Source: Minisyncoccota bacterium (GTDB taxonomy: Bacteria; Patescibacteriota; Minisyncoccia; Minisyncoccales; RBG-13-42-11). Taken from it: 64,000 nucleotides of DNA. The notes under the pieces were generated by a model. That model saw only the letters and a program-made list of their open reading frames with translations. It made no database searches and was not told the origin of the DNA. Numbering within the stretch: position 1 is the first letter of the stretch; the number at the start of each line of letters is the position of its first letter. The position numbers and the translations under genes were made by a program. Location: assembly GCA_016782605.1 (NCBI GenBank), contig JADHYE010000002.1, positions 48,067 through 112,066 on the forward strand, read 5' to 3'. Positions 1 through 64,000 of the stretch are shown here, piece after piece.

Positions 1-300
1 GACATTAAATAACGGAAGCCTTCTGATATAGTGTTTGCTGCCATCTAGCGGGTCAATGATCCAAGTATAATCTGATTTTCCCCTTATTATTCCTTTTTCT
101 TCTGTATTGATAGTATGCCCGGGAAAATTCTTTTTAATCTTATTTATAATTAAATTCTCAACCTTATAATCAATGTTAGTAGCAATATCTTGCCTGTCTT
201 TAAACTTAACAATTTCTATTTTATCCAAATTATCTAAAAGTATTTTGCCGGCTTTTTCAGCTAAATCTATGGTAAATCGCTGAACTAGTTTCAAATTCAT
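1..300 (-). CDS. inositol monophosphatase family protein, N-terminal part (gene runs off the left edge)
   Basis: Own translation from ATG 300-298: MNLKLVQRFTIDLAEKAGK...YTWIIDPLDGSKHY (IMPase WxxDPxDG motif). Its ATG overlaps the stop of the upstream gene (ATGA). Confidence 0.6.
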   Translation of the reverse strand, partial: MNLKLVQRFTIDLAEKAGKILLDNLDKIEIVKFKDRQDIATNIDYKVENLIINKIKKNFPGHTINTEEKGIIRGKSDYTWIIDPLDGSKHYIRRLPLFNV

Positions 301-1280
301 AGTTTAAATAAAGCTTTTGCTAATTTATTAGAATCGTGACGGATAAGGCTTCTTTTTAAAATATCTCCGGGAACGTGCTTTGTCTCTTTTCTGCTTAAAA
401 AATCTCTCCTGATTACTTTAAAATAGCTGTCTTTCAAATCGTCAACAACCGGAAACTCTTTCACTTTCTTATATTTTTCCAAAGCGCTCTTTGCCATGGA
501 TTTTGTATTAATCAAAACATAGTCTAAACAATCACGTCCTAAATATTTTTCCAAAACCTGAATATGGTCTTTGGCAGTAAAACCGAATGTCTGGCCGTAT
601 CTTGTCATTAAGTTCATAACGTATGCTACCTTAGCTTTGGTTTTTTTAAGCGCACCGGATATTCCTTCTGTTAGTAATCCGGCTATTATGCTGGTATATA
701 AATCGCCAGGCCCGATAACAACCAAATCTGCGTTCAAAATCGCTTTTTTTGCTTCATAATATATTTTAGCTTTTGGCTTCAAAAAGACTTTCTTAATCTT
801 CAATTTACCATTATGTTTGGGCCCATCAATTAAATGCTCTCCGACAACTTTCTTTCCGTTTTCATAAATTGCCACTAAATTTGAATCAGTCAAAGTCACT
901 GGCAAAATTCTTCCTTTAATTTTAAGAATCTGGCTTGTTTTTTTAATCGCTACCACCTGAGAACCAAAAATGTCAGATAGAGCAGCTAAAAACAAATTGC
1001 CAAAGGTCATGCCTTTTAACCCATTTCCTTTTGAAAAGCGGTAAATAAAAAGCTTTCTTAACGATTGTTCTTTGCCTTCTTCAGCCAAAGCAACAAAGCA
1101 CTGCCTTATATCGCTGGTCGGCAACAAACCTAATTCATCGCGAATAACCTTGTTACTTCCTCCTGAGTCGGTCATTGAAACAACGGCTGAAAGGTCAACC
1201 GGATATTTCTTTAAACCGGAAAGAACCGTAAAAGAACCGGTTCCGCCCCCAATAACAACGATTTTCTTAGTTTTTGACAT
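297..1280 (-). CDS. yvcK: YvcK/CofD-like gluconeogenesis factor family protein (UPF0052)
   Basis: 327-aa ORF. N-terminus KKIVVIGGGTGSFTVLSGLK and SMTDSGGS are typical of this family. Confidence 0.8.
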   Translation of the reverse strand: MSKTKKIVVIGGGTGSFTVLSGLKKYPVDLSAVVSMTDSGGSNKVIRDELGLLPTSDIRQCFVALAEEGKEQSLRKLFIYRFSKGNGLKGMTFGNLFLAALSDIFGSQVVAIKKTSQILKIKGRILPVTLTDSNLVAIYENGKKVVGEHLIDGPKHNGKLKIKKVFLKPKAKIYYEAKKAILNADLVVIGPGDLYTSIIAGLLTEGISGALKKTKAKVAYVMNLMTRYGQTFGFTAKDHIQVLEKYLGRDCLDYVLINTKSMAKSALEKYKKVKEFPVVDDLKDSYFKVIRRDFLSRKETKHVPGDILKRSLIRHDSNKLAKALFKL

Positions 1281-1320
1281 AAATCAATTTTTATATTAAA
1301 CTAAAAATACCTTTAAGTCA

Positions 1321-1440
1321 AAAACCGAGTTCCGCGACAGCGGAATGAAGGTGAAGAAGACGACTTCGTCGTCTTCGCCAAAAACCGAGTTCCGCGACAG
1401 CGGAATGAAAGCGAAGAAGAGGATTTATCCTCTTCGACTA
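1321..1440 (+). repeat. E-family modular hairpin element, tandem 2 x 60 bp
   Basis: 1321-1347 and 1381-1407 are identical (aaaaccgagttccgcgacagcggaatg). Each unit has hairpin ttccgc-gaca-gcggaa, then a second hairpin that differs with compensation (gaagacgac/gtcgtcttc versus gaagagga/tcctcttc). Confidence 0.85.
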
Positions 1441-1452
1441 CAAAATTCGACT

Positions 1453-2712
1453 ATGACTGACAAATTTTTAATACAAGGAGGTATTCCTCTTTCTGGAGAA
1501 GTTGAAATCTCAGGTTATAAGAATTCAGCCGGCGCTATTTTGGCGGCTGTTTTGCTTTCCGAAGAACCTTCTGTTATTGATAACCTTCCCCAGGTAACCG
1601 ATGTTTCAAACCAGATTGAAATTCTAAGGCAAATGGGCGCAGAGATAGAACAATTGAGTCCGAGAAAAATAAGAATCAATCCAAAAAACATAGACCCTGA
1701 AAAAATCCCGGCAGACCTCTTTGAAAAAATGAGGGTTTCTGTTTTATTCATCGCTCCTTTAGCTATAAGGTTTAAAAAATTCAAAATCCCCCATCCTGGC
1801 GGAGACAAAATAGGTTTAAGACCGATTACCACGCACTTGGAAGCTCTTGAAAACTTCGGAATAAAAACAGAAGAAAAAGACGGCTTTTACCATTTCCAAG
1901 CACCAGAAAGAATAGAAGGAAAGAAAATAGCCTTAAAGGAGTTTTCAGTGACTGCCACGGAAATCCTAATGATGTTAGCTAGTAGAGCCCAAGGAAGAAC
2001 TAAAATTGAGATTGCTGCTGCTGAACCACAAGTCCAGGATTTAGGAATGTTTCTGAGGAAAATGGGCACGAGTATAGAAGGAATCGGCACTCATACTATT
2101 GAAATTGAAGGAAAAGATAAATTATCAGGCGCTGAATTCTCATTATGCCCTGATTTATTGGAAGCCGGAACTTTTTTCATCGCCTTTGCCTTAACTGGCG
2201 GCGAAGGGAAGATAAAGAATGTAAATCCAGACCATATGACCTTTTTCCTGGGAAAAATGAAAGAGATAGGAGTGAATTTCGATATTATAAACAATGAAAT
2301 TTCAGTTAAGAAATCATTTAATTTTAAACCGGCCAAAATCCAAGTTCTTCTTTATCCCGGCTTCCCGACTGATTTGCAGCCTCAAACATCCGTTCTATTA
2401 ACCCAATGCCAAGGCAAGTCTCTCGTACACGACCCGCTGTATGAAAACCGATTCCAGTATTTGCACGAATTAAGAAAGCTGGGAGCTGATATTGAAATAA
2501 CCGACCCTCACCGGGCTCTGATTTTCGGCAAAACAGAATTGATCGGAAATAAAATAAACGCCTCGGATATAAGATCAGGCGCAGCTTTAATCCTGGCGGG
2601 ATTAATCTCAAAAGGCCAAACAACGATTGAAAACATATCCCAGGTTGAAAGAGGACATGAAAATATTGAGGAGAAATTAAAAAAACTAGGAGCTCGAATT
2701 GAAAAGATTTAA
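1453..2712 (+). CDS. murA: UDP-N-acetylglucosamine 1-carboxyvinyltransferase
   Basis: The conserved MurA N-terminus MTDKFLIQGG..LSGEVEISGYKNSA starts at ATG 1453. The track ORF start at 1345 reads through the tandem repeat and was trimmed. Confidence 0.92.
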   Translation: MTDKFLIQGGIPLSGEVEISGYKNSAGAILAAVLLSEEPSVIDNLPQVTDVSNQIEILRQMGAEIEQLSPRKIRINPKNIDPEKIPADLFEKMRVSVLFIAPLAIRFKKFKIPHPGGDKIGLRPITTHLEALENFGIKTEEKDGFYHFQAPERIEGKKIALKEFSVTATEILMMLASRAQGRTKIEIAAAEPQVQDLGMFLRKMGTSIEGIGTHTIEIEGKDKLSGAEFSLCPDLLEAGTFFIAFALTGGEGKIKNVNPDHMTFFLGKMKEIGVNFDIINNEISVKKSFNFKPAKIQVLLYPGFPTDLQPQTSVLLTQCQGKSLVHDPLYENRFQYLHELRKLGADIEITDPHRALIFGKTELIGNKINASDIRSGAALILAGLISKGQTTIENISQVERGHENIEEKLKKLGARIEKI

Positions 2713-2723
2713 TAAATTGAAAA

Positions 2724-2752
2724 TCGTCGAGGAGGCGGTTTTTTTGTTTTTT
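2724..2752 (+). terminator. intrinsic terminator after murA
   Basis: tcgtc-gagga-ggcgg stem (two G-U pairs) followed by tttttttgtttttt. Confidence 0.55.
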
Positions 2753-2764
2753 AGTAAACCCTCT

Positions 2765-2808
2765 GGTCGGACGATGCCTGTCCTGAGCCGCATCGAAGGG
2801 TTAGAACC
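2765..2808. repeat. R-family GC-rich module (GGACGATG[cctgYcctgagYcgcatcgaaggg]TTAGAACC)
   Basis: About 90% identical to 4750-4790 by eye. Starts right after the cysK stop. Contains hairpin cgatgc...gcatcg. Confidence 0.8.
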
Positions 2809-2812
2809 TGTT

Positions 2813-3709
2813 TTACTGATTAAATAAATTTGTGCTGAGATATTTTTCTCCCCTATCTGGAAAAATAACTACAATCTTTCCTGATTTTATTCTTTTGGCC
2901 ACCTCAATAGCTGCATACATTGCAGCACCACTACTCATGCCAACAAAAATTCCTTCTTTTTTAACAATTTGCCTTGCTGTTTCAAACGCATCTTCGGTCT
3001 TTACCATAATTGTTCTATCTATTTTTGATGGGTCATATATTGACGACGCTATCGCTTCTTTCATATTCTTTAATCCTTGAATATAATGACCCCTGACAGG
3101 ATGAGCACTAACAATCTTTATTTTGGGATTCTTTTCTTTTAAATATTTACCCACTCCCATAATCGTGCCAGAGGTTCCAATTGCTGAAACAAAATAATTA
3201 ATATCTCCTTTTGTTTGTCTCCATATTTCCTCTGCTGTTTTCTTATAATGGGTAAGTTTATTATATTCGTTTGAGAATTGGTCTGGCATAAAGTATTTGT
3301 CAGGATTTCTTTCAACCAATTCTCTTGCCTTAATTATTGCTCCATCGGTTCCAAGTTTTGGGTTAGTTAAAATTAATTTTGCTCCAAATGCTAAAATGGT
3401 TTTTCTTCTTTCGATTGAAACCGCTCTACTCATAACGATTTTAACTTTGTAATCCTTTATAGCCCCGAGCATAGCCAAACCAATCCCAGTATTGCCTGAA
3501 GTTGGTTCAATAATAGTCTTATCTTTTGTTAATACCCCTTCTCTTTCTGCTTGTTCAATCATTTCTAAAGCAATCCTATCTTTTACGCTACCCGTTGGAT
3601 TAAACCCTTCTAGTTTTGCATAAATTAAAACATAAGGACTAGGGTTAAGTTTATTAATTTTTACCAGAGGAGTATTTCCAATTGTTTTAAGAATATTTTT
3701 ATACAACAT
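2813..3709 (-). CDS. cysK: cysteine synthase (O-acetylserine sulfhydrylase) family, PLP-dependent
   Basis: 298-aa ORF with IGNTPLVKINKL, PLP-lysine motif SVKDRIA, and GNTGIGLA. Confidence 0.85.
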   Translation of the reverse strand: MLYKNILKTIGNTPLVKINKLNPSPYVLIYAKLEGFNPTGSVKDRIALEMIEQAEREGVLTKDKTIIEPTSGNTGIGLAMLGAIKDYKVKIVMSRAVSIERRKTILAFGAKLILTNPKLGTDGAIIKARELVERNPDKYFMPDQFSNEYNKLTHYKKTAEEIWRQTKGDINYFVSAIGTSGTIMGVGKYLKEKNPKIKIVSAHPVRGHYIQGLKNMKEAIASSIYDPSKIDRTIMVKTEDAFETARQIVKKEGIFVGMSSGAAMYAAIEVAKRIKSGKIVVIFPDRGEKYLSTNLFNQ

Positions 3710-3725
3710 AATTTTAATTTAAGTT

Positions 3726-3754
3726 AAAAATAAAAAATCCCGACTTCCTCGGGA
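3726..3754 (-). terminator. attenuator terminator in the cysK leader
   Basis: Minus strand UCCCGA-GGAAG-UCGGGA followed by UUUUUUAUUUUU, 17 nt before the cysK ATG region. Confidence 0.6.
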
Positions 3755-3782
3755 ATTATTGTTTTAAGCTAATTATTATAAA

Positions 3783-3866
3783 TCAAACAAAACAAACGCT
3801 TCCCGAGGGTATCCCGAGAATGCAACAATAAATATTGTTATTTTTATGCAATCTAATTTCTCCCAT
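3783..3866 (-). CDS. candidate cysK leader peptide MGEIRLHKNNNIYCCILGIPSGSVCFV (27 aa)
   Basis: Own translation. Tandem Cys codons UGU UGC lie at 3827-3822. The ORF covers two copies of CUCGGGA, complementary to the terminator 5' arm. Confidence 0.45.
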   Translation of the reverse strand: MGEIRLHKNNNIYCCILGIPSGSVCFV

Positions 3867-3872
3867 ATTTTA

Positions 3873-3901
3873 ATTTTATCATAATTAAATAAAAAAGTCA
3901 A
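3873..3901 (-). promoter_or_regulatory. sigma70-like promoter for the cysK leader
   Basis: Minus strand TTGACT (3901-3896), 17-nt spacer, TAAAAT (3878-3873). The ATG at 3866 is the 7th nt after the -10 box, which is leaderless geometry. Confidence 0.5.
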
Positions 3902-3910
3902 CCCATCCAT

Positions 3911-4016
3911 CAAAAAACCGCCACCGCCGAAAGGCGGATTGGCGATTTTTATCGTGGCTTGCCCTGAGCAAGCGAAGCGAGTCGAATGGGCTCGCCCTAG
4001 CGGACGATTTTAGAAC
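3911..4016. repeat. R-family element with bidirectional terminator hairpin
   Basis: aaaaaaccgccaccgccgaaaggcggattggcgattttt (GAAA-loop hairpin, A-run/T-run flanks), then gccctgagc..gaatgggc module, then ctagcggacgattttagaac. Close copy at 4661-4790. Confidence 0.8.
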
Positions 4017-4080
4017 TTTAAGCCGGGAGGAGGTGTTTAAGTATCCTGAAGTGGTGCTGGCTCAACTAAGAGAACTGACT

Positions 4081-4096
4081 GGACGATGTTAGAGCC
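4081..4096. repeat. R-family core only (ggacgatgttagagcc)
   Basis: Same 16-mer core as 2768-2808, 4001-4016, 4751-4790, 40924-40939 and 41568-41583, without the inserted module. Confidence 0.6.
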
Positions 4097-4101
4097 CTAA
4101 A

Positions 4102-4123
4102 CAAAAAACCAGCTAATAAGCTG
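4102..4123 (-). terminator. intrinsic terminator
   Basis: Minus strand CAGCU-UAUU-AGCUG followed by GUUUUUUGU. Confidence 0.6.
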
Positions 4124-4285
4124 ATTTCTTGTCCCAAGCAAATCTCTTTCTGAGGCTTACTTGGGGAAGGAAGGGGAAGAAGGATGGGTTCTTATCCTGC
4201 CTAATCGCCCTACATTGCTGTAGAGAAAGTGCAATTACCCTTACGGACCATTGTCCTAACCATGCTTCCCCTTTTGAGGTAAGAG

Positions 4286-4564
4286 TTAACGGAACTTAAT
4301 CTGTTGAGTCATGTCGTTTACTCGGTTTACCATTAAGGTAACTTTGCCCATGAGACGTTTGACGAACTCAAGGAGTTCATCTTTTGTAACGAACTCCATA
4401 ACGTCGTCAGTTAAACCGTCCATCTCTTGAGCAAATTGACCAACTCTCTTCTTTATGTCATTCTCGTCTAGTTTGACTAAACGATGCAACGACGTATCAC
4501 GAAGAAATTGGCCTATTAAGACCTGGCAACCAATCTTATTAAACCGCTCATCAGTCATTTCCAT
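4286..4564 (-). CDS. hypothetical protein (92 aa)
   Basis: ORF preceded by a strong SD (AAGGAGGTGA, 6-nt spacing). No family recognised. Confidence 0.6.
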   Translation of the reverse strand: MEMTDERFNKIGCQVLIGQFLRDTSLHRLVKLDENDIKKRVGQFAQEMDGLTDDVMEFVTKDELLEFVKRLMGKVTLMVNRVNDMTQQIKFR

Positions 4565-4660
4565 GTTTTCTCACCTCCTTTCGTATTGGATTAGAAAGAA
4601 AAACTCTATTTCCTTCTGTCTATATTATATAATATAATTTTATAATTGTCAATCTTAGCC

Positions 4661-4790
4661 AAAAACCCGCCACCGCCGAAAGGCGAATTGGCGATTTTTA
4701 TCATAGCTTGCCCTGAGCGAGCGAAGCGAGTCGAATGGGCTCCCCTGGTTGGACGATGCCTGCCCTGAGTCGCATCGAAGGGTTAGAACC
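4661..4790. repeat. R-family element, full form
   Basis: Terminator hairpin, gccctgagcgagcgaagcgagtcgaatgggc module, then ggacgatg[cctgccctgagtcgcatcgaaggg]ttagaacc. Confidence 0.8.
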
Positions 4791-4831
4791 TGTTTAATAA
4801 AATAAAGACCACTCAATAAAGAATGGTCTAT

Positions 4832-5188
4832 TTATGCAAGGTGTGGGATTGCCAAATATGGTCTGTTCTGAAACCTCTGTCGCATCCGATGGTAATCTAA
4901 CAAGAGAAGGAAAAATTCACGAGGGTCAAGCTCTTTTTTTGCTTCTTCGAAATCTATAGTCTCTTCGTAAAGAAGCCATTCATAATCTCTTGGGTCAGTA
5001 ATTTCATTGTCAGATTCGTTGCAATCTTGACAATAAAATATTGGAACAAGAGGATAACCCATACAATCAAATTTTTTCTCAACAGCTCCTGCTTCAGCCC
5101 ACCAAAGTTCCATGAATTTACCACAGAAGCGACAGTTTTTAGCAATTGGTCGTCTTTTCGTCCTTTTAACTCCAATCTCCAGAGCCAT
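4832..5188 (-). CDS. hypothetical Zn-ribbon protein (118 aa)
   Basis: CRFCG ... CQDC cysteine pairs. Strong SD TAGGAGGT with 8-nt spacing. Hairpin agacca..tggtct lies downstream (4806-4829). Confidence 0.6.
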   Translation of the reverse strand: MALEIGVKRTKRRPIAKNCRFCGKFMELWWAEAGAVEKKFDCMGYPLVPIFYCQDCNESDNEITDPRDYEWLLYEETIDFEEAKKELDPREFFLLLLDYHRMRQRFQNRPYLAIPHLA

Positions 5189-5236
5189 TTTTATCTACCT
5201 CCTAAAAGAACTATAATTTTATATTATTCATTCAGA

Positions 5237-5262
5237 CAAAAAAATCAAGCCCTAGCGGCTTG
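5237..5262 (-). terminator. intrinsic terminator after iorB
   Basis: Minus strand CAAGCC-GCUAG-GGCUUG followed by AUUUUUUUG. Confidence 0.7.
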
Positions 5263-5271
5263 AAATTGTCA

Positions 5272-5295
5272 GCTCCGGAGGTAGGATTCGAACCG
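5272..5295 (-). other. tRNA 3'-end-like fragment (T-loop plus acceptor 3' strand)
   Basis: Minus strand GGTTCGAATCCTACCTCCGGAGC. No matching 5' half, D arm or anticodon arm lies upstream. Confidence 0.35.
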
Positions 5296-5904
5296 CTAAT
5301 TCTTTTTCTTCGCCAACTCAAACGTTTTCAAGTTTAATTCTAGATATTTTTCCGGAATTACTTCTTTAATCGCTTTCTGGATTGATGCTGGTTTCAAAGG
5401 AATTAATCCTTTAAACGCAGCAAAACTTATCAAATAAATTCCGGAAACAACGCTTTTCCCCAGTTTTTCCTGGCAGAGTTTATCAGCTGGAACTACCTTA
5501 ATCTTTTTACTAATTTCCTTTAACTGAAATAAAATTTCAGCTTCAGGCAAAGGTTTTTTCAAAGGAATTGGAATTATAAGCTGATTTATTAAAAAGTTTG
5601 TTTTCGGATTGGCAAAATATATTCCATTTAAAATCTCCTGCTCTTCCAAACCTAAAACCAAATCTGCTTTTCCTTGGGCAACCATTGGAGAAAAGATTTT
5701 CTTTCCGAATCTGATATGCACTTCAACAGAACCACCTCTCTGAGATAATCCGTGCAGTTCAGAAGTCCTAACATCATATCCCTCAAACGTAGCTGCTTCT
5801 GAAATTATCTGCAAAAGAGTAATCAGGCCCTGTCCGCCAGTGCCGACTATGACCATATTGAATTGCCTTGCCCCGTTAGAAATTTGATTTGTTTTCTTAT
5901 TCAT
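5296..5904 (-). CDS. iorB: indolepyruvate/2-oxoacid:ferredoxin oxidoreductase, beta (gamma-domain) subunit
   Basis: MVIVGTGGQGLITLL... matches the pyruvate/ketoisovalerate oxidoreductase catalytic domain. Start is ambiguous: ATG 5904 lies inside element A1, ATG 5856 lies after it. The track start 5937 is unlikely. Confidence 0.8.
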   Translation of the reverse strand: MNKKTNQISNGARQFNMVIVGTGGQGLITLLQIISEAATFEGYDVRTSELHGLSQRGGSVEVHIRFGKKIFSPMVAQGKADLVLGLEEQEILNGIYFANPKTNFLINQLIIPIPLKKPLPEAEILFQLKEISKKIKVVPADKLCQEKLGKSVVSGIYLISFAAFKGLIPLKPASIQKAIKEVIPEKYLELNLKTFELAKKKN

Positions 5905-5949
5905 AATAAATAATTTTATTCCCACGTTAATACGCAATTTCTAACGGGG
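5871..5949. repeat. A-family long-stem element A1
   Basis: ccccgttagaaatt (5871-5884) pairs with aatttctaacgggg (5936-5949). 51-nt AT-rich loop. Confidence 0.8.
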
Positions 5950-5958
5950 TTAACTTTT

Positions 5959-7605
5959 TTAATCATTTTTTGGAACAACGAACTTACAAGGATGTTTAGA
6001 AATAATTACTGAAACTTCATCTTTTGCCACAAACTCTTTTATTGTATTAATGAATTCCTTCTGGTTCACAGGATCAATTGTTTTAACGTGTTTTACGCCG
6101 CAGGCCCTGACTAGCTTCTCAATGCTAATATCTGTCTTTATACCCACAGAAACAGGATGTGGCTGGTGTCCTGTCATAGCAGTGGTTTCATTATTTAGAA
6201 TAATGATTAAAGGATTTGATTTGTTAAAAACAGTGTTTATCAAAGCTGGAATGCCAGAATGAAAGAAAGAAGAATCACCAACAAAAGTAATCAACTTCTG
6301 AGAAGTGGCTTGCCCTGAATTAAATTGAAGGGCTTTTTTAATACCATGGGCAATACCTACTGAAGAGCCCATGCAAGACAAATAATCTTGGAGATTTACC
6401 GGTGAATTGCCAAAAAGCATATAGCAGCCTATCTCTCCTCCAAATATCACCTTATTCACATCAACTGCTTTTTTAATGGCTGAAATAACCAGCCAGTAAG
6501 GACAACCAGGACAAAGCTGCGGAGAGCGCTTTAAAGCTTTAAAATCATATTTTACAGATTTATATTTCCTACCAGTTATTTTCGCGACAGCTTCAACTAC
6601 ATATTCTGGCTTTAATTCTCCAACTACTGGCAGCAAGTTTTTCCCAAAAACCTCCAGTTTGCAGTTAGCTTGCTTAGCCAGCCTTTCTACCTCTTTTTCC
6701 AAATGAGCTTCCAGCTCCTCAACCACTAAAACCTTTTTAAGATTTTTAATAAATGATTTTATTCCTTTTTCTGCCAAAGGATAGGAAAAAGTAAGCTTTA
6801 AAACAGGCAAATCCAGTTTCAGTTCTGTTAATGCTTCTTTTACATATAGATAAGAAACTCCAGAAGTAATAATGCCTATTTTTTGCTTTTTGCCCTCAAT
6901 CTTCAAAAAAGCCTCGGAAAAACTTCTAATCTTTTCTATTTTCTCAAACAATTCCCTTTTCATTTCCAGGACTCTTGGGGGCAAAGTGACGAATCTTTTC
7001 ACATCTTTGATAAATTCTCCTTTTTTCAAAACTTGAGACTTGAGATTTGAGATTTTAACAGGCATTTTCTGATGAGCCACTCTGGTGGTTGTTCTAACCA
7101 TTACTGGAATATTGAACTTTTCTGAAATCTGAAAAGCTAGTTTTACAAAATCCAGACATTCTTGCGGATCTGATGGCTCGAGAATGGGTATATGGATAAG
7201 ATTATCCATTGGCCTGGTGTTTTCCTCTGATTGAGCTGAACTGTGGCAAGAAGGATCATCAGCCACGATAATAACTGTTGGCCCTTTGGTTCCTGTATAA
7301 ACAAAGGGAATTAAAGCGTCCAAACAAACATTTAAGCCAAAGTTCTTCATAGCTACCAATGTTTTCAAACTGGAAAAACTGGCGCCAATGCCAGCTTCCA
7401 AAGCCACTTTTTCATTAGTCGAAAATTCAAAGTAAACGCCAGCATCTTTGGCAATCTTAAAGAAAGTGTTGCCGATTTCCGAAGCAGGTGTCCCAGGATA
7501 AGTTGAAACAAAATTGACGCCTGCTTCCAAGGCGCCTCTAACGATTGCTTCATTACCCAATAAGATAATTTTCTTCCCACCTTCTTTTGAAAGGAGTTTA
7601 TCCAT
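5959..7605 (-). CDS. iorA: indolepyruvate:ferredoxin oxidoreductase alpha subunit (TPP-binding)
   Basis: 548-aa ORF. LLGNEAIVRGALEAGV..STYPGTPASEI N-terminus and a TPP-binding region GDSSFFHSG. Confidence 0.8.
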   Translation of the reverse strand: MDKLLSKEGGKKIILLGNEAIVRGALEAGVNFVSTYPGTPASEIGNTFFKIAKDAGVYFEFSTNEKVALEAGIGASFSSLKTLVAMKNFGLNVCLDALIPFVYTGTKGPTVIIVADDPSCHSSAQSEENTRPMDNLIHIPILEPSDPQECLDFVKLAFQISEKFNIPVMVRTTTRVAHQKMPVKISNLKSQVLKKGEFIKDVKRFVTLPPRVLEMKRELFEKIEKIRSFSEAFLKIEGKKQKIGIITSGVSYLYVKEALTELKLDLPVLKLTFSYPLAEKGIKSFIKNLKKVLVVEELEAHLEKEVERLAKQANCKLEVFGKNLLPVVGELKPEYVVEAVAKITGRKYKSVKYDFKALKRSPQLCPGCPYWLVISAIKKAVDVNKVIFGGEIGCYMLFGNSPVNLQDYLSCMGSSVGIAHGIKKALQFNSGQATSQKLITFVGDSSFFHSGIPALINTVFNKSNPLIIILNNETTAMTGHQPHPVSVGIKTDISIEKLVRACGVKHVKTIDPVNQKEFINTIKEFVAKDEVSVIISKHPCKFVVPKND

Positions 7606-7634
7606 ATAGAATTATTATACAAAATATCACCTGA

Positions 7635-9455
7635 CTATTCCACTGTCACGGACTTTGCCAGGTTTCTCGGCTTATCAACGTCGTTGCCAAGGGCAACAGC
7701 CACATAATAAGCGAAAAGATGCAAAGGAATAACTGCTAAAATAGGAGTTAACATTTCCAAGGTTTTAGGAATGTAAATTACGTCATCAACCAGCTTTTTA
7801 ATGTCTTCATTGCCTTCAGTAGCTATGGCTAAAACCGGTCCTTTTCTCGCTTTAATCTCCTGAATATTGGAAACCACTTTGTCATAAACCGAATCTGAAG
7901 GACAAATGGCGACAGTCGGAAAATCCTCTTCTACCAAAGCCAAAGCTCCATGTTTCAACTCTCCAGCAGCCACTCCTTCTGCGTGCAAATAAGAGGTTTC
8001 TTTTAGCTTTAAAGCTCCTTCCAGAGAAATCGGATAATTATATTTTCTGCCTATAAACCAAAAGTTCTTGAAATCTTTGTATTTCTTTGCTAATGCTTCA
8101 ATCTCAGCGCTTTGGCTTAAAACTCTTCTGGCAAGATCAGGCAATTTTGAAAGTTCAGAAACAATTCTTTTGCCCATTACCAAAGACATATCCCTTTGCC
8201 TTCCCAAATAAACGGTAATCATGGCTAAAGTAGATAATTGCCCCAAAAACGCTTTAGTTGAAGCTACAGCCACTTCCTGTCCTGACCTTGTATAGATACC
8301 AGCTGCTGTTTCCCTGGATTGGCTGGAGCCGACAACGTTCGTAATTCCCAAAGTCAAAGCTCCTTTCTCTTTCATTTCTTTTATGGCAGCTAAAGTATCT
8401 GCTGTTTCGCCTGATTGAGAAACAAATATGCCGGCTGTGTTTTTGTCGATAATCGGCTTTCTATAGCGGAATTCCGACCCCAAATCAACTTCTGCGGGCA
8501 AATTAGCATATTCTTCCAACATATATTCGCCAACCCTAGCTGCATAAGAAGCTGTACCGCAAGCTATTAGAAACACTTTCTTGATTTCCCTTAATTTATG
8601 TTCTGAAGAAGCCAATCCTCCCAGTTTTACATTTCCTTCATCCAATAAAAGTCTTCCCCTGATAGCATTCTCAATAGCTTCCGGCTCATCCATGATTTCT
8701 TTCAGCATAAAGTGAGGGTAGATGCCTTTTTGCGCCTCTTCCGGCGTCCAATCAATTTGGACAAATGCTTTTTCTTTTAAAATATGGAAATTATCCATTT
8801 TTAAAACGGCAATTTCATTGTCGTCTAAATTAATGACTTGCCTGGTATGGGTAATGACAGCTGAAGGGTCAGAGGCAATCAAGATTCCGTCCTGATTAAC
8901 GCCCAAAATCAGAGGAGAAGAAAGACGGGCAGCAACTATTTTACTAGGATCTTTTTTAGCGATAACAACCAGTCCGTAAGTACCTCTTATTTCTCTTAAA
9001 GCCTTTCTAACTGCCTCCTCAAGATTCCCATCAAAATATTTTTCAATTAAATGAGATAAAACTTCAGTATCGGTTTCAGAGCTGAATTTATGGCCTTCTT
9101 TAATCAACTTTTCCTTTAATTCCCGGTAATTCTCAATAATGCCGTTATGAATAGAAAAAATCTCTTTTTTACAGTCCCAGTGCGGGTGAGCGTTTTCATC
9201 TGTCACCCCACCGTGGGTTGCCCACCTCGTGTGTAGAATAAAAGGATTGCCCCTTAACTCCAAATTACTTTCTGCGATTAATTTTTCCAAATCGTCTATC
9301 CTGCCTGCTTTCTTCAAACAGAAAATCTCCTTTTTTTCAGGACTATACCAGGCAACGCCTGCTGAATCATATCCTCGGTACTCCAATCTTCTTAAAACGT
9401 CCAGTCCCACCCTAACATCATTGTTTTTGCCGATGTAACCGACAATACCACACAT
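7635..9455 (-). CDS. glmS: glutamine--fructose-6-phosphate aminotransferase
   Basis: 606 aa. MCGIVGYIG Ntn-Cys start, two SIS domains, C-terminal KSVTVE. Confidence 0.95.
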   Translation of the reverse strand: MCGIVGYIGKNNDVRVGLDVLRRLEYRGYDSAGVAWYSPEKKEIFCLKKAGRIDDLEKLIAESNLELRGNPFILHTRWATHGGVTDENAHPHWDCKKEIFSIHNGIIENYRELKEKLIKEGHKFSSETDTEVLSHLIEKYFDGNLEEAVRKALREIRGTYGLVVIAKKDPSKIVAARLSSPLILGVNQDGILIASDPSAVITHTRQVINLDDNEIAVLKMDNFHILKEKAFVQIDWTPEEAQKGIYPHFMLKEIMDEPEAIENAIRGRLLLDEGNVKLGGLASSEHKLREIKKVFLIACGTASYAARVGEYMLEEYANLPAEVDLGSEFRYRKPIIDKNTAGIFVSQSGETADTLAAIKEMKEKGALTLGITNVVGSSQSRETAAGIYTRSGQEVAVASTKAFLGQLSTLAMITVYLGRQRDMSLVMGKRIVSELSKLPDLARRVLSQSAEIEALAKKYKDFKNFWFIGRKYNYPISLEGALKLKETSYLHAEGVAAGELKHGALALVEEDFPTVAICPSDSVYDKVVSNIQEIKARKGPVLAIATEGNEDIKKLVDDVIYIPKTLEMLTPILAVIPLHLFAYYVAVALGNDVDKPRNLAKSVTVE

Positions 9456-9459
9456 AAAT

Positions 9460-11880
9460 TTAGATTACGATATTGATTAATCTTCTGGGAACGAAAATTA
9501 CCTTTTTAATTTCTTTATTCTGTACCCATTTTTTAACATTTTGACTGGAAATTGCAAGTTCTTTGGCTTTTTCTTCGGAAATATCAGCTTCAACCTCAAT
9601 CTTATCTCTGACTCTACCGTTAACCTGAACAACTAAAGTTATCATATCGTCTTTAATCAGTTTCTTGTCGTATTTCGGCCAAGATTGCTTATGGATTGAA
9701 TCCTTATTCCCTAACTGCCCCCAAAGCTCTTCAGTAATATGCGGCGCAAAAGGAGCTAAAATAACCAGGAATAAAGAATAATAAGAAAGAGAAATCTTTT
9801 CTTCTATTTCAAAACGATTGGCTAATATCATTAAAGCTGAAACTGCTGTATTGAATTTGAAATCTTCCAAATCCTCATTTATTTTTTTAATTGTTTTGTG
9901 AACCAGCTTCTCCAATTCTTGGCTATTAATTCCTTTTTCCTGATTCACTTTAAAACTTAATTTCCATATTTTATCTAAAAACCTATAACAACCCTTCAGC
10001 CCATTAATATTCCAATTGATCGCCTGATCAAATGGTCCCATAAACATTTCATAAAGTCTCAAGCTGTCAGCGCCAAAGCTTTTAACAATGTCATCGGGAT
10101 TAATAACGTTACCGAAAGACTTTGACATTTTTCTGCTGTCTTCAGCCAAGACTATGCCGTGCGAAGTCCTTTTTTTGTACGGTTCAGGTCCTGGAACGAC
10201 GTCGATATCGTAAAGAAATTTGTACCAAAAACGAGAATACAGCAAATGCAAGGTAGTATGTTCAAACCCTCCATCGTACCAGTCAACCGGCAACCAATGT
10301 TTCAATTTCTTTTTATCGGCTATTTTTTTATCATTTCCAGGATCAGTATAGCGAATGTAATACCAATTAGAACCTGCCCAGTTAGGCATGGTATCTGTTT
10401 CTCGTTTGGCGGGCCCTTTGCATTTCGGACATTTTACATTAACCCATTCTTCAATTTTGGATAAAGGTGATTCTCCTGTTCCTGTTGGCTGGTATTTTTC
10501 AACATATGGGAGTTCAATCGGCAATTCCTTTTCTGAGACAGGAACTGCTCCGCATTTTTCACAATGGATAATCGGAATCGGCTCTCCCCAGTAATGCTGC
10601 CTGGAAAAAACCCAATCACGTAGTTTGTAATTTATTGCTTTTCTGCCGACTTTCCTTTTCTCAAACCACTCAGTAATTTTTTTTATTGCTTCCCTCGACG
10701 TCAGGCCATCAAATTTCCCAGAGTTCACTAAGATTCCCTCTTCCGGACAACATACTTCCAAGTTTTTTACTTTTCCCCAAAGTTCATCGTCTTCCGGCCT
10801 TAAAGAAACTTTCAAGGGAATATTATATTTTTTAGCCATTTCAAAATCTCTTTGATCATGGGCATCGGCAAAAACAGCACCAGTCCCGTAATGCGCCAAC
10901 ACAAAATCTGCTATCCATATCGGTATTCTTTCATCAGTAGCAGGATTAATTGCATATGCGCCAGTAAATGCGCCATTTCTCTCTTTTTCCAGCTCGATAC
11001 GCTCTAATTCGTTTTTCTTGGCTGTTTCTTTAATATATCTTTCCACCTCTGCTTTTTGCTCCTCTGTAGTAATTTCTTTTACCAGCTTGCTCTCAGGGGC
11101 TAAAATTAAATATGTGCCAGAAAAGATAGTGTCAACACGAGTGGTAAAAACCGTTACCGTTTTATCGAATTTTTCAATTTTAAAATCAACTTCAGTCCCG
11201 TAACTCTTGCCAATCCAGTTAATCTGCTGGATTTTGATTTTTTCAAGGTAATCAACCTTATCCAAATCCTCAATCAATCGATCGGCATATTTTGTTATCT
11301 TCAATAACCATTGTTTAATCGTTTTCTGCTCGGTTTGCGCGCCGCAACGCTCACACTTACCACCTATCACTTCCTCGTGAGCCAAACCGATTTTACAAGA
11401 AGGACACCAATTAATAGGAATTTCTGCCTGGTAAGCCAATCCCTTTTTGAATAGTTGTAAAAATATCCACTGAGTCCACTTGTAATATTTTGGGTCGGTG
11501 GTATTTATTTCCCGACTCCAATCAAAAGAAAGACCCAAAGATTTCAACTGCCTTTTGAAATTGGCAATGTTCTTTTCAGTGGCTGTTTTCGGGTGAACGC
11601 CTGTTTTTATGGCATAGTTTTCAGTCGGCAGACCAAAAGCATCCCAGCCAATGGGATATAAAACATTAAAACCCTCCATTCTCTTTTTTCTAGCTACTGC
11701 ATCTAACGCAGAATAGCTGCGGCAGTGGCCAACATGAAGGCCGTCTCCCGAAGGATAAGGAAATTCAATTAGAATGTATTGTTTTGGCTTTTTCGAAGAA
11801 TCCACTGCCTTATAAAAGCCACTTTCTTCCCAATATTCCTGCCATTTTTTCTCAATTTTCTGATGATTATAAGCTTCCAT
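9460..11880 (-). CDS. leuS: leucine--tRNA ligase
   Basis: 806 aa with HVGH and KMSKS motifs. Confidence 0.95.
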   Translation of the reverse strand: MEAYNHQKIEKKWQEYWEESGFYKAVDSSKKPKQYILIEFPYPSGDGLHVGHCRSYSALDAVARKKRMEGFNVLYPIGWDAFGLPTENYAIKTGVHPKTATEKNIANFKRQLKSLGLSFDWSREINTTDPKYYKWTQWIFLQLFKKGLAYQAEIPINWCPSCKIGLAHEEVIGGKCERCGAQTEQKTIKQWLLKITKYADRLIEDLDKVDYLEKIKIQQINWIGKSYGTEVDFKIEKFDKTVTVFTTRVDTIFSGTYLILAPESKLVKEITTEEQKAEVERYIKETAKKNELERIELEKERNGAFTGAYAINPATDERIPIWIADFVLAHYGTGAVFADAHDQRDFEMAKKYNIPLKVSLRPEDDELWGKVKNLEVCCPEEGILVNSGKFDGLTSREAIKKITEWFEKRKVGRKAINYKLRDWVFSRQHYWGEPIPIIHCEKCGAVPVSEKELPIELPYVEKYQPTGTGESPLSKIEEWVNVKCPKCKGPAKRETDTMPNWAGSNWYYIRYTDPGNDKKIADKKKLKHWLPVDWYDGGFEHTTLHLLYSRFWYKFLYDIDVVPGPEPYKKRTSHGIVLAEDSRKMSKSFGNVINPDDIVKSFGADSLRLYEMFMGPFDQAINWNINGLKGCYRFLDKIWKLSFKVNQEKGINSQELEKLVHKTIKKINEDLEDFKFNTAVSALMILANRFEIEEKISLSYYSLFLVILAPFAPHITEELWGQLGNKDSIHKQSWPKYDKKLIKDDMITLVVQVNGRVRDKIEVEADISEEKAKELAISSQNVKKWVQNKEIKKVIFVPRRLINIVI

Positions 11881-11882
11881 TG

Positions 11883-12734
11883 TTAAATATTGAATAATTT
11901 CTTAGCATTTTCAGTAGTTACTTCCAATATTTCTTCATAGCTCAATTTCCTAATTTTAGCAATTCTTTCAGCAACGTATTTTACATATATTGGCTCATTG
12001 CGGCCGATCATGGGAGGCGGCGTCAAGTAGGGGCAATCTGTCTCAACCAAAATCTTATTAAGCGAAATTTTCTCAATAACTTCGTCCAAATTCAACTTAA
12101 AAATTATTCCGTTGAATCCGAGATAAAAACCCATATCAAGATATTTTTCAGCTTGCTGCCAATCCCCAGAAAAACAATGAATAACTCCTTGCAATTTACC
12201 GCCATACTGCCCGAGTATTTCAATAAGTTCATCGTGTGCCGTGCGGCAATGGAAAATTATCGGAAGATTCAATTCTTTAGCCAAATCAATCTCTTTTAAA
12301 AACGTTTCTCTCTGTTTTTCTTTAAATACTTCCAGCTTTGTTTTGGTCTTCGGCCGATAATAATAATCCAGGCCTATTTCGCCGATAGCGACCACCCGTC
12401 TCTTCGACGGGCCGCCGATGAGGCGGCTTTCTGATTTTGCTAATGCTTTATACTTCTCGTAATCAAAATCTTCGTTTTGCGTCTTAAAAGCTATTTCTTC
12501 CGTATCTAGCTTTGTCTTAAAGATTCCTTCAGCTAAATGAATCGGATGAAGACCGATAGCGGCATATACGCCTTGTTCATGCTTTTCAGCCATTTCAACC
12601 GCTCTTTTTGACGTTTCGTAAGTTGAGCCGACGTTTATTATCCAAACATCGTTATCTAAAGACCGACGAATCACTTCGTCGGCATCATCTTTGTAAGCAT
12701 TAAAATTAAGATGAGCGTGGGTGTCAATCATCAT
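11883..12734 (-). CDS. tatD: TatD family metal-dependent hydrolase
   Basis: MIDTHAHLN, AIGEIGLDYY, ETDCPYL motifs. Contains an extra GC-rich segment at 12396-12428. Confidence 0.85.
   Translation of the reverse strand: MMIDTHAHLNFNAYKDDADEVIRRSLDNDVWIINVGSTYETSKRAVEMAEKHEQGVYAAIGLHPIHLAEGIFKTKLDTEEIAFKTQNEDFDYEKYKALAKSESRLIGGPSKRRVVAIGEIGLDYYYRPKTKTKLEVFKEKQRETFLKEIDLAKELNLPIIFHCRTAHDELIEILGQYGGKLQGVIHCFSGDWQQAEKYLDMGFYLGFNGIIFKLNLDEVIEKISLNKILVETDCPYLTPPPMIGRNEPIYVKYVAERIAKIRKLSYEEILEVTTENAKKLFNI
12396..12428 (-). repeat. twin GC hairpins inside the tatD coding sequence
   Basis: cccgtc-tcttc-gacggg directly followed by gccgcc-gatga-ggcggc. Encodes SRLIGGPSKRR just before the conserved VVAIGEIGLD. 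Confidence 0.5.
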
Positions 12735-14134
12735 TATATTCTCGGAAATAAAGGTATGCTTTTTTCACTTTTTAAATGCTCAAGTATCTTTTCAGAAGTT
12801 TCTGGCAAAAATGGTTTCAATAAAGAAGCGATTTCGTTAATAGTAAACAGCAGGTTGTTTAATATCGCTTTTTGGTTATCAGACTGCTCCCAAGGCCTTT
12901 CTTTTTCAATATATTTGTCGCAAAAACTGATTAATTCCCAAATAACGGCCAAGGCTTCATTAAATTTGAATTCGTCTAGCGCTTTCTTGTATTCTTTCTT
13001 GCTTCTATCGATTGCTTTCTGAAAACCTTTGTCTGAAAGCTTGCCAGGAACAGATAATTTCAGGCTCTGTGCGATTTTAACCACTCTGGCCACCAAATTA
13101 CCTATACCGCTGGCTAAATCCGAATTATATCTCTGTTCAAACTTATCATAGGTAAAATCGCCGTCCTCGGTCGAAGGAATCTCGCGCAAAAGAAAATATC
13201 TGACAGCATCTACGCTATATTTTCCGACTAATTCAAAGGGACCAATAACATTTCCCAGGCTTTTTGACATTTTTTTTCCGTCAGCAGTGATAAAGCCGTG
13301 GACGAATATATTCTTCGGCCTTTCCAAGCCAGCAGCAAAAAGCATGGCTGGCCACATTAAAGCGTGGAAACGGAATATATCCTTGCCAAGGCAGTGGACA
13401 TCAGCTGGCCAATATCGATGAGGAAAAAGATAATTAAGCAAAGCCTCAAACCAAACATATGTTATTTGATCGGGATCATCAGGCACTGGTATCCCCCATT
13501 TTGAACTGTCTTTAGACCGGGAAACACTGATATCTTCTATCCCCTGGTTGATGAAACTTAAAATTTCATTCTTTCTGCTTTCCGGAATAATTTTAATTTT
13601 ATCTTTCTCTATCTCTTTTTTCACTAAAGAAGCATATTTTGAAAGTTTGAAAAAATAATTCTCTTCCTCAACCGGTTCCGGCTTATTATCGTGGTTAGGG
13701 CATTTTCCATTTACCAAATCTTTTTCTTTAACAAAAGCTTCGCAGCCAACGCAATAAAGCCCCTTGTATTTCTTTTTATAAATATCTCCCTTTTTGACCA
13801 GTTGATTCCAAAACTTTTCAACTGTCGGCCAGTGCCTTTTCCTATCAGTCGTCCTGATGAAATCATTGTTGGAAATATTTAAAACTTTTGTTAAAGCCCT
13901 ATATCTCTCAGAAATTTCATCAACAAAAACAATTGGCGCTTTCCCTTGTTCTTCAGCCTTCCTTTCAATTTTTAACCCGTGCTCGTCCGTCCCGGTCAGA
14001 AAGAAAACATCCTTTCCCAAAATTCTCTGATAGCGAGCCAGTACGTCTGTCTGGACCAATTCTAAAGCAAAGCCGATATGCGGCAAAGCATTTGTGTAGG
14101 CAATACTGGTTGTGATATAAAATTTATTCTTCAT
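12734..14134 (-). CDS. metG: methionine--tRNA ligase (short form)
   Basis: 466 aa. PHIGF (HIGH variant), KMSKS, and CxxC knuckles. Confidence 0.92.
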   Translation of the reverse strand: MKNKFYITTSIAYTNALPHIGFALELVQTDVLARYQRILGKDVFFLTGTDEHGLKIERKAEEQGKAPIVFVDEISERYRALTKVLNISNNDFIRTTDRKRHWPTVEKFWNQLVKKGDIYKKKYKGLYCVGCEAFVKEKDLVNGKCPNHDNKPEPVEEENYFFKLSKYASLVKKEIEKDKIKIIPESRKNEILSFINQGIEDISVSRSKDSSKWGIPVPDDPDQITYVWFEALLNYLFPHRYWPADVHCLGKDIFRFHALMWPAMLFAAGLERPKNIFVHGFITADGKKMSKSLGNVIGPFELVGKYSVDAVRYFLLREIPSTEDGDFTYDKFEQRYNSDLASGIGNLVARVVKIAQSLKLSVPGKLSDKGFQKAIDRSKKEYKKALDEFKFNEALAVIWELISFCDKYIEKERPWEQSDNQKAILNNLLFTINEIASLLKPFLPETSEKILEHLKSEKSIPLFPRI

Positions 14135-14808
14135 CGTACAATAATAACGAATTCTCCTTTTATTTTATCATTTTGAACGTCTTTTATCACTTTTTCGATG
14201 TTCCCGCGGTAAATTGTTTCAAATTTCTTGGTCAGTTCGCGGCAAACCACCACCCTCAATCCTTTATCCATATTTTTCAATTCTTCCAATGTTTTTATAA
14301 TCCTGTAAGGCGATTCATAAAGAATTACCGGGTATTTTGAATTGACCGCTTCTTCAAAAAACTTCTTTCGTTTGTTTTTTACCGGCGGAAAGCCCAAAAA
14401 CAAGAATCTGTCAGTCGGAAATCCGGAAACCGAAGCAGCTGCAATCACAGCTGAAGCTCCGGGCACAGGAATAATCTTAACCTTATCCCCCAAGCTTTTT
14501 GCTACTTCATCAATCAATAAATTTCCTGGATCAGAAATGCCAGGAGTCCCAGCATCCGAAACAAGGGCCAAATTCTTGTCTGCCTTTAATAAATCAACAA
14601 TATAGTCTGTTTTATTGAGTTTTGAATGCTGGTGATAGCTTATTGTTTGTTTTTTAATGCCATAGGAATCCAATAATATTTTGGTTTTCCTGGTGTCTTC
14701 GCACAAAATTAAATCAACCTCCGATAAAATGCGGAGGGCTCTTTTTGAAACGTCTTCTAAATTCCCGATGGGAGTAGCAATAATGTAAAGAAATGCCATT
14801 TTATGCAA
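14131..14808 (-). CDS. rsmI: 16S rRNA (cytidine1402-2'-O)-methyltransferase
   Basis: LYIIATPIGNLEDVSKRAL..CEDTR is typical of the RsmI tetrapyrrole-methylase fold. Start is possibly ATG 14799. Confidence 0.85.
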   Translation of the reverse strand: MHKMAFLYIIATPIGNLEDVSKRALRILSEVDLILCEDTRKTKILLDSYGIKKQTISYHQHSKLNKTDYIVDLLKADKNLALVSDAGTPGISDPGNLLIDEVAKSLGDKVKIIPVPGASAVIAAASVSGFPTDRFLFLGFPPVKNKRKKFFEEAVNSKYPVILYESPYRIIKTLEELKNMDKGLRVVVCRELTKKFETIYRGNIEKVIKDVQNDKIKGEFVIIVR

Positions 14809-15838
14809 CCGCTTCTTCTGAACTTATGCGGTCTTTTCTTTTTTTGAAAAAATCACTGATGAATTCAAAAAAGATTCCGGCTAAAGGAATTGCCAGGATA
14901 GCGCCTAACAATCCCCAAAGCTGTCCGCCAATCAATAAAGCGATTAAAACCAAAACTGGCGGCAATCCGATGAATTTTTTGCTCAAAATCGGAGTAAGAA
15001 TATTTCCCTCTATCTGCTGGATCAGAAAGAAAACAATCAGAATGAATATGGCTTTTAACCAGTCCTCCAAGAAAACCAAAATAGCAATTACTCCTCCAGC
15101 CAATACCGGACCAATAATGGGAATAATGTTGGTGATGCCGGCAAACAAACCCAAACTGAAAGCGTAATCAATCTTAAACAGTTTTAAAGCGAGAAAAGAA
15201 GCCAATCCCACGAAAAAGCAGCATAAAACCCTTGTACCGAACCATCCTGAAATCTTCTGCTGAGATCTTTCCCAAACGCTTACTGCATAATCCTCGTTTT
15301 TCTTCGGGAAAAAAAGCCTGATCGCTCTTTCTGCCCATTTGCCTTCCAGAGAAAAGAAAAAAGCAAGGGAAAAAATGGTAAAAGCGGAAAAGATTCCACC
15401 GAAAACAGCTGAGAGAGCAGTAAAAATATTCGAAGAAGCGCCTAATAACCAATTTTCAGAAGAGGCAATGAAACTTTCAAAGCTTTCAAAAGCTCCTATA
15501 CCCAGCCATTTTAAAGGCGGAGTTATTTTTTCAAAGTATTGCGAGAAAAGTTCGGCGAACTGCCTGATTTCAGGGATAAAAGACAAAGATATCAAATATA
15601 TTGCTCCCCCAAAAAAGCCGAAAATCAAAACATAGACCAAACCGGTAGCCAGAACGCGGTGAACTCTTCTCCTTTGCAGGAAATCTATTGCCGGATTGAA
15701 CAAAACCGAAATAATCAAAGCGAAAATGATCAAAATCAAAATATCCCTGATTTCATAAAGGAGATAAATGATAAGAGCGGCCAAAGCAACCTTTAAAATG
15801 CTCCTCCAGGAAATATCCAATAGTTTTTCGCTGTTCAC
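14801..15838 (-). CDS. AI-2E family transporter (PerM-like permease)
   Basis: 345 aa, multi-TM, family-like C-terminal half. The GTG start overlaps the last nt of element A2. Confidence 0.75.
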   Translation of the reverse strand: MNSEKLLDISWRSILKVALAALIIYLLYEIRDILILIIFALIISVLFNPAIDFLQRRRVHRVLATGLVYVLIFGFFGGAIYLISLSFIPEIRQFAELFSQYFEKITPPLKWLGIGAFESFESFIASSENWLLGASSNIFTALSAVFGGIFSAFTIFSLAFFFSLEGKWAERAIRLFFPKKNEDYAVSVWERSQQKISGWFGTRVLCCFFVGLASFLALKLFKIDYAFSLGLFAGITNIIPIIGPVLAGGVIAILVFLEDWLKAIFILIVFFLIQQIEGNILTPILSKKFIGLPPVLVLIALLIGGQLWGLLGAILAIPLAGIFFEFISDFFKKRKDRISSEEAVA

Positions 15839-15970
15839 CCCGTTAGAAGTCTGTCTTTATATGGCTTTAAACCAATTTCAGACATCCTTTGTTTTTTGAT
15901 TATACCCCGTTATTGCAGAACAGAAAAAATTTTAATTTAAATTTTTTCTGACAAAGACTTCTAACGGGGT
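15837..15970. repeat. A-family long-stem element A2
   Basis: accccgttagaagtct (15837-15852) pairs with agacttctaacggggt (15955-15970). An extra half-site accccgtta lies at 15904-15912. The loop holds a TATAAT (minus strand, 15904-15899). Confidence 0.85.
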
Positions 15971-17239
15971 TCATAATTTTAGCAACTTTTGAAATTTTTC
16001 TTTGTCTTTAAAGGGGCCGATTAAAGCCAGATTCAACTTATCATTTCTGAAAATCTCTTTGGCTACTTTCAGAATATCATTCTGGCTGACTTTATCAATC
16101 ATCTGGCATTGTTTTTCCGGAGTATCAATATTGCCCTTTAATATTTCCTGTTCGCCAAAATATGTTGCCCAAGCTTCAGAAGTTTCTAACCCCAAATAAA
16201 GATGACCTTTTATATTGTCTTTGGCTTTTTGAAGCTCTGCTTTTGATACTTTTTTTTCTTTTAGTTTTCGGTATTCCTTAATAATGACCTTAATTGCATC
16301 TACTGTTCTTTTATTGTCGAGTCCGGTATGAGTAATTAGATATCCTGAATCAGTATATGCTTCAGCCATTGCTCTAACATGGTAAGCCATACCCCTCTTT
16401 TCCCTGATTTCGGTAAAAAGCCTGGAACTCATATTCCCGCCCAAAAGATTGGCTAATACTGCTAAAGGATATCTTTTTTGAGAAAAAATATTATAAGCTC
16501 TCACGCCCAAAGCTAAGTGAGTCTGATCTGTTTCTTTTGTTTGAATCAGAACTTGCGGAGTTTTTTGCTTTTCAACTACGGGCTTTTTAGACAAAGTTTT
16601 ATTCTTTTTAAATTTATCGAAAAACTTCTTTAATTTAAAAATTGCTTCTTTTTCTGAAAAATTTCCAGCTAAAACTATAACTGCATTCTTTGCGTTAAAT
16701 TGATTTTTAGAATATTTTATTACGTCCTCTCGAGAGATTTGCCTTACTGTTTCTTTTTCTCCTGAAATCATCCAGCCAGCCGGCTGATCTCCATATAAAA
16801 GTTTTTCCCAGAGCTCTAAAATATATGCCTGCGGCATATCAAGAGACATGTTAATTTCTTCAATAATTGTCTTCTTTTCCTTTTCAACGGCTTTCTCTTT
16901 AATAAGGGGATTGAAAATCATGTCTGAAATGATATCGCAAGAAAGTTCAAGGTGCTTTGAATCAACTTTTGTCCAAAAACCCATTAATTCCTTGCCAGTA
17001 TAAGCATTAATAATGCCGCCAACCTTATCTATCTCTTTGGCAATATCTGTGGGATTTGGCCGTTTCTTTGTCCCCTTAAAAACTATATGTTCCAAAAAAT
17101 GAGAAATACCGTTAATTTTCTTAGTTTCATATTTTGTTCCAGCGCCAAATAAAACAAGTAAGGTCAAAACCCGCGTATTTTCCATTGGGTAAGTAATAAT
17201 GCGTAATCCGTTCTTTAAAACGGTTTTCTTTAAAGCCAT
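15971..17239 (-). CDS. M16 family (pitrilysin/insulinase-like) zinc peptidase
   Basis: 422 aa with the HFLEH inverted zinc motif. Confidence 0.85.
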   Translation of the reverse strand: MALKKTVLKNGLRIITYPMENTRVLTLLVLFGAGTKYETKKINGISHFLEHIVFKGTKKRPNPTDIAKEIDKVGGIINAYTGKELMGFWTKVDSKHLELSCDIISDMIFNPLIKEKAVEKEKKTIIEEINMSLDMPQAYILELWEKLLYGDQPAGWMISGEKETVRQISREDVIKYSKNQFNAKNAVIVLAGNFSEKEAIFKLKKFFDKFKKNKTLSKKPVVEKQKTPQVLIQTKETDQTHLALGVRAYNIFSQKRYPLAVLANLLGGNMSSRLFTEIREKRGMAYHVRAMAEAYTDSGYLITHTGLDNKRTVDAIKVIIKEYRKLKEKKVSKAELQKAKDNIKGHLYLGLETSEAWATYFGEQEILKGNIDTPEKQCQMIDKVSQNDILKVAKEIFRNDKLNLALIGPFKDKEKFQKLLKL

Positions 17240-17245
17240 AAAAAG

Positions 17246-18610
17246 TTATTTTCCCAGCTTATTCTTAAAAAGCTCAACTAAGTCTTTTGTTTTTACTCTT
17301 TCTTGTTTCATAGTGTCGCGGTTACGGACGGTCAAGTCATCATTTTTTAAAGTTTCAAAATCTATGGTTAAACAGAAAATCGTACCAACCTCGTCTTGAC
17401 GGCGATATCTTCTGCCTATTGAACCTAATTCATCGTACTGACAAACAAAATGAGGCTTTAAAAGTTGATAAATCTCTTTGGCTTTTTTGGTTAACTCCTG
17501 CTTGTTTTTAACCAAAGGAAGAACTGCTATTTTCACCGGCGCCAAACTTTTATCCAGCTTAAGTGTCACCTCCGTTTCTTTTGTCGATTCTGTTGTTTTC
17601 GTCCTGCCGCCTTTTGTTTCGGAATAAGCGTCAATTAAAAAAGTCAAAAAGCTTCTGTCGGCGCCAGCTGAAGTTTCAATGATGTAAGGATAGTACTTTT
17701 CTTTTATTTCCTCGTCAAAGTAGCGCAAATCCTGCCTGGAATGCTTTGCGTGGTTTGATAAATCCCAATCCCCCCTGTCGTGGATACCTTCAATTTCTTT
17801 CCAACCGAAAGGAAACTTATATTCAATGTCAGCCGCTCTTTTGGCGTAATGCGCCAGATCTGATTTTTCCACTTCTCTAAAGCGCAAATTCTCTTTTTTC
17901 ACGCCAAGCTTTAAATACCAATCCATTCTTGATTTTTTCCAGTTTTCAAAGAATTTGTCAGCTGTTTTCGGATGGCAAAACCACTGCATTTCCATCTGTT
18001 CAAATTCTCGAGTTCTATAAACGAAGTTACCCGGAGTAATCTCATTCCTAAAAGCTTTGCCGATCTGAGCTATACCAAAAGGAACTTTCAGGCGCATCGA
18101 ATTTAAAACATTAAGAAAATTAAGATATATCCCCTGGCAGGTTTCCGCCCTCAGATAAGTAGCAACTGCTTCATTTTCAAGAGAACCGACGAAAGTTTTC
18201 ATCATTAAATTGAATTTCTTCGCTTCTGTCAGTTCGCCGCCGCATTCTGGACACCCCGCACCAGAACCTTCGGTTCGGTACGGGGCAGGCTTTTTATTCT
18301 GGATTTCATCTAATTTAAATCTCTTGTGGCATTTCTTGCATTCAACCAGCTCATCGGCAAATCCGGCACTCAAATGGCCTGAAGCCTGCCAAACTTGAGG
18401 AGACATTAAAATAGCTGCATCCAAGCCGACAATATTCTCCTGCTTTTTTGTCATCTCATCCCACCAAGCTTTCTTGATATTATTCTTCATTTCCGTTCCC
18501 AAAGGCCCGAAATCATAGCAAGAACCAAAACCGCCGTAAATCTCTGAAGATTGAAAGATAAAACCACGCCTCTTGGTCAATGAAATGATTTTTTCCAAAA
18601 GATTTTCCAT
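17246..18610 (-). CDS. glyQS: glycine--tRNA ligase (alpha2 type)
   Basis: RRGFIFQSSEIYGG and the class II core. Start is probably ATG 18610 (MENLLEKI), 1 nt after the upstream stop. The track start is 18640. Confidence 0.92.
   Translation of the reverse strand: MENLLEKIISLTKRRGFIFQSSEIYGGFGSCYDFGPLGTEMKNNIKKAWWDEMTKKQENIVGLDAAILMSPQVWQASGHLSAGFADELVECKKCHKRFKLDEIQNKKPAPYRTEGSGAGCPECGGELTEAKKFNLMMKTFVGSLENEAVATYLRAETCQGIYLNFLNVLNSMRLKVPFGIAQIGKAFRNEITPGNFVYRTREFEQMEMQWFCHPKTADKFFENWKKSRMDWYLKLGVKKENLRFREVEKSDLAHYAKRAADIEYKFPFGWKEIEGIHDRGDWDLSNHAKHSRQDLRYFDEEIKEKYYPYIIETSAGADRSFLTFLIDAYSETKGGRTKTTESTKETEVTLKLDKSLAPVKIAVLPLVKNKQELTKKAKEIYQLLKPHFVCQYDELGSIGRRYRRQDEVGTIFCLTIDFETLKNDDLTVRNRDTMKQERVKTKDLVELFKNKLGK
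18254..18289 (-). repeat. D-family palindromic element inserted in frame in glyQS
   Basis: Minus strand CCTGCCCCGTACCGAACC-GAA-GGTTCTGGTGCGGGG, 36 nt. Encodes PAPYRTEGSGAG between the KCHKRF and CPECGG zinc knuckles. Confidence 0.8.
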
Positions 18611-18611
18611 A

Positions 18612-20288
18612 TTAGCGAACAATGCTCTTTTCATAGCCAACGCTTGAATCGTCCGGCAAACCAGTATTAATTGAAGGGCTGGTAGTCTGCAAGGTTTCGC
18701 CAGTCCACTGGTCCTGACCGCTGATCCTTGCTTCGTTAATTAAGACAGGTGTCTGGCCCATCTGGCTTGAATCCGGCCAAAAGGAAATCTGGAATGAAAT
18801 ATTTGGCGCTTGATTCAAAATTCCCTGGCCGGCTGACAAATCTCCGATGTTCCAAACTATTTCCTTGGATTGGGAATCAAAAGTGAAATTGTTTTTTTGT
18901 TCTTCCGGAAACATCTTGCCCGTCAAACTGACATTGCTAGGTAAAGTAGCTTTGACCTTAACGTCTTTCATATCGTTGTAATAATTCTTAACCTGCCAGG
19001 AGATTGTGTAGGTGGTTGATTGTCCGACAGTCGGCGGAAGAGGGCCTGAGTTTCCAAAAACCTCATCATTAAAATACCCTTTTTGGAAAACAGCCAGTTT
19101 TGAATTAACTTTGTTGGTGAATATTTCTTTGACCTGACTCAAAAAGATCGTTGAAGTAATCTGCGGATTCGCCTCTGACGGGCTTTTAATTTCCTGGAAG
19201 TCTTTCAATTTTATCCAGAATTCAACCTTGCCTTCTTCCTGCGGATGCAAGAACTGAAGCTTGCTTACTCTTCTCCAGTCCCAAATTATGGAATTATCGC
19301 CCGAAGTGAAATCGCCGTCCAGAGTCTTGGTAGTAACAAAATCAAACGAAGAGCCGCTTAAGGTAACCAGCATGAACATATCGTTCAAAGCTTCTTCGCC
19401 AATGTTCTTGAAGAAAATCTCATAATGGAGCAAATCGCCCGGGTTAGCGACAAACTTCGGATTACCGTTGATTTCCTGAGTGATGTACAAAGTGGGCTTA
19501 ATAATAGATATTCCTTTTGACACATCCCTCAAAATAATGAAGTTGCCGTCTTTCCAGCTGCCCAGCTTCGCCCTAAAAATCTTTTCTTCTCCGATGGTAC
19601 CGGAAAGCTTGCCTGAAATTTGGATTCTACCTCCCTGGGTTTTATTCAAAAGGCCGATTTCCCATTCTGTTTTTTCCAGAGACTTAGGGTTAGAATCGAC
19701 AAACTCAAAACCCGAAGGATATTCAACCATTATCCTCAAGTCGGAAAGCGGATAATCGATATTCGAGAAATAATTCAAATTAAGGCTGAATATTTTACCA
19801 GATTCAATTTTTGCCGGCAAATCAAATTCCAAATTAAGAGGAATTTTCTTGATTATTGTCGTGAATGAAGTTTTTGATGTATAGCGGGCTCTTAAATTCT
19901 TTGGAGAATAACTCAGAGAAACCTTAGCTTCCTTAACTTCTCCTTCCTTACCCATAAGCCGTCCTTTAAAAATGAAAGTTTTTTCCTGACCGGGATAAAT
20001 CGCTCCTCCCAGTTCTTCTGACTTTTTAACCACCCTTAAAGAGGTATAGTCTGTGGGCACAGCATACTCAGGATAGTCAAAAATTAACTCGGGCTCTTCC
20101 AAATTAACATTCCCGTTGTTCTTATATTTGACAACGTATTCAATCTCCTGAAGCAATTCTGTTTCTTCCGGTCCCAGAATCTCAAACTTCAAGACTTCTT
20201 TCGAATAAACGTTTCTCTGGTAATAATAAAAACCGATAATCCCTACGACTACCGCCAAAACGATGATAAAAATAGTAAGTTTTCTCAT
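18612..20288 (-). CDS. membrane-anchored hypothetical protein, probable surface/beta-sandwich repeat protein
   Basis: 558 aa with an N-terminal TM (LTIFIIVLAVVVGIIGFYYY). The rest is beta-rich and repetitive. No enzyme motif was seen. Confidence 0.6.
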   Translation of the reverse strand: MRKLTIFIIVLAVVVGIIGFYYYQRNVYSKEVLKFEILGPEETELLQEIEYVVKYKNNGNVNLEEPELIFDYPEYAVPTDYTSLRVVKKSEELGGAIYPGQEKTFIFKGRLMGKEGEVKEAKVSLSYSPKNLRARYTSKTSFTTIIKKIPLNLEFDLPAKIESGKIFSLNLNYFSNIDYPLSDLRIMVEYPSGFEFVDSNPKSLEKTEWEIGLLNKTQGGRIQISGKLSGTIGEEKIFRAKLGSWKDGNFIILRDVSKGISIIKPTLYITQEINGNPKFVANPGDLLHYEIFFKNIGEEALNDMFMLVTLSGSSFDFVTTKTLDGDFTSGDNSIIWDWRRVSKLQFLHPQEEGKVEFWIKLKDFQEIKSPSEANPQITSTIFLSQVKEIFTNKVNSKLAVFQKGYFNDEVFGNSGPLPPTVGQSTTYTISWQVKNYYNDMKDVKVKATLPSNVSLTGKMFPEEQKNNFTFDSQSKEIVWNIGDLSAGQGILNQAPNISFQISFWPDSSQMGQTPVLINEARISGQDQWTGETLQTTSPSINTGLPDDSSVGYEKSIVR

Positions 20289-20392
20289 ATACCGAGTTTT
20301 TATTTATAAGTTCGATGAGATAAATCTCATCTCTCACTCAATTCATATTTATCTCTCGAACGCGAAATGAAATAAATATTTCATTGAGCAAA

Positions 20393-20426
20393 CGAAGGTG
20401 AAGAAGAGGACTAAGGCCTCTTCGCC
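20393..20426 (+). repeat. E-family partial copy
   Basis: cgaaggtgaagaagagg-actaagg-cctcttcgcc shares gaaggtgaagaag plus a hairpin with 1347-1379. Confidence 0.55.
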
Positions 20427-20444
20427 TTTAATTATATTAGCAAA

Positions 20445-21173
20445 TTATTGGGTTTCCTTCAAAATCTCGGAAAAATAATAATTAGATATTTCCTTTAATG
20501 AATCTAAATCTTCTTTTTCGACTTTTAATCTTGGTAAAGCTGATAAGTCCTTTTTTAACAAAATTCTGATTAATTTTATCGCATTCAGGCTTATCGGATT
20601 TTCCAGTTTTTCAGTTTTGCCGCAGTTATTGCATATCAGCCCTCCTTTTTTAAAACTGAAATAGATTTTCTCTGGAATTAGCTTTTTATTACAAGAAGCG
20701 CAGCGATAAAATTCAATCTGATAGCCCAATAAAGAAAGAAAATTCCAAAGAAAATAATGATAAACTAAATTGCGTGTTTCGGTTTTTATCTTCCGATCAT
20801 TCAGCTTTTCAAAAGTTTCTTTAATTAACCACCAGAGTTTTTCGTCCGGTTCCTGACCCTTCAGCAAGCTATCTGAAATTTCAGCAATCTTGAAAGCAAT
20901 AGCTACAGATTTTAGGCTTTTTCTCAATTTGCCAAAACTTTCAATCAAAATCGCATCTGTCAAAGTTTTATAAGCTTTGCCCTGAATAAACTCAATTTCC
21001 GAAAGATAGAAAAGTTCCAGGCCAGCTCTTAACTTTGATGTAATTTTCCTTTCCGCTCTGGCCAATAATTCCAATTTGCCGAAATCTTTGGTAAAAAAAG
21101 TGAAAAGACGATCCGCTTCTCCGACATCTTTCTTTTTTAAAATGAATCCTTGTGTCCGGTAGTGGGTAAACAT
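20445..21173 (-). CDS. recO: DNA repair protein RecO
   Basis: 242 aa. N-terminal OB region (GFILKKKDVGEADRLFTFFT) and a CxxC...CxxC zinc module. Confidence 0.85.
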   Translation of the reverse strand: MFTHYRTQGFILKKKDVGEADRLFTFFTKDFGKLELLARAERKITSKLRAGLELFYLSEIEFIQGKAYKTLTDAILIESFGKLRKSLKSVAIAFKIAEISDSLLKGQEPDEKLWWLIKETFEKLNDRKIKTETRNLVYHYFLWNFLSLLGYQIEFYRCASCNKKLIPEKIYFSFKKGGLICNNCGKTEKLENPISLNAIKLIRILLKKDLSALPRLKVEKEDLDSLKEISNYYFSEILKETQ

Positions 21174-22025
21174 TTAAAATTTCTCGATAACTTCTTCAAA
21201 AGAATCCAAACGCTCTTTCAGCTTTGGATGCACCTGATATTTTTTAAGTTCCTCTATCTGTTTTTTGACTGAGTCGATAAAATTATAAAACGACTCTTCC
21301 TGTCTTTCTGGATTATCCAAATTGTTTTTTATTTCTTCTTCTGACATTGAAAGATAAAAAAGCGGAATGTTATTGATGTTCCCCTTTTTTAACTCCATTT
21401 TGCCAGCCTTTTTTTCTAAAAAAATGCCGTATCTAAGGTTGGCTCCGCCTTTATACCGGTTTATTTCAGAAACTTTATTCTTTTTCTTTTCAAACGTTTC
21501 TCCACTATTAACTCCTACCTCATCAAAGGCGCAAACTATATTTCCGGTTTCTCTTTCTAAAATTATATTGTCTATATTATTTTCAAAGTCATCATATTCT
21601 GAAGTTCTGGTTACAATAAAATCTTTCCTTAATTTTTTATGAAAAATAGAAGTTGTCAACATTTCAAAAACCTCGCCCGTAGATACACCCTTTAATGCTT
21701 CTTCTTTAGGATGAGCCCATGCCGATAAATTTCTGCCAATATCCGCTTCTTTAAATCTCTTTTTTAAATCTTTAACGCGCGCCTTGTGCGATTCAACCAA
21801 TGAATCCCCATGAGTTTTTCTGAAATCATCCATATTAATCCTTGCTTTTTCGTTAATAGGAATACCCTCTTGTCTCAATTCCTCAAACATTTTCTTCATG
21901 TAATCCTTTAACTCTCTTATCCTGTCTTTTTTTTCGCCCCGTTCTTGCTGCTTTTCCAATACTTCGCTCTCATTTTTCTCAAATTCAGGAGTTGGTTTTA
22001 TAAGTTGTGGTTCTTTTTCTAACAT
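21174..22025 (-). CDS. hypothetical protein (283 aa)
   Basis: Long ORF abutting recO. Charged, no recognisable motif. Confidence 0.55.
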   Translation of the reverse strand: MLEKEPQLIKPTPEFEKNESEVLEKQQERGEKKDRIRELKDYMKKMFEELRQEGIPINEKARINMDDFRKTHGDSLVESHKARVKDLKKRFKEADIGRNLSAWAHPKEEALKGVSTGEVFEMLTTSIFHKKLRKDFIVTRTSEYDDFENNIDNIILERETGNIVCAFDEVGVNSGETFEKKKNKVSEINRYKGGANLRYGIFLEKKAGKMELKKGNINNIPLFYLSMSEEEIKNNLDNPERQEESFYNFIDSVKKQIEELKKYQVHPKLKERLDSFEEVIEKF

Positions 22026-22026
22026 A

Positions 22027-24900
22027 TTATATTTTTTTAATCACCAGTAATATATTCTGCCCGCCAATTGCAACTTCTTTTTCCATATCAAAACCTTCTT
22101 GTGCCTCTCCTGAAATCAAATCTTTTACCCTAGCTTCCTTTAAAATAAAATCCCTATTTTTAGCTAAAATATTACCAAGTTCGCCACTGCCAGAATAGCT
22201 TACTAAGATTTCATCTTTCGGTTTTAAGCCGGCTTTCTTTCTCATTTCCTGAATGTTTCGGATCAATTCTCTGACTGTTCCTTCTTCTTTCAGTTCCGCG
22301 CTAATCTCAGTATCTAATTCCACTTCTTTCTTTATCTTATTGTCAAAAACCACTTCTTTTACATTTACCTCCTCTTTTATTAAATCCAGTAATCCTGAAT
22401 CAAATTTTAATTTCACGTTTTTTACCTTCAAGCTCTGTAAGGGCTGTCTTGTTTTAATGCCGACCGAAGCTCTTTCTGTCAAAGTTAAAGCAACTATCTC
22501 TCTAACTTTTTGCATTTTCTCTTCAAGGTCATTCATAATATATTTTTTATTAACTCCTGGCCATTCGATTAAATGAACTGATTCTGGCATTCCGTCTTTT
22601 TTGAACTTCTGGTAGTTTTCTTCGGCAAAAAACGGCATTATCGGAGCTATTATGTTCAATAAATTAACAATAATACAGTAAAGGGTTTGAGAAGCTTCTC
22701 TTTTTTCTTCCGGATTATCCGGTTTTTGGAAGCGCTTTCTCGATCTGCGGATATACCACAAAGACAAATCATTTATGAAAAAATCTTCAATGGCCAAGGT
22801 CGCTGACATTACGTCGTAACCATCCAAATCCTTTGTCACCTTGGCTATTAAATTGTTCAAACGGGAAAGAATCCAAGTATCCAAGCAGTTCTTGCTTTCA
22901 ACAATATTTTCTTTATCAGAATATTCTTCGGCAGAAATGTAAGTAGTAAAGAATTCAATGGAATTGTATAAAGTCAAAAGTTTCCTTTTCGTCTCTTCGG
23001 CAAGCTTGTAGCCAAAATTAAGATTATAAGCCGGATTCTGCTTGGCATAAAGCCATCTCATAGGATCTGCTCCTATCTTCTCAACCGCTTCGTCAAACCA
23101 AATGGCATTACCCTTGGACTTGTGCATCTCTTCCCCTTTTTCATCGCGAACCAACGCGTATCCGAAAATCGTTTTTGTCGGATTTTTCTTTTCCAAAACC
23201 ATACTCATAACAATCAAAGAATAAAACCAGTTTTTGAATTGGCCGGGGAAAGACTCGCAAATCAAATCAGCCGGAAACCATTTTTTCCAATAATTCTTGT
23301 CAGTGGAATATCCCATGGTGGAAAAGGAAACAATTCCAGCATCCAGCCACGGATTGCCGACGTCAGGAATACGGGAAATTAATTTGCCGCATTTTGAACA
23401 TTTGATTTTAACTTTATCCACCCATGGCCGATGAGGAGAATTTCCCTCAAAATCCTGCCAGCCTTCAACTGCTCTTTTTTTCAATTCTTCTTTTGAACCA
23501 ATAACTTCAAAATGTCCGCAGGAACATTCAAAAATCGGCAAAGCTAATCCCCAATATCTTTTTTTAGAAATCAGCCAGTCCTGCATATTCTTTAACCAAT
23601 CCAACTCTCTTTCCAAACCGAAAGAAGGCAACCATTTTATCTTTTTAACTATATGCATCAATGGCTTTCTCAGTTTCTCCATGGAAATATACCATTCATC
23701 AACTAAACGGAATATCAAATCTTCCTTACAGCGCCAACAGGTCGGATACCGGTGCTTGTAATTTTCAATTCGGTAAACAACATTCTTGTTTCTTAAATCA
23801 TCAAAAATCATTTCATTAACTTCTGCTGCCAGATTTCCGGTTAAAAATCCGAATCCTTCTTTATATCTGCTTTCATCATTTAAAGGATCAATGACAGGAA
23901 GATTGAATTTCTTGCCGAGCTGAAAGTCCTCTTGTCCACAACCAGGAGCAATATGGACGATACCCGTTCCTTCTTCTTCTGAAACTTCATCCCACAGTAT
24001 GACTTTATGTTTAAAATTACCTAAAGTCTCTTTAACTGCCGGCAATTCGTCAAACATTCCCCCGTACTCCAACCCTTCCAAATCTTTTCCCGGAAACTCT
24101 CTGATTATTTCTAACTTCCCGAAAATTCCTGCTTTGTCTTTTTGCAAAATGAGAATATCGTTGTCTTCACTCTTAATTTCGGTATAAATCAATTTCGGAT
24201 TTACAGCTATTGCCACGTTCGCTGGCAACGTCCAAGGAGTAGTTGTCCAAACCAAAAGATATGTCTTTTCTTGCCCAATAACAGGCAACTTAACAAAAAC
24301 TGATCTATGGGTGATTTCCTGGTATTCTTCTGTTAAAATCTCGTGCTGGGAAATGGCTGTGCCACAACGAATGCACCAGGGAACAACGTCTCTTCCTTTG
24401 TAGAGCAGTTCGTCTTTCCAGCATTTCTTTAAAAAATTCCAAATAGCGTAGTTGTTATCATCAGACATCGTATAATATGAATTATCCCAATCCATCCACT
24501 GGCCCAATCTGATTGACTGTTCTGTTTGAACTTTAGAATACTTCCTGACCCTTTCTTTACATTTGTTGACAAAATTGGCTATGCCGTATTTTTCAATGTC
24601 TTTTTTGTTTTTAAATCCGAGCTCTTTTTCCACTTCTACTTCAACCCAAAGACCCTGGCAGTCAAAGCCGTTCTGAAACCTCTGATCAAAGCCCTGAAGA
24701 GCCTTGTATCTCTGGAAAACGTCCTTGTAAGTCCTTCCCCAGGCATGATGAACACCCATCGGATTGTTGGCGGTTATCGGACCGTCCAAAAAAGACCATC
24801 GTTTCTTATCCTGGTTTTTCTTTCTCAGTTTTTCAAAAATCCTGTTCTCCTGCCAAAATTTCAGTATTTTCTGCTCTATTTGGGGGAAATTTAATTCCAT
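22027..24900 (-). CDS. ileS: isoleucine--tRNA ligase
   Basis: 957 aa with a class I core and KMHKSKGN (KMSKS variant). Confidence 0.95.
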   Translation of the reverse strand: MELNFPQIEQKILKFWQENRIFEKLRKKNQDKKRWSFLDGPITANNPMGVHHAWGRTYKDVFQRYKALQGFDQRFQNGFDCQGLWVEVEVEKELGFKNKKDIEKYGIANFVNKCKERVRKYSKVQTEQSIRLGQWMDWDNSYYTMSDDNNYAIWNFLKKCWKDELLYKGRDVVPWCIRCGTAISQHEILTEEYQEITHRSVFVKLPVIGQEKTYLLVWTTTPWTLPANVAIAVNPKLIYTEIKSEDNDILILQKDKAGIFGKLEIIREFPGKDLEGLEYGGMFDELPAVKETLGNFKHKVILWDEVSEEEGTGIVHIAPGCGQEDFQLGKKFNLPVIDPLNDESRYKEGFGFLTGNLAAEVNEMIFDDLRNKNVVYRIENYKHRYPTCWRCKEDLIFRLVDEWYISMEKLRKPLMHIVKKIKWLPSFGLERELDWLKNMQDWLISKKRYWGLALPIFECSCGHFEVIGSKEELKKRAVEGWQDFEGNSPHRPWVDKVKIKCSKCGKLISRIPDVGNPWLDAGIVSFSTMGYSTDKNYWKKWFPADLICESFPGQFKNWFYSLIVMSMVLEKKNPTKTIFGYALVRDEKGEEMHKSKGNAIWFDEAVEKIGADPMRWLYAKQNPAYNLNFGYKLAEETKRKLLTLYNSIEFFTTYISAEEYSDKENIVESKNCLDTWILSRLNNLIAKVTKDLDGYDVMSATLAIEDFFINDLSLWYIRRSRKRFQKPDNPEEKREASQTLYCIIVNLLNIIAPIMPFFAEENYQKFKKDGMPESVHLIEWPGVNKKYIMNDLEEKMQKVREIVALTLTERASVGIKTRQPLQSLKVKNVKLKFDSGLLDLIKEEVNVKEVVFDNKIKKEVELDTEISAELKEEGTVRELIRNIQEMRKKAGLKPKDEILVSYSGSGELGNILAKNRDFILKEARVKDLISGEAQEGFDMEKEVAIGGQNILLVIKKI

Positions 24901-25033
24901 ACCCTGTATATCAACATCCAGGCATTTTCAATGCGAAAACATCCTGAAGATTGTTTTTATTTAATAATATATTCAACATAATAACTTTAATTAAACTTTT
25001 AATGCGAAGCATTCTGGATGTTGTATTACGGGG
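24901..25033. repeat. C-family long-stem element C1
   Basis: accctgtatatcaacatccag (24901-24921) pairs with ctggatgttgtattacgggg (25014-25033), with a 3x3 internal loop. Small hairpins gcatt-ttc-aatgc and aatgc-gaa-gcatt sit just inside each arm. The element fills the whole gap between the upstream stop and the ileS ATG. Confidence 0.8.
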
Positions 25034-25037
25034 CATA

Positions 25038-25613
25038 TTAATTAACCTTTCTTAATTCACCCACTTTGATAAAGTTTTTTTTGTAGAAAACCTCTTTTAA
25101 AAGCTTCTGATTGCTTATCTTCTTGATTATGCCCTCAAACAGCCACAAAGGATCGCCGTGACCGACAATTAAAATTTTCTTGTTTTTGTATTTTCTATCA
25201 ATATCATTTAAAAAACTGAGCATTCTCTTTTTAAGGTCAGCCCAGCTCTCTCCCTCAGGGGGCCTTTTAGAAAACTTTCTTTTCTTGTAATTGAAAAACT
25301 TGTAATATTCTTCTTTAAGTCTGCCGTGAAAAACGCCAAGATTTACGTCTCTAAGCCTTTTGTCAAAATTTATTTTCTTAATATTTAATTCTCTTGAAGC
25401 GATTTTTGCGGTTTCTTTTGTCCTGTAAAAATCAGAAGAATAAATGAAATCTATTTTTTCTTTTTTAATTCTTTTCAAACTTCTTTTTACCTGATCTTTC
25501 CCTTTTTGTGTCATTTTAATCGAGAAATTGTCCCTCAAAGGATAAATAAATCTCTTTTTTTTAACCTGATAAACGTTTTCTCCGTGCCGTATAATAAAAT
25601 AATGGTTATTCAT
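25038..25613 (-). CDS. histidine phosphatase (phosphoglycerate mutase-like) family protein
   Basis: YFIIRHGE catalytic RHG motif and ILIVGHGD. ATG 25613 is preferred over track start 25646, which overlaps argS. Confidence 0.75.
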   Translation of the reverse strand: MNNHYFIIRHGENVYQVKKKRFIYPLRDNFSIKMTQKGKDQVKRSLKRIKKEKIDFIYSSDFYRTKETAKIASRELNIKKINFDKRLRDVNLGVFHGRLKEEYYKFFNYKKRKFSKRPPEGESWADLKKRMLSFLNDIDRKYKNKKILIVGHGDPLWLFEGIIKKISNQKLLKEVFYKKNFIKVGELRKVN

Positions 25614-25617
25614 ATAA

Positions 25618-27171
25618 TTACATCTTTTCCGGAGCAGAAATGCCAATTAAAGACAAAACACTCTTTAAGATTATTTTAGTTGCCAAAGATAATCCCAAAC
25701 GAGCTTCAGACAAATGAACGTCTTCTGAAATGACCCGGCAATCATGGTAAAACTGATGGAAGGAAGCAGCTAAATCCAAAGCATATTGAGGAATCCTTTG
25801 AACCTGATAATCTTTTGCCGTATCTTCAATGATTTCCGGAAACTTAATTAATTGTTTGATAAGCCCTAATTCAGACGGATGATTCAAAAGTTTCAAGTTC
25901 TTAATCGCTGGCTTTAATTTATGATTCTCATTTTTCAGTTTCCTTAAAATACTGCAAATTCTGGCATGAGCATACTGTACATAATAAACAGGGTTTTTAT
26001 CTGACTGGTCTTTGGCCAATGCTACGTCAAATTCCATCTGGGTATCGGGCGACTTCATTAAATATATGAATCTGACTGCGTCTGCGCCGGCTTCGTTAAT
26101 CAGCCATTCCAAGGTTATCACTTTCCCCTTTCTTTTGGACATCTTTTCTCCTTTTAACCTGACAACCTGGGTTATCAGAAAAACCAGCTCCCCTTTGTAA
26201 TCAAGTATCCTACTTACTGCTTTTATCTTGTTAACGTGCCCTTGATGGTCAGCGCCCCAGATATTGATTATTTTGTCGTATTTCCTATCAAACCTGTCTT
26301 TGTGATAGGCAATATCAGGTAAAAGGTAAGTAAAGTCTCCTGTTTCCCTGACAATAACCCAGTCTTTTGAATCGCCAAAAGCTGAAGTTCTTAGCCATTG
26401 GGCGTTGTCTCTCTCGTAGACCAAGCGCTGTTTTTTAAGCCAATCATATATCTTAGTTATCTTTCCTTTTTGATATAAATCTTTTTCTTCAGAAACCCAG
26501 AAATCAAACCTAATCTTCAGTTTCTTCTCAATAAAATCTTTAATGTCTTTTTGGACTGCCTGAGCCAAAAAAGAACCCGCATCCCTTTCATTCTTGCACT
26601 TGCTGATTTCTGGCTTTAATTTATTTATCTTTTTCTCAAGGTATTCATTCAAATAAGTTGTCCCTTCTCCCAAAGCTGTTTTGCCCAATTCCTTAATCTG
26701 GGAGCTGCTTTTGGCATCATTAGCATAGTGAGAGCGAAAAACCTTAAACCCGCTCTTTTTAAAAACATTGGCCAATGTTTCACCTAAAAAAGCGCCTCTA
26801 CCATGACCGATATGCAATTCTCCTGTGGGATTGGCGCAAATATATTCAATGTCTATTTTTTTATTTTTGCCGATTTCTAAGTTTCCGAATTTATCTTCCT
26901 TTTTTAAAATTTCTTCGGCTTTGTTTTGTAAATACTCTTTTGAAAGAAAAAAATTGATAAAGCCGTTTTTCACTTCAATTCTATCTAAAATGTCGGATTT
27001 TATATTGTCAGCTATCTCCTGAGGATCCTTTTTTAGCACCATTGCCACGTTGCTCGTATAATCGCCAAAAGCAGGCTCTGTTGGCCTGTCTATTTTAACT
27101 TCAACTTCCTGTTTGTACAGCTTTTTTATCGCTTTTTCAAGCAAATTTTTGACCTCATTTCTGGCTGTCAT
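25618..27171 (-). CDS. argS: arginine--tRNA ligase
   Basis: 517 aa with ANPTGELHIGHGR and a C-terminal DALR-type anticodon-binding region. Confidence 0.93.
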   Translation of the reverse strand: MTARNEVKNLLEKAIKKLYKQEVEVKIDRPTEPAFGDYTSNVAMVLKKDPQEIADNIKSDILDRIEVKNGFINFFLSKEYLQNKAEEILKKEDKFGNLEIGKNKKIDIEYICANPTGELHIGHGRGAFLGETLANVFKKSGFKVFRSHYANDAKSSSQIKELGKTALGEGTTYLNEYLEKKINKLKPEISKCKNERDAGSFLAQAVQKDIKDFIEKKLKIRFDFWVSEEKDLYQKGKITKIYDWLKKQRLVYERDNAQWLRTSAFGDSKDWVIVRETGDFTYLLPDIAYHKDRFDRKYDKIINIWGADHQGHVNKIKAVSRILDYKGELVFLITQVVRLKGEKMSKRKGKVITLEWLINEAGADAVRFIYLMKSPDTQMEFDVALAKDQSDKNPVYYVQYAHARICSILRKLKNENHKLKPAIKNLKLLNHPSELGLIKQLIKFPEIIEDTAKDYQVQRIPQYALDLAASFHQFYHDCRVISEDVHLSEARLGLSLATKIILKSVLSLIGISAPEKM

Positions 27172-27221
27172 ATTAGTTATTTTAGCTTATTTCATTTAAA
27201 AATTAAAGGATTTAATGTTAA

Positions 27222-27286
27222 ACCCCGTTAGATATTAATAAAATAATGAATCAATCTTAGGTGTTTACAACTTTATCTAACGGGGT
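27222..27286. repeat. A-family long-stem element A3
   Basis: accccgttagata (27222-27234) pairs with tatctaacggggt (27274-27286). Confidence 0.8.
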
Positions 27287-27298
27287 AAACTTAAATTA

Positions 27299-35506: not shown

Positions 35507-36153
35507 CTTTTTCTCTTTTTATGGAATCTTTTTTCCAAAACTTCTATAAATTCCAATAAAACATCATCGTCAAAAAATTCTCTTGCCCACAACCACCAAG
35601 GAGCCAAGGGAGGATTTTTGTACTTTTCCCAGTATTCATAAGCCTGTAAAAAGTTTTCCATTCTGTCTGCCTGATGGAAAAATCTTCCTTCCGGAGTCAA
35701 TTTTTTTTCGTAATCCAACCAGATATTCCTTATCTCGTTTTTCAAATCGGCTGGCAATTTTGCGATAAGTTTTTCCAATCCTTTTTTCTCTCTCTTATAT
35801 TTGCCAGCAGCAATCTTTTCCTTTTCAGCATCTGAGAATCTCGGCCAGGTTTTCATCAACTTTTTAAGCTGTTTTTTGTTCTTCGGCAAGATTGAGTCGT
35901 ATGGAGTTGTGTCTCCAGCATATATTTCGCACAAATCATGGACAAGAGCAATTTTTATAAGCTTTTCCATATTAATGCCCTTTTTCTTCCTGCCCAAAAT
36001 CCATCCTAATATGGCTGCGCGAAAAATATGCTCGGCAATGCTTTCCGGGTTTTTAATCTGGTTTATCACCCACCCTTTTCTATCTTTTCTCTTTAATTTG
36101 CCAACTTTAATTAAAAAATTGAGTACGTCTTTCATACTAATTAAATTTATCAT
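35503..36153 (-). CDS. HD domain phosphohydrolase (YfbR-like)
   Basis: ESIAEHIFR ... ALVHDLCEIYAGD HD motif. Confidence 0.8.
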   Translation of the reverse strand: MINLISMKDVLNFLIKVGKLKRKDRKGWVINQIKNPESIAEHIFRAAILGWILGRKKKGINMEKLIKIALVHDLCEIYAGDTTPYDSILPKNKKQLKKLMKTWPRFSDAEKEKIAAGKYKREKKGLEKLIAKLPADLKNEIRNIWLDYEKKLTPEGRFFHQADRMENFLQAYEYWEKYKNPPLAPWWLWAREFFDDDVLLEFIEVLEKRFHKKRKR

Positions 36154-36215
36154 ATTCCAGCTAAATAAAAAAGAGAGTCAAAACCCTCTCAAAACCAAAA
36201 TGAGACAAAATTCTA

Positions 36216-36692
36216 TCAGCTAATTCTGTATTTTATCTTCTTAATCTTGTAAGTTGTATGAATTGGAGAAGAAACAACAACCGCTTCTCCGGCCTTGTGC
36301 CCCAAAAGAGCTATGCCAACAGGTGATTCATTGGAAATTTTGCCGGTAGAAGGATTGGCTTCCAGAGATCCGACAAGAGTGAATTCATCAGTCTGCCCGC
36401 CAACTTCAACTGAAATGGTCGCTCCCAAATCAACAATATTTTGCTTTTCTTTGCGGGGAGATTTGATTAAAGTAGCGTTCTTAATAATGCTGTCTATCTC
36501 TAATATCCTCGACTCCAGAAAACTGACATCTTCCTGGAAAACAAGATATTCGGGATTCAAATCTTCGGACTGCAAAACCTTAGGAGATTCTCCTCTGGTT
36601 TTAGCAAGCTTAAGCTCTTTTAAGCTCTTGTATTCATTCTTTATCTTTTTCAGTCCTTCTTTGGTTAGATAAAACTTTTTTTCTTCTGGCAT
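36216..36692 (-). CDS. greA: transcription elongation factor GreA
   Basis: 158 aa. LTKEGLKKIKNEYKSLKE coiled-coil, then a C-terminal FKBP-like domain (ISNESPVGIALLGHKAGE). Confidence 0.9.
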   Translation of the reverse strand: MPEEKKFYLTKEGLKKIKNEYKSLKELKLAKTRGESPKVLQSEDLNPEYLVFQEDVSFLESRILEIDSIIKNATLIKSPRKEKQNIVDLGATISVEVGGQTDEFTLVGSLEANPSTGKISNESPVGIALLGHKAGEAVVVSSPIHTTYKIKKIKYRIS

Positions 36693-36780
36693 CGAAGTAA
36701 ATAATTAATTGTTTACGAGATGAGAGATGAATTTTAATTCATCGAACATCGAAATAAATTAATTCATTGAACATGTTTTT

Positions 36781-36805
36781 AAAAACCCCTCTTGGTTGAG
36801 AGGGG
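36781..36805 (-). terminator. terminator-like hairpin inside the greA leader
   Basis: Minus strand CCCCUCU-CAACCA-AGAGGGG-UUUUU. An upstream GAGAGGGG (36845-36838) can pair with its 5' arm. Confidence 0.5.
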
Positions 36806-36962
36806 AGGTAGTTTTAAGTTAAGTTATTTACTAATAATCCCCTCTCAGCAGTTAATTTTTCCAAAGGCCAAAACAATGGTAGTAGAGACCTTTTTTAAAA
36901 TTGACCAAACTTTATAGGGATTATGTGTCATGATTTTTCTTTATCGAATACTATCTCTTTTA

Positions 36963-36990
36963 ATCATAGGAGATTCAGAATTCTTGTCAA
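36963..36990 (-). promoter_or_regulatory. sigma70-like promoter upstream of the greA leader
   Basis: Minus strand TTGACA (36990-36985), 16 nt, TATGAT (36968-36963). Confidence 0.5.
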
Positions 36991-37018
36991 CCCCTGGCCC
37001 CTGTCCTATATGTCCTAC

Positions 37019-39595
37019 TTAGAATAATGTTTTTTGCTTCAATAATTTCTTGCTTTCACCCTGATCAAAAATCCTGATCTTGCCGAAAACTCCGTCATAT
37101 CCTGGCTCTTTGTTTACCCTCCCCTCTCTTACTCTTAATATTCCTTCTGCAATCTCAGGCAAAGCAGCTGATTTCAGCCTTTCTGGCGAAGTATTGAGAA
37201 GAATCTCAAATTCAGAGCCGAATTCCTCAATCAGGCTTTGGTATGTTTTTTCTACTTGTTTGCTAGCTACGGTCATACCCAAGGTATCAGCAACAATTTC
37301 TACTAGGGGAACTAAACTTTTAAAAGGTATTGCATTTTCCGGCTCAAATCCTTCTTTTTTATCAGACAACGCATCAACCCTGTTTAAAACTCCGACGGTT
37401 AACGGCTTGCCGCAAACCGGACAGATACCGTTGTATTTTTTGGTTTCTGTGGGAGATAATCTGACCTCGCAGTTCCGGTGTCCGTCAAAATGATATTTGC
37501 CTTCTTCCGGAAAAAACTCAATAGTGTATAAAAACTTCTTTGGATCTTTGGTTTTAATCGCTTCGACAATTGATTGATAGCTTAACTCTGTATCAAAAAC
37601 ATTGGCTTCCCTGCCTATCTTCCTTGGACTATGCGCATCGCTGTTTGAGATAAGGGCTGTTTTTCGGCCGTCTGGCATACGCCAAAGCATGTCTGGAGAA
37701 GCGCTCAAACCTGTTTCCATTGCATAAATGTATTTTGATAAATCTTCAAAACATTCTTCAATTGAATCAAATCCTGATTTTGAACCGAAAATGGCGAACC
37801 ATGGGGTCATGCAATTATGAACCGCAGCAAACTCACTAAGATAAGAATTGTCTCCTTCAACTTCTAAATTATAAACTTTACCTTTATACTTTTTAACTTT
37901 AATGTCTAATACTGGTAAATAAATATTTTTCTTGTCTATCCAGCAATGCCTTCGTTCTAATTTATAATTGAATTTTTTGAATTCAAGAGTTTTTAGCAAT
38001 CCAAACAAATCTTCAAAAAATGATAATTGCCTAAATATAAATGAAGAATGTTGGGCTTTAATAATCCTATTTTCCTTTTTATATAAATGAGCATATTTTT
38101 TATTAAATACTTCTTTGGTTTGTTCATAAATAGAAGGAATAATTCCTAGTCGAAGCAGAATAATCTTCATTTGATTCATGAGTTCCCTAGAAGAAGTAAC
38201 GCCACCATCGCCTCGCCACCATCCCCTAAAAACCTCTACTTGTTTTTCCAATGGTAAATTTAACATCCAAGAAGGCAAACACTTGGTATAAGCTTTTCTA
38301 AACTCAGTACTATTATAAAAAATCTGGCTAAAAACTTTTGCTAAAATTTTTGAGAAATAGATAATTTCCACAGCATTTACATCTTTCCTTCTATACAAAC
38401 GAGGTGAAGAAAGGCCAAAAACTTTCTTCATCAATAATTTTACATCCTTAATATATTTATTCTCATTATAATGAAAACAAAACGAAACCGAATCTCTATT
38501 ATCTGCATAACCCTCCGAAAGATAATATCCTACTAATCTACAAAATTCTTTATCTATCTTTATTACATTGTTTAATTTCTTGTCAACTCTTCCTTTAGTA
38601 CAACTTATTTTATCTTGATAAACTTTAAATAATTTTCCAGAAAGATAACTATTAAGTTTAATCTCTTCTATGTTTTTTGTAATATTATTGAACCTTGGAA
38701 AAATAAGGATATCGCCCTTTTTTACTTCTTTCGCTTGGACCCATTGCGGTTTATATTCTTTAAAATAGGGATGTTTGCACCCTCTACTTTTGTGATAAGA
38801 ACAATTTGGCTTACAGATAGTATGTGAACAATTTTTACAGTCCTTATAACTTTTAATTATATAGAATGGATGCTCTTTCGTTGTTTTCAGGCCAATTCTA
38901 AAATTATACGGTCTTATATTATAAACTGGTCCCTTATAAGGTCTAGTATAGATTTGTTTAACTTTCTTCAATCTTCCTTGGTGAGTATAAACTTTATCAC
39001 CAACAGAAATATCTTTTATCGGTTTAACCCCAAGATTGCTATGTAAAAAAGTATCAGGCGGTAAACAATGAGCAGGTATAACTAAGCAGTCTTCTGAAGC
39101 GCTTAAAACAATCTTTGCCAATTCTTTGGCATCCAGTCCCAGAATCGGCCTGCCGTCTGATTTTAAATTGCCGATCCAGCCCAACTGAACGTTAATCTTT
39201 TCTACTGCCTCAAAAGAAGGAGCTAAGATCAAAATATGAATTTTCCTGACTCTGTTGTTAGTCAAAGAGGATAAATCCTCTTTTTCACCCTTCGCTGCGG
39301 CTCGGGTTTTAGAATAAATGCAGCTTATTTCATTGGTCAGGATAAAACGCGTACCGTTATCCTGTTTTTTCATTTTAAAAAGCCCGAGTTCTGCGGGCTC
39401 TAATTTATCTTTTAAAGATTTAAACCACTCCGGATGGCTGAAGTCGCCAGTCCCTAAAACCTTAATGCCCTTGATCTTCGCCCACTTATCAAGATTTTCC
39501 AAATCCATGTCCCTAGAAGTGGCTCTCGAATATTTGCTGTGAATGTGAAAATCCGCTATGAACTTCATCCCAATAAAGCTGCCCAAAATAGGCAT
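37019..39595 (-). CDS. EndoQ-like PHP-domain endonuclease interrupted by an intein
   Basis: Exteins: FIADFHIHSKYSRATS, LGTGDFSHPEWF, VIPAH|CMTPWFAIFGSKSGFDS, and C-terminal zinc finger CPVCGKPLTVGVLNRV. Extein total is 440 aa. Confidence 0.8.
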   Translation of the reverse strand: MPILGSFIGMKFIADFHIHSKYSRATSRDMDLENLDKWAKIKGIKVLGTGDFSHPEWFKSLKDKLEPAELGLFKMKKQDNGTRFILTNEISCIYSKTRAAAKGEKEDLSSLTNNRVRKIHILILAPSFEAVEKINVQLGWIGNLKSDGRPILGLDAKELAKIVLSASEDCLVIPAHCLPPDTFLHSNLGVKPIKDISVGDKVYTHQGRLKKVKQIYTRPYKGPVYNIRPYNFRIGLKTTKEHPFYIIKSYKDCKNCSHTICKPNCSYHKSRGCKHPYFKEYKPQWVQAKEVKKGDILIFPRFNNITKNIEEIKLNSYLSGKLFKVYQDKISCTKGRVDKKLNNVIKIDKEFCRLVGYYLSEGYADNRDSVSFCFHYNENKYIKDVKLLMKKVFGLSSPRLYRRKDVNAVEIIYFSKILAKVFSQIFYNSTEFRKAYTKCLPSWMLNLPLEKQVEVFRGWWRGDGGVTSSRELMNQMKIILLRLGIIPSIYEQTKEVFNKKYAHLYKKENRIIKAQHSSFIFRQLSFFEDLFGLLKTLEFKKFNYKLERRHCWIDKKNIYLPVLDIKVKKYKGKVYNLEVEGDNSYLSEFAAVHNCMTPWFAIFGSKSGFDSIEECFEDLSKYIYAMETGLSASPDMLWRMPDGRKTALISNSDAHSPRKIGREANVFDTELSYQSIVEAIKTKDPKKFLYTIEFFPEEGKYHFDGHRNCEVRLSPTETKKYNGICPVCGKPLTVGVLNRVDALSDKKEGFEPENAIPFKSLVPLVEIVADTLGMTVASKQVEKTYQSLIEEFGSEFEILLNTSPERLKSAALPEIAEGILRVREGRVNKEPGYDGVFGKIRIFDQGESKKLLKQKTLF
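37814..39067 (-). mobile_element. intein with a LAGLIDADG homing-endonuclease domain (418 aa, residues 177-594)
   Basis: Starts with Cys (AH|CLPPDTF) and ends VHN|C. Contains LVGYYLSEGYADN and FRGWWRGDGG dodecapeptide motifs. Boundaries checked codon by codon. Confidence 0.8.
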
Positions 39596-39635
39596 CCGAA
39601 AACTAGACGGAAAAATAGCTTCCAGTATGTTTTAT

Positions 39636-39899
39636 CTATAGCCTGAAAACCTTGTATCCTTCGTGGACTCTCTGAGGAACCTTAATTCCCACAGAATTGC
39701 CTCTGCTGGCTTCCCTGACTTTCTGGTGGTCCACTTCCATGGAATCGACCTTATGTTCAAAATCAGTGTCTCCGCCGACTATCCTGATAGTGTCTCCTAT
39801 CCTTAATCTGTCTGAAACCTCAATCACCGCTACTCCGATGTGGCCGAAAAAGTGGGTAATTCTGCCTATTAATTTTCCTTCTCTTTTTTCGTCTGCCAT
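39636..39899 (-). CDS. small translation-factor-like beta-barrel domain protein
   Basis: 87 aa. The IGRITHFFGHIGVAVIEV..LRIGDTIRIVG pattern recalls EF-Tu domain-2-like small proteins. Confidence 0.55.
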   Translation of the reverse strand: MADEKREGKLIGRITHFFGHIGVAVIEVSDRLRIGDTIRIVGGDTDFEHKVDSMEVDHQKVREASRGNSVGIKVPQRVHEGYKVFRL

Positions 39900-39938
39900 A
39901 TTTTTAAAATGTATTTATATATATGCGACCTTTAAAAG

Positions 39939-40505
39939 CTATTTAGCTTTGTATTTTGGATTTGATTTTTTCTCTCTTTTTATCAAGGCAATGACTTCTT
40001 CAACCAGTTTCTTAGGATCTTCATCATAAACAATCTTTGCCACTTTTCGGTGGGGACCGGTAATAATTGACCTTATCTTATCAGCTGTTCCGCCTGTTCC
40101 CTCTAAAATGCCTATCGGCTTTTGGATTTCAAAAGCAGTGGTAAATTCGTGCAACGTGCCCATTCTGCCGCAGATGATGATTACTGCATCTGCTGACTTT
40201 GTCATAAGAGTGTCTCTGCCCACGTAATCTGCTCCGGTGTAGATCATAACGTCAAAAGGCTCTAAAGGCAGCTTGTAGGTTTTCAAATGGGCGGCTTCTG
40301 AAGTGGCCGGCGAAAAGCCAACGTTAAACCCGCCAGCTTTCTTGCAACCCAAAGCAGCAAAGTAAGGAACACCGGTAGTGGCTCCGGTAACAAGTACGCA
40401 CTTTTTTTTGGCGATTTCCCGGCCAACCTCTTCAGACACTTTTCTAATATTTCTGCAGCAATGGCTGGTTCTGGCCGCGCCCGAAACAACGATTTTGTAA
40501 TTCAT
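39939..40505 (-). CDS. LOG/TIGR00725-family Rossmann protein
   Basis: 188 aa with VVSGAAR..VLVTGATTGVPYFAALG and GGTADKI. Confidence 0.7.
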   Translation of the reverse strand: MNYKIVVSGAARTSHCCRNIRKVSEEVGREIAKKKCVLVTGATTGVPYFAALGCKKAGGFNVGFSPATSEAAHLKTYKLPLEPFDVMIYTGADYVGRDTLMTKSADAVIIICGRMGTLHEFTTAFEIQKPIGILEGTGGTADKIRSIITGPHRKVAKIVYDEDPKKLVEEVIALIKREKKSNPKYKAK

Positions 40506-40581
40506 ACCCGGTTAGTAGAAATTCGACTAAACTTTGTTTATTATCACTGCTCCGGCAGTGATCGAATTTTCACTACCGGGC
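40506..40581 (-). repeat. B-family structured element B2 (abuts the ATG of the LOG-family gene)
   Basis: Its reverse complement aligns with B1: gcccggtagtgaaaattcgat / cactgccggagcagtg / A-rich linker / gtcgaatttctactaaccgggt, then ATG 40505. Confidence 0.8.
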
Positions 40582-40645
40582 ATAAGCTATTCTTATTTTA
40601 ACACAACTCTTTAAATTAAAAAATCCCACACAAGCCGGATTCTTT

Positions 40646-40726
40646 ACCCCGTTAGAGAATTAGATGTCAAATAATTTATCATTGGTTATTTTAAACTAAA
40701 ACCCGCCAGAGGTTCTCTAACGGGGT
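40646..40726. repeat. A-family long-stem element A5
   Basis: accccgttagagaa (40646-40659) pairs with ttctctaacggggt (40713-40726). Confidence 0.8.
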
Positions 40727-40923
40727 TTAATAAGGGGGAATAGCTCTTGGCGAACTTGATTATTTACCCGAGTCTAAATGGACATTGTTAGGCAGCTGCT
40801 GTTATCTCCTTCATCAAAAACTATTTGTCCTTTTGGGCAAAAAACCCGCACCCCCTCACTTTTAATTTTAATTGAGTGGTGTTTTTTGTCAAGATTTTGT
40901 TGATTTGCTCGTCTGGGGCTATG

Positions 40924-40939
40924 GGACGATGTTAGAACC
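40924..40939. repeat. R-family core (ggacgatgttagaacc)
   Basis: Same 16-mer as in the 2.7-4.8 kb region. Confidence 0.6.
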
Positions 40940-41012
40940 TATTGGCAAAATAAAAAAGGCCGCTGGGCAAACCATACGGCTCTTTTTGATTTTCTGTATC
41001 GCGCAAGCGTAT

Positions 41013-41195
41013 TCAATTATTGCTGTTACACCTACACGGCAATACATTCAACGATGGCATGATGCCATAAGCTTCTGGGTTTAGCGTGCCGTGACATTTA
41101 GAGCAGAATTTTGCTCCGCAACTGTTACATTCATGGTCATCAACCTCGCCGGTACGACAAACAGGACAACTTCCTTCACAACCACAATCTGACAT
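41013..41195 (-). CDS. Cys-rich mini-protein (60 aa, 10 Cys)
   Basis: CGCEGSCPVC..CNSC..CSKC. Strong SD AAGGAGGG. Downstream hairpin plus T-run near 40958-40995. Confidence 0.6.
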   Translation of the reverse strand: MSDCGCEGSCPVCRTGEVDDHECNSCGAKFCSKCHGTLNPEAYGIMPSLNVLPCRCNSNN

Positions 41196-41214
41196 AATAC
41201 CCTCCTTTTAGGTC

Positions 41215-41445
41215 TTAGGAAAAATCTTCACCGCCACACTCTTTACACCCTGGTCCGTCCAATGCTGTACGTGAACCGCAAAAAGGACAAAATGCATTCC
41301 ATAATGGTCCGCCCTCAAATAATAAACTATCTCCAGGAATTGGCACTCCCTGAAAGCAATGAGGCCCATTATGTTCCTTTTTGAGAACGCACAACTTTTC
41401 TCCACTTGCAAGACCGCATCTCTCAATATTTGTCGAAACTGCCAT
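41215..41445 (-). CDS. Cys-rich Zn-ribbon mini-protein (76 aa)
   Basis: CPFCGS...CKECGG. Strong SD GGGAGGT at 8-nt spacing. Confidence 0.6.
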   Translation of the reverse strand: MAVSTNIERCGLASGEKLCVLKKEHNGPHCFQGVPIPGDSLLFEGGPLWNAFCPFCGSRTALDGPGCKECGGEDFS

Positions 41446-41520
41446 AACTTATTACCTCCCTAACAAAGTGTACTATATTCCAAAATTATCAAATTCCATA
41501 AAAAAATCAAGTCCTCTTTC

Positions 41521-41583
41521 AAAAAACCGCCCTCTGTGCGAAGCGGCGGATATCGACTCGTTCTAGCGGATAATTTTAGAACC
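41521..41583. repeat. R-family element (terminator hairpin plus ctagcggataattttagaacc)
   Basis: Begins 3 nt after the methyltransferase stop (minus sense). ccgcc...ggcgg hairpin with A/T-run flanks. Confidence 0.65.
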
Positions 41584-41586
41584 AAA

Positions 41587-42276
41587 CTACTTCTCCGCAA
41601 TTAAAAAGTGGTGATAAGTAGGGTATTTTAACGTATCTATTCCGTATATCTTTTTTATCTGTTTTACTTCTTCTTTTGTTTTATTAATAACTTTTTTAAC
41701 TTTATATTTTTTAAATTCTACCTCCTTCATTATTTTATTTATAGTTTCTTTAGTATGAAAACATTGCCATTGGCCAGAATCAAAAACTCTAAATTCTTTC
41801 TTATCAAATCGAGGTTTCGTATTATAAATCTTCATTAATTCTATAACTGCTTCAAAAGAAGGTAAAAAAGCCACAAATCTGCCCTTAGGTTTCAATACTC
41901 TATATACCTCTTTAACTATTCTATAAACCTCTTTTCTTTTTTCGGGAAGAATTGAATTAACGGATACTACTGTATCAAAAGTACCCTTACTAAATGGAAG
42001 ATTTCTGCTATCAGCAAGTTTATATTCTAAATTCGGATGGGAAAATAAATGAACAGCTACTTCCAACATTTTTTTACTAAAATCTGTAGCTGTTACTTTA
42101 TTCTTTTGTCTTATCAACTCTCTATTCAAATAAGGCACTGAGCCTGTTCCTAAATTCAAAACCCTGCCTTTCTTTATTACTGCTAAGATTTGTTTTTTCC
42201 TTTGAGGTACTTTCGTCAACGAAAGTACCTCTTCTTCATACTTATTGGCGAATTTGTCCCAAATTTTTTTTGACAT
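41587..42276 (-). CDS. class I SAM-dependent methyltransferase
   Basis: VLNLGTGSV (motif I) and PFSKGTFDTVVS. Confidence 0.8.
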   Translation of the reverse strand: MSKKIWDKFANKYEEEVLSLTKVPQRKKQILAVIKKGRVLNLGTGSVPYLNRELIRQKNKVTATDFSKKMLEVAVHLFSHPNLEYKLADSRNLPFSKGTFDTVVSVNSILPEKRKEVYRIVKEVYRVLKPKGRFVAFLPSFEAVIELMKIYNTKPRFDKKEFRVFDSGQWQCFHTKETINKIMKEVEFKKYKVKKVINKTKEEVKQIKKIYGIDTLKYPTYHHFLIAEK

Positions 42277-42310
42277 AGATAAAAATTAATACCTTTTTAT
42301 TATTTTACCA

Positions 42311-42338
42311 AAAAACCGCCTGACTGGCGATTTTATTT
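42311..42338 (-). terminator. terminator after the tRNA locus
   Basis: Minus strand CGCC-AGUCA-GGCG followed by GUUUUUUGG. Confidence 0.55.
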
Positions 42339-42339
42339 G

Positions 42340-42519
42340 TGCCCCCAGCAGGAATTTCACCCCGCACCTTTTTAATGTGTCCCCACTCCGATTCGAACGG
42401 AGATTATAACCTCCGGAGGATTATGCTTTATCCATTAAGCTATGGGGACATAAAGGTGCGGGGCAGGCCTGCATTTTAAGTTCCGGAAACTCATGTTCTA
42501 TCCATTAAACTATAGGGGC
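42340..42519 (-). tRNA. interrupted tRNA-Arg(CCG)-like gene (5' 52 nt + 108-nt insert + 3' 20 nt), possibly a pseudogene
   Basis: 42519-42468: GCCCCTA-TA-GTTT-AATGGATA-GAAC-A-TGAGT-TTCCGGA-ACTTA-AAAT-GCAGG. 42359-42340: TGAAATT-CCTGC-TGGGGGC-A. Acceptor pairs 7/7 and T-stem 5/5, but the T-loop is non-canonical. Confidence 0.65.
42378..42449 (-). tRNA. tRNA-Arg (anticodon CCG), canonical 72 nt, nested inside another tRNA gene
   Basis: GTCCCCA-TA-GCTT-AATGGATA-AAGC-A-TAATC-CTCCGGA-GGTTA-TAAT-CTCCG-TTCGAAT-CGGAG-TGGGGAC-A. All stems pair. CCA is not encoded. Confidence 0.9.
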
Positions 42520-43232
42520 TTTTTAGTGATTATATAAATATTACCCTCTTTAGATTTTTTATTTCTAAAACCGCCTATTTTCTTTGTTTTTAAACCCGAC
42601 TGTTCAGCTAATTCTTTTAGTTCGCTTTTCGTAAAAAAGTGAACGTAGCGCAAGAGAATATTGCGCCAAGGAATGAAAAAATCTTTAAAATCGAGCTTTG
42701 ATTTTCCTAAAATTTTTAAGACAAAACATTTTAAAAAATTTAAAAATCTTTTGTACCGACCGGTTAGAATCATATCAATCGGATTTAAGTTCCAAACAGT
42801 TAAAATTAACGTTCCTTTGGGCTTCATGATTCTTTTTATCTCTTCTAAAAATTTGAGGCGCAATTCTTTAGATGGAATATGATGCAATACGGCAATACAT
42901 AAAACTCTATCGAAAAGATTATCCGGAAATGGTAAATTAAAAGCAGACGAAACTAGAAAATTACCGTTAGGATACTTGTTTTTCGCAATTTCAATTAATC
43001 TTTCTGAAAAATCTATTCCAGTATAGTCAACTTTTTTGTCGTTAAATATTTCAAAAAATCTCCCATTTCCACAACCTAGATCTAAAACTTTATCTCCGAC
43101 AAAAATGTGTCGCAAGAACCATTCTTTCTCTTTAAGAGGAACGAAACTTCTAGTCTTTGACCAGTCCTCAGCAATCAAGTTATAATCTTCCTTAGTTTTA
43201 TTTAATAAATATTGAGCAAAATCTTTATCCAT
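42510..43232 (-). CDS. class I SAM-dependent methyltransferase, Trm9/Methyltransf_11-like
   Basis: YNLIAEDWSKTRSF..W, LDLGCGNGRF, LCIAVLHHIP. Its last 10 nt overlap the 5' acceptor of the outer tRNA. Confidence 0.7.
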   Translation of the reverse strand: MDKDFAQYLLNKTKEDYNLIAEDWSKTRSFVPLKEKEWFLRHIFVGDKVLDLGCGNGRFFEIFNDKKVDYTGIDFSERLIEIAKNKYPNGNFLVSSAFNLPFPDNLFDRVLCIAVLHHIPSKELRLKFLEEIKRIMKPKGTLILTVWNLNPIDMILTGRYKRFLNFLKCFVLKILGKSKLDFKDFFIPWRNILLRYVHFFTKSELKELAEQSGLKTKKIGGFRNKKSKEGNIYIITKKPL

Positions 43233-44763
43233 GGATTATAAAGAATTAATAATCAGAGAAATTATTAAAAATCGGGTAAAAAACCGAAATGATTTAGCTA
43301 AAATCAAGAGAAAAGCTGCCAAAAACCACAAAATCCCTTGTCCAGATAACATTTCTCTATTAAAAACTTACCACGAATTAACTAAAAAGAAAAAGATAAA
43401 AAAATCACCACTTTTGGAGTTTTTATTAATAACAAGGCCGATTCGTTCTTTATCCGGTATAGTTAACATTTCAGTTCTCACCAAACCCTACCCTTGTCCT
43501 GGCAAATGCCTTTATTGCCCACAAGAAGTAAATATCCCCAAAAGCTATGTTTCAGGGGAACCAGCCGTAGAAAGAGCTAAAAAACTGCATTATGACCCGT
43601 ATTTACAAACAAAATTAAGAATTGAGATGCTGGAAAACGAAGGACATCCCACTGATAAAATCGAACTGAGAATTGTCGGTGGCACCTGGTCTTTCTACCC
43701 TAAAAAATACCAGGAATGGTTTGTCAAAAGATGCTTTGACGCCTGTAATAAAAGAAAAAACAAAACCTTAAAAGAGGCTCAAACAATCAATGAAAAAGCA
43801 AAACACAGAATAGTCGGATTGTCCATCGAAACAAGGCCGGATTTCATAAACGAAAAGGAAATCACACATTTAAGAGACTTAGGAGCAACAATGGTTGAAT
43901 TAGGAGTGCAAACGATTTATAACGACATTCTCGACATAAACCTAAGAGGACACAAAGTAAAAGAAACAATTTCAGCAACAAAGCTTTTAAAAGACGCTGG
44001 TTTTAAGGTTCTTTACCAGATAATGCCCAATCTACCAGGTTCCAACATCAAAAAAGACGAAGCAATGTTCAAAGAATTATTCAAAAACCAAGATTTTCAG
44101 CCAGATCTCTTAAAGATATATCCTTGCGCACTTTTAAAAGAAGCTCCTCTATATAAATTATGGAAAAAGAAAAAATATAAGCCATATACAGAAAAACAAC
44201 TAATAAATCTAATTAAAACAATAAAAAAGAAAATCCCTTCATATATAAGAATTCAAAGGATAAGCAGGGATATTCCTTCTTCGCGCATTATCGCTGGTCC
44301 GGCCAAAATCTCTAATATCCGCCAGATTCTAAAAAACCAAAATCTACACTGTAAATGCATAAGATGCAGGGAAGTAAGAGATAACTACAAAACAAAAGAA
44401 AAATTGTATTTATTCAAAAAAGAATATAAAGCTTCCAAGGGCAAAGAAATATTTCTGAGCTTTGAAAACAAAAATAGAACAAAGCTTCACAGTTTACTCC
44501 GTTTAAGGAAAACTTCAGAAAACAAAGCAATTATCCGCGAAGTCCACACTTTCGGGCAACAAATACCGATAAGCGAACGTCAAAGCTCAATATCCCCCCA
44601 GCACCATGGACTGGGCAAGAAACTAATTAAAGAAGCTGAAAGAATTACCAAAAAAGAACTCAATTTAAAAAAAATCAGCGTTATTGCCGCTGTCGGAGCA
44701 AGAAACTATTTCAAAAAATCAGGGTATAAGCTGGAAAACACTTATATGGTTAAGATTCTTTAA
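43231..44763 (+). CDS. elp3: Elp3-family radical SAM/GNAT tRNA wobble-uridine modification enzyme
   Basis: 510 aa. Radical SAM CPGKCLYCP (Cx3Cx2C), TIM-barrel region, C-terminal GNAT motif QHHGLGKKL. Confidence 0.85.
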   Translation: MDYKELIIREIIKNRVKNRNDLAKIKRKAAKNHKIPCPDNISLLKTYHELTKKKKIKKSPLLEFLLITRPIRSLSGIVNISVLTKPYPCPGKCLYCPQEVNIPKSYVSGEPAVERAKKLHYDPYLQTKLRIEMLENEGHPTDKIELRIVGGTWSFYPKKYQEWFVKRCFDACNKRKNKTLKEAQTINEKAKHRIVGLSIETRPDFINEKEITHLRDLGATMVELGVQTIYNDILDINLRGHKVKETISATKLLKDAGFKVLYQIMPNLPGSNIKKDEAMFKELFKNQDFQPDLLKIYPCALLKEAPLYKLWKKKKYKPYTEKQLINLIKTIKKKIPSYIRIQRISRDIPSSRIIAGPAKISNIRQILKNQNLHCKCIRCREVRDNYKTKEKLYLFKKEYKASKGKEIFLSFENKNRTKLHSLLRLRKTSENKAIIREVHTFGQQIPISERQSSISPQHHGLGKKLIKEAERITKKELNLKKISVIAAVGARNYFKKSGYKLENTYMVKIL

Positions 44764-44807
44764 CCCTACGTTCTTCAGCTTTCTTCGTGCTTTTATATAT
44801 AAACCTG

Positions 44808-45002
44808 CTAGGCGTCCGGTAAGCCAATTTCCCTCTTTTCGCTCTTTTTGATGAATAATTCTTCATTTTTTTGCTTTACAAGACTTTTGTACAGTTCATC
44901 AATCAATCTTTCATGCTCTTTCGAACTTAAACTATCCCGGCGAATCCGGGCTTTTTCAAAACGAATATATTTGCACAGTGATTTTGGCAGTTTCTTTTTC
45001 AT
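44808..45002 (-). CDS. small basic hypothetical protein (64 aa)
   Basis: ORF only. Lys/Arg-rich. Confidence 0.4.
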   Translation of the reverse strand: MKKKLPKSLCKYIRFEKARIRRDSLSSKEHERLIDELYKSLVKQKNEELFIKKSEKREIGLPDA

Positions 45003-45015
45003 GAAATATATAAGA

Positions 45016-46326
45016 TTATTCCCCTTTATTATTTTTCTTTTTATTTAACAACTCGAATTCTTCCCTGACTATCTGCCTGTCATCCCAGGCTATTTTCTCG
45101 TCTCTAGCCACGCACATCCACGGTTCGCAGCCTTTACCGGTAATTACTACTGTATCACCTTCTTTAGCTAATTTCAAAGATTTCTTAATCGCTTTCCTGC
45201 GATCTAAAACTTTAAAAACTTTTGATTTTTGCTTTTTGGATTTTGAACTTGCAATGCCGGAAAAAACTTCTTCCAAAATTTTCTTCGGATCTTCATCATA
45301 CGGGTCTTCATCAGTCAGAATAATCTCGTCGCAGTACTTGGCGGCAATTTCTCCCATTTTCGGCCTCTTCCATTTATCCCTACCTCCGCCAGCTGAACCG
45401 AGAAGACAGATTAATCTTTTTCCTTTTAATGACTGGTAAACTTTTTCGAGAGCATCGGGAGTATGAGCATAGTCAACAATAACTTTGAAAGGGTCATCAA
45501 TAACAATTTCCATTCTGCCTGGCATTTTTTCAATCTTTTCTAAAATTGCTTTGCAGGAGGGCAAATTAATTTCTTCTGATAATCCTACGCAAATAGCTGC
45601 CAAAGCGTTAAAAAGATTAAACTGCCCCAATAATTTCAAATCAACTCTAACATCTTTAATTTCTTTTAAAATTTTTGCTTTTTTATCAATAAGCTTTATC
45701 TCCTGTTTTTTGTTTTTGATCCCGTAAAGATATTTTTTCTCGGCAGGAAATGTTAAAAAATAGTCTTTATTCTCATCATCTGAATTAATAATATGTATTT
45801 TTCTAACGGCTTTGAAAAGCTGTCCCTTGGTTCTGCGATAATTTTCAAAACTGCCGTGCCTTTCAATGTGTTCTGGCGCCAAATTGGTAAAAACCGCTGT
45901 CTTAAAATCAATAAACTTATGGCGATGCTGCAAAATACCTTCTGAGGTTACCTCCAATATCGCGTATTTGCAGCCGTAATCCAACGCCTCCCTTAAAAAT
46001 CTCTGGATTTGAAAACGGCCTGGCATTGTCATTTTCAACATGTTAGGCCTTTCATTGCTGTTTATCTTAAACCTTATCGAGGAAAGGGAAGCGGTTTTAT
46101 GGCCGGCTTCTTGGAAAATGCGATGGCAAAAATCAACAACCGTTGATTTGCCCTTAGTACCGGTTATGCCGATAATCGTCATTTTCTTCCCAGGAAAGCG
46201 ATATAAAAGAGCACCCAAAAAAGCGAGTAAAAAATGATACCAGTCAATTAAAAAAGAAGGTGTAATTTTTTTGATCAATTCCTTCATAATTTTCTTCTCT
46301 TCATATTCTAGACAAATTATCTCCAA
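45016..46326 (-). CDS. Mur ligase family protein (MurE-like)
   Basis: GITGTKGKST P-loop and Mur ligase middle/C-terminal pattern (DYAHTPDAL). Start is possibly ATG 46287. Confidence 0.75.
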   Translation of the reverse strand: MEIICLEYEEKKIMKELIKKITPSFLIDWYHFLLAFLGALLYRFPGKKMTIIGITGTKGKSTVVDFCHRIFQEAGHKTASLSSIRFKINSNERPNMLKMTMPGRFQIQRFLREALDYGCKYAILEVTSEGILQHRHKFIDFKTAVFTNLAPEHIERHGSFENYRRTKGQLFKAVRKIHIINSDDENKDYFLTFPAEKKYLYGIKNKKQEIKLIDKKAKILKEIKDVRVDLKLLGQFNLFNALAAICVGLSEEINLPSCKAILEKIEKMPGRMEIVIDDPFKVIVDYAHTPDALEKVYQSLKGKRLICLLGSAGGGRDKWKRPKMGEIAAKYCDEIILTDEDPYDEDPKKILEEVFSGIASSKSKKQKSKVFKVLDRRKAIKKSLKLAKEGDTVVITGKGCEPWMCVARDEKIAWDDRQIVREEFELLNKKKNNKGE

Positions 46327-46400
46327 AATAAAAGGGGCGAACTAAAATGTAAGCAGCTTGAAAATAAAGATAATTTAAGATAAAAATAAGCAGGATGTTC

Positions 46401-46470
46401 ACCCCGTTTAGAAATTTTAACTGAATGGGGTTATACTGAAATACTATGCGCCAAAAATTTCTAACGGGGT
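46401..46470. repeat. A-family long-stem element A6
   Basis: accccgtttagaaatttt pairs with aaaatttctaacggggt (1-nt bulge). The loop holds TATACT and the uvrB ATG. Confidence 0.8.
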
Positions 46471-48404
46471 TTAAAATTGTCTCAAAATTCAAACCGACCG
46501 GCGATCAGCCGGAAGCAATAAAGAAATTGGTAAAAAACTTAAAAACTGGCATAAAACACCAGGTGCTTTTGGGTGTTACTGGCTCTGGCAAAACCTTTAC
46601 CATGGCCAAAGCAATTGAAAAGATCCAAAAGCCGGTATTAATTATTTCACATAATAAAACATTGGCTGCCCAATTATATCAGGAATTCAAAGAATTCTTC
46701 CCGAAAAACGCTGTCCATTACTTTGTTTCGTATTACGACTATTATCAGCCAGAAGCCTATATTCCACAAACAGATACATACATTGAAAAAGACGCCAAAA
46801 TTAACAAAGAAATAGACAGACTAAGGCATGCAGCTGTCCAAGATCTGTTATCAAGAAAAGACATCATTATTATTGCTTCGGTTTCCTGTATTTATAACAT
46901 CGGTTCGCCAGAAGACTACCAGCAGGTTTCCTTAGAAATAAAAACAGGCCAAAAATCAAAAAGAAAAGATCTGCTTTCCTGCTTAACCTCTCTCCAATAC
47001 CAAAGAAATGATATTGATTTTAAACCAGGCACTTTCAGAATTAGAGGCAACATAATCGAAATCTATTCTGTAACCGGAGAAGAAATCATACAGATTGAGC
47101 TTTCAGGCGACAGAATTGAAAGTATAAAAAGCAAGAATAACATTATTGATTCCAAGTATAAAAACATTAATTCTTTTAAATTGTTCCCTGCTCATTTCTG
47201 GGTTACTCCCCAGGAAAAGCTGAATATCGCCATTGAAAACATAAGATTAGAATTGCAGGAACAATTAAAAAAACTAAAAAAGCAGAAAAAATTAGTTGAA
47301 TGGCAAAAACTAAATCAAAGGACAAATTACGACCTGGAAATGATGAAAGAAACCGGCTTTTGCCACGGCATTGAAAATTATTCCAGCCATTTGGAATTTA
47401 GAAAACCAGGATCCCCTCCTTATGCTTTAATTAATTACTATCCGAAAGACTTCTTGGTTTTTATTGACGAATCCCATATAACTATCTCACAGCTTCGAGC
47501 AATGGCTGTTCAAGACAGAATAAGGAAAAAAACTTTAATTGATTACGGATTCAGATTACCTTCAGCCATCGACAATCGGCCATTAAAATTCGCCGAATTC
47601 GAAAAAAGTATTAATCGAACAGTCTATGTTTCAGCTACGCCAGGAGAATATGAGAATTTAAAAATAAGGAACGATAAATCAAAACTGCTGGTTGAACAGC
47701 TGGTCAGGCCAACAGGACTATTAGAACCCTCAATTGAAATAAAACCGACCAAAAATCAGGTAAAAGACTTAATCGAAGAAATAAAAAAAAGAATAACAAA
47801 AAAGCAAAGAGTTTTGGTTTTAACCCTTACCAAAAGGCTGGCTGAAGCTGTTTCTGCTTATTTGACTGAAGAAGGAATTAAATCTAAATGGCTACATTCG
47901 GAAATTAAAACCATGGAAAGGCCAGAGATTCTTAAAAACCTGAGAGAAGGAAAATACGACGTTCTGGTCGGTATTAATCTTTTAAGAGAAGGATTGGATT
48001 TGCCGGAAGTATCCTTAATCGCCATTTTAGACGCTGACAAAGAAGGCTTTTTAAGGTCAGAAACTACTTTAATCCAGACAATGGGAAGAGCTGCCCGCCA
48101 TTCTGAAGGACATGTTATTCTTTATGCCGATAAAATTACCGGCTCCATGGCTAGAGCCATCAAAGAAATCGAAAGAAGGAGAAAAATCCAGGAAAATTAC
48201 AATGAAAAACACAAAATAACCCCCGAAGCAATCGTTAAAGCAATCAGAGACTGGCCATTCAATAAAAAAGAAGATACTGCTGTGGAATTCGGCCCGATCA
48301 GAGACATCAAGCTTTTGGAAAAAGAAATGAAAACAGCTGCTAATAACCTGGATTTTGAAAAAGCAGCTGAAATTCGCGACCTAATTAAAAAGCTGCGAAA
48401 ATGA
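46446..48404 (+). CDS. uvrB: excinuclease ABC subunit B
   Basis: 652 aa with FKPTGDQPEAI, GVTGSGKT and the C-terminal UVR domain. Confidence 0.95.
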   Translation: MRQKFLTGFKIVSKFKPTGDQPEAIKKLVKNLKTGIKHQVLLGVTGSGKTFTMAKAIEKIQKPVLIISHNKTLAAQLYQEFKEFFPKNAVHYFVSYYDYYQPEAYIPQTDTYIEKDAKINKEIDRLRHAAVQDLLSRKDIIIIASVSCIYNIGSPEDYQQVSLEIKTGQKSKRKDLLSCLTSLQYQRNDIDFKPGTFRIRGNIIEIYSVTGEEIIQIELSGDRIESIKSKNNIIDSKYKNINSFKLFPAHFWVTPQEKLNIAIENIRLELQEQLKKLKKQKKLVEWQKLNQRTNYDLEMMKETGFCHGIENYSSHLEFRKPGSPPYALINYYPKDFLVFIDESHITISQLRAMAVQDRIRKKTLIDYGFRLPSAIDNRPLKFAEFEKSINRTVYVSATPGEYENLKIRNDKSKLLVEQLVRPTGLLEPSIEIKPTKNQVKDLIEEIKKRITKKQRVLVLTLTKRLAEAVSAYLTEEGIKSKWLHSEIKTMERPEILKNLREGKYDVLVGINLLREGLDLPEVSLIAILDADKEGFLRSETTLIQTMGRAARHSEGHVILYADKITGSMARAIKEIERRRKIQENYNEKHKITPEAIVKAIRDWPFNKKEDTAVEFGPIRDIKLLEKEMKTAANNLDFEKAAEIRDLIKKLRK

Positions 48405-48407
48405 AAA

Positions 48408-48431
48408 ATCCCCCTTTTCGGGGGATTTTTT
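48408..48431. terminator. bidirectional intrinsic terminator
   Basis: aaaaatccccc-ttttc-gggggatttttt lies between convergent genes. Confidence 0.85.
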
Positions 48432-48437
48432 AATAAA

Positions 48438-49946
48438 TTAAAATTTCTTTTCCCTGCTAAAAAACGATTTCAATCTCTGCCAAAACGATTTCGGCTTCTT
48501 CGTTTGAGATCTTTCTATTTCTTCCTGCACTTCCGCCATTCCGCTGGAAGCGTGGTACTCTTTCCACTTTTTGTAATCTTCTTTTTTTTGTTCTTCCGTA
48601 CGCTTGTCTGATCCTGCTTCTTTTTCTGCCTTTTCTATTTCTTCCTGCACTTCTGCAAGAGGTCCAAAATGCTCTTTCCATTGTTTTATATTTTCTTCAG
48701 GTGACGCCTTTGCCTCAACCGGACTTTGCGTTCCACCTAGCTTCTTTTCAACCTGCGCCATTAAAAACTTAATAAACGGAGTTTCTGTCGGAAATCTCCA
48801 CTGTGTTTTGAATTCTATTTTCTCTTTTTTATTTTTAGTGGCTGCTCCGTTTTTGTCTATAAAATTCTTATCGCCATCTACCAGCCAGGCCTTGCTGTTG
48901 AAAGCGTCGTATTTTACTTTCCAGCCAAGCTTTGCCAGATAACTATCTCTAATTGCTTCATGATTATATTTTTTCCCTGGGACATCTCCAATGCTTTCTT
49001 TAAATTCTTCAAATTGGTTTCTATGCTTTCCGTCTAGGGCCTCTCCATACGTTGCCTTAAGCTGCTCTTTGATTTCCTTGAGTTTATTGGTTTTCTCGGT
49101 TTTCTGTTCAGCAAGAGTTGGTTCTTGGGTTCTTTTTTCGGCCGCCAAAAAATCATTCACTTCCTTTCTCCAGCCCATTGATCTACGCATTTCATTAATC
49201 TCATCTTCCGCCAATCCTTTTTCTAAATAGCGTCTAGCCAACATTGACTCAGCTTTTTTGAACTCTTCGTTTTTTGGACGCTTCTTTCCCCATTCTTGAG
49301 AAGAAAACTTTTGTTCTATTTTTTTCTTTATAGTCTCCACTCCTGCTTCAGCTATTTTTAACTTTGCTTCAATTGTTTTAACTGCAGCTTCTTCCATGTG
49401 AAGTCTTTTCTCAATACCTGCATCTGGTTTTTTTACTGCAGCCAATCTTCTTCTAAGATATTCAATTTTCTCTTTACCTATCCTTATTCTTTCTTTATAA
49501 AATGAGATGTCTTCCTTTTTGGGGGCATGTAATTCAATTTTTTCTTTGGTTTCAGTCTTCTGTTCTTTTTTTTCTTCGGCTGGACTAGCCTTGGTAATTG
49601 TCTCCGCCTTCTGGGATTTAACTGCTTTTTTTGTACCAATACTTTTTTCAGGTTTTCTGTCGGGTTTAGGTTCTTCAACAGCACTTTTCTCTTTATAGCC
49701 ATTCTTTTTGAGGTCCGCTATTTCTTTTGGACCTAAACTAGAAGCGTCTACTTCTACCCCTTCTTTGCTAAATATTCTTTTATCCCCTGGTTGCTTTCGT
49801 TCCACTTGTTCTGTTGTAGAAATATTATCAGGGGATTCATCTCCTGGTGTTATTTTTTTCTTTCTTTTTTCTTCCTCTACTTTTTTCCTTTTTCCAATTG
49901 GTTCTTCCTCTGTTGGGTCTGGCCTATTTTTTATTCTTTCTCCCAT
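48438..49946 (-). CDS. Lys/Glu-rich hypothetical protein with a C-terminal internal repeat
   Basis: 502 aa, low complexity. Repeated W-KE-(H/Y)...AEVQEEIE(K/R) unit. DNA repeat at 48510-48570 versus 48625-48685. Confidence 0.55.
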   Translation of the reverse strand: MGERIKNRPDPTEEEPIGKRKKVEEEKRKKKITPGDESPDNISTTEQVERKQPGDKRIFSKEGVEVDASSLGPKEIADLKKNGYKEKSAVEEPKPDRKPEKSIGTKKAVKSQKAETITKASPAEEKKEQKTETKEKIELHAPKKEDISFYKERIRIGKEKIEYLRRRLAAVKKPDAGIEKRLHMEEAAVKTIEAKLKIAEAGVETIKKKIEQKFSSQEWGKKRPKNEEFKKAESMLARRYLEKGLAEDEINEMRRSMGWRKEVNDFLAAEKRTQEPTLAEQKTEKTNKLKEIKEQLKATYGEALDGKHRNQFEEFKESIGDVPGKKYNHEAIRDSYLAKLGWKVKYDAFNSKAWLVDGDKNFIDKNGAATKNKKEKIEFKTQWRFPTETPFIKFLMAQVEKKLGGTQSPVEAKASPEENIKQWKEHFGPLAEVQEEIEKAEKEAGSDKRTEEQKKEDYKKWKEYHASSGMAEVQEEIERSQTKKPKSFWQRLKSFFSREKKF

Positions 49947-50022
49947 ATTTTTAAAAATTTAATGATTATTAATATAATTTCTCTGTTGAATTATACCAAA
50001 ATTAATTGATTTTGTCAATATA

Positions 50023-52488
50023 TTAGAAAAACCCTTCCTGCATTCTTTTTGAAAGCTCGTCTTCCACGACAGACAAATCTCTTCCATATTTTACCCTGGA
50101 TAACTCTTTAATCAATTCTGCCACTTTTTCGTTTGATTGGCTAGGAGGAAAAGTAACAATATTGAAAGGATTGGAAGTTTCTCCGCCAATCAATAGCCTG
50201 ATAGCGGCATTGCGGTTATCAATATTAACCAGATCATTCTCATCGAAAACCGGCTCAAACTGAGTAACCAAGTATTTGGCGTCTTCCGGTCCCACTCTGA
50301 AGCAGATAATGGAGCCGACATTGCCGAAAATCGCCTTTCTAGTGTCCTCGTCAATCTGGCCGATAAACTGGTGGGCCAAAACCATGGCCAGCTTGTATTT
50401 TCTTGCTTCAGCCAAAGCAGAAGCAATACTGCCAGTAGTGACGTTATGAAACTCGTCTATATACAGATAAAAAGGCTTTCTTTTCTCTTCTTTCAAATCA
50501 GCTCTGGACATGGCAGCAATAAGTATTTTGCCGACGATAATCATACCCAATAAGTACGAATTAATGTCTCCTAATTTTCCCTTGGAAAGATTAACGATAA
50601 GAATCTTGCCCTGGTCCATAATTTCTCTGAAGTTTATTGATGATTGCTGCTGGGAAATAATAGGACGAACAAGGTCATTGGCCGTAAAAACGTTCATTTT
50701 ACTGGTAATGTAAGGCACCATATTCACCAAGGCTGCCTCGCCCCCTGCTTTTTCCGCTTCCTGCTCCCAGAAATTCTTGACCACTATATTCTTGCAACGG
50801 GACAGTTTGTACTTTCTGAAATTGGTATCAGCTAAAACCCTTGGCACCTCGATTAAAGTGGTGCCTGAATCCGGATCTTCCATAACCAGTAAAAGAGCAT
50901 TTCTCATATACTGCTCGAATATAGGACCGCCAAACCCCTGGGCTTTCATATTATATAACTTTTCAAAAATCTCCAGAATTTCATTGACAACGAACGTTTT
51001 TGATTCCGGGTAATTCCGGTCGTATTCAAGTATGTTAAGACCAAGAGGCTTGGCAACATCTCCCGGATTAAAATAAATTACGTCTTCTGCCCTAGAAGCA
51101 GGAATTAGGCCTAAAACGCGCTCAGCTAAATCCCCGTGGGGATCAATCAGGGCTACTCCCTGACCGCCTTCAATATCCTGCCTAAGCATTTCCTGAATTA
51201 ATACGGATTTACCCGTACCTGTCTGACCGACAATGTAAAAATGCCTTTGTCTGTCTTCGTCTGTACCCCTTACTATTCTTTCCTCTGCCCGGAAAGCGCT
51301 CTTTCCGATATTTATTCCTTGCTCTGGAAGGTTGACCGGAGGCGCTACCTGCTTCATTTTAATCCATTTGATATTCGGAGTATGAAGGCTTGAAGCAGGC
51401 AAATGAAAAATCGTCGCCAACTCTCCGGAAGAAAAAACCATGGCTTCGCTCTCATTGAAAAGCCTGAAAGAAAATTTATAAAAAAGCTTTTTCAATTCTC
51501 TTTTAGCTGCGTGCTTGAATTTAAACTGATTTAAAAGAGGGGCGTTGAATTGTTCAAAAGAACTTTCTATTTCTCCGAGCATGCTTTTAGCCCTTATCTC
51601 ATTTTCGGCTGAAACTAAAATCCTTAAATTGACGTCAAATAAAGACTGGGAAGCTTTTGTTGAAATTGAAGCAATGGCTTCCTGCTGGGCCGGACCTATC
51701 TCCGTTCTATTAAAGGCATCTTCCGGTTTTTTATCGTTTTTCGGAGCAAAAGTTTTACTCATGTCAGCAAAAAATCCAGATTTTTTAGCCTCAGCCATAG
51801 CTGTATCGAAGTTTTTTCCCGATTGCAAAGATTGTACCGCTTCAAAAGCCTGCTTTTTGATTGATTTTTTACTCGACCTGAAAAGAATCTGGACAGCCGC
51901 TCCCTCCCCTTCTTTCTTTAATTTGGTAAGCGTACTGGTTATTGATGACAAAGGATCAACCTGGAAGTCCTTGTAGCTTTTAATCGGCAAAATGGCTAAA
52001 TTGCTCAAAGAAGCTTTGCTGCCGACAGAAGCGCCCTCCGGATTAAAAATATTGTAATCTTCAATCGACTGGACCTGGGCTCTCGGCCAAAAACCGAGAA
52101 TCTGCTTTTCCATTATTTGGGAAAACTTGCGCGGGCAGGCAACATAAAAGAATATTTCTTCTTTGGCGTGATGAACGGCAATTTCAAAAACGAAATATGG
52201 GTTGCCGAACAAAAAACGGGAGAATGCATTTTCCTCCCGAATGCCTGCCAAAGATGAAAAAAACTGTTCGCCGAGTTTTAAATAATCCTGCAAAGGCATC
52301 TCTTTTTCTTTGTCTATTTTCCCCTCATAAGGCAAGGTAATCAAAAATAAAGAAAGATTCATGCCCTGATTAAGGAAAAATCTTTCCCTTTTTCTGCCGA
52401 GCAAAGAATTAAAAATCAAAAGTAGCACCAAGAAAGCGATTCCCGCCAAGATGAGAACTAAGATTTGCGGATTTAAAAATATTTCCAT
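50023..52488 (-). CDS. membrane-anchored TraD/VirD4-like (FtsK/HerA superfamily) P-loop ATPase
   Basis: N-terminal TM. Walker A VGQTGTGKS, Walker B FYLYIDEFHNV, and VLAHQFIGQ. Confidence 0.7.
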   Translation of the reverse strand: MEIFLNPQILVLILAGIAFLVLLLIFNSLLGRKRERFFLNQGMNLSLFLITLPYEGKIDKEKEMPLQDYLKLGEQFFSSLAGIREENAFSRFLFGNPYFVFEIAVHHAKEEIFFYVACPRKFSQIMEKQILGFWPRAQVQSIEDYNIFNPEGASVGSKASLSNLAILPIKSYKDFQVDPLSSITSTLTKLKKEGEGAAVQILFRSSKKSIKKQAFEAVQSLQSGKNFDTAMAEAKKSGFFADMSKTFAPKNDKKPEDAFNRTEIGPAQQEAIASISTKASQSLFDVNLRILVSAENEIRAKSMLGEIESSFEQFNAPLLNQFKFKHAAKRELKKLFYKFSFRLFNESEAMVFSSGELATIFHLPASSLHTPNIKWIKMKQVAPPVNLPEQGINIGKSAFRAEERIVRGTDEDRQRHFYIVGQTGTGKSVLIQEMLRQDIEGGQGVALIDPHGDLAERVLGLIPASRAEDVIYFNPGDVAKPLGLNILEYDRNYPESKTFVVNEILEIFEKLYNMKAQGFGGPIFEQYMRNALLLVMEDPDSGTTLIEVPRVLADTNFRKYKLSRCKNIVVKNFWEQEAEKAGGEAALVNMVPYITSKMNVFTANDLVRPIISQQQSSINFREIMDQGKILIVNLSKGKLGDINSYLLGMIIVGKILIAAMSRADLKEEKRKPFYLYIDEFHNVTTGSIASALAEARKYKLAMVLAHQFIGQIDEDTRKAIFGNVGSIICFRVGPEDAKYLVTQFEPVFDENDLVNIDNRNAAIRLLIGGETSNPFNIVTFPPSQSNEKVAELIKELSRVKYGRDLSVVEDELSKRMQEGFF

Positions 52489-52498
52489 CTGTTTTAAA

Positions 52499-52909
52499 CT
52501 AAATTTTTATCACGCCCTGGCTGACCATCATTTCATAATACTTATCAGCCAAAGTATCATGGAAACCATCAATAACAGCGGGGTTATCAATCCTTTTAGA
52601 AACTGAAACAGCTCCTTCTAATCCTTTTTCAAAAACTAAAGATACCAAAGCTTCTATCTGTTTTTCAAAAGAAAGCTTTATTATCTCCTTGACCTCGTCT
52701 CTACCCGACAAAGGAACGTCAGAAGGCGAAAGAGAATGTAATTCCCGTAGTTTCCCTTTAACATCTTCTTTAATAATTCTCTTCCTGAGTTCTGGCGCCT
52801 CATTACCAAGTTCAGTCTCTCTCTCTGAAACCCTTTCCCTTAGCCCCTCGATCTCAGGCAACTTTTCTCTGGAAACGTCAGGATTAAAATTGTATTCTTT
52901 TTCTGTCAT
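52499..52909 (-). CDS. acidic hypothetical protein (136 aa)
   Basis: ORF only. Lies 10 nt upstream of the ATPase. Confidence 0.5.
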   Translation of the reverse strand: MTEKEYNFNPDVSREKLPEIEGLRERVSERETELGNEAPELRKRIIKEDVKGKLRELHSLSPSDVPLSGRDEVKEIIKLSFEKQIEALVSLVFEKGLEGAVSVSKRIDNPAVIDGFHDTLADKYYEMMVSQGVIKI

Positions 52910-52990
52910 TTTTTTATCTTATCACGTCAACAACGTAAAACAAAGCTTCAGATTTGCTTTTTTTATCCTTTTATATTATATTAAACCATT

Positions 52991-53254
52991 ATGCCTATTA
53001 TCAAATCAGCTAAAAAAGCTCTTCGCAAAAGCCAGAAAAGAAGAGCAATCAATGCCGCGAAAACTAGAAAACTAAAAAGCCTCTTAAAAGAGGTGAGGGT
53101 TTTGGTAGCAGAAAAGAAAATTGAAGAAGCGAAAAAGCTTCTACCGCAAATCTATAAAACTTTAGATAAAGCAGCTAAAACCAAACTGATTAAAAAGAAT
53201 ACTGCTTCCAGGAAAAAATCAAGAATCTCAAAATTGATCGCTAAATCCCGCTAA
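52991..53254 (+). CDS. rpsT: 30S ribosomal protein S20
   Basis: MPIIKSAKKALRKSQKRR. TTGCTT-17-TATATT promoter with 8 nt to the ATG. Confidence 0.92.
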   Translation: MPIIKSAKKALRKSQKRRAINAAKTRKLKSLLKEVRVLVAEKKIEEAKKLLPQIYKTLDKAAKTKLIKKNTASRKKSRISKLIAKSR

Positions 53255-54176
53255 GGAATAAATCAAGAGCCACTTCTGAACCGATTTTGCCTGTCTTTAT
53301 CGCCAAATCTGCCTCAAATAACTGCTGGTAGATTTTTTTTAATTCAGCAAAAGAAAACCTGGCTGCCTGCTGGTAGCTTTTTCTAACTACAAAAGGATGT
53401 AATTTCGTTGCCTTTGAAATAGCGTAATATGGCATGCCTTTTTCGATAAGCTCTTTTACCATCAAAAGATTTCTAAATTGGAAATTAATCATTGAAAGAA
53501 GATAAACAGGATTGTCGCCCTTCTCCAAATGCTCGTGGATTAACAATAAAGCCTGTTTTTTGTTTTTAGCAGCGATAGCGTCAATCGTTTTAAAAATATC
53601 GCTTTCAATCTTCGGCTTTACCAGTAACTCCACGTCTTCAACATTAATTCTTTTGCCTTTTTTAAAAGCAGCTAATTTCTTCACTTCATTGGATATCTGC
53701 CAAAGATCATTGCCGGCAAAATCAATGATTTTATCCAAGGCCTCCGGACTGATTTCCGCTTTTAACTTGGCAAACTCCTGTTTTATCCAGTTCTTCAGCT
53801 TTGCTCCCTCCAAAAATTGGAATTCCTGTACTTTAGCTTGTTTTTCCAGGGTTTTTAACAGCTTATCTCTTTCCAAAATCTTAACTTCCTCATAAAGCAA
53901 AATAATGTCTTTTGTATCAAGGAAAAAGCTGAGGCTCTCCAATAATTCTTCTTTGAAATCTTTATTGGAAAAAGAATTTGACAGAACTATCATCTTTTTT
54001 TCGTCAAACATTGAAGTTTGCTGTAATGCGTCTTTAAATTCTTCAAATTTCAAGTTTCCGGCGTCAAAATATATCAAACTCAATCCGCTTTTGTGGATTT
54101 TTTTATAACTATCAATAATCTCTTGCAATTTCTGGCGGCTGCTGTATGTATTTGGGCCGTAAAGCAAAATAATCAT
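53241..54176 (-). CDS. holA: DNA polymerase III delta subunit
   Basis: 311 aa with HolA-like organisation (LLYGPN...NDLWQISNEVKKL). Confidence 0.8.
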   Translation of the reverse strand: MIILLYGPNTYSSRQKLQEIIDSYKKIHKSGLSLIYFDAGNLKFEEFKDALQQTSMFDEKKMIVLSNSFSNKDFKEELLESLSFFLDTKDIILLYEEVKILERDKLLKTLEKQAKVQEFQFLEGAKLKNWIKQEFAKLKAEISPEALDKIIDFAGNDLWQISNEVKKLAAFKKGKRINVEDVELLVKPKIESDIFKTIDAIAAKNKKQALLLIHEHLEKGDNPVYLLSMINFQFRNLLMVKELIEKGMPYYAISKATKLHPFVVRKSYQQAARFSFAELKKIYQQLFEADLAIKTGKIGSEVALDLFLSGI

Positions 54177-54180
54177 ATTA

Positions 54181-54729
54181 TTTCTGGTACTTGAGACAAA
54201 AATGGGCTGACCGGCTATTGATCTTCATTTTAGTGATTTGCCCGCCACAAGAAGAACACTTTTTCTTATGGTAAGCTTAAAGAATTTCATCTGAATAAAT
54301 ATTTCCGATACCAGCGATAATCTTCTGGTCCATTAATAATGGCTTTATCTTAGCATTCGGTCTTTTATTCAAAAGCGATTCAAAAGTCTTCAAATCCATT
54401 GTTAATGGCTCTGGACCAAACTCTTTTTCCATTATCTTACTTTCTTTCACGTTTTTAAACCAGCCGAATTTACGCAGGTCGTTAAAAACTAAGCGAGAAC
54501 CGTCCTGAAAATTAAAAACCTTGCGGGTATGGCGCGAAGGTTCTCCGTTAAAAATCAATTGATCGGTCAGTTTCAAGTGAAAAATCAGGCTGCTGCCGTC
54601 TTTGAAATCAATTATTAAAAGCTTGGCCCTTCTCCGTACTTTAGTAATTTCCTTCCCTGATAATCTTTTGCCGACAATCTTGCGAGACAACTGAAGCCTG
54701 ATGGTTTCTACTTCGGAGAGTTCGGGCAT
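54181..54729 (-). pseudogene. formamidopyrimidine-DNA glycosylase (Fpg/Nei), decayed: internal deletion plus in-frame stop
   Basis: N-terminal MPELSEVE to GIGNIYSDEIL, then TAA (54279-54277). It then continues in the same frame as AYHKKKCSSCGGQITKMKINSRSAHFCLKYQK* (zinc finger). About 70 aa of H2TH are missing. Confidence 0.6.
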
Positions 54730-54735
54730 ACTCTC

Positions 54736-55104
54736 CTATTTTAAAACATTCTTTATCTTTTCGATAATCTCGCCGGGAGTGAAATGCGCCTTGATCAAGA
54801 AATCATTCGCTCCCAGCTTTAATCCTTTTTCTATGTCTTCTTTCTGGCCAAGATTGGAAAGAATAATTACCGGAATCGAAGCTAGATTCTGGTCTGCTTT
54901 CATCTGGGTCAAAACCTCAAAACCGTCAATACCGGGCAGAATAAGGTCCAATAAAATCAAATCTGGATTTTCTTCCTTGATTTTTTTGATTCCGTCTTCC
55001 CCATCTACTGCTTGGGCTATGTCAAAACCTTCTTTAAGCAGTTTTTGGCTGATCAAATCCCTCAGGAATTTATCGTCTTCAATTATTAAAATTTTCTTTG
55101 CCAT
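54736..55104 (-). CDS. single-domain response regulator (CheY-like)
   Basis: 122 aa receiver with DLILLDLILPGIDG. Confidence 0.9.
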   Translation of the reverse strand: MAKKILIIEDDKFLRDLISQKLLKEGFDIAQAVDGEDGIKKIKEENPDLILLDLILPGIDGFEVLTQMKADQNLASIPVIILSNLGQKEDIEKGLKLGANDFLIKAHFTPGEIIEKIKNVLK

Positions 55105-55107
55105 AAA

Positions 55108-55476
55108 TTAACCGATTTGTTTTTTTATTTTATCAACTACTTCTTGCGGGTCAAAATCAGTCTTAATCAGCCAGTCTTTTGCTCCCAGCTTCTGGGCTCT
55201 GTCAATTTCCACGGGTTGTCCGGAATTTGAAATAATAATTACCGGAACATCCTTTAAGGTCGCATCTTGCTGCATTTCCTCCAATACTTCGAATCCTCCT
55301 TTTAAAGGCATGATGATATCCAGCAAAAGAAGGTCTGGCTTTTTCTCTTTTATTAACTTTAACCCTTCTTCACCGTTCCTGGCAACTAAAAGCTCATACC
55401 CTTCTTTGATTAATTTTTTTTCCAGAAGATTAAGAATAAGTTCCTCATCTTCCATGATTGCGATTTTTTGTGCCAT
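55108..55476 (-). CDS. single-domain response regulator (CheY-like)
   Basis: 122 aa receiver with DLLLLDIIMP. Confidence 0.9.
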   Translation of the reverse strand: MAQKIAIMEDEELILNLLEKKLIKEGYELLVARNGEEGLKLIKEKKPDLLLLDIIMPLKGGFEVLEEMQQDATLKDVPVIIISNSGQPVEIDRAQKLGAKDWLIKTDFDPQEVVDKIKKQIG

Positions 55477-55515
55477 ATAATTTATTATACTACTTTATTT
55501 AATATGCTAAAACCT

Positions 55516-57042
55516 TTAATTTTCTTTCACCGGCAAAGTGAAGTGAAAGACGCTACCTTTGTTTAGTTCTGATTCAAACCAGATTTTGCCGCCGTGAGCT
55601 TCGATAATGTTTTTAGTGATGAAAAGTCCGAGCCCGGAGCCTTCTGTCTCCAGTCTTATCACGTTGGGCGCTCGGAAAAACTTGGTAAAAATCCTGTCCG
55701 TTTGGTCTTTCGGAACGCCTACGCCAGAATCCTTTACTGAAAGCTGCACTTCCTTTTTATCACTTTTAAGGTTGATACTTACCTCGCCGCCAGAAGGAGT
55801 ATACCTTATGGAATTATTAAGAAGGTTTTCAATCGCCACTTTTATCTTTTCTTCATCCACCAAAACTTTAGGCATCTTACCAGCCGGTTTCTCAAAGCTG
55901 AATTTAATCTTTTTCTTTGCTATCTCTTCCTTATATGATTTTACCACAAATTGGACCATTCCCCCAATATCAGCCAAAACAGGATTGTAAAGATATCTTC
56001 CCTCTTCAATTCTGGTTACGTCCAGAAGATCATTGATCAAACTGATCATTCTCTCGTTGCTTACGTAAGATTTATCGATAAATTCCCTTTGTTCTTTGGT
56101 GATTTGGCCGAGGTCGCCGTCCAACAACATTCTTAATGTCCATTTTATGGCAGACAAAGGAGTTCTCAGCTGATGGGCAGCCAAAGAAACAAATTCCGTT
56201 TTCATCCTCTCTACTATCTTTTCGCGAGTGATATCATGCAAAATAATCAAAGTTTCAATTCTCTTCTCCCCGCTCATCATTAAAACAGAAGACACCTCTA
56301 AATTCAGATACTCTTTGATTATCAGTTCCTTCCTGAAAACTTCTTTTATCTCTTCGCCTAAAATTTCAGTCAAGGGAAGAAATTCCGGAAAAGAGATTAG
56401 CTCTGCCACTGAACAACCGATAACATCATTTTTTTTGACGCTAAAAAACTTTTCTGCCTGGAGATTAATCAGGGAAAGTTTTCCTTTTCCGTCAAAAACT
56501 AGCAGTCCGTCAGTAAAATTATTCACGATTGACAAGGTTTTATTTCTCTCTGTCTCAACTTCTTTCCTTGCTCCCTCAGTATCCTCAAGAATATTTAAAA
56601 GAGACTTTTGGGTATCGATCAGCTCATTCTCCTGCTTTTTGATATCGGTCAAATCAAAAAGACTGAAAAAATATCCGACAACGTCTCCTTCTTCCCCTTT
56701 TCGCAGCATAGTGGCAGCGCTGACCGAAACTTTTATTCCTGATTTTGTCGTAAGAGAAATCGCCTTTGCCTTGATGAATCCTTTGCCCAAAGTTTCTTTT
56801 ACCAAATACTCAATTTCTTCTGCATTAAATATGTCTTCTATTGATTTGCCAATGCTTTCTTCTATCCCATAGCCAGTAATTTTCTCAAAAGCAGGATTAA
56901 CTTCCAAAATAATCTTGGCCGGACTCAAAAGAAAAACCGGCAAAGGCAAAAAGTTAAAAAGATCTCTTATATAATTTTCTAAAGAGTCTAAATCCTCAAG
57001 TAGGGTAGAAATTTTCTCTGTTTCTTTGTTTTCTATTGCCAT
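55516..57042 (-). CDS. cytoplasmic PAS-domain sensor histidine kinase
   Basis: PAS regions, H-box [14 protein letters not shown], and HATPase N/G boxes. Confidence 0.9.
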
Positions 57043-57638
57043 TTTATTAAAAATTTATGTTCTTTCCCTCCATTAAAAACGCATTCTATTTCTTCGCAAA
57101 CTATCTTCTTGGAGGCTATTACCATCTTTAAAACTCCGGGCACCACCCCTTCAAAGCAGCGGCAATAAACCGGGTGGAGTCTGAAATCTTTTATAGTTAT
57201 AATTGCGTACTTTTTCTTCAAATCGTACTCTTGGACTGCAGCCTGGCCGACAGTAAAATACTGCGACCAGGTTTTTGGAGTTTCTTTGGCGACTTTTTCA
57301 ACTGAAGATAAATATTTCATTAGAAGCTTGATGACCCAAGAAAAATTCATTGCGTATTTACAAAGTTCTTTTATCTTTGCGTCCGACCAATCAAATGTTT
57401 TTTTGATTGCTAATAAAGAAAGGGCTCTCAAGCCTATCGGATAAAAGTCAAATTGACTTATCTTTTTATAATTGATCGGATATCCCAGTCCTTCTAATTC
57501 TTTTTCAATCATTGCCAACCCTTCTTTCCCTTTTTCTCTTAAAACAAATTCTGCATCGTTTTTAAAATGGATCCCCCTCGCCTCTCCTTTGGTTTCCATG
57601 ATTTTTTGGGCAATCTCTTTCGTCAGTTCTACTGCCAT
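57033..57638 (-). CDS. putative ligand-binding sensor protein (DUF2378/H-NOX/V4R-like fold suspected), paralog 1
   Basis: 201 aa, paralogous to the next ORF. Shared KGEARG, FYPIGLR, LLAIK and C-terminal HxFLIKWQ. Overlaps the kinase start. Confidence 0.45.
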
Positions 57639-58237
57639 TTTATTAAAAATTCATGGTATTTGCCTCCTCTAAAAGGACAGTCTGTCTCTTCAAAGTCTAT
57701 ACTCTGTGTTTTAATAAGCATTTTTAAAATTCCACAAAAATATCCGCCCAAATACGTACAGAAGATAGGATCCAAAGCCAAATCCTCTATTTTAACAATG
57801 GCGTATTTCTTTTCTTCGTTAAGTTCAGCCGGCAGCAATTTACTGATTGTATAATGCTTGTCCCAAATCTTCGGGGCTTCTTTTAAAAACACCCTTTGGG
57901 TGGAAAAAAAGTATTTGATGAAAAGTTTGATTATTAAAGAGACCTTTGTGGCAAAAACGCCAATACTTTTTATTTTCTCATCGTCAAAATTAAAAACTTC
58001 TTTTATCGCTAACAAAGAAATAATTCTTAATCCAATAGGGTAAAAATTCATGACTTTGACTTCCTTGTATTTGATAGGGAAGCCTATCTCCTTCAAGTAA
58101 TCCTCAACCTGCTTAAGGCCCTTTTCTCCTTTTTCTTTTAGAATAAACTCTAGGTCGGTTTTCAAAGCAACGCCCCTTGCTTCGCCTTTGGTTTCGAATA
58201 GCTTTTTTGCTGTTTCTTTTATCGATGCCTGGTTCAT
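57629..58237 (-). CDS. putative ligand-binding sensor protein, paralog 2
   Basis: 202 aa with the same architecture. Overlaps paralog 1 by 10 nt. Confidence 0.45.
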   Translation of the reverse strand: MNQASIKETAKKLFETKGEARGVALKTDLEFILKEKGEKGLKQVEDYLKEIGFPIKYKEVKVMNFYPIGLRIISLLAIKEVFNFDDEKIKSIGVFATKVSLIIKLFIKYFFSTQRVFLKEAPKIWDKHYTISKLLPAELNEEKKYAIVKIEDLALDPIFCTYLGGYFCGILKMLIKTQSIDFEETDCPFRGGKYHEFLIKWQ

Positions 58238-58293
58238 ATTTAATAATGTAATTTAATATTTAATTGACGACCTTTTGAAACCAAAAATCTTAC

Positions 58294-59163
58294 TTAATGA
58301 ATTTCTTTTAACTTTTCTTCCAGCCTTTTAATTTCTTTTTTAAGCTCTATCATTTTCAATTCCCGGCCGACAGACAATTTTTGGAATCTTTCCATGTCTT
58401 CTAGCTTTTCTTGAATTTCCCTGGTTCTTTCTTGAATAGTTCCTTCTTGTTCCTTGGTCAATTCTTGCAGTTCTCTGGTTCTGGCATCGACTTTTATTTC
58501 CAGAACGTCTTTGGCCTCTTCAATTTCTTCTTGAGCCTTTATCAATTTTTCCTGTTTTTTACGAAGGTTCTCTGACAGAGTCCCGTAGTTCTCGGCGATA
58601 AAAAGGAAAGCGATTGTCAGCGTCAAAGTCTGAATCAGAATAAAAACAGGATCTTGGTAAGCGCCCTGGGAAATACTGAATACCTCTCTATGGGGCAAGA
58701 TTCCAAAATATTCCAAGGTGGCCAGTTGAAAATAACAGAAAAGGGAGGCGAGACAAAGAACAAAAACCTTCTTTTTCGACAAAACGCTGCTGGCCCAAGC
58801 CAAAATACATAAATAGAAAACCGCTCCTATCCACTCTACTCCCCCAAGATGATGAATAACAACGGTCAAAAATAAAACGTCAAAAATGTTGTTTTTAAAG
58901 TGAAAACTGTATAAATCTTCATGGTTTTTTTTGCGCTTTATGAAATAGCCATGAGAAAGATAAAACAGTATCCAAACAGAAAAGAGTAGAAAGATAAAGT
59001 TAGACAAAGGAACGCCAAAAATAAATCTAGCAGTCAACGCCAAAAGCATACAGGCAGCCAGAACCGCCAAGGTCAAACGAATGTCGTTTTTGACGCCCCT
59101 TAGAGATTCTTTGAATAGAATGTCTTTCGAGTTTGTTTTTTCTTTGTTTGCCATTATTTTCAA
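58294..59163 (-). CDS. multi-TM protein with a C-terminal signalling-helix/coiled coil and no output domain
   Basis: About 6 TM helices, then VDARTRELQE...GRELKMIELKKEI, typical of kinase linker helices. Confidence 0.55.
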   Translation of the reverse strand: MKIMANKEKTNSKDILFKESLRGVKNDIRLTLAVLAACMLLALTARFIFGVPLSNFIFLLFSVWILFYLSHGYFIKRKKNHEDLYSFHFKNNIFDVLFLTVVIHHLGGVEWIGAVFYLCILAWASSVLSKKKVFVLCLASLFCYFQLATLEYFGILPHREVFSISQGAYQDPVFILIQTLTLTIAFLFIAENYGTLSENLRKKQEKLIKAQEEIEEAKDVLEIKVDARTRELQELTKEQEGTIQERTREIQEKLEDMERFQKLSVGRELKMIELKKEIKRLEEKLKEIH

Positions 59164-59177
59164 CCGTTTTTATTATT

Positions 59178-60128
59178 CTACCACAATTTAAGGTTTTCTT
59201 TAATTTTTTCCTGCGGCTTATCAAAATCGGGCAGCCTCCCGACTAGGGTGTAAAATTCAAGTTCTTTTAATATGTCAGCTGCTTTTGCTTTATCGTAATT
59301 TATCCAAGAGCATTTTTCCAAATTGAAATCTATAGGAACGTTTTTTTCAATTTGAGCCAAATCTCTGGAAAGAAAAGCCTGCTCCCTGTATTTGAGAAGC
59401 GTTTCTCTCTGCTTCGGTTTAAGGTTTTTGGCTTTTCCAGAATTTTCCTCAAGTTCTTTATACAAATTATCCAGAGTGCTGAACTTCAAAAGAAGCTCAA
59501 TGGCTGTTTTTTCTCCGATTCCGGTAACTCCCGGGATATTGTCGGAAGCATCTCCCCTCAACGCCTTAAAATCCAATACTTGCTCGGGTAAAAGACCTTG
59601 TAATTTTTCTTTAACCAGGCTTTCGTCATACAGAACAACGTCTTTCACTCCCTTTCTTAAAGCGAAGAGCTTTGTCTGTTTATCAACCAACTGCAAAGCG
59701 TCCAAGTCGCCACTGACAATAATTGTTTCAATCGGCGGAACTATTTGCTTTCTCGGCGATAAAGCAGCAATGGTTCCGATAATATCGTCTGCTTCAAACC
59801 CCTGCTTTTCAAAAATGGGTACATTGAATAATTTTAAAACTTCTTTTATCCTCGGAATCTGCTGGTACAGTTCCTCCGGAGCTTTCGGCCTTTTTGCCTT
59901 GTATAGCTTGTATTTTTTATGCCTGAAGGTCGGTGAAGGCAAATCAAAGCAGGCGGCCATGTAATCAGGATGGAAATCCTTTATCGCTTTGAAAAAAACC
60001 AGCAGAAATCCGTAAACAGCGTTTGTTGTCTCGCCTTTTTCCGTTGTTAAAATGGGCAAAGCGTGAAAAGCCCGGTGGATTATGGAATTGGCGTCAATGA
60101 TTAAAATTCTTTTATGTTCTTTTTCCAT
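59178..60128 (-). CDS. 5'-3' exonuclease (Pol I N-terminal/FEN-like), stand-alone
   Basis: ILIIDANSIIHRAFHAL, H3TH region DNIPGVTGIGEKTA. ATG 60128 is preferred. The track TTG start 60155 reads through element C2. Confidence 0.88.
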   Translation of the reverse strand: MEKEHKRILIIDANSIIHRAFHALPILTTEKGETTNAVYGFLLVFFKAIKDFHPDYMAACFDLPSPTFRHKKYKLYKAKRPKAPEELYQQIPRIKEVLKLFNVPIFEKQGFEADDIIGTIAALSPRKQIVPPIETIIVSGDLDALQLVDKQTKLFALRKGVKDVVLYDESLVKEKLQGLLPEQVLDFKALRGDASDNIPGVTGIGEKTAIELLLKFSTLDNLYKELEENSGKAKNLKPKQRETLLKYREQAFLSRDLAQIEKNVPIDFNLEKCSWINYDKAKAADILKELEFYTLVGRLPDFDKPQEKIKENLKLW

Positions 60129-60129
60129 T

Positions 60130-60276
60130 CCCCGTATATCAACTTCCAGAACCAAACGCCTTTAGGTGCGTTTTAGCCTGTAAGCGGTTATTTAATAATA
60201 ATTTCATATTTACAACCATTTGAGTTATGCCCGGCGTTTGTTTAGAACGCACCTTACTGGAAGTTGTATTACGGGG
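60130..60276. repeat. C-family long-stem element C2
   Basis: ccccgtatatcaacttccag pairs with ctggaagttgtattacgggg. It shows the same 3x3 internal loop as C1 and a compensatory AT to TT/AA change. It overlaps the last 8 nt of tsaE and ends 1 nt before the exonuclease ATG. Confidence 0.8.
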
Positions 60277-60721
60277 CATTTTTTAATTCTATCACGATTT
60301 TTCTCGTATTTTTATTTACGAATTCGAACCTCAGCAGAATGGCGTTCTTCGGTATTATCTTTTTGACTCTGTCTGACCATTCAACAGCGATAATGTTCCG
60401 GGGATCGGAAACAAACTCCTTGAATCCTAAACCAAGCAATTCTCCAGCTTTTTTAATCCTATAACAATCAATATGGATAAACGACCTTCGGGAAGTGGAA
60501 AACTTTTTAATCAGGACGAAAGTAGGACTGAGAACTCTTTCCTTTATCTCAAGGCCTTTGGCAAGGCCCTGCAAAAAAGTGGTTTTTCCTCCGCCCAAAT
60601 CTCCCACCAATCCTAAAACAGTTGCTTTTCCATAGGCTTTTGATTTTAAAATTCTCTTTGCCAAACTTTGTCCAAGCTTTTTTGTCTGAGCCGGACTTTT
60701 TGTAATGAATATGGATTCCAT
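60269..60721 (-). CDS. tsaE: tRNA t6A37 biosynthesis ATPase TsaE
   Basis: LVGDLGGGKTTFLQG P-loop. Confidence 0.88.
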   Translation of the reverse strand: MESIFITKSPAQTKKLGQSLAKRILKSKAYGKATVLGLVGDLGGGKTTFLQGLAKGLEIKERVLSPTFVLIKKFSTSRRSFIHIDCYRIKKAGELLGLGFKEFVSDPRNIIAVEWSDRVKKIIPKNAILLRFEFVNKNTRKIVIELKNAP

Positions 60722-60744
60722 TGATGTTTCAATAGGCGATGATG

Positions 60745-60800
60745 GAAAAGATTTCCCTCATCTTCACCTTCACCCCGCTGTCTGCGGGGTTCGGTCATTG
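60745..60800 (-). repeat. E-family element copy
   Basis: Minus strand accgaa-CCCCGC-agaca-GCGGGG-tgaaggtgaaga-hairpin. Compared with 1321-1379 the first stem covaries (ttccgc/gcggaa to ccccgc/gcgggg). Confidence 0.65.
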
Positions 60801-60848
60801 ACTTTTGGGCGATTTTAAACTAAATTAAACTAACTTACTTAATTTTAA

Positions 60849-60930
60849 ACCAAGTAGTGAAATTTTGACAGAGCTTTTCTAAAGAAAAGCTGTAAAAACC
60901 GCGTAGCGAGTCAAAATTCTACCACTTGGT
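60849..60930 (+). repeat. B-family structured element B3
   Basis: accaagtagtgaaattttgac / agcttttc-taaa-gaaaagct / A-rich linker / gtcaaaattctaccacttggt. Same architecture as B1 and B2, with compensatory changes and the same A-C and G-U positions. Confidence 0.75.
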
Positions 60931-60937
60931 AAACCTT

Positions 60938-62245
60938 ATGGGAGAAAACTTCAAAGACAGTACCAAAGGATTGAAAATTTCTTCGGAAAAAAACAGTGAA
61001 TTCAAAAAGAATATTAAAAATATTTCTGATTTAAAAACGGAAATTGAAAAAGCGACAATCGAGAACGTTTCCGAACTCATAGAAACAATTATGGTTGGCG
61101 CCATCAACTTGGGCGCCTCTGACATCCACGTTGAACCGGAAAAGGACCAAGCTAAAATCAGAACAAGGGTTGATGGTCTTCTGCAGGACGTAACCGTAAT
61201 TGAATACGAACTGTATGAAAGCCTGCTTTCAAGAACAAAGCTCCTGTCTGAAATCAAGATGAATATTAGCGATCGGCCACAAGACGGCCGATTTAGTGTT
61301 TTATTGGAGACTCTGCCCATTGAAATAAGAACATCCACTTTGCCGGCCGAACACGGAGAATCAATTGTTTTGAGAATTTTAAATCCAAAATCCCTGGTTG
61401 ATTTGGAAGCCCTGGGATTAAGAAGCGACTTATTAAATCTTTTTAAAAAAGAAATTGAAAAACCAAACGGCATGATTATCGTAACCGGCCCCACTGGTTC
61501 CGGTAAAACGACCACTCTTTACGCTTTTTTGAAAAAAATCAATAAGCCCGAAATAAAAATAATCACCATTGAAGACCCGATTGAATACCATGTCAATGGC
61601 ATTTCCCAGACCCAAGTAAATCCGTCAAAGGGATATGATTTTGCCTCAGGCCTCCAATCCATTGTCAGACAGGACCCTGACGTCATCCTGGTCGGTGAAA
61701 TCAGAGATCCGAAAACCTGCCAAATAGCCCTGCAAGCTGCTTTGACCGGCCACTTAGTTTTCTCAACCCTGCACACAAACGATGCAGCCGGCACTATTGC
61801 CAGACTTACCAGTTTAGAAGGATCTTTGTCCAATATCGGACCAGCTGTTAATATGGCTGTTGCCCAGAGATTGGTCAGAAAAGTCTGCAAAAAATGCAAC
61901 AAATTAATAACTCCCTCTCCGCATATTTTGGAAAAATTCAAAAAAGAACTGAAAAGCCTGCCGAAAACCGTAAAAATTCCCTCAATCAGCAAAGGGTTAA
62001 AAATCCCCCAGGCCAAAGGATGTAAAGAATGCAATTCCACCGGCTATAAAGGAAGGCTTGGCATATTCGAAGCAATCCTGATTGACGATGAAATGGAAGG
62101 TTTTATTTTAAAAAACCCGTCAATAGCCGCTTTTAAAGAAGAAGCCATAAAAAGAGGCATGATTCCCATGCGCCAGGACGGCCTGATCAAGGTCTTGGAA
62201 GGTCTGACAACAATTGAAGAAGTGGAAAGAGTATCAATTGAATAA
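60938..62245 (+). CDS. pilB: GspE/PilB-family type II/IV secretion (type IV pilus assembly) ATPase
   Basis: GPTGSGKTTTLYA, Asp/His boxes, and a C-terminal CxxC..CxxC. ATG 60938 is preferred over TTG 60926. Confidence 0.88.
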   Translation: MGENFKDSTKGLKISSEKNSEFKKNIKNISDLKTEIEKATIENVSELIETIMVGAINLGASDIHVEPEKDQAKIRTRVDGLLQDVTVIEYELYESLLSRTKLLSEIKMNISDRPQDGRFSVLLETLPIEIRTSTLPAEHGESIVLRILNPKSLVDLEALGLRSDLLNLFKKEIEKPNGMIIVTGPTGSGKTTTLYAFLKKINKPEIKIITIEDPIEYHVNGISQTQVNPSKGYDFASGLQSIVRQDPDVILVGEIRDPKTCQIALQAALTGHLVFSTLHTNDAAGTIARLTSLEGSLSNIGPAVNMAVAQRLVRKVCKKCNKLITPSPHILEKFKKELKSLPKTVKIPSISKGLKIPQAKGCKECNSTGYKGRLGIFEAILIDDEMEGFILKNPSIAAFKEEAIKRGMIPMRQDGLIKVLEGLTTIEEVERVSIE

Positions 62246-62257
62246 TAAGATAAAAAA

Positions 62258-62382
62258 ATAGCCCCAGGGCTGGGGGGACTAGAGTACTAGGGACTAAAGT
62301 TTGAAACCTTTTTGAGGATTCTCCCAGTGAAACCAGGAGGTCCGTCAGGAAGAAAGGTTCCGTCCCCCAGCCCAAGAGCTAT
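62258..62382. repeat. GC-rich long hairpin element (F)
   Basis: atagccccagggctggggggac (62258-62279) pairs with gtcccccagcccaagagctat (62362-62382). The interior folds into further stems. A-run and T-run flanks. Confidence 0.65.
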
Positions 62383-62409
62383 TTTCCAATAAATATATTG
62401 TAACAGATT

Positions 62410-63333
62410 ATGTTATTTTTGTCAAGAGCTGAGGCAAAACCCGGACTATTCTTTTTAGTCTTTTTGTTTACTTTGGCGGCATTTTGCGTACAAGCTGCCG
62501 AAACCGCAGAAAAGATAGATCTCAATACTGCTTCTCTAGAAGAGCTGCAAAAGATAACCGGCGTTGGGCCGGTGATAGGCCAAAGGATAATAGAGGCAAG
62601 ACCCTTTATTTCTGTCCAAGATTTAATAAAGGTGAAGGGAATTGGCGAAATAACTTTGCAAAAAATAATAGATCAAGGGCTAGCCTGGGTATCGGGAGAA
62701 ATACAAACTGAGTCAATTGCTCAAGAATATGAGCCGGTTGTTAATAACGCAAAGCAGCAGCCTCAAGAAAGCTATGCTTCCGGCATTATTATCAATGAGA
62801 TCCTTCCCTCTCCTGAAGGCCAAGACGAAAAAGAAGAATGGATTGAAATATTCAATCAGAATGACTTTGCAACAGATCTTTCTTTTTGGAAAATAACCGA
62901 TGCTATTGGCCAAACAAAAACTTACACTTTTCCTGTTAATACGATGATCAAAGCCAAAGGATTTTTAGTGTTTAATCGGCCAACCACTAAAATTACTTTG
63001 AATAACAGCCAAGATGGGTTATCATTGATTCAGCCGAACGGAAACATAATAGACAGTGTAAATTACGAAAAAGCGCCGCAGGGTCAATCGTACAGCAAAA
63101 TGGAAAATAGCTGGACTTGGAGCACTGTTTTAACTCCGGGTGAAGATAATATGGTTTCATTGCCGACCAGCCAAGATAAAAGCGAACAAGAAGAAGAACA
63201 AATTAAAACCCGACAGATGGCCGCTATCAGCCAGCAAATGCCAAAAACTCCTTTCTCTGTTTTCTTAACTGCTTTGGGCTTTGCCGTTCTTTCCGGAGCA
63301 ATAATCGTCCTTACTAAGAAGAAATTAATTTAA
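62410..63333 (+). CDS. ComEA-like helix-hairpin-helix DNA-binding protein with lamin-tail domain and C-terminal TM
   Basis: LNTASLEELQKITGVGPVIGQRII (HhH x2), then INEILPSPEG..EWIEIFN (LTD), then a C-terminal hydrophobic anchor. Confidence 0.75.
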   Translation: MLFLSRAEAKPGLFFLVFLFTLAAFCVQAAETAEKIDLNTASLEELQKITGVGPVIGQRIIEARPFISVQDLIKVKGIGEITLQKIIDQGLAWVSGEIQTESIAQEYEPVVNNAKQQPQESYASGIIINEILPSPEGQDEKEEWIEIFNQNDFATDLSFWKITDAIGQTKTYTFPVNTMIKAKGFLVFNRPTTKITLNNSQDGLSLIQPNGNIIDSVNYEKAPQGQSYSKMENSWTWSTVLTPGEDNMVSLPTSQDKSEQEEEQIKTRQMAAISQQMPKTPFSVFLTALGFAVLSGAIIVLTKKKLI

Positions 63334-63337
63334 AAAT

Positions 63338-64000
63338 ATGTCAGGCCATTCCCACGCTAAAACAATCAAGCACCAAAAAGAAATAACTGATAAAAAAAGA
63401 GGCCAGATGTTTTCAAAAATGTCCAGGCTGATTTCGGTTGCTGTCAAAGAAGGAGGGACTAAGGTTGAAACCAACTCAAAGCTCAAACTGGCTTTTGAAA
63501 TGGCAAAAAAACTGAATATGCCCAAAGAAAACGTTGAAAGAGCTATCAAGCGAGGGACAAACGAGCCAGCCGGAGAAACTCTGGAAGAAGTTTCATTTGA
63601 AGCTTATGGTCCTGGCAACATTGCCATAATTATTACTGGCATTACTGATAATAGAAACAGAACGCTAGGCGAAGTAAAACAGATTTTGAACCAGTACAAC
63701 GGGAAACTGGTCGGCGAAGGCGCCGTTAAATGGCTTTTTGAGAAAAATGGGGCTATCACAGCTGACTTGGCGTCTCAGAATGAAGAATTAAAAAACAAAG
63801 AAAAGCTGGAAATGGCAGCAATTGAAGCAGGGGCAAAAGACGTTAACTGGCAAGATAATGTTCTAAACATTTATACCAATCCCGAATCCTTAGAAACGAC
63901 AAAAAAAGAATTAGAAGATAAAAACATTAAAATAGATTCCGCTTCCCTGGACTGGCTGGCGAAAGAAGATATTGAAGCAGAGGAACAAATAAAAGAGTCC
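63338..64000 (+). CDS. yebC: YebC/PmpR family DNA-binding regulator (runs off the right edge)
   Basis: Own translation: MSGHSHAKTIKHQKEITDKKRGQMFSKMSRLISVAVKEGG. Confidence 0.85.
   Translation, partial: MSGHSHAKTIKHQKEITDKKRGQMFSKMSRLISVAVKEGGTKVETNSKLKLAFEMAKKLNMPKENVERAIKRGTNEPAGETLEEVSFEAYGPGNIAIIITGITDNRNRTLGEVKQILNQYNGKLVGEGAVKWLFEKNGAITADLASQNEELKNKEKLEMAAIEAGAKDVNWQDNVLNIYTNPESLETTKKELEDKNIKIDSASLDWLAKEDIEAEEQIKES

Follow-up and report, generated by a model that had tools for sequence, protein, structure and literature searches.

A candidate cysteine-sensing transcription attenuator, probably read from a leaderless transcript, ahead of cysK/M in a Patescibacteria genome

The CPR/Patescibacteria are uncultivated bacteria with tiny genomes and few recognisable regulators, and to our knowledge almost nothing is known about how their genes are regulated. 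The 64-kb stretch of DNA analysed here (the window) raises the question of how such an organism might control a cysteine synthase gene that is preceded by a short, cysteine-containing reading frame and a terminator. The product of this gene is identified as cysKM by TIGR01136 (383.6 bits, above the family cutoff), and is 100% identical to an NCBI protein labelled 'Candidatus Pacebacteria'. In E. coli, trpL and the his, leu, thr and pheA leaders are leader-peptide attenuators (Yanofsky 1981). An earlier note, made from the letters of the window, proposed that amino-acid attenuation logic is applied to cysteine at this locus, and homologous leaders, covariation and simulation all lend support to that proposal. 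We consider it probable that transcription of cysK/M is controlled by ribosome-mediated attenuation of the trp/his/leu type, with charged tRNA-Cys as the signal sensed. What is directly observed comprises the sequence elements of such a device, the alternative pairings with the energies computed for them and, in relatives, the conservation and covariation of these features.

The leader and its surroundings lie on the minus strand (Table 1). The promoter in front of the ATG that the earlier note had drawn as TTGACT-17-TAAAAT is present as described, and we find a TG extension of the −10 box in addition. The 27-codon reading frame with UGU UGC and a third Cys codon is found just where it had been placed, with its UGA stop (3785-3783) 14 nt downstream of region 2. 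The two arms proposed after the Cys pair were also positioned correctly, region 2 (3808-3800) being complementary to region 3 (3755-3747) at 9 of 9 positions, and the predicted terminator is indeed present in front of cysK/M. The ATG of the gene itself, at 3709, follows 27 nt past this terminator. On the other side, the hairpin that closes the upstream unit is part of a repeated intergenic element, family D1, and limits read-through from upstream into the leader promoter. The two strands of the window together contain only seven short ATG-initiated reading frames with tandem Cys codons, from which the chance of one landing in a leader of about 160 nt is about 1%. In the other six, no −10-like hexamer is present within 14 nt of the ATG, on which ground we rejected a wider cysteine regulon in the window; the one that was checked (59970-60050) sits within a long minus-strand reading frame.

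Table 1 Features of the cysK/M leader and its flanks, in window coordinates.
Feature	Position	Strand	Remarks
Terminator-like hairpin CCGCCTTTCGGCGGTGG with U-run CGGTTTTTTG, closing the upstream unit	3921..3937	-	
−35 hexamer TTGACT	3901-3896	-	promoter 10/12, spacer 17 nt
Extended −10 TGaTAAAAT	3873..3881	-	hexamer TAAAAT 3878-3873, TG 3881-3880
Leader ORF MGEIRLHKNNNIYCCILGIPSGSVCFV, 27 codons + UGA	3783..3866	-	AUG at predicted transcription start
Tandem Cys codons UGU UGC (codons 14-15)	3822..3827	-	
Region 1 UUCUCGGG, pairs with region 2	3813..3820	-	anti-antiterminator or pause hairpin
CUCGGGA arm (first copy)	3818-3812	-	
Region 2 CCUCGGGAA, antiterminator 5' arm	3800..3808	-	begins 13 nt past last Cys codon
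Antiterminator AU-rich inner helix	3759..3795	-	5' strand holds last codons and UGA
Distal Cys codon UGU, 3 codons ahead of stop	3792..3794	-	
Region 3 UUCCCGAGG, antiterminator 3' arm	3747..3755	-	overlaps terminator 5' arm
Intrinsic terminator UCCCGA-GGAAG-UCGGGA with U-run	3726..3754	-	hairpin 3754-3738, −9.5 kcal/mol
Region 4, terminator 3' arm	3743-3738	-	
Terminator U-run UUUUUUAUUUUU (U6-A-U5)	3737-3726	-	
Cysteine synthase gene (CysK/CysM subfamily), 298 aa	2813..3709	-	PF00291, 3.9e-69

The leader has the classic 1:2 / 2:3 / 3:4 layout. The earlier note had treated the first two arms as two copies of one sequence, the first of which would be covered by a stalled ribosome; their positions are right and the predicted covering is kept in our model, but the pairing of the copies with each other had been overlooked. 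Region 1 of the resulting 1:2 hairpin is the first copy: UUCUCGGG (3820-3813) pairs with CUCGGGAA (3807-3800) over 8 bp at −9.0 kcal/mol. Folding of the whole 156-nt leader gives z = −3.0, and the minimum free energy structure includes the 9-bp antiterminator that the note had predicted. The antiterminator segment (2:3) reaches −25.4 kcal/mol with z = −5.8, a value equalled by none of 200 shuffles, whereas 1:2 plus 3:4 together amount to −18.5 kcal/mol. Because the antiterminator is thermodynamically dominant, the OFF state needs an actively translating ribosome, and an untranslated leader is predicted to read through rather than to super-attenuate.

We propose the following course of events, in which the transcription start site, the stalling, the coupling of ribosome and polymerase and the physiological response are what we infer. 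Transcription would begin at the A of the AUG at 3866, give or take about 1 nt, and the ORF would be read leaderless. When Cys-tRNA is low, the ribosome would halt with UGU/UGC (3827-3822) in the decoding site, its footprint hiding region 1 (3820-3813) and stopping just short of region 2. The free region 2 would then capture region 3 once that has been transcribed, a pairing that would use up the 5' arm of the terminator and let polymerase read into cysK/M. With ample Cys-tRNA, the ribosome would pass region 2 and reach the UGA, where it would occupy the 5' strand of the inner helix and abut region 2. Behind the ribosome at the stop, region 2 could re-pair with region 1, leaving region 3 for region 4 (3743-3738), and transcription would end at the U-run (3737-3726). 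The net output should be a gene that is on when cysteine is short.

Simulations in which the RNA is blocked by a ribosome footprint yield the two outcomes that the earlier note had foreseen for the window's own leader (labelled WIN among the leaders compared): a stall at either Cys codon leaves 0 of 6 terminator pairs, and all 6 form with the ribosome placed on the stop codon. In five analogous leaders (L030, L092, L109, L144 and L151) a stall at the first Cys codon brings about the same switch; if the stall is moved to the last Cys codon, the terminator is still lost fully in just two of them, L092 and L109. The homologous leader L016 also switches under the ribosome, but it alone folds into the terminator even when no ribosome is present. 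Contrary to the model, in L165 with the ribosome at the stop, the naive footprint treatment exposes region 2 and the minimum free energy fold stays antiterminated. The footprint model is crude, and whether termination occurs hinges on kinetics and on where the ribosome is.

The earlier note had suggested that the same reading frame be sought in relatives, and it is found there with its Cys codons conserved. Through a search for Cys mini-ORFs and through the contigs of the closest cysK proteins, we found that three further organisms, independent relatives with a cysK 74-85% identical, have homologous leaders ahead of cysK/M (L165/L166, L178 and L016). A blastn-short search of the leader against 80 genome loci returned only short, AT-rich chance matches. 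The homologous peptides are MKSIKLNIQINSCCTLGTSSGGVCFCLI (L165), MKHFGPYIQNNACCILEFFSGDLCLR (L178) and MPKIDYSKIKNIFPCCCSLGGLPRCSF (L016). Tandem Cys codons are kept in all of them with synonymous variation (UGU UGU in L165 and L178), and 13 nt separate the last Cys codon from region 2 in every one of the four leaders. The N-terminal part of the peptide diverges freely among the four, and the conserved residues of its tail fall on the RNA pairing arms. The distal Cys, at position −3 from the stop, is present in all four peptides; a stall at this codon would favour termination, which counts against the model.

The pairings themselves covary. In the alignment of four sequences, 96% of the antiterminator cells are paired and 3 of the 9 pairs have changed on both sides, compared with 0-1 in slid controls. 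The terminator helix of the relatives carries compensatory A-U to G-C and C-G to U-A changes, and the 1:2 pairing is retained in L165 and L178 through U-A to C-G and G-U to A-U. At position 3800, regions 1, 2 and 3 shift jointly in L165, from U/A/U to C/G/C. The hairpin and U-run are kept in the homologous leaders, the shortest U-run being that of L016 (UUUUAAAU).

These patterns bear on whether something other than a ribosome could flip the switch, with a small-molecule riboswitch, a T-box-like tRNA interaction or an RNA-binding protein acting on it and the Cys ORF being incidental. T-box and S-box/SAM riboswitch leaders are the usual RNA controls of cysK in Firmicutes, leaders of these kinds are generally known to control cysK-type genes in other bacteria, and the 44-nt segment enclosed by the antiterminator could in principle bind a ligand. 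That segment, between regions 2 and 3, is nevertheless AU-rich and unconserved among WIN, L165, L178 and L016, and what is conserved is the reading frame, the tandem Cys codons and their 13-nt spacing to region 2. Rfam at gathering scores finds no cis-regulatory family in the whole window, only tmRNA and one tRNA, both outside the leader. At E ≤ 10 over 3600-4300 there is no T-box or SAM family, only weak matches to the rimP and ylbH leaders, far under gathering and on the opposite strand. For want of a credible Rfam match, we rejected the T-box or riboswitch reading of the leader, and we regard a ribosome-independent switch as very improbable.

The frequency of Cys ORFs across the family tells against it as well. 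Tandem-Cys mini-ORFs lie upstream of the gene in 12 of 79 genome loci and 11 of 77 metagenome loci; the reverse strand, taken as a control, yields 1 and 3, respectively, so that the total is 23 against 4, an enrichment over the opposite strand of about 6-fold or more. Runs of at least three Cys codons, counted in the genome loci only, occur at 6 loci and at none on the reverse strand. Other two-codon amino acids show no comparable excess, the next largest being Glu with 8 against 0. Terminators accompany the Cys ORF in 11 of 22 loci, compared with 10 of 132 loci that have no such ORF (Fisher p = 6e-6; about 155 homologous loci).

The module also behaves as a unit in evolution. The nearest cysK relatives, the P0004/P0023 family (83-85% identity; L167-L172), have no leader, which we first read as non-conservation. 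Alignment reveals a clean absence of the entire module instead: in L167, L169 and L171 the promoter and the cysK-proximal sequence are kept, and exactly the block of about 143 nt from the ORF to the terminator is missing. The contigs of P0027 and P0070 (L179 and L180) likewise have no leader. The case that the earlier note had named as damaging to its proposal, relatives that keep the hairpins and lack the Cys codons or the ORF, does not occur among these relatives, as those without the ORF lack the whole module of about 143 nt. Ten loci do have a terminator and no Cys ORF (L002, L003, L013, L017, L061, L064, L067, L075, L080 and L143); we considered them as possible refuting cases and set them aside, most of them looking on inspection like terminators of the upstream gene.

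In all these comparisons the module has no location other than immediately ahead of cysK/M, and it comes and goes as one block between promoter and gene; both points speak against the mini-ORF being a functional Cys-rich micropeptide, or the leader a stand-alone small RNA, with no role in cis. A short terminated transcript would be a discrete RNA, and action in trans is reported for certain attenuator RNAs and leader peptides (PMC7298713, PMC7968998). The N terminus of the peptide is unconserved, however, and its conserved tail coincides with the pairing arms, so we give this explanation hardly any credence.

If the ribosome does set the switch, its output could in principle be translational, as in mycobacterial Ms5788A, with the stall unmasking the start region of cysK. 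This is the only Cys attenuator mechanism that has been dissected experimentally, and the two mechanisms could coexist. Here, cysK/M has no Shine-Dalgarno (SD) sequence and its ATG lies in unpaired, AU-rich RNA 27 nt beyond the hairpin, while the U6-A-U5 tract after the hairpin is what marks an intrinsic terminator, and the homologous leaders retain the hairpin with a U-run. A purely translational output is accordingly a highly improbable reading, and we retain transcription attenuation.

How the leader ORF is initiated is a separate matter. The −10 box ends 6 nt before the A of the ATG at 3866, and the same distance of 6 nt is found in all four homologous leaders (WIN, L165, L178 and L016), L165 also having TTGACT as its −35. 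It is 6 nt in the analogous leaders L030, L092 and L144 as well, and 6-7 nt when L068 is included with them, and five of the homologous and analogous leaders with this spacing have a canonical −35 at 17 nt. From this conserved promoter geometry, which is the sole basis of the claim, we conclude that the leader ORF is probably translated from a leaderless transcript. Within the window, 7 of 62 genes have a −10 box 6-8 nt ahead of the ATG, which suggests that the organism uses leaderless mRNAs. The alternative is the same Cys attenuator with a transcript that starts upstream of the AUG or a few nucleotides off it, and with SD-independent initiation. SD sequences are rare in this genome (2 of 46 genes), so that the missing SD at the leader AUG is by itself no evidence for a leaderless start, and internal initiation that dispenses with an SD is evidently normal; in two analogous Cys leaders, L151 and L109, the AUG stands 13 and 9 nt from the −10 box, respectively. 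Set against this are the regular spacing just described, the other window genes with a similar geometry, and the terminator at 3937-3921, which curbs read-through from the neighbouring unit. A start away from the AUG seems to us unlikely, and the leaderless form of the attenuator remains our preferred reading.

The concept of a leaderless Cys attenuator has already been published; what is new here is a transcriptional, probably leaderless version in the CPR. A close precedent is found in mycobacteria, where leaderless polycysteine sORFs, among them Ms5788A and Rv2334A upstream of cysK1, act as attenuators of a 'Cys ribulon' (Canestrari et al. 2020, Mol Microbiol 114:93; bioRxiv 10.1101/834739; PMC13096801). 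Experiments there established that a stall at Cys codons remodels downstream RNA pairing and turns genes on (bioRxiv 10.1101/834739; PMC13096801). The dissected case is translational, the stall unmasking a sequestered SD with no terminator involved (bioRxiv 10.1101/834739). In both systems a short ORF with two or more Cys codons in a row stands immediately ahead of a cysteine-metabolism gene, cysK included. In mycobacteria the AUG is the start of the transcript, and the −10-to-AUG geometry suggests that this may be so for the window's leader. The window element differs in that its output would be a hairpin and U-run terminator ahead of an SD-less cysK, in a CPR host rather than an actinobacterium, and the two share no sequence homology.

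In architecture, the element resembles the trp leader of E. coli. Both have four regions, with tandem regulatory codons about 13-14 nt before region 2 and an intrinsic terminator right before the structural gene, and in both the position of the ribosome would pick the fold. Unlike trp, the window leader would sense cysteine and probably has no 5' UTR or SD. Its stop codon comes 14 nt after region 2 and not just ahead of it as in trpL, a point that weighs against the model. Its antiterminator is also far more stable than its terminator, so that the predicted outcome without translation is read-through and not super-attenuation.

Further likenesses exist among leaders of cysS and of cys operons. 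The motif uORFC-8-2 upstream of Rhodobacterales cysS contains a uORF with two tandem Cys codons and has been proposed as a ribosome-mediated Cys attenuator (Brewer et al. 2021, PMC8632094). As in the window, the Cys pair is usually at codons 14-15, and a stem and U-run that come after it have been interpreted as an intrinsic terminator. That motif, however, precedes cysS rather than cysK/M, is confined to alphaproteobacteria and is not described as leaderless; compared by description, its Cys codons lie in the first of two stems, while those of the window lie upstream of the conserved stems. The cysS mRNA of Deinococcus deserti begins with a leaderless leader peptide of 10 aa with two Cys, its start site mapped to the AUG, and a role in transcription attenuation has been proposed for it (de Groot et al. 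2014, PMC4007540); leader peptides read from leaderless transcripts thus do exist. Gene (cysS), phylum and peptide are all different from those of the window; there the start was mapped and structures were not analysed, whereas here structures and covariation are observed and the start is predicted. In Actinobacteria, short ORFs with Cys runs near the stop precede cys and cbs operons; no terminator hairpins were found, and Rho dependence was proposed (Seliverstov et al. 2005, PMC1262725).

Those hairpin-less actinobacterial leaders resemble, more than they do the window element, a set of 'class B' loci from archaeal-labelled metagenome-assembled genomes (MAGs). At eight loci, three in MAGs labelled Methanosarcinales, Nanoarchaeota and Woesearchaeota and five on metagenome contigs that have no label, a mini-ORF ending in CCC or CCCC directly before the stop lies ahead of the same gene. 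Most have a TATA-like box (TTTAAATA) 20-24 nt ahead of the AUG of the mini-ORF. None has a hairpin terminator; U-runs and a conserved TTCT...CATTGTTTTA motif follow right after the stop. Pfam matches of the neighbouring genes at the archaeal-labelled loci are not diagnostic of domain. It is conceivable, though we hold the idea only tentatively and think it rather doubtful, that the window element is the bacterial form of a portable cassette of promoter, leaderless poly-Cys sensor and cysK/M that travels with a horizontally spread cysK/M clade and is re-tooled to the termination machinery of each host. Literature searches on archaeal Cys attenuation and on leaderless transcripts or SD sequences in Patescibacteria returned nothing relevant. 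If functional, the hairpin-less loci would be, within the literature searched, the first archaeal candidates for attenuation in which a ribosome senses an amino acid, and a stalled ribosome might there mask a termination signal beside the stop codon. If confirmed, these relatives would be more consequential than the window element itself.

The window element extends Cys-codon attenuation, in its classical terminator-based form, beyond Actinobacteria, Deinococcus and alphaproteobacteria, as a module whose clean gain or loss leaves the conserved promoter and the gene on either side intact. It provides a compact candidate Cys-responsive switch of about 140 nt, and hints that a CPR lineage translates leaderless mRNAs and couples transcription to translation. 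As a protein-free sensor, specified in its sequence and backed by covariation, it suggests a way in which these bacteria may match cysteine synthesis to the charging of tRNA-Cys.

Re-reading the minus strand upstream of the cysteine synthase gene matched every element and coordinate of the earlier note, which had proposed a Cys-Cys leader peptide, apparently on a leaderless transcript, with a terminator and an antiterminator. The leader promoter scores 10/12 plus the TG extension in a promoter scan, with 6 nt between its -10 box and the leader ATG at 3866, and the terminator hairpin, which a U-run follows, stops 27 nt short of the cysK/M ATG at 3709. The gene encodes a CysK/CysM-subfamily cysteine synthase (PF00291; TIGR01136 above cutoff) with 100% identity to an NCBI protein labelled Candidatus Pacebacteria. 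At gathering level, the whole window gave no Rfam matches besides a tmRNA and one tRNA; since it carries a tmRNA, the host is a bacterium.

Features of the cysK/M leader, its surroundings and structured RNAs in the window
Feature	Position	Strand	Remarks
-35 TTGACT	3901-3896	minus	sequence reading; 17-nt spacer to -10
-10 TAAAAT	3878-3873	minus	extended -10, TG two bases upstream
Leader ORF MGEIRLHKNNNIYCCILGIPSGSVCFV	3866-3783	minus	27 codons
Tandem Cys codons UGU UGC	3827-3822	minus	inside leader ORF
CUCGGGA	3818-3812	minus	first copy of the earlier note
Region 2, CCUCGGGAA	3808-3800	minus	complement of UUCCCGAGG
Third Cys codon	3794-3792	minus	inside leader ORF
Region 3, UUCCCGAGG	3755-3747	minus	complement of CCUCGGGAA
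Terminator hairpin UCCCGA-GGAAG-UCGGGA	3754-3738	minus	followed by U6AU5; also found by terminator scan
Repeat, intact copy	4797-4660	minus	
Repeat, second half	3990-3911	minus	just upstream of leader promoter; 3951-3911 95% identical to 4700-4660
Repeat, first half	2812-2760	minus	immediately after cysK stop
tmRNA	27817-28174	plus	Rfam, 133 bits
tRNA	42378-42449	minus	single; Rfam gathering level

The earlier note overlooked that its two 'copies' pair with each other, UUCUCGGG (region 1, 3820-3813) forming 8 bp with CUCGGGAA (3807-3800) at -9.0 kcal/mol. The leader therefore has the full architecture of classical attenuators, with a 1:2 anti-antiterminator, a 2:3 antiterminator and a 3:4 terminator. 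Folding of the 156-nt leader gave z = -3.0 and a minimum-free-energy structure that includes the 9-bp long-range pairing. The antiterminator segment alone folds at -25.4 kcal/mol (z = -5.8; 0 of 200 shuffles equally good), against -18.5 kcal/mol for 1:2 plus 3:4, and is thus energetically favoured, so that termination would have to be enforced by a translating ribosome. Such a ribosome would cross region 2 and park on the stop codon inside the would-be antiterminator loop, leaving region 2 behind it free to re-pair with region 1; an untranslated leader would be expected to read through. Seven short ATG-ORFs with tandem Cys codons occur in the 64-kb window on both strands, and the prior for one of them landing in a 160-nt leader is roughly 1%.

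When the leader RNA was blocked by a simulated ribosome footprint and then refolded, an A site on either Cys codon gave the antiterminator and 0/6 terminator pairs, while a ribosome on the UGA gave 6/6. The analogous leaders of other cysK/M loci (L030, L092, L109, L144 and L151) showed the same switch with a stall on the first Cys codon; among these, a stall on the last Cys codon abolished the terminator completely only in L092 and L109. The homologous leader of L016 also switches, but its terminator is already present in the ribosome-free fold. The L165 leader has its stop codon 20 nt past region 2 and for that reason failed to switch in this crude model.

The contigs of the closest cysK proteins yielded two further leaders alignable to that of the window, L165/L166 and L178 (cysK identity 85% and 81%), which together with L016 (74%), the third homologous leader, gave a set of four. 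Their peptides (MGEIRLHKNNNIYCCILGIPSGSVCFV, MKSIKLNIQINSCCTLGTSSGGVCFCLI, MKHFGPYIQNNACCILEFFSGDLCLR and MPKIDYSKIKNIFPCCCSLGGLPRCSF) diverge at the N terminus, the conserved tail residues being those encoded by the pairing arms, and the tandem Cys is retained despite synonymous codon changes. The distance from the last Cys codon of the run to region 2 is exactly 13 nt in all four, approximately the 3' reach of a ribosome with that codon in its A site. Across the four leaders, 96% of antiterminator cells are paired and three of the nine pairs have changed on both sides, compared with 0-1 pairs in slid controls. The terminator stays paired although A-U has been exchanged for G-C and C-G for U-A, and the 1:2 hairpin is retained in three of the four. 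At the position of window 3800, region 2 of L165 carries G for A, and both of its alternative partners, in regions 1 and 3, carry C for U; this joint change is what alternating pairing leads one to expect. A further Cys codon sits at exactly the third position before the stop in all four peptides; a ribosome stalled there would cover the antiterminator arm and promote termination. L165 and L166 are identical in leader and cysK and diverge completely beyond about 313 nt upstream, which would fit a cassette placed in differing contexts, or else variation between strains or assemblies.

The outcome that the earlier note had named as refuting, hairpins kept without the Cys codons or the ORF, was not seen in any relative; the module is whole or missing. 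L167, L169 and L171, loci of the P0004 and P0023 protein family with cysK 83-85% identical, share the promoter and cysK-proximal sequence and lack precisely the ~143-nt block from leader AUG to terminator U-run (window 3866-3726), with a hydrolase gene upstream. Presence/absence of the attenuator module is a clean polymorphism that affects the whole unit. In the window, the cysK cassette is AT-richer than its flanks (GC 0.25-0.36 versus 0.38-0.49). Around it lies an intergenic repeat about 135 nt long that contains hairpins and has a 3' end resembling a terminator; its motif CATCGTCCRNYCAG occurs three times against 0.17 expected. The order second half, cassette, first half means that this was not simple insertion of the cassette into one repeat element. 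The roughly 380 nt (3905-4285) that separate the leader promoter from a hypothetical ORF of 92 aa (4564-4286) are non-coding and comparatively GC-rich (0.44-0.49). They include the repeat copy as well as two sites where a hairpin precedes a T-run, and they matched no Rfam family significantly (best E = 0.55, far short of the gathering threshold).

The leader transcript itself is probably leaderless, judging from promoter spacing. Exactly 6 nt separate the -10 hexamer from the AUG in each of the four homologous leaders, and 6-7 nt do so in L030, L068, L092 and L144; several of these short-spaced leaders have canonical -35 boxes at 17 nt. Within the window, -10-like boxes stand 6-8 nt before the ATG of 7/62 ORFs, a local excess (on the minus strand, for example, at starts ~55477, 27172, 7606 and 5905). 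Of 46 long ORFs, only 2 have Shine-Dalgarno motifs ahead of them, and since the genome barely uses them, their absence before the leader AUG is uninformative. These sequence features suggest an SD-poor genome in which leaderless mRNAs are frequent.

We surveyed 80 genome and 80 metagenome loci with cysK/M homologs 61-80% identical. Because their hosts include Patescibacteria, DPANN and other archaea, Bacteroidales, Dehalococcoidia, Clostridia and others, the gene has clearly spread horizontally. Cys mini-ORFs (ATG start, at most 60 codons, at least two consecutive Cys codons, within 350 nt upstream) preceded 12/79 genome and 11/77 metagenome loci, versus 1 and 3 in the reverse-complemented upstream sequence; runs of at least three Cys codons numbered 6 versus 0 (genome loci only). 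No other two-codon amino acid showed a comparable excess, the nearest being Glu (8 versus 0). Terminator-like hairpins within 150 nt of the gene accompanied 11/22 loci with a Cys ORF and 10/132 without (Fisher p = 6e-6); in loci with a terminator only, inspection mostly pointed to one that serves the gene upstream.

A second class of poly-Cys mini-ORF lies upstream of cysK/M at eight loci (L024, L072, L076, L081, L089, L101, L102 and L146), three from MAGs labelled Methanosarcinales, Nanoarchaeota and Woesearchaeota and five on unlabelled metagenome contigs; neighbouring genes were not diagnostic of domain. In these mini-ORFs a terminal CCC or CCCC run abuts the stop codon, and most have a TATA-like box (TTTAAATA) 20-24 nt before the AUG, a leaderless archaeal geometry. 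A GC hairpin is absent, U-runs instead lying 5-30 nt past the stop; a conserved TTCT...CATTGTTTTA motif follows the stop, and the cysK genes have a strong SD. In L072 (about 300-365) and L076 (about 2300-2345), a second tiny ORF (MKTEQTEQILKGGYRCNPCR and MKQGGYPCNTRT, respectively, with the common nucleotide block AAGGTGGTTATCnGTGCAAT) intervenes before cysK. This class may represent ribosome-mediated Cys attenuation in Archaea and is the most novel lead, one that lies outside the window. L034 (labelled Dehalococcoidales) and five contigs sharing its upstream sequence (L173-L177) carry a conserved mini-ORF, M(Y/H)HCCVLLVIV(G/S)FT(G/D), about -115 to -70 before cysK, with tandem Cys at codons 4-5. 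No intrinsic terminator is recognisable after it in these loci, and this could be a third type of architecture that works translationally or through Rho.

The concept of Cys attenuation is already anticipated by known systems. Mycobacterial Rv2334 is cysK1. A poly-Cys ORF, Rv2334A, is located at Rv2334 (PMC13096801), and such leaderless short ORFs are experimentally established Cys-responsive attenuators in which a ribosome-binding site is unmasked (bioRxiv 10.1101/834739). The window element would sense the same thing but lacks this defining translational feature. Deinococcus deserti cysS has a TSS-mapped leaderless two-Cys leader peptide (PMC4007540), the uORFC-8-2 motif of Rhodobacterales cysS has an intrinsic terminator and places its tandem Cys codons at positions 14-15 (PMC8632094), and a 2005 study predicted terminator-less Cys leader peptides in actinobacteria (PMC1262725). 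In its proposed working, the window element is like the trp attenuator, yet it differs from E. coli trp in the predicted read-through of its untranslated leader; it is homologous to none of these systems.

Alternative folds, the footprint switch, and conservation with covariation in homologs together support the attenuation interpretation of the earlier note, and we consider it likely that the element is a Cys-sensing, ribosome-mediated transcription attenuator. It likely joins a leaderless start to a terminator/antiterminator of the classical type, upstream of cysK/M in a CPR bacterium. With its support from covariation, it is a clean regulatory switch from a lineage about whose gene regulation almost nothing is known.

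Follow-up and report, generated by a model that had tools for sequence, protein, structure and literature searches.

Probable miniature mobile elements with palindromic structure and a TNNA target duplication at gene boundaries in a Paceibacteria genome

We analysed a stretch of 64,000 nucleotides from a Minisyncoccota bacterium, here called the window, and conclude, with a probability of about 0.8, that its A-family elements are miniature, non-coding, palindromic mobile elements of a MITE-like kind in Paceibacteria (Patescibacteria/CPR). Insertion of an element duplicates a 4-bp target, with TNNA preferred, and the six intergenic copies in the window arrived in this lineage after its split from the sister genomes. 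The first-pass annotation had read the same copies as host cis-regulatory structured RNAs or ssDNA that control or couple the flanking genes under host selection on pairing, a reading that we now consider improbable.

Anatomy of the elements in the window

The six intergenic copies were correctly located by the first-pass annotation as inverted pairs of CCCCGTTAG(A)...(T)CTAACGGGG. An exact search returned 12 occurrences of CCCCGTTAG in the window; with up to one mismatch, 16 were observed against 5.9 expected, a number that 0 of 100 shuffles reached. The element layout is 5'-CCCCGTTAGA-NNN ... N'N'N'-TCTAACGGGG-3', with a terminal inverted repeat of 13 bp that comprises three free yet complementary positions and ten fixed ones, which are set by the search pattern and are identical in all window copies. 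Past this 10-nt core the stem continues by 4, 5, 2, 7, 3, and ~7 bp, the sequence differing from copy to copy, and the AT-rich interiors of the six copies bear no relation to one another, both as originally described. The elements are about 29–150 nt long, with 29-146 nt seen among those collected, and their variable interiors often fold into hairpins of their own. They contain no ORFs of their own, the loop ATGs being read only into host genes.

Copy 1 (arm pair 5871/5949) lies between iorA and iorB, and all 79 nt of it are an insertion relative to the sister genomes. Its interior holds an iorB-type start (ATGAATAAGAAAACAAATCAA) that leads through the right arm into iorB, and its flanks, TTAA and CAAG, form no clean duplication, the target CAGA not being of the TNNA type. 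Copy 2 (arm pair 15838/15969, 132 nt) is located where the M16 peptidase and AI-2E permease genes overlap by their stop and start codons (ATGA) and has a degenerate third arm (ATAACGGGG) near 15905. Its target-site duplication (TSD) reads TTCA, or TGAA on the gene strand, at 15834..15837 and again at 15970..15973; the left copy and the terminal G of the element together make up the GTG start of the permease gene, and the right copy contains, on the gene strand, the TGA stop of the M16 peptidase gene. Copy 3 (27223/27285, 63 nt) has the TSD TAAA at 27219-27222 and 27286-27289 and is situated in the divergent ArgRS/SmpB intergenic region, adjoining a B-family element. Copy 4 (32997/33125, 129 nt) occupies the start codon region of polX with the TSD TTCA at 32993-32996 and 33126-33129. 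Copy 5 (40647/40725, 79 nt), which is not found in the sister genomes, is bordered by the TSD TTTA at 40643-40646 and 40726-40729. Copy 6 (46402/46469, 68 nt), whose left arm contains a 1-nt T insertion, follows ATGTTCA of uvrB, with TTCA as its left flank and TTTA as its right flank; an ATG inside it, at 46446, now serves as the uvrB start, with MRQKFLTG encoded from there. Two features were absent from the earlier annotation, namely the 4-bp direct repeats flanking the copies and a seventh, minimal hairpin copy of 29 nt (CCCCATTAGAAGATTTTTTTCTAACGGGG) at 32343..32371 inside the polX ORF, where it belongs to an in-frame insertion of 33 nt. The segments added in frame to the host proteins are LHPVRKKSSNG in PolX, MRQKFLTG in UvrB, and ISNGARQ in IorB.

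Elements of two further families occur in the same window. A B-family element at 27298..27376, with CCC termini related to those of the A family (ACCCGGTAGTGAAAATTCGAC...) and the flanks TATA and TATG, abuts the smpB ATG and is not present in L130. A second one at 40507..40580, 85% identical to the first and carrying the TSD CATA, is not present in L127, L130, or L137, and a third, B-like element (ACCAAGTAGTGAAATTTTGAC...GTCAAAATTCTACCACTTGGT) is situated at 60849..60930, upstream of a T2SS ATPase gene. The C-family element at 24902..25033 (CCCTGTATATCAACATCCAG...CTGGATGTTGTATTACGGGG; TSD CATA) is located at the IleRS start codon and is not present in L130; it has its 20-nt termini in common with a second C-family element at 60127..60279.

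Target duplications, empty sites, and neighbouring genes

Every copy in the window has a 4-bp target duplication (TNNA) at its borders or traces back to one. Across the collected elements, a perfect 4-nt direct repeat is found exactly at the boundary in 68 of 136, compared with 0-3 in shifted registers, and the target consensus is T (93%)-N-N-A (93%). The other half of the elements have no perfect duplication, and inverted-type flanks (TTYA...TRAA) are seen in 17 elements. Self-complementary targets (TTAA, TATA, TCGA, and TGCA) account for none of the ~61 perfect duplications against 23% of background TNNA sites.

At the exact point of insertion, sister Paceibacteria genomes, whose flanking proteins are 85-97% identical and whose genes are otherwise collinear and intact, lack all six window copies. 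At polX, L127 reads ..AATCAATGAAGAACC.. where the window reads ..AATCAATGAA[element]TGAATAACC..; empty sites are likewise seen at uvrB in L138 (..GGATGTTCAAAATTG..), at the M16/permease junction in L139 and L152 (..ATTATGAACAGCG..), and at iorB in L220 and L221. Alignment with the sister genomes is interrupted at copies 3 and 5 and at B1, B2, and C1, where adjacent blocks overlap by 4 nt and the sister sequence runs on without a break. Since the copies are missing in the sister genomes precisely at the duplication point, they are recent insertions and not host-conserved regulatory hairpins. The boundary TSDs and precise insertions do not bear out the earlier argument against a MITE. A host regulator would account for the strong predicted hairpins (folding z-scores of -3.9 to -8.6 for all window copies), for arms that abut stop and start codons, with a long ORF beginning no more than 30 nt from an element end in 52 of 124 elements, and for the compensatory changes seen in one subfamily. 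It does not account for the target duplications, or for identical termini beside unrelated genes in many phyla, and Rfam covariance models gave nothing overlapping any copy at gathering thresholds or at E<=1. Secondary co-option of the elements, for example in translational coupling, may still occur.

The same comparison bears on invertons, that is, invertible promoter segments bounded by recombinase-binding inverted repeats. The inverted repeats here do bracket short AT-rich segments upstream of genes and combine a common core with locus-specific extensions; however, the segments are bordered by direct 4-bp repeats and are missing in their entirety in the sister genomes. Moreover, six independent assemblies show copy 2 in a single orientation and with 100% identity, some copies lie within ORFs or between overlapping genes, and no recombinase or invertase gene was found nearby in the annotated regions of the window. 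We regard this explanation as the most remote of those considered.

The positions relative to genes follow from the insertion site. As first described, there are GTG codons at 15838 and 32997 and in-frame ATGs in the loops, and NCBI annotates polX from the GTG. Insertion into an ATGAA stop/start overlap leaves TGA for the upstream gene, because the first TGAA copy retains it, and GTG for the downstream gene, because the last G of the element joins the duplicated TG; this is the case for both the permease and polX. In copy 4, the original ATGAAG has become ..ATGAA[element]TGAAT.., with its GTG start. At uvrB and iorB, the reading frame opens at an ATG carried within the element and continues through the right arm into the gene. 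The overlap of an arm with the gene start had been offered as evidence of a regulator, but it follows instead from the insertion site together with the survival of tolerable insertions. That their ends rebuild the stop and start codons of the neighbouring genes is why the elements persist at gene boundaries. In addition, an end-to-end hairpin in the mRNA would hold the upstream stop next to the downstream start, which may be why insertions at operon junctions are tolerable.

Pairing of the arms, recurrence, and mode of movement

The first-pass annotation had claimed that the stem covaries beyond its core. Among 133 distinct elements, arm positions 11, 12, and 13 are complementary in 94, 91, and 71%, respectively, and positions 14-22 pair in 17-36%, which is the chance level. 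Among 128 distinct arm pairs, drawn from many genomes, the numbers of cells changed on both sides are 52 for pair 11, 30 for pair 12, and 39 for pair 13. The covariation score of 0.193 exceeds that of shuffles (0.083), and 0 of 500 shuffles reach the observed value. The covariation is thus significant, but it spans only 3 bp and does not extend to the deeper pairs. The terminal pair is C..G in 142 elements and T..A in 6, and it is never asymmetric. The asymmetry of G-U wobbles, considered as an RNA signature, was uninformative, the orientation of a palindromic element being arbitrary. Guide pairing of the IS608 type was also set aside: when the copies were compared by eye, the TSD showed no correspondence with the triplet at positions 11-13.

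Homologous elements recur in distant lineages at the same codon of uvrB, polX, and iorB and at the M16/permease junction, and the sites are empty in the close relatives of these lineages. On the tree, 8 state changes are needed for uvrB and 11 for the polX loop. The same subfamily occupies the uvrB site in at least eight UvrB lineages, and the window element matches that of L222 at 65 of 68 positions, with the host 4-fold degenerate sites saturated in the same comparison (36% identity). Such recurrence at the same nucleotide in distant lineages is not predicted by random transposition; it looks like homing or a strong selective filter.

These observations lend some weight to a rival mode of movement, in which the element would travel as a folded single strand of DNA or RNA, like attC or the ends of IS200/IS608, with an enzyme recognising the 13-bp stem that the two ends of one strand form, and with homing-like spread to particular sites instead of random spread. 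Wherever positions 11-13 or the terminal pair vary, complementarity is retained, even within one genome; elements of 29 nt are too short for looping two duplex ends together; and in one subfamily the interior hairpins of the window copy and the L145 copy differ by three pairs changed on both sides, with 0 broken. The uvrB recurrence, too, would suit such a mode, as would the flanks of copy 6, of which the left is the target and the right is of the donor type. On the other side, a duplication fixed at 4 bp is characteristic of staggered cutting in duplex target DNA, and the known single-strand systems, HUH transposases and IntI at attC, leave no duplication. Symmetric ends are expected as well if a single protein binds at each duplex end, or if template switching corrects quasi-palindromes, and no candidate enzyme was found in the window and about 2 Mb of fetched loci. 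We rate single-strand movement as unlikely, though the strongest of the rivals.

A related explanation invokes REP/REPIN elements, inverted REP doublets moved by a single-copy RAYT transposase (HUH, IS200-like). These are also short extragenic palindromes in many copies with conserved ends, variable spacers, and long hairpins, and the lack of a linked transposase beside the copies would be in keeping with them. However, HUH/RAYT enzymes move their elements without target duplication and to positions beside a fixed tetranucleotide, whereas the variable 4-bp TNNA duplication here is confirmed by empty sites; a single arm is not itself palindromic, and it reads GTTAG in place of the REP 5' GTAG. 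No RAYT-like gene was found among those window proteins that were scanned. This makes a REP/REPIN origin very improbable.

Returning to the MITE-like reading, a putative transposase, probably of the DDE type, would act in trans and make a 4-bp staggered cut. Since each of the two ends would have to offer an identical site, whether in duplex form or folded into a single stem, their complementarity would remain exact. Neither the window nor about 2 Mb of fetched loci yielded a transposase or a full-length element bounded by these ends. When 920 ORFs of 120 genome loci were clustered and the recurrent ones were scanned against Pfam, no transposase emerged; the recurrent ORFs all encode housekeeping proteins, including T2SS ATPases, ABC transporters, BipA, and ClpB. 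The ORF between two inverted copies in L023 codes for a secreted protein, and there is no transposase among ten large ORFs of the window. Long elements were sought as well, with a length of 0.4-4 kb, CC(C) at the ends, a minimum arm of 12-14 nt, and a 4-bp duplication; only chance matches resulted, and the few solo arms found have degenerate partners.

Distribution and comparison with known systems

The same termini and the same kind of duplication were found in at least 120 stretches of MAG DNA from many phyla, including Patescibacteria, Omnitrophota, Planctomycetota, Desulfobacterota, Nitrospirota, and Cloacimonadota, where they adjoin unrelated genes. The window genome has ~8 copies in 78 kb, compared with 8 in 905 kb of related Paceibacteria DNA. 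Identical copies occur inside single genomes, three times in L027 and four times in L023/L018/L097, which is copy-and-paste behaviour. Interiors are unrelated singletons in 118 of 138 elements, and sharing is limited to subfamilies such as the copy 2 type and the uvrB type. No matches were found between element interiors and other DNA in the loci, and capture of the interior from the local target was rejected for copy 2, whose interior and flank are not significantly similar (p about 0.7). Viral contigs gave only 3 matches, so phages are no obvious vector. A literature search on the core sequence, MITEs in CPR, IS1380/piggyBac, and TNNA targets found nothing relevant.

Bacterial MITEs include the Neisseria Correia/NEMIS, enterobacterial ERIC/IRU, and pneumococcal RUP elements. 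Like them, the elements described here are small, non-coding, and multi-copy, have terminal inverted repeats and a short target duplication of fixed length, occupy transcribed intergenic sites, form long hairpins, and vary in presence among closely related genomes. In classical MITE families, however, the interiors are conserved and the range does not go beyond one genus or family, whereas only the 13-bp ends are common here, across many phyla, and the duplication is TNNA (4 bp) rather than TA. To our knowledge, these elements have no known parent IS. Several observations count against the MITE-like reading: the failed transposase search; the mostly unrelated interiors, unlike a classical MITE burst; the half of the elements with no perfect TSD; the flanks and target of copy 1; and the same-site recurrence.

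Rickettsia palindromic elements (RPE) are 100-150 bp long, conserved in sequence, and restricted to Rickettsia. They, too, are palindromic selfish elements tolerated in frame in coding genes of reduced genomes, to which they add short peptides. Compared with RPE, the coding insertions here measure 21-70 nt and hit the same codon repeatedly in separate lineages, and we know of no description of a TNNA duplication for RPE.

In the case of piggyBac, the target duplication is TTAA and the inverted repeat is CCCTAGAAAG, which resembles CCCCGTTAGAAA of the elements here. The 5'-CCC...GGG-3' termini and the T...A duplication of 4 bp are likewise reminiscent of piggyBac/IS1380, a likeness that serves as a lead only, and the flanks of copy 6 (left TTCA target, right TTTA of the donor type) would fit a carry-over of four donor-flank nucleotides. 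The avoidance of self-complementary targets here is nevertheless the opposite of the TTAA rule, and no transposase sequence was found in the window and the fetched loci.

Integron attC sites share a length of 57-141 nt, imperfect inverted repeats, a variable centre, a structure conserved more than the sequence, and boxes like GTTRRRY/RYYYAAC, here GTTAGAA/TTCTAAC. In contrast to attC, the box order is reversed, with GTTAGA on the 5' arm, extrahelical bases are absent, and the elements have a 4-bp duplication and syntenic housekeeping genes as neighbours in place of an integrase or a cassette array. Identity with attC was rejected, as the order R''(RYYYAAC)...R'(GTTRRRY), a cassette array, and a nearby IntI were all lacking. 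Homing elements, such as group I introns and inteins with homing endonucleases, resemble the present ones in their sporadic occurrence at one exact site with the closest relatives empty, and in an element phylogeny discordant with that of the host (uvrB, polX, M16/permease, and iorB); unlike them, the elements here show no endonuclease ORF, splicing, or co-conversion of flanks, and they have a target duplication. A more far-reaching proposal is a new class of hairpin-structured mobile element, in which the enzyme would act through the stem formed by the element's own ends, with piggyBac-like carry-over of four donor-flank nucleotides, horizontal spread among CPR lineages and across phyla, homing-like re-insertion at the same codon of conserved genes, and an interior that supplies the start codon or 5' coding fragment by which the gene stays functional; we consider this doubtful.

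The elements set several annotation traps, namely GTG starts, the UvrB N-terminal extension MRQKFLTG, and an 11-residue loop insertion in PolX. The same 10-bp ends and TNNA duplication across phyla imply a widely shared or widely transferred mobilising enzyme, and the recurrence at identical sites could reveal either that insertion is targeted or that selection filters the insertion sites with unusual strictness. An element that enters a stop/start overlap or an ORF without killing the gene illustrates how the tiny, densely packed genomes of CPR/Patescibacteria tolerate selfish DNA.

Anatomy of the A copies and empty sites in sister genomes

The window belongs to a MAG of Candidatus Pacebacteria (Patescibacteria). 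The exact core CCCCGTTAG occurs 12 times in the window, and 16 matches are found with at most one mismatch, compared with 5.9 expected; none of 100 shuffles reached 16. The six intergenic A copies form inverted arm pairs at 5871/5949, 15838/15969, 27223/27285, 32997/33125, 40647/40725, and 46402/46469 (copies 1 to 6), the left arm of the last having a single T inserted, and a seventh copy of 29 nt (32343-32371) lies within the polX ORF. In each copy, the stem extends past the 10-nt core with a distinct extension sequence, and the AT-rich interiors between the arms share no similarity with one another. The folding of all copies is far above that of shuffled controls (z-scores of -3.9 to -8.6), and no Rfam family matched the A sites, whether gathering thresholds or a cutoff of E ≤ 1 were applied. 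The inverted pairs at six sites reported in the first-pass annotation are confirmed by the core search, its copy-specific pairing beyond the core and unrelated interiors were both seen again, and the A feature is real and non-random. Its argument against a recently copied MITE is not supported, given the target-site duplications and the empty sites described here.

At the polX start, the locus L127 from a sister genome among the related Paceibacteria (PolX 91-94% identical) reads ..TTTTAATCAATGAAGAACCAAG.. without an element, where the window has copy 4 as ..TTTTAATCAATGAA[CCCC...GGGG]TGAATAACCAAG... The empty site of copy 6 at uvrB is ..GCAGGATGTTCAAAATTGTC.. in L138 (95%), and that of copy 1 at iorB is ..ATGATTAAAAAAGCAGAACAATTYAATATG.. 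in L220 and L221 (90-91%). In the case of copy 2 at the M16/permease junction, L139 and L152, which are 97% identical to the window (89% at 4-fold degenerate sites), are empty and read ..AAAATTATGAACAGCGAAAAAC.., a classic ATGA stop/start overlap. Copies 3 and 5, together with the elements of B and C, two related small inverted-repeat families, each break the whole-region alignments to L127 and L130, and the neighboring alignment blocks share exactly 4 nt at each site where the sister sequence runs on uninterrupted. No A elements were found in the sister regions examined, and the window genome has ~8 of them in 78 kb, compared with 8 in 905 kb of related Paceibacteria DNA. Because of these empty sites, all six copies are insertions postdating the split from these relatives. 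The A family is a MITE-like palindromic mobile element and not a host regulatory hairpin.

Target-site duplications and pairing of the arms

Duplications were counted in 136 elements from the listed genome loci and the window. A perfect 4-nt direct repeat lies precisely at the boundary in 68 of these, versus only 0-3 in shifted registers, and repeats of 3, 5, and 6 nt occur at the boundaries of 1, 3, and 0 elements, respectively. The duplicated target has the consensus T (93%)-N-N-A (93%). The flanks in the window are TTCA/TTCA for copies 2 and 4, TAAA/TAAA for copy 3, TTTA/TTTA for copy 5, TTAA/CAAG for copy 1, and left TTCA and right TTTA for copy 6. Self-complementary targets (TTAA, TATA, TCGA, and TGCA) make up 23% of background TNNA sites but none of the ~61 perfect duplications. 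Half of the A elements have no perfect duplication; in place of a direct repeat, 17 elements (loci L007-L126) have left TTYA and right TRAA flanks, never in the reverse order. CTTG/CAAG also appears as a repeated flank in ~9 elements (loci L007-L126). The left flank of copy 6, TTCA, is the recipient target, and the right flank, TTTA, is the duplication of the near-identical copy in L222. In piggyBac, the excised element takes its 4-nt donor flanks along, and a piggyBac-like excised element with its donor flanks would fit copy 6, a single case. The CCC...GGG termini and 4-bp T..A duplication of the A family also look similar to the ends of piggyBac/IS1380. A transposase, a recombinase, or a long element with A ends was not found in the window, beside 120 genome loci, or across 0.9 Mb of DNA from related Paceibacteria.

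The stem covariation claimed in the first-pass annotation is real, but it is short. Arm positions 11, 12, and 13 are paired in 94, 91, and 71% of the 133 distinct elements, with all four Watson-Crick pair types (A:T 69, G:C 31, T:A 21, and C:G 4 at position 11), whereas positions 14-22 are paired in 17-36%, the chance level. A dedicated count gave 52, 30, and 39 cells altered on both sides at pairs 11, 12, and 13, and the covariation score was 0.193 compared with 0.083 in shuffles, none of 500 reaching it, and 0.06-0.08 in slid controls. The terminal pair is C..G (n = 142) or T..A (n = 6) and never asymmetric (n = 0). A single sequence-specific protein contact does not explain the arm symmetry, because the window copies differ at positions 11-13 (AAT, AGT, TAT, AGT, GAA, and AAT). 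The ends may need within-strand pairing, template switching may correct quasi-palindromes, or both arms may have been derived from short perfect hairpins; minimal A elements of 29-40 nt are present.

Copy 2 and its counterpart in L145 differ at 26% of interior positions, and of 34 predicted interior pairs, three are altered on both sides, one on one side, and none is broken; the signal became weaker with a third, poorly aligned member. The A interiors are not always junk. Interiors without relatives are found in 118 of 138 elements, identical copies occur within single genomes, and subfamilies span host lineages. A degenerate internal third arm is present in 37 of 129 elements (shuffles: mean 12, maximum 22), mostly 21-47 nt from the terminus complementary to it, which suggests that the elements are composites built on short hairpins. 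The unrelated interiors, third arms, odd flanks, and same-site recurrence of the A family do not fit a textbook MITE.

Gene starts and recurrence at the same site

At permease and polX, the arms lie on the gene starts and GTG starts appear because the pre-insertion target was TGAA within ATGAA. The first TGAA copy keeps the upstream stop codon or spacer, and the terminal G of the element with the duplicated TG makes the GTG start; the NCBI annotation begins polX at that GTG. The T...A-ended variant (TCCC...GGGA) restores ATG, and four of six such elements lie at ATGRA starts. At uvrB, copy 6 cuts the original ATG-TTC-A off from the gene, and an ATG within the copy reads through the right arm into MRQKFLTG-FKIV. 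The interior of copy 1 contains ATGAATAAGAAAACAAATCAA, from which the iorB reading crosses the arm and gains ISNGARQ. Pre-insertion sequences thus account for the GTG overlaps and the loop ATG read-through noticed earlier in these four genes. The 29-nt polX copy lies in an insertion of 33 nt that keeps the frame (LHPVRKKSSNG) and is missing in closer homologs. As descriptive counts, 52 of 124 elements have the start of an ORF of ≥80 codons within 30 nt of an element end, and 30 of 124 have the end of such an ORF within 12 nt.

The copy 2 subfamily also occupies the M16/permease junction in L145, where the arms are the same at 16/16 positions and interior identity reaches 74%, compared with only 71% for the M16 protein and 39% (saturated) for 4-fold degenerate sites; the junction is empty in ten other relatives. 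The arm-encoded UvrB N-terminus occurs in 9 of 121 homologs with eight state changes on an NJ tree, and is missing in their nearest neighbors (81-97% identical). The uvrB DNA of L222, L223, and L224 in all three cases keeps ATGTTYA upstream and has a TTYA duplication. Copy 6 matches the L222 element at 65/68 positions, with host 4-fold degenerate sites 36% identical. In the polX loop, small insertions occur at one codon in 18 of 120 homologs (11 state changes); the peptide in the homolog P0017 is identical to that of the window, and L219 has a 29-nt hairpin with another stem at the same place. This loop (after GDVD..KN, ~32330-32380; P0001-P0120) is a hot spot of differing insertions of 7-16 residues, including LHPVRKKSSNGA, LHPHTKNSGVEA, SASAKDSAD, and PRRGRESSSQAA, at least two of which are encoded by 29-nt hairpins with unlike stems. 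Furthermore, the copy 1 interior supplies an iorB start of a distant-lineage type (MNKKTNQ), unlike the MIKKAEQ of its sisters. These same-site patterns require horizontal movement of the elements, together with either insertion directed to the site or very strict filtering of the insertions that survive. At uvrB codon 2, persistence is possible only for elements that bring an in-frame start codon.

Related elements, neighboring features and distribution

The B elements (ACCCGGTAGTGAAA...; 27298-27376, 40507-40580, and 60849-60930) and the C elements (CCCTGTATATCAAC...; 24902-25033 and 60127-60279) have CCCNGT-type ends and 4-bp duplications (TATG/CATA) and are missing from the sister genomes; the A family thus belongs, as one branch, to a larger group. 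The first two B elements are 85% identical throughout, as in classical MITEs. B and C elements are also positioned on start codons.

Several other features of the window were observed. The ORF at 37019-39595 (-) encodes 858 aa, compared with 393-424 aa in sister genomes, and its extra segment (37815-39065, ~1250 nt) matches intein splicing and LAGLIDADG domains; the segment is therefore an intein that carries a homing endonuclease, and its host protein belongs to the MJ0043_C family. L127, L130, and L137 lack a stretch of ~79 nt (36693-36771) just upstream of ORF 36216..36692, which appears to be another small insertion but of a different type. GC-richer intergenic blocks (2713-2812, 3710-4285, 4565-4831, 40900-41586, and 42277-42509), with recurring sequences such as AAAAACCCGCCACCGCCGAAAGGCGRATTGGCGATTTTTATC and GGACGATG..TTAGAACC, are putative repeats or small RNAs; Rfam gave no matches on them. 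Short Cys-rich frames with CxxC motifs at 40900-41586 (-), in a 1.08-kb "intergenic" region and absent from the 80-aa ORF list, appear rubredoxin- or zinc-ribbon-like. The tmRNA gene (27817-28174, 133 bits), which adjoins smpB, and one tRNA gene (42378-42449) are the only above-threshold Rfam matches in the window.

We scanned one genome per GTDB species with the pattern CCCCGTTAGA-N36-96-TCTAACGGGG and obtained matches in at least 120 DNA stretches, all from MAGs. Those among the matches listed belong to Patescibacteria (many classes), Omnitrophota, Planctomycetota, Desulfobacterota, Nitrospirota, Nitrospinota, Cloacimonadota, Spirochaetia, Bacteroidales, and Gammaproteobacteria; among viral contigs, the pattern is present in only three. 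Interiors are common to Spirochaetia and Planctomycetales MAGs (L091:431-539 and L095:1637-1711), and to Doudnabacteria, Omnitrophota, and Pirellulales MAGs (L015, L030, L033, and L058), which implies that subfamilies moved between phyla or that binning was in error. No earlier description of the A family was found in a literature search; it is present in many phyla, has hypervariable interiors, rebuilds start and stop codons, and recurs at the same site in separate lineages.

Follow-up and report, generated by a model that had tools for sequence, protein, structure and literature searches.

The 64,000-nt stretch of DNA analysed here (the window) encodes on its minus strand a glycyl-tRNA synthetase (GlyRS), a DNA polymerase/3'-5' exonuclease (PolX) and a tRNA-Arg(CCG), and each of the three genes contains a copy of the same GC-rich inverted-repeat element (Table 1). 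The GlyRS open reading frame has a TTG start, the deposited protein beginning 10 codons further downstream, and is 100% identical to P0001, a 'Candidatus Pacebacteria' glycine--tRNA ligase at NCBI. It contains the Pfam domains tRNA-synt_2b (PF00587) and HGTP_anticodon (PF03129) and matches GlyRS in the PDB with E = 4e-144.

Table 1. Inverted-repeat elements in the window and the genes in which they lie.
Feature	Position	Strand	Basis
Class II (alpha2-type) glycyl-tRNA synthetase, 464-aa ORF	17246..18640	-	ORF, Pfam, 100% protein match
"Empty" hairpin element, 36 nt, in frame in GlyRS	18254..18289	-	Sequence, fold, empty sites, covariance model
DNA polymerase/3'-5' exonuclease PolX	31225..33015	-	ORF; P0241 100% identical, PolX Pfam domains
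Further 36-nt copy, in frame, between polymerase and PHP parts of PolX	31723..31758	-	Sequence, fold, covariance model
Outer tRNA-Arg(CCG), 3' part, TGAA ATT CCTGC TGGGGGC A	42340..42359	-	Sequence compared with L124, L125
108-nt cargo-bearing element, same arms (CCTGCCCCGCACC ... GGTGCGGGG)	42360..42467	-	Sequence, covariance model
Inner intact tRNA-Arg(CCG), cargo of the element	42377..42449	-	ARAGORN; Rfam tRNA 60.7 bits
Outer tRNA-Arg(CCG), 5' part: acceptor, D and anticodon arms and 5' T-stem strand	42468..42519	-	Sequence; near-identical to the L124/L125 tRNA

The GlyRS element reads CCTGCCCCGTACCGAACCGAAGGTTCTGGTGCGGGG on the minus strand and encodes PAPYRTEGSGAG between the zinc knuckles CKKCHKRF and CPECGG. 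From its 5' end it consists of a CCTG overhang, a 9-bp GC arm, a bulged T and a 5-bp tip stem closed by a GAA loop. In the predicted fold 4 nucleotides are left unpaired ahead of a stem of 14 bp, which contains a single bulged U and is capped by the GAA loop; its free energy of -23.5 kcal/mol (z = -4.75) was equalled by none of 200 shuffled sequences. C-GAA-G loops are of the type that gives very stable DNA mini-hairpins. As RNA the sense strand is the more stable, at -23.5 kcal/mol as against -19.0 kcal/mol for the opposite strand, the difference being due to a G-U pair. Sequence, reading frame and fold thus bear out the original prediction of a 36-nt in-frame hairpin between the knuckles.

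That the 12 residues are a lineage-specific insertion, as was also predicted, is seen both in the protein and in the DNA. Exactly these residues are missing from the three nearest GlyRS orthologs (84-88% identical), and the syntenic relatives L001 (89% nucleotide identity) and L003 (83%) read GAAAAAG followed directly by TGTCCAGAATGC where the window has an additional 36 nt. The filled and empty sites differ by exactly 36 nt, with a boundary ambiguity of 1 nt, and no target-site duplication was found in this comparison; the insertion is clean-ended. An 8-nt direct repeat, TCCAGAAT, flanks the copy but is not adjacent to it and is absent from other carriers, and was judged coincidental. The two flanks are unequal (80% upstream and 95% downstream), the upstream one being divergent and partly like the flank of another carrier. 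As the length of the linker varies among 120 GlyRS orthologs and in the sequences of solved GlyRS, it is likely to tolerate insertions. The predicted AlphaFold model of the protein is too poor to place the insertion (mean pLDDT 63.8) and has the insert as coil, at a pLDDT of ~58-63.

The second predicted copy is indeed present in polX and in frame. Three of its 36 nucleotides are different from those in the GlyRS copy, and it encodes LAPYRTKGSDAG. PolX was used as the anchor of synteny, replacing an 858-aa gene at 37019..39595; that gene contains an intein, and its best protein matches are intein-bearing homologs among which there are no close relatives. The PolX element is carried by relative L125 and missing in relative L124. 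At informative sites the window tracks L124, except for ~30 consecutive sites, spanning ~140 nt, that track L125, and this recombination tract is centred on the element.

The tRNA locus had been predicted to hold an insert with the same termini. The arms are the same and the insertion is a true one, the tRNA being intact in relatives, but the insert is not a plain hairpin: it carries a complete tRNA. The 108-nt element splits the resident tRNA-Arg(CCG) gene between T-stem and T-loop, and excising it in silico restores the outer tRNA-Arg(ccg). The tRNA inside has the same anticodon and differs from the outer one in every stem. In both L124 and L125 tRNA-Arg(CCG) is uninterrupted at the orthologous place (...GCAGG TTCGATT CCTGC...), and it is also intact in the syntenic relatives that do not have the GlyRS insert. 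At the junction the TTCG of the relatives has become TGAA, with 4 nt replaced and none duplicated, which does not fit a simple insertion. In this copy the unpaired bases, 2 nt on one side and 5 nt on the other, lie opposite one another at the base of an uninterrupted 14-bp helix. This is not the geometry of a bulge-helix-bulge intron, where two 3-nt bulges on opposite strands are separated by a 4-bp helix. Nor did a search of the window at the Rfam gathering thresholds find an intron or ribozyme family, the only matches being tRNA and tmRNA. Integron attC sites have an R-box with an AAC/GTT consensus, which is absent here. Genes for RtcB and RtcA lie near the tRNA locus in L125.

A covariance model made from 54 copies has exactly three matches in the 64 kb, with E = 5e-13 for the GlyRS copy, 1e-11 for the PolX copy and 3e-4 for the tRNA-locus copy. 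All three are on the minus strand, in the sense direction of the host genes. The 13-mer CYTGCCCCGYACC occurs three times where 0.11 occurrences are expected, a count that was reached in none of 100 shuffles. The GC content of the element is 69%, compared with ~37% for the window. No copies were found in ~43 kb of the closest relative.

Copies beyond the window, expected from the original prediction, are numerous and widely distributed. A pattern scan over one genome per species gave at least ~55 CPR copies among the 120 matches listed, with carriers in Saccharibacteria, Parcubacteria, Microgenomates, Uhr-, Nomura-, Doudna-, Wolfe-, Vogel-, Terry- and Peregrinibacteria and a few other phyla. 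About half of the 120 matches are from Streptomyces and were excluded as convergent, the hairpin there lying 15 nt after the 5S rRNA as the rrn terminator. A phage origin was also rejected, the only two IMG/VR matches being plain chance hairpins on contigs of 67-72% GC; a further 17 high-GC metagenome matches are probably chance or convergent hairpins. We found no published description of this family.

The family is characterised by unpaired C(C/T)T(G) at the 5' end, a 9-bp GC arm of conserved sequence (CCCCGYACC / GGTGCGGGG), a single bulged T and a tip that varies. The minimal form measures 33-36 nt, and its tip is a stem of 3-5 bp closed by a CTTG or C-GAA-G loop. Of 52 copies, 30 have CTT or CCT ahead of GCCCCG, and the bulged T hardly varies. 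The 9-bp arms are perfect inverted repeats, extending to 14-16 bp in the forms with cargo, and their sequence is conserved across CPR phyla in host genomes of 31-50% GC, an invariance that is partly built in because the search patterns fixed most arm positions. The pairs of the tip covary, one being AU in 25 copies and GC in 17 and the next CG in 31, AU in 8 and GC in 3, with a score that was reached by none of 500 shuffles.

Besides GlyRS and PolX, the host genes include those for IleRS, RecG, a GT4 glycosyltransferase, TopA, SecA, PCMT, AlaRS, RNase J, CysRS and an AspRS-type synthetase. Whichever frame is read, the element contains no stop codon. It had been proposed that the copies share one frame relative to the element; this is so within the window, but the family as a whole occurs in either orientation and in five or more of the six frames, half of the in-gene copies being antisense relative to the orientation in the window. 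Among 33 copies inside long open reading frames 32 have a length divisible by three, compared with 10 of 19 copies outside them (Fisher p = 2e-4).

The same site is occupied in 5 of 120 GlyRS orthologs and 6 of 120 PolX orthologs. These carriers are phylogenetically scattered and, an identical duplicate aside, all or nearly all of the nearest five or six orthologs of every carrier are non-carriers. In GlyRS genes that share this site the element is 92% identical, although the genes as a whole reach only 72-75%. Older copies have decayed, to GCCACG in L128 and to SSAG in P0303, making selection for structure at each locus unlikely. Copy number is low, with three copies in the 64 kb of the window and mostly one per 8-kb locus. 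Some subfamilies (L056 in AlaRS, L052 in an IMPDH-like gene, and L079) are flanked by 7-nt direct repeats. In the ~1.5 Mb of loci examined, arms spaced 135-5000 nt apart never enclose an open reading frame, as those of an autonomous version would, and neither an enzyme for the element nor a parent insertion sequence with matching ends was found.

To find forms with cargo, metagenome loci without taxonomy were scanned for arms 75-105 nt apart, giving at least 122 elements. A whole tRNA lies inside at least 28 of these (28 of 122 among the matches listed). With the window copy included, the tRNA is in forward orientation relative to the asymmetric end in 15 and in reverse in 14. Excision restores an outer tRNA with the same anticodon in 10 of the 29 tRNA-carrying copies and in none of the 94 others, again among the matches listed, and wherever the interrupted gene can be reconstructed it is the same isoacceptor as the cargo. 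In L217 and L177 the outer tRNA genes have decayed. TGAA follows 16 of the 29 tRNA-carrying copies among the matches listed and does not follow the GlyRS or PolX copies; the junctions at tRNA sites have TGAA with 2-4 loop bases replaced, and the copies examined yield no exact rule. A second class of cargo is a conserved non-tRNA RNA of ~90 nt. Of 25 elements with this cargo, nine have a tRNA gene no more than 130 nt away, and most of the nine lie a short way upstream of tRNA-Leu or tRNA-Ser. Rfam searches of the cargo elements by E-value returned nothing relevant, which together with the search of the window leaves no match to a group I or II intron or to a known ribozyme or other RNA family. 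Most tRNAs in the loci examined do not have arms.

The original prediction drew a parallel with the Rickettsia palindromic elements (RPEs). According to the summary in PMC10969869 of Ogata et al (2000), RPEs are ~100-150 bp long and form ten families found only in Rickettsia, with dozens of copies per genome. The parallel holds for behaviour. Both are palindromic repeats of small, AT-rich, reduced genomes that lie in frame at tolerant positions of unrelated housekeeping genes, adding a peptide while leaving the reading frame open, and both are likewise found outside protein genes, in RNA genes and in intergenic DNA. We know of no transposase for either. It does not extend to membership: the CPR element is 33-36 nt long rather than ~150 bp, its hosts are Patescibacteria, and no relationship in sequence is expected. 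Unlike RPEs the CPR element is minimal in size and low in copy number, keeps one arm sequence over many CPR phyla, occurs in either orientation and in several frames, and includes forms that carry a whole tRNA.

The GC-rich palindromes of yeast and Neurospora mitochondria are no less close as an analogy. The GC clusters and palindromes described in PMC8811140 and the references therein, namely those of yeast var1, those flanking tRNAs in Neurospora and the 'byps' of Magnusiomyces, are likewise short and GC-rich in AT-rich genomes, where they cause a protein gene (var1) to vary in length through in-frame insertion, propagate by gene conversion, act as hotspots of recombination and include conserved palindromes beside tRNA genes. 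They are organellar, however, and their sequences are unrelated, so that this is an analogy only. Yeast GC clusters end in AG/TAG repeats, which have been interpreted as target duplications, and none is present at the GlyRS, PolX or tRNA junctions; byps are skipped by the ribosome and can have any length, whereas the CPR copies in reading frames are multiples of three. To our knowledge a tRNA nested in its cognate tRNA has not been reported for mitochondrial GC clusters.

Other mobile elements share single features with the family. Like the hairpins of REP/RAYT and IS200/IS605 systems, it is an imperfect hairpin of 20-40 nt with an unpaired 5' tetranucleotide and an extrahelical base, inserted without target-site duplication, but a fixed target tetranucleotide is not established for it, and REPs are extragenic, species-specific and present in hundreds per genome whereas the CPR copies are often intragenic, with three in 64 kb. 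MITEs are similar in being non-coding, with terminal inverted repeats, presence/absence polymorphism, occasional in-frame fusions and the ability to enclose captured cargo; the CPR element, though, is below their usual 50-500 bp and has no target-site duplication at GlyRS, the sole unambiguous filled/empty pair. With tRNA-targeting integrative elements, homing introns and inteins it has in common the use of conserved essential genes as safe and widely shared landing sites, neutralised damage, and co-conversion of flanks with lateral spread. Integrases, however, copy only the 3' part of a tRNA, whereas here a complete divergent tRNA lies inside the disrupted loop, and unlike homing introns and inteins the CPR element has no endonuclease, ribozyme or splicing domain. 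The group I introns in tRNAs of Patescibacteria (PMC13011429) are a separate phenomenon.

The GlyRS insert is probably a copy, acquired recently, of a selfish inverted-repeat element that acts at the level of DNA, is translated through and is analogous to RPEs and mitochondrial GC clusters. Since the element is free of stop codons in all frames, copies that are a multiple of three can persist inside essential genes, where they would presumably be tolerated at linkers of flexible length and read as 11-12 added residues; imprecise loss would destroy the host gene. Spread would have two parts. Rare insertion at new sites, without target-site duplication, would depend on a putative enzyme acting in trans, and we would guess that this recognises the hairpin formed when single-stranded DNA folds, in the manner of the enzymes of REP/RAYT and IS200/IS605 systems. 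An occupied allele may then move laterally into related genomes by homologous recombination through the conserved flanks of the gene, which would explain why the same site is filled in scattered lineages. Copies with a tRNA would break a resident tRNA of the same anticodon and provide a working substitute, and because the cargo supplies the replacement such copies would be hard to lose. Several observations count against this reading. Neither an enzyme nor an autonomous version was found in the loci examined, and the change of TTCG to TGAA at the tRNA junction does not fit a simple insertion. The arms of the element are conserved across phylum-level lineages at low copy number, the opposite of a typical REP or MITE, and a cellular function of the arms could account for this. 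In addition, the intergenic copies and the conserved non-tRNA cargo class cluster beside tRNA genes, which would also fit a role in RNA processing.

Such a role is central to an alternative that we consider unlikely, in which the arms serve the host as an RNA signal, forming a leader-trailer stem for processing, stabilisation or termination of small stable RNAs, and the hairpins in protein genes are stray or co-opted. The arms do enclose tRNAs and the conserved ~90-nt RNA, and being perfect inverted repeats they form the stem in the transcript of either strand. The proximity of nine of the 25 ~90-nt cargo elements to tRNA genes, the short hairpins that adjoin tRNAs in L045, L041, L116 and L111, the arm sequence kept across CPR phyla and the near-identical Streptomyces terminator 15 nt after 5S rRNA all agree with such a signal, as do the Neurospora mitochondrial tRNA genes flanked by conserved GC-rich palindromes (Yin 1981, as cited in PMC8811140). 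It gives no reason, however, for in-frame sites in GlyRS, PolX, SecA, TopA and others in both orientations, and does not account for the absence of the element from the closest relatives or its decay in older copies. Most tRNAs in the loci examined lack the arms, and destruction of the resident tRNA by tRNA-carrying copies, with the outer gene decayed in L217 and L177, is parasitic behaviour. Processing of its own cargo is compatible with a mobile element and is not an alternative to one. It is also conceivable, though highly improbable, that GlyRS is made without the 12 residues through removal of the hairpin from the RNA by an endonuclease and RtcB ligase, or through ribosomal bypassing as with the Magnusiomyces 'byp'. 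Length and frame should then be irrelevant, yet 32 of 33 copies in long reading frames are multiples of three as against 10 of 19 outside. With half of the in-gene copies antisense to the orientation in the window there is also no single RNA motif, the bulge-helix-bulge geometry is absent, and so is any Rfam intron or ribozyme match. Points consistent with removal or skipping are the greater stability of the sense RNA (-23.5 versus -19.0 kcal/mol), the RtcB and RtcA genes near the tRNA locus in L125, the unusual richness of Patescibacteria in introns (PMC13011429) and the documented translational bypass of GC clusters in yeast mitochondria (PMC8811140).

The recombination tract centred on the PolX copy, the divergent upstream flank of the GlyRS copy (80% versus 95% downstream, and partly like that of another carrier), the identical site filled in scattered lineages and the conservation across phyla of sequence beyond structure would all fit arms that act as a DNA-uptake or recombination signal and are spread by biased transformation of naturally competent CPR cells and not by transposition. 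Known uptake sequences are 9-12 nt long, occur about once per kb and arise through point mutation, whereas here there are three copies in 64 kb and these are discrete insertions of 33-36 nt. First arrival at new sites and the tRNA cargo would be left unexplained, and the proposal overlaps with the lateral step of the selfish-element explanation; we regard it as improbable. Finally, unrelated GC-rich hairpins might be alike by chance or convergence, a hairpin having half as many independent positions as its length; the Streptomyces rrn terminators, the two high-GC phage matches and the 17 high-GC metagenome matches are probably of this kind. For the CPR copies this is effectively refuted by the three window copies against 0.11 expected, by the unpaired CYT, bulged T and arm sequence common to copies in genomes of 31-50% GC, and by the 92% identity of copies at identical orthologous sites.

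A broader form of the selfish-element reading can be put forward tentatively, as possible though not favoured. The family would consist of pan-phylum cassettes with one 9-bp GC arm pair, moved by machinery acting in trans, that spread in a homing-like manner. Loaded cassettes would enter the T, D or anticodon loop of a tRNA of the same anticodon, kill and replace it, and become indispensable, being transcribed from the promoter of the host gene, while empty cassettes of 33-36 nt would lodge in frame in essential protein genes. After DNA uptake the conserved host gene would serve as homology arms, amounting to homing without an element-encoded endonuclease. If true, this would be a kind of selfish element not described before, with gene replacement as an addiction strategy for tRNAs.

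The genomes of CPR bacteria are among the smallest and most streamlined known, and yet they tolerate a parasite-like repeat in aminoacyl-tRNA synthetases, SecA, topoisomerase and tRNA genes. The family accounts for part of the odd short "CPR-specific insertions" in proteins, and the element is a ready marker of recombination and gene flow among uncultivated lineages. The annotation of tRNAs in CPR genomes can overlook interrupted or nested genes. The conserved arm sequence offers a handle for finding the responsible enzyme, which may be specific for hairpins of DNA or RNA and of practical value. How RPE-like in-frame palindromes move becomes testable on a data set larger and more diverse than that from Rickettsia, and the forms with a tRNA point to a mobile element that destroys an essential gene and supplies its replacement.

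The hairpin in the glycyl-tRNA synthetase (GlyRS) gene encodes the peptide PAPYRTEGSGAG between CKKCHKRF and CPECGG, in a window of ~37% GC whose proteins match a 'Candidatus Pacebacteria' metagenome-assembled genome (CPR/Patescibacteria). Its fold has 4 unpaired bases followed by a 14-bp stem that carries a single bulged U and is closed by a GAA loop; the energy is -23.5 kcal/mol (z = -4.75 relative to dinucleotide shuffles), and the complementary strand folds more weakly (-19.0 kcal/mol) because one G-U pair becomes C-A. The sequence itself shows that all six frames of the element are free of stop codons. The 13-mer CYTGCCCCGYACC occurs 3 times in the window against 0.11 expected, and the covariance model of the family detects exactly three copies there, in GlyRS, in PolX and at a tRNA locus. 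These results confirm the original observation of a 36-nt in-frame hairpin in GlyRS, a copy in PolX and a tRNA insert with the same arms.

The 12 residues had been predicted to be a lineage-specific insertion, and the ortholog alignment agrees. Of the best 120 homologs compared, the three closest (84-88% identical) lack exactly these residues, EKK being followed directly by CPECGG. Two of these three (L001 and L003), syntenic with the window across 21 kb at nucleotide identities of 89% and 83%, have empty sites reading GAGAAAAAG/TGTCCAGAATGC and AAAAAAGG/TGCCCGGAGTGC where the window reads AATAAAAAG/36 nt/TGTCCAGAATGC. The insertion has clean ends, with a boundary ambiguity of one G, and no target-site duplication is seen when the filled site is compared with the two empty ones. 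The linker between the zinc knuckles is hypervariable, with 0 to ~40 extra residues and at least 10 unrelated kinds of insert among 120 orthologs, and is also longer in solved GlyRS sequences; in the AlphaFold model, which is poor (mean pLDDT 63.8), the insert region is coil with pLDDT ~60. Unrelated inserts lie at the element's site in GlyRS orthologs P0014, P0016, P0018, P0026, P0040, P0064, P0087, P0119 and others, and at the PolX site in orthologs P0317-P0350. Examples are TPHQRTGGG, GQTRDRLGTVPGQSLK, GDPLSFKGERVSL and AT-rich repeats of the QNPKSKIQNPK type, together with a 19-aa insert, RPQPISNGLGRPALIQGRW, in Nealsonbacteria PolX; several look palindromic in DNA. The GlyRS and PolX linkers are collecting points for short inserts of many families.

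Features of the window, with examples of common-core elements from metagenome loci
Feature	Position	Strand	Remarks
GlyRS ORF	17246..18640		contains the hairpin element
GlyRS hairpin element	18289..18254	-	minus strand reads CCTGCCCCGTACCGAACCGAAGGTTCTGGTGCGGGG
PolX copy	31723..31758		in frame in PolX; 3/36 positions differ from GlyRS copy
108-nt element	42360..42467		same arms; tRNA-Arg(CCG) locus
Inner tRNA-Arg(CCG)	42377..42449		the one tRNA-Arg(CCG) detected (ARAGORN, Rfam)
Insert in TatD-like gene	12398..12427	-	30 nt, in frame; a pair of neighbouring GC hairpins from another family, GCCGCC-TCAT-C-GGCGGC and CCCGTC-GAAGA-GACGGG; absent from both syntenic relatives
Intergenic inserts	~15838..15968; ~20292..20428; ~24904..25039		126-137 nt; absent from L001 and L003; the first resembles a MITE, with CCCGTTAGAAGTCT...AGACTTCTAACGGGG as terminal inverted repeats
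Insert in hypothetical protein	21959..21991	-	33 nt, in frame, CTCCTGAATTTGAGAAAAATGAGAGCGAAGTAT; window only; not palindromic
Region beside smpB	~27240..27370		alignment with relatives heavily rearranged
tmRNA gene	27817..28174	+	Rfam, 133 bits
PHP/TIGR00375-family gene	37019..39595	-	858 aa, with intein and LAGLIDADG endonuclease (Pfam Hint, Intein_splicing, LAGLIDADG_3); ortholog of the closest relative (L124 4921-6195) 424 aa, without intein
Common-core elements	L146 13661-13775; L183 1913-2031; L147 1305-1421; L242 (two copies)		

A scan of one genome per species with the pattern GCCCCGYACCGAN{6,16}TGRTGCGGGG gave at least 120 matches. About half of those listed are from Streptomyces, where the hairpin follows the 5S rRNA at a distance of 15 nt and precedes a T-run, and is for these reasons taken to be the rrn terminator; loci L005, L011, L013, L026, L030, L075 and ~55 others carry the same arms, GCCCCGCACCGA...CTGGTGCGGGGC, and then CTTTTC. 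As the independent positions of a hairpin amount to about half its length, these matches are treated as convergent with the CPR element, though there may be a deeper link to stable-RNA operons. The further copies sought in other genomes were found in CPR lineages: among the matches listed, at least ~55 lie outside Streptomyces, at a local GC of 31-60%, in Saccharibacteria, Parcubacteria, Microgenomates, Uhr-, Nomura-, Doudna-, Wolfe-, Vogel-, Terry- and Peregrinibacteria, with a few more in WOR-3, Omnitrophota and Dehalococcoidia bins. Genome-wide copy number is an extrapolation from fragments. The family consensus is (G)C(Y)T-GCCCCGYACC-GA[variable]TC-T-GGTGCGGGG-T(T), with CTTG or C-GAA-G loops. 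Its arms are conserved, although their positions were set by the search pattern and this apparent conservation therefore carries no information; the tip, which was left free, covaries. One tip pair occurs as AU (25 sequences) or GC (17), the next as CG (31), AU (8) or GC (3), and double-sided changes fill 34 cells against 13 expected, a score reached in 0 of 500 shuffles. Short direct repeats flank some copies (L031, L056, L052, L079, L033, L053): CAAATTCCAAATTCCA on each side of a hairpin in L031 (3239-3307), and the 7-nt repeats TCAAAAG, TTCAAAG or TTAAAAG in a subfamily with CAT at its 5' end. These may be duplicated target sites, may reflect a preferred target or may belong to a longer composite element.

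Many copies lie inside long ORFs in either orientation, translating as xAP(Y/H)R...SGAG in sense and as SPHQNKFGAGQA, PRTRTSSVRGR or NPAPEQVRYGA in antisense. The claim that insertions share one frame relative to the element consequently holds within the window but not as a rule for the family. Ten host ORFs are real genes by Pfam (IleRS, RecG, a GT4 glycosyltransferase, TopA, SecA, PCMT, AlaRS, RNase J, CysRS and an AspRS-type synthetase), ORF calls beyond these being stop-to-stop only. Copies in ORFs keep the reading frame: their length is a multiple of three in 32/33 cases in ORFs of at least 200 codons, compared with 10/19 elsewhere (Fisher p = 2e-4), 34-nt forms being common outside long ORFs. 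Such copies are probably translated.

Carriage is scattered. The element occupies the same site in 5/120 GlyRS orthologs and 6/120 PolX orthologs (five distinct sequences), and, with an identical duplicate set aside, all or nearly all of the five or six nearest orthologs of each carrier are non-carriers. The element retains 92% identity between GlyRS genes whose own identity is 72-75%. One difference among the GlyRS elements is compensatory (GAACC/GGTTC to GAAAC/GTTTC); other copies have unpaired substitutions, indicating that structure is not maintained at each locus. At informative sites the window PolX tracks its closest relative L124 (92% identical), which reads KFKNSK at the element site, along the whole gene with one exception, a recombination tract of ~30 consecutive sites (~140 nt) centred on the element. 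Here it tracks L125, a more distant relative (84.5% identical overall) that carries the element. Identity to L001 in GlyRS is 80% over the 75 nt upstream of the element and 95% over the 75 nt downstream; the upstream codons (DEIQ) look like those in another carrier. The scattered carriage, the PolX tract and the GlyRS flank are read as lateral movement of occupied alleles, which would proceed by homologous recombination, the flanks being co-converted. Reaching a new site for the first time would be a separate and rare step, since the window holds three copies and the covariance model finds none in ~43 kb of the closest relative.

At the tRNA locus, a second, interrupted tRNA-Arg(CCG) surrounds the inner one, the order being GCCCC...AATGCAGG, the element (CCTGCCCCGCACC tttatg, inner tRNA, cattaaaaa GGTGCGGGG) and TGAAATT CCTGC TGGGGGCA. 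The orthologous place in the two syntenic relatives holds an uninterrupted tRNA gene, ...GCAGG TTCGATT CCTGCTGGGGGCA, so the element entered between T-stem and T-loop; the four T-loop bases TTCG of the relatives are TGAA in the window. The inner tRNA is foreign rather than a local duplicate, as every stem differs from the outer one. A plain 36-nt hairpin occupies the same position in L111 (6692-6730, minus strand), within an isolated T-arm and acceptor fragment between tRNA-Ile and tRNA-Ser genes that reads GTTGG, CTT..hairpin.., TTCAAAT CCAAC CACGCGCA. In L125, from a 538-kb relative, RtcB (RNA ligase) and RtcA (RNA cyclase), at 1-173 and 5136-6176, lie a few kb from tRNA-Arg(CCG), which is relevant only if an RNA cut-and-rejoin step is involved.

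Other genomes also have the arms around cargo, namely tRNA-Arg(GCG) (L032) and 85-nt and 130-nt non-coding inserts (L100, L079). In metagenomes, a scan for arms separated by 75-105 nt (CCCCGCACCN{75,105}GGTRCGGGGCARG; loci without taxonomy) gave at least 120 matches against a chance expectation of roughly the order of ten; 17, in loci above 58% GC, look like chance. Among the matches listed, 28/122 elements contain a complete tRNA (Arg CCT/CCG/GCG, Val, Glu, Met, Pro, Asn, Asp, Gln or Cys). With the window copy included, 15 lie forward and 14 reverse relative to the asymmetric CYTG end, and TGAA follows 16/29. The flanks of these elements are themselves tRNA sequence. After excision in silico, 10/29 gave back an outer tRNA with matching anticodon and strand (ARAGORN; Arg CCG twice, Pro CGG, Asp GTC, Gln CTG, Val TAC and Glu TTC four times), compared with 0/94 for elements with other cargo, and by eye most of the remainder lie inside truncated or decayed cognate tRNA remnants. 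Insertion points fall in the T-loop, D-loop or anticodon loop. Some outer genes (L217, L177) have lost stems, which makes the inner tRNA the working gene and the outer copy a dead one. About 25 further elements (among L131-L250), with ~90 nt of cargo, share the core ...AGCCGnAGGCG..CCGCGnG...TTCGGrATTGG and covarying arm extensions; none matches Rfam, and 9/25 have a tRNA gene at most 130 nt away, in most cases tRNA-Leu or tRNA-Ser immediately downstream. This cargo looks like a structured RNA or DNA element that is not yet described. Given that the same arms carry cargo, the 36-nt hairpin is best interpreted as an inverted-repeat cassette in its empty form.

Chance hairpins are excluded as an explanation of the CPR copies. 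A role of the arms as an RNA-processing or terminator signal would suit their association with tRNA genes and conservation across phyla, but is hard to reconcile with in-frame copies that occur in either orientation, with close relatives that lack the element and with the decay of older copies. Removal from the mRNA or bypass by the ribosome is argued against by the absence of a bulge-helix-bulge or ribozyme signature, by copies antisense to the orientation in the window and above all by the multiple-of-three bias, the main argument for ribosomal read-through. The element could be a DNA-uptake signal that contributes to lateral spread, but this would leave new sites and cargo unaccounted for.

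The proposed parallel with Rickettsia palindromic elements, which are palindromes lying in frame within the housekeeping genes of a reduced genome (PMC10969869), is apt as to behaviour, although the element is no member of that family. Mitochondrial GC-rich palindromes, to which it does not belong either, are a closer behavioural match: in-frame polymorphic GC clusters of yeast var1 spread by gene conversion, conserved GC palindromes flank tRNA genes in Neurospora, and GC clusters lie within coding regions in Magnusiomyces (PMC8811140). The element also appears undescribed for such genomes, as had been supposed, full-text literature searches on CPR/Patescibacteria having turned up no description; a survey of tRNA introns in Patescibacteria reports group I introns only, and the terms palindrome, hairpin, T-loop, nested and inverted repeat are absent from it (PMC13011429).

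The unpaired 5' bases, extrahelical T, very stable C-GAA-G loops and missing target duplication recall REP/RAYT and IS200/IS605 chemistry, and prompt the guess that a trans-acting enzyme might recognise the folded hairpin. The copies would be selfish, persisting since an essential gene tolerates only their precise loss, and those that carry a tRNA would survive by replacing the gene they disrupt, their cargo being co-oriented with it presumably owing to dependence on its promoter.

What the first reader, a model, noticed from the sequence alone, without database searches (positions are those of the whole stretch)
24901..25033. C-family elements exactly fill stop-to-start gaps before ileS and the 5'-3' exonuclease
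C1 (24901-25033) and C2 (60130-60276) have 20-bp terminal stems, CCCYGTATATCAACWTCCAG / CTGGAWGTTGTATTACGGGG. Both carry an identical 3x3 internal loop (TAT opposite TAT). One base pair is compensated between copies (AT/AT versus TT/AA). Small hairpins sit just inside both arms and the centre is AT-rich. C1 starts 0 nt from the ileS ATG and ends 4 nt from the upstream stop. C2 starts 1 nt from the exonuclease ATG and overlaps the last 8 nt of tsaE, encoding NAP*. Like A and B, the gene-proximal arm ends ...GGGT/GGGGA next to ATG. Three sequence-unrelated families share one design: a long closing stem ending CNGGG(T) at the start codon.
Basis: seen in the sequence. Interest (0 to 1): 0.62.

Follow-up and report, generated by a model that had tools for sequence, protein, structure and literature searches.

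The report
Relics of a start-codon-hopping nuclease element
The two hairpin elements are real, but they are gutted copies of a tiny (about 310 bp) mobile gene cassette encoding a GIY-YIG nuclease. The cassette is widespread in Patescibacteria, inserts exactly at host start codons while duplicating TATG, and I could not find this kind of element described anywhere.

Summary
C1 (24902-25033) and C2 (60130-60276) have 20-nt complementary ends, an invariant 3x3 internal loop and one compensated pair, and each abuts a start codon.

They are not host regulatory RNAs. They are non-autonomous, internally deleted copies of a ~310-bp cassette: (T)ATG | CCCNGTAATACAACTTCCAG - GIY-YIG ORF of 100 aa - CTGGAAGTTGATATACNGGG | (T)ATG-host gene. 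The arms lie inside the first 7 and last 5 codons of that ORF.

Close relatives have syntenic empty sites at both loci (HisPhos-ileS and tsaE-exonuclease). These equal the window sequence minus the element and one copy of TATG or AATG, so the 4-bp target duplication is proven.

Copies occur in many Patescibacteria MAGs before unrelated housekeeping genes. One 363-nt composite is 362/363 identical at two loci of one genome.

The arms covary strongly (15 of 20 pairs). The ORF is under purifying selection (dN/dS about 0.08).

Two things are inferred, not shown. The nuclease probably mobilises the element through its stem. Host genes are probably kept expressed by a translational relay through the element.

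I found no published description.

The parts
24902..25033 (-). C1: 132-nt non-autonomous (MITE-like) derivative of the C-type GIY-YIG cassette. Its cassette orientation is that of the host genes (minus strand).
   Evidence: Arms and fold. Its 5' 24 nt, including codon 9 ATG, match cassettes L017/L025, and its 3' arm matches full-length cassettes. It is absent from the syntenic loci L048/L049.
25014..25033 (-). C1 proximal arm (coding strand CCCCGTAATACAACATCCAG). In full-length cassettes this encodes PRNTTS(S/R).
24902..24921 (-). C1 distal arm (coding strand CTGGATGTTGATATACAGGG). It contains the cassette's TGA stop, which straddles the 3x3 internal loop.
25034..25037 (-). Upstream copy of the C1 target-site duplication (TATG on the coding strand). 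Its ATG opens the 41-codon ORF that runs through the element.
24898..24901 (-). Downstream copy of the C1 target-site duplication (TATG). Its ATG is the ileS start codon.
24911..25036 (-). Relic ORF through C1: 41 codons, MPRNTTSRMLRIKSLIKVIMLNILLNKNNLQDVFALKMPGC*. It ends at the cassette's canonical TGA, 10 nt before the ileS ATG.
   Evidence: 0 stops in this frame against 4 and 4 in the other two; P(open | shuffle) = 0.04
60130..60276 (-). C2: 147-nt non-autonomous derivative of the C-type GIY-YIG cassette, a member of a 147-150-nt MITE lineage.
   Evidence: Its 5' 22 nt are 100% and its 3' 34 nt 97% identical to the ends of full-length cassettes. The same lineage sits at 4 unrelated loci. 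It is absent from the syntenic loci L043, L045 and L046.
60257..60276 (-). C2 proximal arm. The tsaE reading frame now ends inside it (NAP*).
60130..60149 (-). C2 distal arm, carrying the TGA stop.
60277..60280 (-). Upstream copy of the C2 target-site duplication (AATG on the coding strand).
60126..60129 (-). Downstream copy of the C2 target-site duplication (AATG). Its ATG is the start codon of the 5'-3' exonuclease.
60139..60279 (-). Relic ORF through C2: 46 codons, MPRNTTSSKV...KAFGSGS*. It ends at the canonical TGA, 10 nt before the exonuclease ATG.
   Evidence: It was called as a 46-aa gene in L002.
22027..24900 (-). ileS, the host gene downstream of C1.
   Evidence: Pfam tRNA-synt_1 and Anticodon_1
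25038..25646 (-). Histidine-phosphatase-family gene upstream of C1.
   Evidence: Pfam His_Phos_1. The same neighbour is present in the empty-site loci.
59178..60128 (-). 5'-3' exonuclease, the host gene downstream of C2.
   Evidence: Pfam 5_3_exonuc_N and 5_3_exonuc
60269..60721 (-). tsaE, upstream of C2. The insertion changed its C-terminus from ...KNGK* (relatives) to ...KNAP*.

Best explanation
C1 and C2 are MITE-like, internally deleted copies of a very small mobile cassette of Patescibacteria.

The intact cassette is 306-315 bp. It consists only of a 100-102-aa GIY-YIG nuclease gene of the UPF0213/YhbQ type. The first 7 codons and the last ~5 codons plus the TGA stop of that gene form a 20-nt imperfect inverted repeat.

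Shown:
- The cassette and its deletion derivatives insert with a 4-bp target duplication, overwhelmingly TATG.
- One duplicated ATG stays with the host gene. The other sits directly in front of the proximal arm, in frame with the nuclease ORF.
- The insertions are orientation-specific.
- They are absent from syntenic sites of close relatives.
- They are recently mobile in at least one genome.
- Arm complementarity is maintained by compensatory changes while arm sequence diverges between lineages.

Inferred:
1. The GIY-YIG protein is the mobility enzyme. It acts on the stem formed by the arms (a DNA hairpin or cruciform) and on (T)ATG targets. It does so either as a new kind of cut-and-join element or by making a break that host repair fills from a donor copy using the 4-nt flank as microhomology.
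2. The element borrows the host gene's ribosome-binding site and ATG to express its own ORF.
3. The host gene is translated by termination-reinitiation, because the ORF stops 8-33 nt before the host ATG. This would explain why C1 and C2 still carry an open 41/46-codon frame ending at the canonical TGA.

For: **Full-length cassettes share the arms.** L012, L013, L021, L025, L026 and L036 have the same arms, and the GIY-YIG ORF spans the whole element. Pfam PF01541 scores 2.5e-18. The nearest solved structures are the UPF0213 proteins 1zg2 and 1ywl.

**C1 and C2 retain cassette sequence beyond the arms**.

**Empty sites.** L043, L045 and L046 (tsaE-exonuclease) and L048/L049 (HisPhos-ileS) equal the window minus the element minus one AATG or TATG.

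**Copy distribution.** The 20-mer is found in 22 stretches of 11 Patescibacteria MAGs, giving 26 distinct elements in these loci and the window. The flanks are TATG/TATG in most of them. A metagenome scan added 28 further cassettes with exact TATG/TATG flanks.

**Target preference.** T precedes the ATG in 42 of 46 insertion sites, against 24 of 41 unoccupied starts (p = 4e-4).

**Orientation.** All 12 ATG-flanked MITE copies have the same orientation (p = 2e-4).

**Recent mobility.** A 363-nt composite is 362/363 identical at two loci of one genome, with unrelated flanks. The same contig carries an intact cassette.

**Arm covariation.** 89.7% of cells are paired against 72.7% when shuffled and 24-47% when slid. 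15 of 20 pairs change on both sides.

**Selection on the ORF.** The ORF core has dN/dS about 0.08 with saturated dS, while the arms stay nearly invariant.

**Family size.** 730 close homologues, nearly all starting MP(S/R)NTTS and ending FG.GS.

**Translation geometry.** The flank ATG is in frame with the ORF in 31 of 40 cassettes across arm families. The stop lies 8-33 nt before the host ATG, or overlaps it by 4 nt (ATGA).

**Relic ORFs.** The relic ORF is open in 4 of 6 copies of the 132-150-nt lineage, with 0 stops against 2-5 in the other frames. The orthologous pair C2/L010 differs by a compensated +1/-1 frameshift.
Against: - No experiment or excision product shows that the GIY-YIG protein moves the element. 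GIY-YIG enzymes hydrolyse DNA and are not known to carry out strand transfer.
- No full-length cassette lies in this 64-kb window.
- Identical cassette proteins (P0005, P0070) each sit at a single locus across many samples. Most full-length copies are therefore old and fixed rather than visibly jumping.
- Short 68-77-nt copies have other flanks (TAAA, CTTG, CAAAG), so the TATG preference is not absolute.
- The relic ORF is closed in L016, L019 and in the 136/137-nt and 222/223-nt classes. Translational relay through the whole element therefore cannot be obligatory.
- Wobble mismatches show no strand bias (13 G.T against 16 A.C). RNA pairing and DNA pairing cannot be told apart.
- The arms in the covariation set were located by searching for inverted repeats, which inflates the percentage paired.
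Confidence: 0.8

Rival explanations
1. Host cis-regulatory or processing RNA. The closing stem at the start codon evolved to control translation or to be cut by RNase III in read-through transcripts of ileS and the exonuclease gene.
For: There is a stable stem on the mRNA strand (z = -4.4) and covariation in the arms. The stem ends 1 nt from the ATG, so it must affect ribosome access.
Against: - The elements are absent from the same junctions in close relatives with 82-84% identical host proteins.
- The same element sits before unrelated genes: rplR-like, Fpg-like, murG, radA-like and DUF72.
- It has target duplications and a nuclease-coding parent.
- There is no Rfam match.
- C1's mRNA-strand stem has a C.A mismatch where the opposite strand has G.U.
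Confidence: 0.07
2. C1 and C2 are small protein genes encoding functional 41-aa and 46-aa peptides.
For: The frame is open from ATG to TGA in both, against 4-5 stops in the other frames. The length difference is 15 nt, or 5 codons. A gene caller called the C2 ORF.
Against: Apart from the arm-encoded ends, peptide sequence is not conserved, even between orthologous copies. C2 and L010 differ by a compensated frameshift. L016 and L019 of the same lineage have early stops. The ends of the ORF are simply the ends of the GIY-YIG ORF.
Confidence: 0.03
3. The arms are ends recognised by an unidentified transposase encoded elsewhere. The GIY-YIG gene is only cargo, or a homing or addiction module riding inside.
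For: GIY-YIG nucleases are not known to catalyse strand transfer. Precise ends and a fixed 4-bp duplication are typical of DDE-type transposition. No mobility experiment exists.
Against: In every arm family seen (C, B, A and at least 6 others) the only ORF between the arms is a GIY-YIG gene. The arms overlap or directly abut that ORF's ends, and they diverge together with it. No cassette with other cargo was seen among the 80 metagenome loci, but those loci were selected by GIY-YIG similarity, so this absence is weak. The genomes are small. The genome with recent MITE mobility has an intact cassette on the same contig.
Confidence: 0.15
4. C1 and C2 never moved as short elements. Each is the in-place decay product of a full-length cassette that once sat at that start codon.
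For: Both keep the cassette's frame and ends. Full-length copies are found at single fixed loci. A frameshifted full-length copy exists (L017).
Against: The 147-150-nt lineage has the same internal sequence at four unrelated loci in different genomes. A composite of two short elements is 362/363 identical at two loci of one genome. Short forms are therefore mobilised as such. C1 is a diverged member of the same lineage.
Confidence: 0.1

Closest known systems
Bacterial MITEs that sit in or between genes: Correia/CREE of Neisseria, ERIC, RUP, Rickettsia palindromic elements (comparison from my own knowledge)
   Same: They are short (about 70-220 nt), non-coding and multi-copy, with terminal inverted repeats that fold into a long stem in transcripts. 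They are flanked by a target duplication and tolerated at gene boundaries. For Correia and ERIC, known effects on mRNA include RNase III cleavage.
   Different: There is no sequence similarity. The duplication is 4 bp, (T)ATG, at start codons, not TA. The parent element is not an IS with a DDE transposase but a 310-bp GIY-YIG nuclease ORF whose own ends are the repeats. Insertion is orientation-specific relative to the host gene.
Free-standing GIY-YIG homing endonuclease genes: phage T4 seg genes, and the mitochondrial GIY-YIG ORF fused in frame to atp6 in Allomyces (from my own knowledge)
   Same: Each is a selfish gene made of little more than a GIY-YIG nuclease. It is lodged between conserved genes, present or absent among close relatives, and expressed with the help of host signals.
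   Different: Homing genes occupy one cognate site and move by homologous repair. They have no terminal inverted repeats, no short target duplication and no miniature derivatives. Here dozens of unrelated sites are occupied.
Hairpin-ended elements: IS200/IS605 and REP/RAYT, and integron attC sites (from my own knowledge)
   Same: Structure rather than sequence of the ends appears to be what is conserved. An invariant unpaired patch in the stem could mark strand or orientation.
   Different: Those systems use HUH (Y1) or tyrosine recombinases. IS200/IS605 make no target duplication. The hairpins there are sub-terminal and do not enclose the whole gene.
UPF0213 / YhbQ (COG2827) small GIY-YIG proteins, related to the SLX1 structure-specific nuclease
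   Same: The cassette protein is most similar to BH0048 (1zg2, E = 1.4e-7) and EF2693 (1ywl). It has the same size and a single GIY-YIG domain.
   Different: To my knowledge those proteins are treated as ordinary chromosomal genes of unknown or DNA-repair function, with no repeats or target duplications described. The cassette proteins carry arm-encoded N- and C-terminal tails: MP(S/R)NTTS... and ...FG.GS.

Membership tests
MITE (miniature inverted-repeat transposable element) | Short element without a mobility gene | tested here: met
   The elements are 132 and 147 nt. There is no GIY-YIG hit anywhere in the six-frame translation of the window.
MITE (miniature inverted-repeat transposable element) | Terminal inverted repeats | tested here: met
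   20-nt arms
MITE (miniature inverted-repeat transposable element) | Target-site duplication verified against an empty site | tested here: met
   TATG for C1 and AATG for C2. The syntenic empty sites are L048/L049 and L043/L045/L046.
MITE (miniature inverted-repeat transposable element) | Many copies at unrelated loci, with signs of recent movement | tested here: met
   A copy pair 362/363 identical with unrelated flanks.
MITE (miniature inverted-repeat transposable element) | Shares its ends with a longer coding element that could mobilise it | tested here: met
   The ends are shared with 306-315-bp cassettes. Whether the cassette protein mobilises it was not tested.
Insertion sequence (ISfinder families) | Encodes a transposase of a recognised class (DDE, DEDD, HUH, serine or tyrosine) | tested here: not met
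   The only ORF is a GIY-YIG domain (Pfam PF01541). NCBIfam gives only a weak match to the group I intron endonuclease model.
Insertion sequence (ISfinder families) | Terminal inverted repeats plus a fixed-length target duplication | tested here: met
Free-standing homing endonuclease gene | Encodes a homing-type nuclease (GIY-YIG, HNH, LAGLIDADG) | tested here: met
   Met for the parent cassette only. C1 and C2 have lost the nuclease gene.
Free-standing homing endonuclease gene | Confined to one cognate site, which it cleaves when empty | tested here: not met
   Copies lie before many unrelated genes. Cleavage specificity cannot be tested with these tools.
Structured cis-regulatory RNA of a described family (Rfam) | Match to a curated covariance model | tested here: not met
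   There is no match at gathering score in the window and none at E <= 1 on the C1 region.
Structured cis-regulatory RNA of a described family (Rfam) | Conserved at the orthologous position of the regulated gene | tested here: not met
   Absent upstream of ileS and the exonuclease gene in relatives with 82-84% identical proteins.
IS200/IS605 or REP/RAYT hairpin elements | HUH (Y1) transposase and insertion without target duplication | tested here: not met
   The protein is GIY-YIG and a 4-bp duplication is present.
Correia (CREE) elements | Characteristic 26-bp repeat sequence and TA duplication (recalled from knowledge) | tested here: not met
   The arms are CCCNGTAATACAACTTCCAG and the duplication is (T/A)ATG.
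RNase III-processed intergenic stems | Cleavage of the stem in vivo | not testable with these tools
   This needs 5'-end-resolved RNA-seq or an in vitro RNase III assay.

The most novel reading that the evidence does not exclude
The ~310-bp cassettes are autonomous transposable elements of a class not yet recognised in prokaryotes. Their only protein, a 100-aa SLX1/UPF0213-like GIY-YIG nuclease, recognises the structure formed by the element's own ends and drives precise, orientation-specific insertion at (T)ATG start codons. This would be the smallest self-mobilising DNA element known. It lives by taking over the host gene's translation start and handing ribosomes on to the host gene.
Probability: 0.4. 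Interest if true: 0.92.

Novelty: new variant of a known kind. Interest (0 to 1): 0.8.

Why it matters
**For mobile-DNA biology.** If the nuclease is the mobility enzyme, this adds a transposase class (GIY-YIG) and a new lower size limit for autonomous mobile DNA. It would also be a clean example of an element adapted to genomes with almost no intergenic space. It lands exactly on start codons, duplicates the ATG, expresses itself from the host's ribosome-binding site, and ends its ORF a few bases before the host ATG.

**For annotation.** In Patescibacteria genomes it explains hundreds of 'excinuclease ABC subunit C' and 'GIY-YIG nuclease family' mis-annotations. It explains spurious N-terminal extensions and GTG/TTG starts of host genes, short contigs that break at repeats, and the recurrent CCCNG...CNGGG hairpins at gene boundaries.

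**For testing.** It gives a system with defined ends, a 100-aa protein and a 4-bp target.

Tried and rejected
- **Rfam.** The whole window at gathering score found only tmRNA and a tRNA. The C1 region at E <= 1 found nothing.
- **Promoter and terminator scans** of both elements found nothing above the shuffle expectation. The elements are not evident promoters or intrinsic terminators.
- **Viral contigs.** The arm 20-mer is absent, so there is no sign of phage carriage.
- **Peptide-gene reading.** Rejected because the frame, not the sequence, is kept.
- **Ile-rich leader peptide for ileS.** Considered because the C1 ORF has 4 Ile. Rejected because the same element type precedes unrelated genes.
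- **Strand of the functional stem.** Wobble counts are 13 G.T against 16 A.C, which is uninformative.
- **Looking for different insertion sites through identical cassette proteins** (P0005, P0070). Each sits at one locus in many samples. This says these copies are fixed. It says nothing about mobility.
- **Shine-Dalgarno motif in the distal arm.** By eye, only GGGG 1 nt from the ATG, which is too close.
- **Literature.** Eight full-text searches combined GIY-YIG with Patescibacteria, Parcubacteria, CPR, inverted repeats, MITE, target-site duplication and transposase or transposon, plus one search on COG2827/UPF0213/YhbQ. One paper was checked. None describes such an element. Subscription-only literature was not searchable.

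Full report
**1. The observation.**
The window encodes its genes mainly on the minus strand. The arms are CCCYGTATATCAACWTCCAG and CTGGAWGTTGTATTACGGGG. TAT faces TAT as a 3x3 internal loop. The W position is compensated: A-T in C1, T-A in C2. Both strands fold with this terminal stem, z = -4.4 to -5.8, and none of 200 shuffles folds as well. The 20-mer is not expected by chance.

The flanking genes are ileS (22027-24900), a histidine-phosphatase-family gene (25038-25646), a 5'-3' exonuclease (59178-60128) and tsaE (60269-60721).

One detail changes the picture. Both elements are flanked by the same four bases on each side. On the + strand these are CATA|C1|CATA and CATT|C2|CATT. On the coding strand they read TATG and AATG. 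The true C1 therefore starts at 24902.

**2. What the arms belong to.**
The right-arm 20-mer occurs in 22 stretches of 11 Patescibacteria MAGs in the species-representative genome collection. These MAGs are labelled Saccharibacteria, Kerfeldbacteria, Parcubacteria and 'Patescibacteria group'.

In eight of these stretches the partner arm is not 70-220 nt away but about 300 nt away. Between the arms lies an ORF of 100-102 aa:

(T)ATG | CCCCGTAATACAACTTCCAG ... CTGGAAG(T/A)TGATATACGGGG | (T)ATG-host gene

The ORF reads MPRNTTSS-MF(F/W)Y.YVLES...YIGYTNNLKRR..EH...DAKRRE.YLK...AFG(S/T)GS*. It is a GIY-YIG nuclease (PF01541, 2.5e-18). It is most similar to the UPF0213 proteins BH0048 and EF2693 among solved structures.

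The arms are inside the gene. The proximal arm encodes PRNTTS(S/R). The distal arm encodes G(S/T)GS and contains the TGA stop, which straddles the stem and the internal loop.

C1 keeps 24 nt of the cassette's 5' end, including codon 9 (ATG). C2 keeps 22 nt at the 5' end and 34 nt at the 3' end at 97-100% identity. The window itself has no intact GIY-YIG gene. C1 and C2 are therefore internally deleted, non-autonomous derivatives.

**3. They are insertions.**
Homologues of the exonuclease (84%, 81% and 77% identical) lie in the same T2SSE-tsaE-exonuclease context, but tsaE overlaps the exonuclease start and there is no element. The window sequence minus C2 and one AATG reproduces those junctions base for base. 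The insertion changed the tsaE C-terminus from ...KNGK* to ...KNAP*.

An IleS 82% identical lies directly after the same phosphatase gene with a 1-nt gap. Removing C1 and one TATG from the window reproduces that junction.

A closer relative (CAWBPO010000001.1, locus L010) has the orthologous C2 insertion.

**4. They are, or recently were, mobile.**
A fuzzy search for both arms in the fetched loci gave 26 distinct elements. They fall in size classes of 68-80, 132-150, 222-223 and 306-315 nt.

The flanks are TATG/TATG in most of them. The others are AATG (the C2/L010 locus), ATGA, TAAA (4 copies), CTTG and CAAAG.

The 147-150-nt lineage to which C2 belongs, with C1 as a diverged member carrying a 15-nt deletion, has the same internal sequence in front of four unrelated genes.

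Elements also occur in tandem, sharing a TATG. One such composite (137 + TATG + 222 nt) is 362/363 identical at two loci of genome UBA4787 whose flanks are unrelated. The same contig carries an intact cassette.

All 12 ATG-flanked short copies have the same orientation relative to the host gene (p = 2e-4). T precedes the duplicated ATG in 42 of 46 sites, against 24 of 41 unoccupied start codons in the window (p = 4e-4). This argues for an intrinsic TATG preference on top of selection for harmless sites.

**5.
I searched JGI metagenomes with an alignment of the nuclease core, with the arm-encoded ends removed. This gave 571 relatives, of which 80 were fetched.

In most of them, arms of roughly 20 nt enclose the ORF, start with CCC(N)G and end with C(N)GGG. 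28 have exact TATG/TATG flanks, followed by a long host ORF.

Arm sequences differ between lineages:
- C-type: CCCNGTAATACAAC...
- B-type: CCCGGTAGTGAAAATTCGAC... (loci L085, L092, L093, L096 and others). These arms also flank an intact GIY-YIG ORF in L022.
- A-type: CCCCGTTAGAAAT/GATA... (loci L097, L103).
- At least six further types.

The window's A copies, B copies (27301-27373 and 40507-40580, with TATA/TATG and TATG/TATG flanks) and C copies are thus all relics of sister cassettes.

**6. Constraints.**
On 32 distinct arm pairs, 89.7% of cells are paired, against 72.7% after shuffling and 24-47% when the partner is slid. 15 of 20 pairs change on both sides. The covariation score is 0.40 against 0.11, reached by 0 of 500 shuffles. 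One caveat applies: the arms were located by their complementarity, which inflates the percentage paired.

Within the C type, positions 4 and 15-20 covary. The A.A/T.T/A.A loop at positions 8-10 never changes.

The nuclease core has dN/dS about 0.08 with saturated synonymous sites, yet the arms are almost invariant. The arms are therefore constrained as nucleic acid, and the protein is functional.

Wobble mismatches show no strand bias, so RNA and DNA pairing cannot be distinguished.

The protein family is large. It has 730 close homologues, nearly all starting MP(S/R)NTTS and ending FG.GS. In a library clustered at 50% identity it has 1151 representatives at E <= 1e-10. Sources annotate these proteins as 'GIY-YIG nuclease family protein' or 'excinuclease ABC subunit C'.

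**7. How host genes survive (inference).**
The duplicated upstream ATG keeps the host's upstream context and is in frame with the nuclease ORF in 31 of 40 cassettes of several arm families (p = 1e-8 against one-third, though lineages are not independent). The ORF stops 8-33 nt before the host ATG, or overlaps it as ATGA. In the C type the distance is always 9-10 nt.

This is the geometry of translational coupling. The element is probably translated from the host's initiation signals, and the terminating ribosome restarts on the host gene.

In line with this, C1, C2, L010 and L008 keep a 41-47-codon frame open to the canonical TGA. They have 0 stops there against 2-5 in the other frames, and P(open | shuffle) is 0.04-0.07 for each. 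The orthologues C2 and L010 differ by a compensated +1/-1 frameshift.

Against a strict requirement: L016, L019 and the 136/137-nt and 222/223-nt classes have early stops. A weaker version may suffice, in which any translation across the proximal arm melts the stem that would otherwise occlude the host start.

**8. How it moves (inference).**
The only gene is a small GIY-YIG nuclease related to a structure-specific nuclease family. Structure, not sequence, of the ends is conserved, together with a terminal CCCNGT motif. Non-autonomous copies with the same ends are mobilised.

The simplest reading is that the nuclease acts on the stem, as a DNA hairpin or cruciform, and on (T)ATG targets.

GIY-YIG enzymes are not known to join DNA. 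Either host ligation or repair completes a cut-and-paste, or a nuclease-made break at TATG is repaired by copying a donor element with the 4-nt flank as microhomology. The second option would also explain why the flank is so uniform within lineages: TATG for most classes, TAAA for the 68-71-nt class, and TTCA for the window's A-type copies.

An unidentified transposase acting in trans cannot be excluded.

**9. Comparison with what is known.**
C1 and C2 meet the operational definition of a MITE. Their parent fits neither an IS (no recognised transposase class) nor a homing endonuclease gene (many unrelated sites, inverted repeats, target duplication, miniature derivatives).

They are unrelated in sequence and in target to Correia, ERIC, RUP and RPE elements. 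They differ from IS200/IS605, REP-RAYT and attC systems in enzyme and in having a duplication.

Eight full-text searches and one paper check found no description. Literature outside the held library could not be searched.

**10. Verdict.**
The regulatory or RNase III interpretation is not the primary explanation. The elements are relics of an apparently undescribed family of start-codon-inserting GIY-YIG cassettes. That family is the interesting result.

Noticed in passing
window 5871-5949, 15838-15969, 27223-27285, 32997-33125, 40647-40725, 46402-46469: There are six A-type relics (CCCCGTTAGA...TCTAACGGGG), with duplications TTCA (15838 and 32997), TAAA (27223) and TTTA (40647). The copies at 15838 and 32997 sit in ATGA stop/start overlaps. 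There the downstream host gene now starts with a GTG made from the arm's last G plus the TG of the duplication. The copy at 32997 also offers an in-frame ATG inside the arm.
   Followed up: partly
window 27301-27373 and 40507-40580: Two B-type relics (CCCGGTAGTGAAAATTCGAC...GTCGAATTTCTACTACCGGG) lie directly before the genes at 27375-27824 and 39939-40505. Their flanks are TATA/TATG and TATG/TATG. The same arms enclose an intact GIY-YIG ORF in L022 5206-5499.
   Followed up: partly
window 42360-42463; also 18253-18298 and 31722-31767: The tRNA-Arg(CCG) gene (42377-42449) is enclosed by an inverted repeat, CCCCGCACCTTT...AAAGGTGCGGGG. Related hairpins (ACCCCGCACCAGAACCTTCGGTTCGGTACGGGGC) occur twice elsewhere, inside ORF-covered sequence.
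   Followed up: no
window 42403-42447 and 42473-42517: A 45-nt partial duplicate (76% identical) of the tRNA-Arg region lies just beside the gene. An independent assembly of the same species (ENA NODE_196) ends near here.
   Followed up: no
window 2760-2824, 3911-4016, 4660-4806, 41538-41582: Another repeat family (..GCCTGYCCTGAGYCGCATCGAAGGGTTAGAAC and CAAAAAMCCGCCACCGCCGAAAGGCG..) lies in long intergenic regions. It is unrelated to the GIY-YIG arms.
   Followed up: no
L050 2411-2500: In a relative (IleS 72% identical) the phosphatase-ileS gap holds a diverged 27-nt duplicate of the ileS 5' end (MELNFPKI*) followed by a small hairpin, CCCCGAAGTATAAACCTTCGGTTTAACTACGGGG. The ileS start looks like a repeatedly hit site.
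   Followed up: no
L007 820-1182 and L022 6038-6400 (both DHGX01000003.1): A composite of two C-type short elements joined by TATG is 362/363 identical at two loci with unrelated flanks. Composites can apparently be mobilised as a unit through their outer arms.
   Followed up: yes
L014 3677-3756: An 80-nt C-type copy has a length that puts the upstream ATG in frame with the host gene. This predicts a 28-residue N-terminal extension (MPRNTTSSAFFQRETQNRRRRLEDDIRG-M...) rather than a separate small ORF.
   Followed up: no
window 27817-28174: A tmRNA gene (Rfam 133 bits) lies right after the smpB-like gene that carries the B-type relic at its start. ARAGORN did not report it.
   Followed up: no
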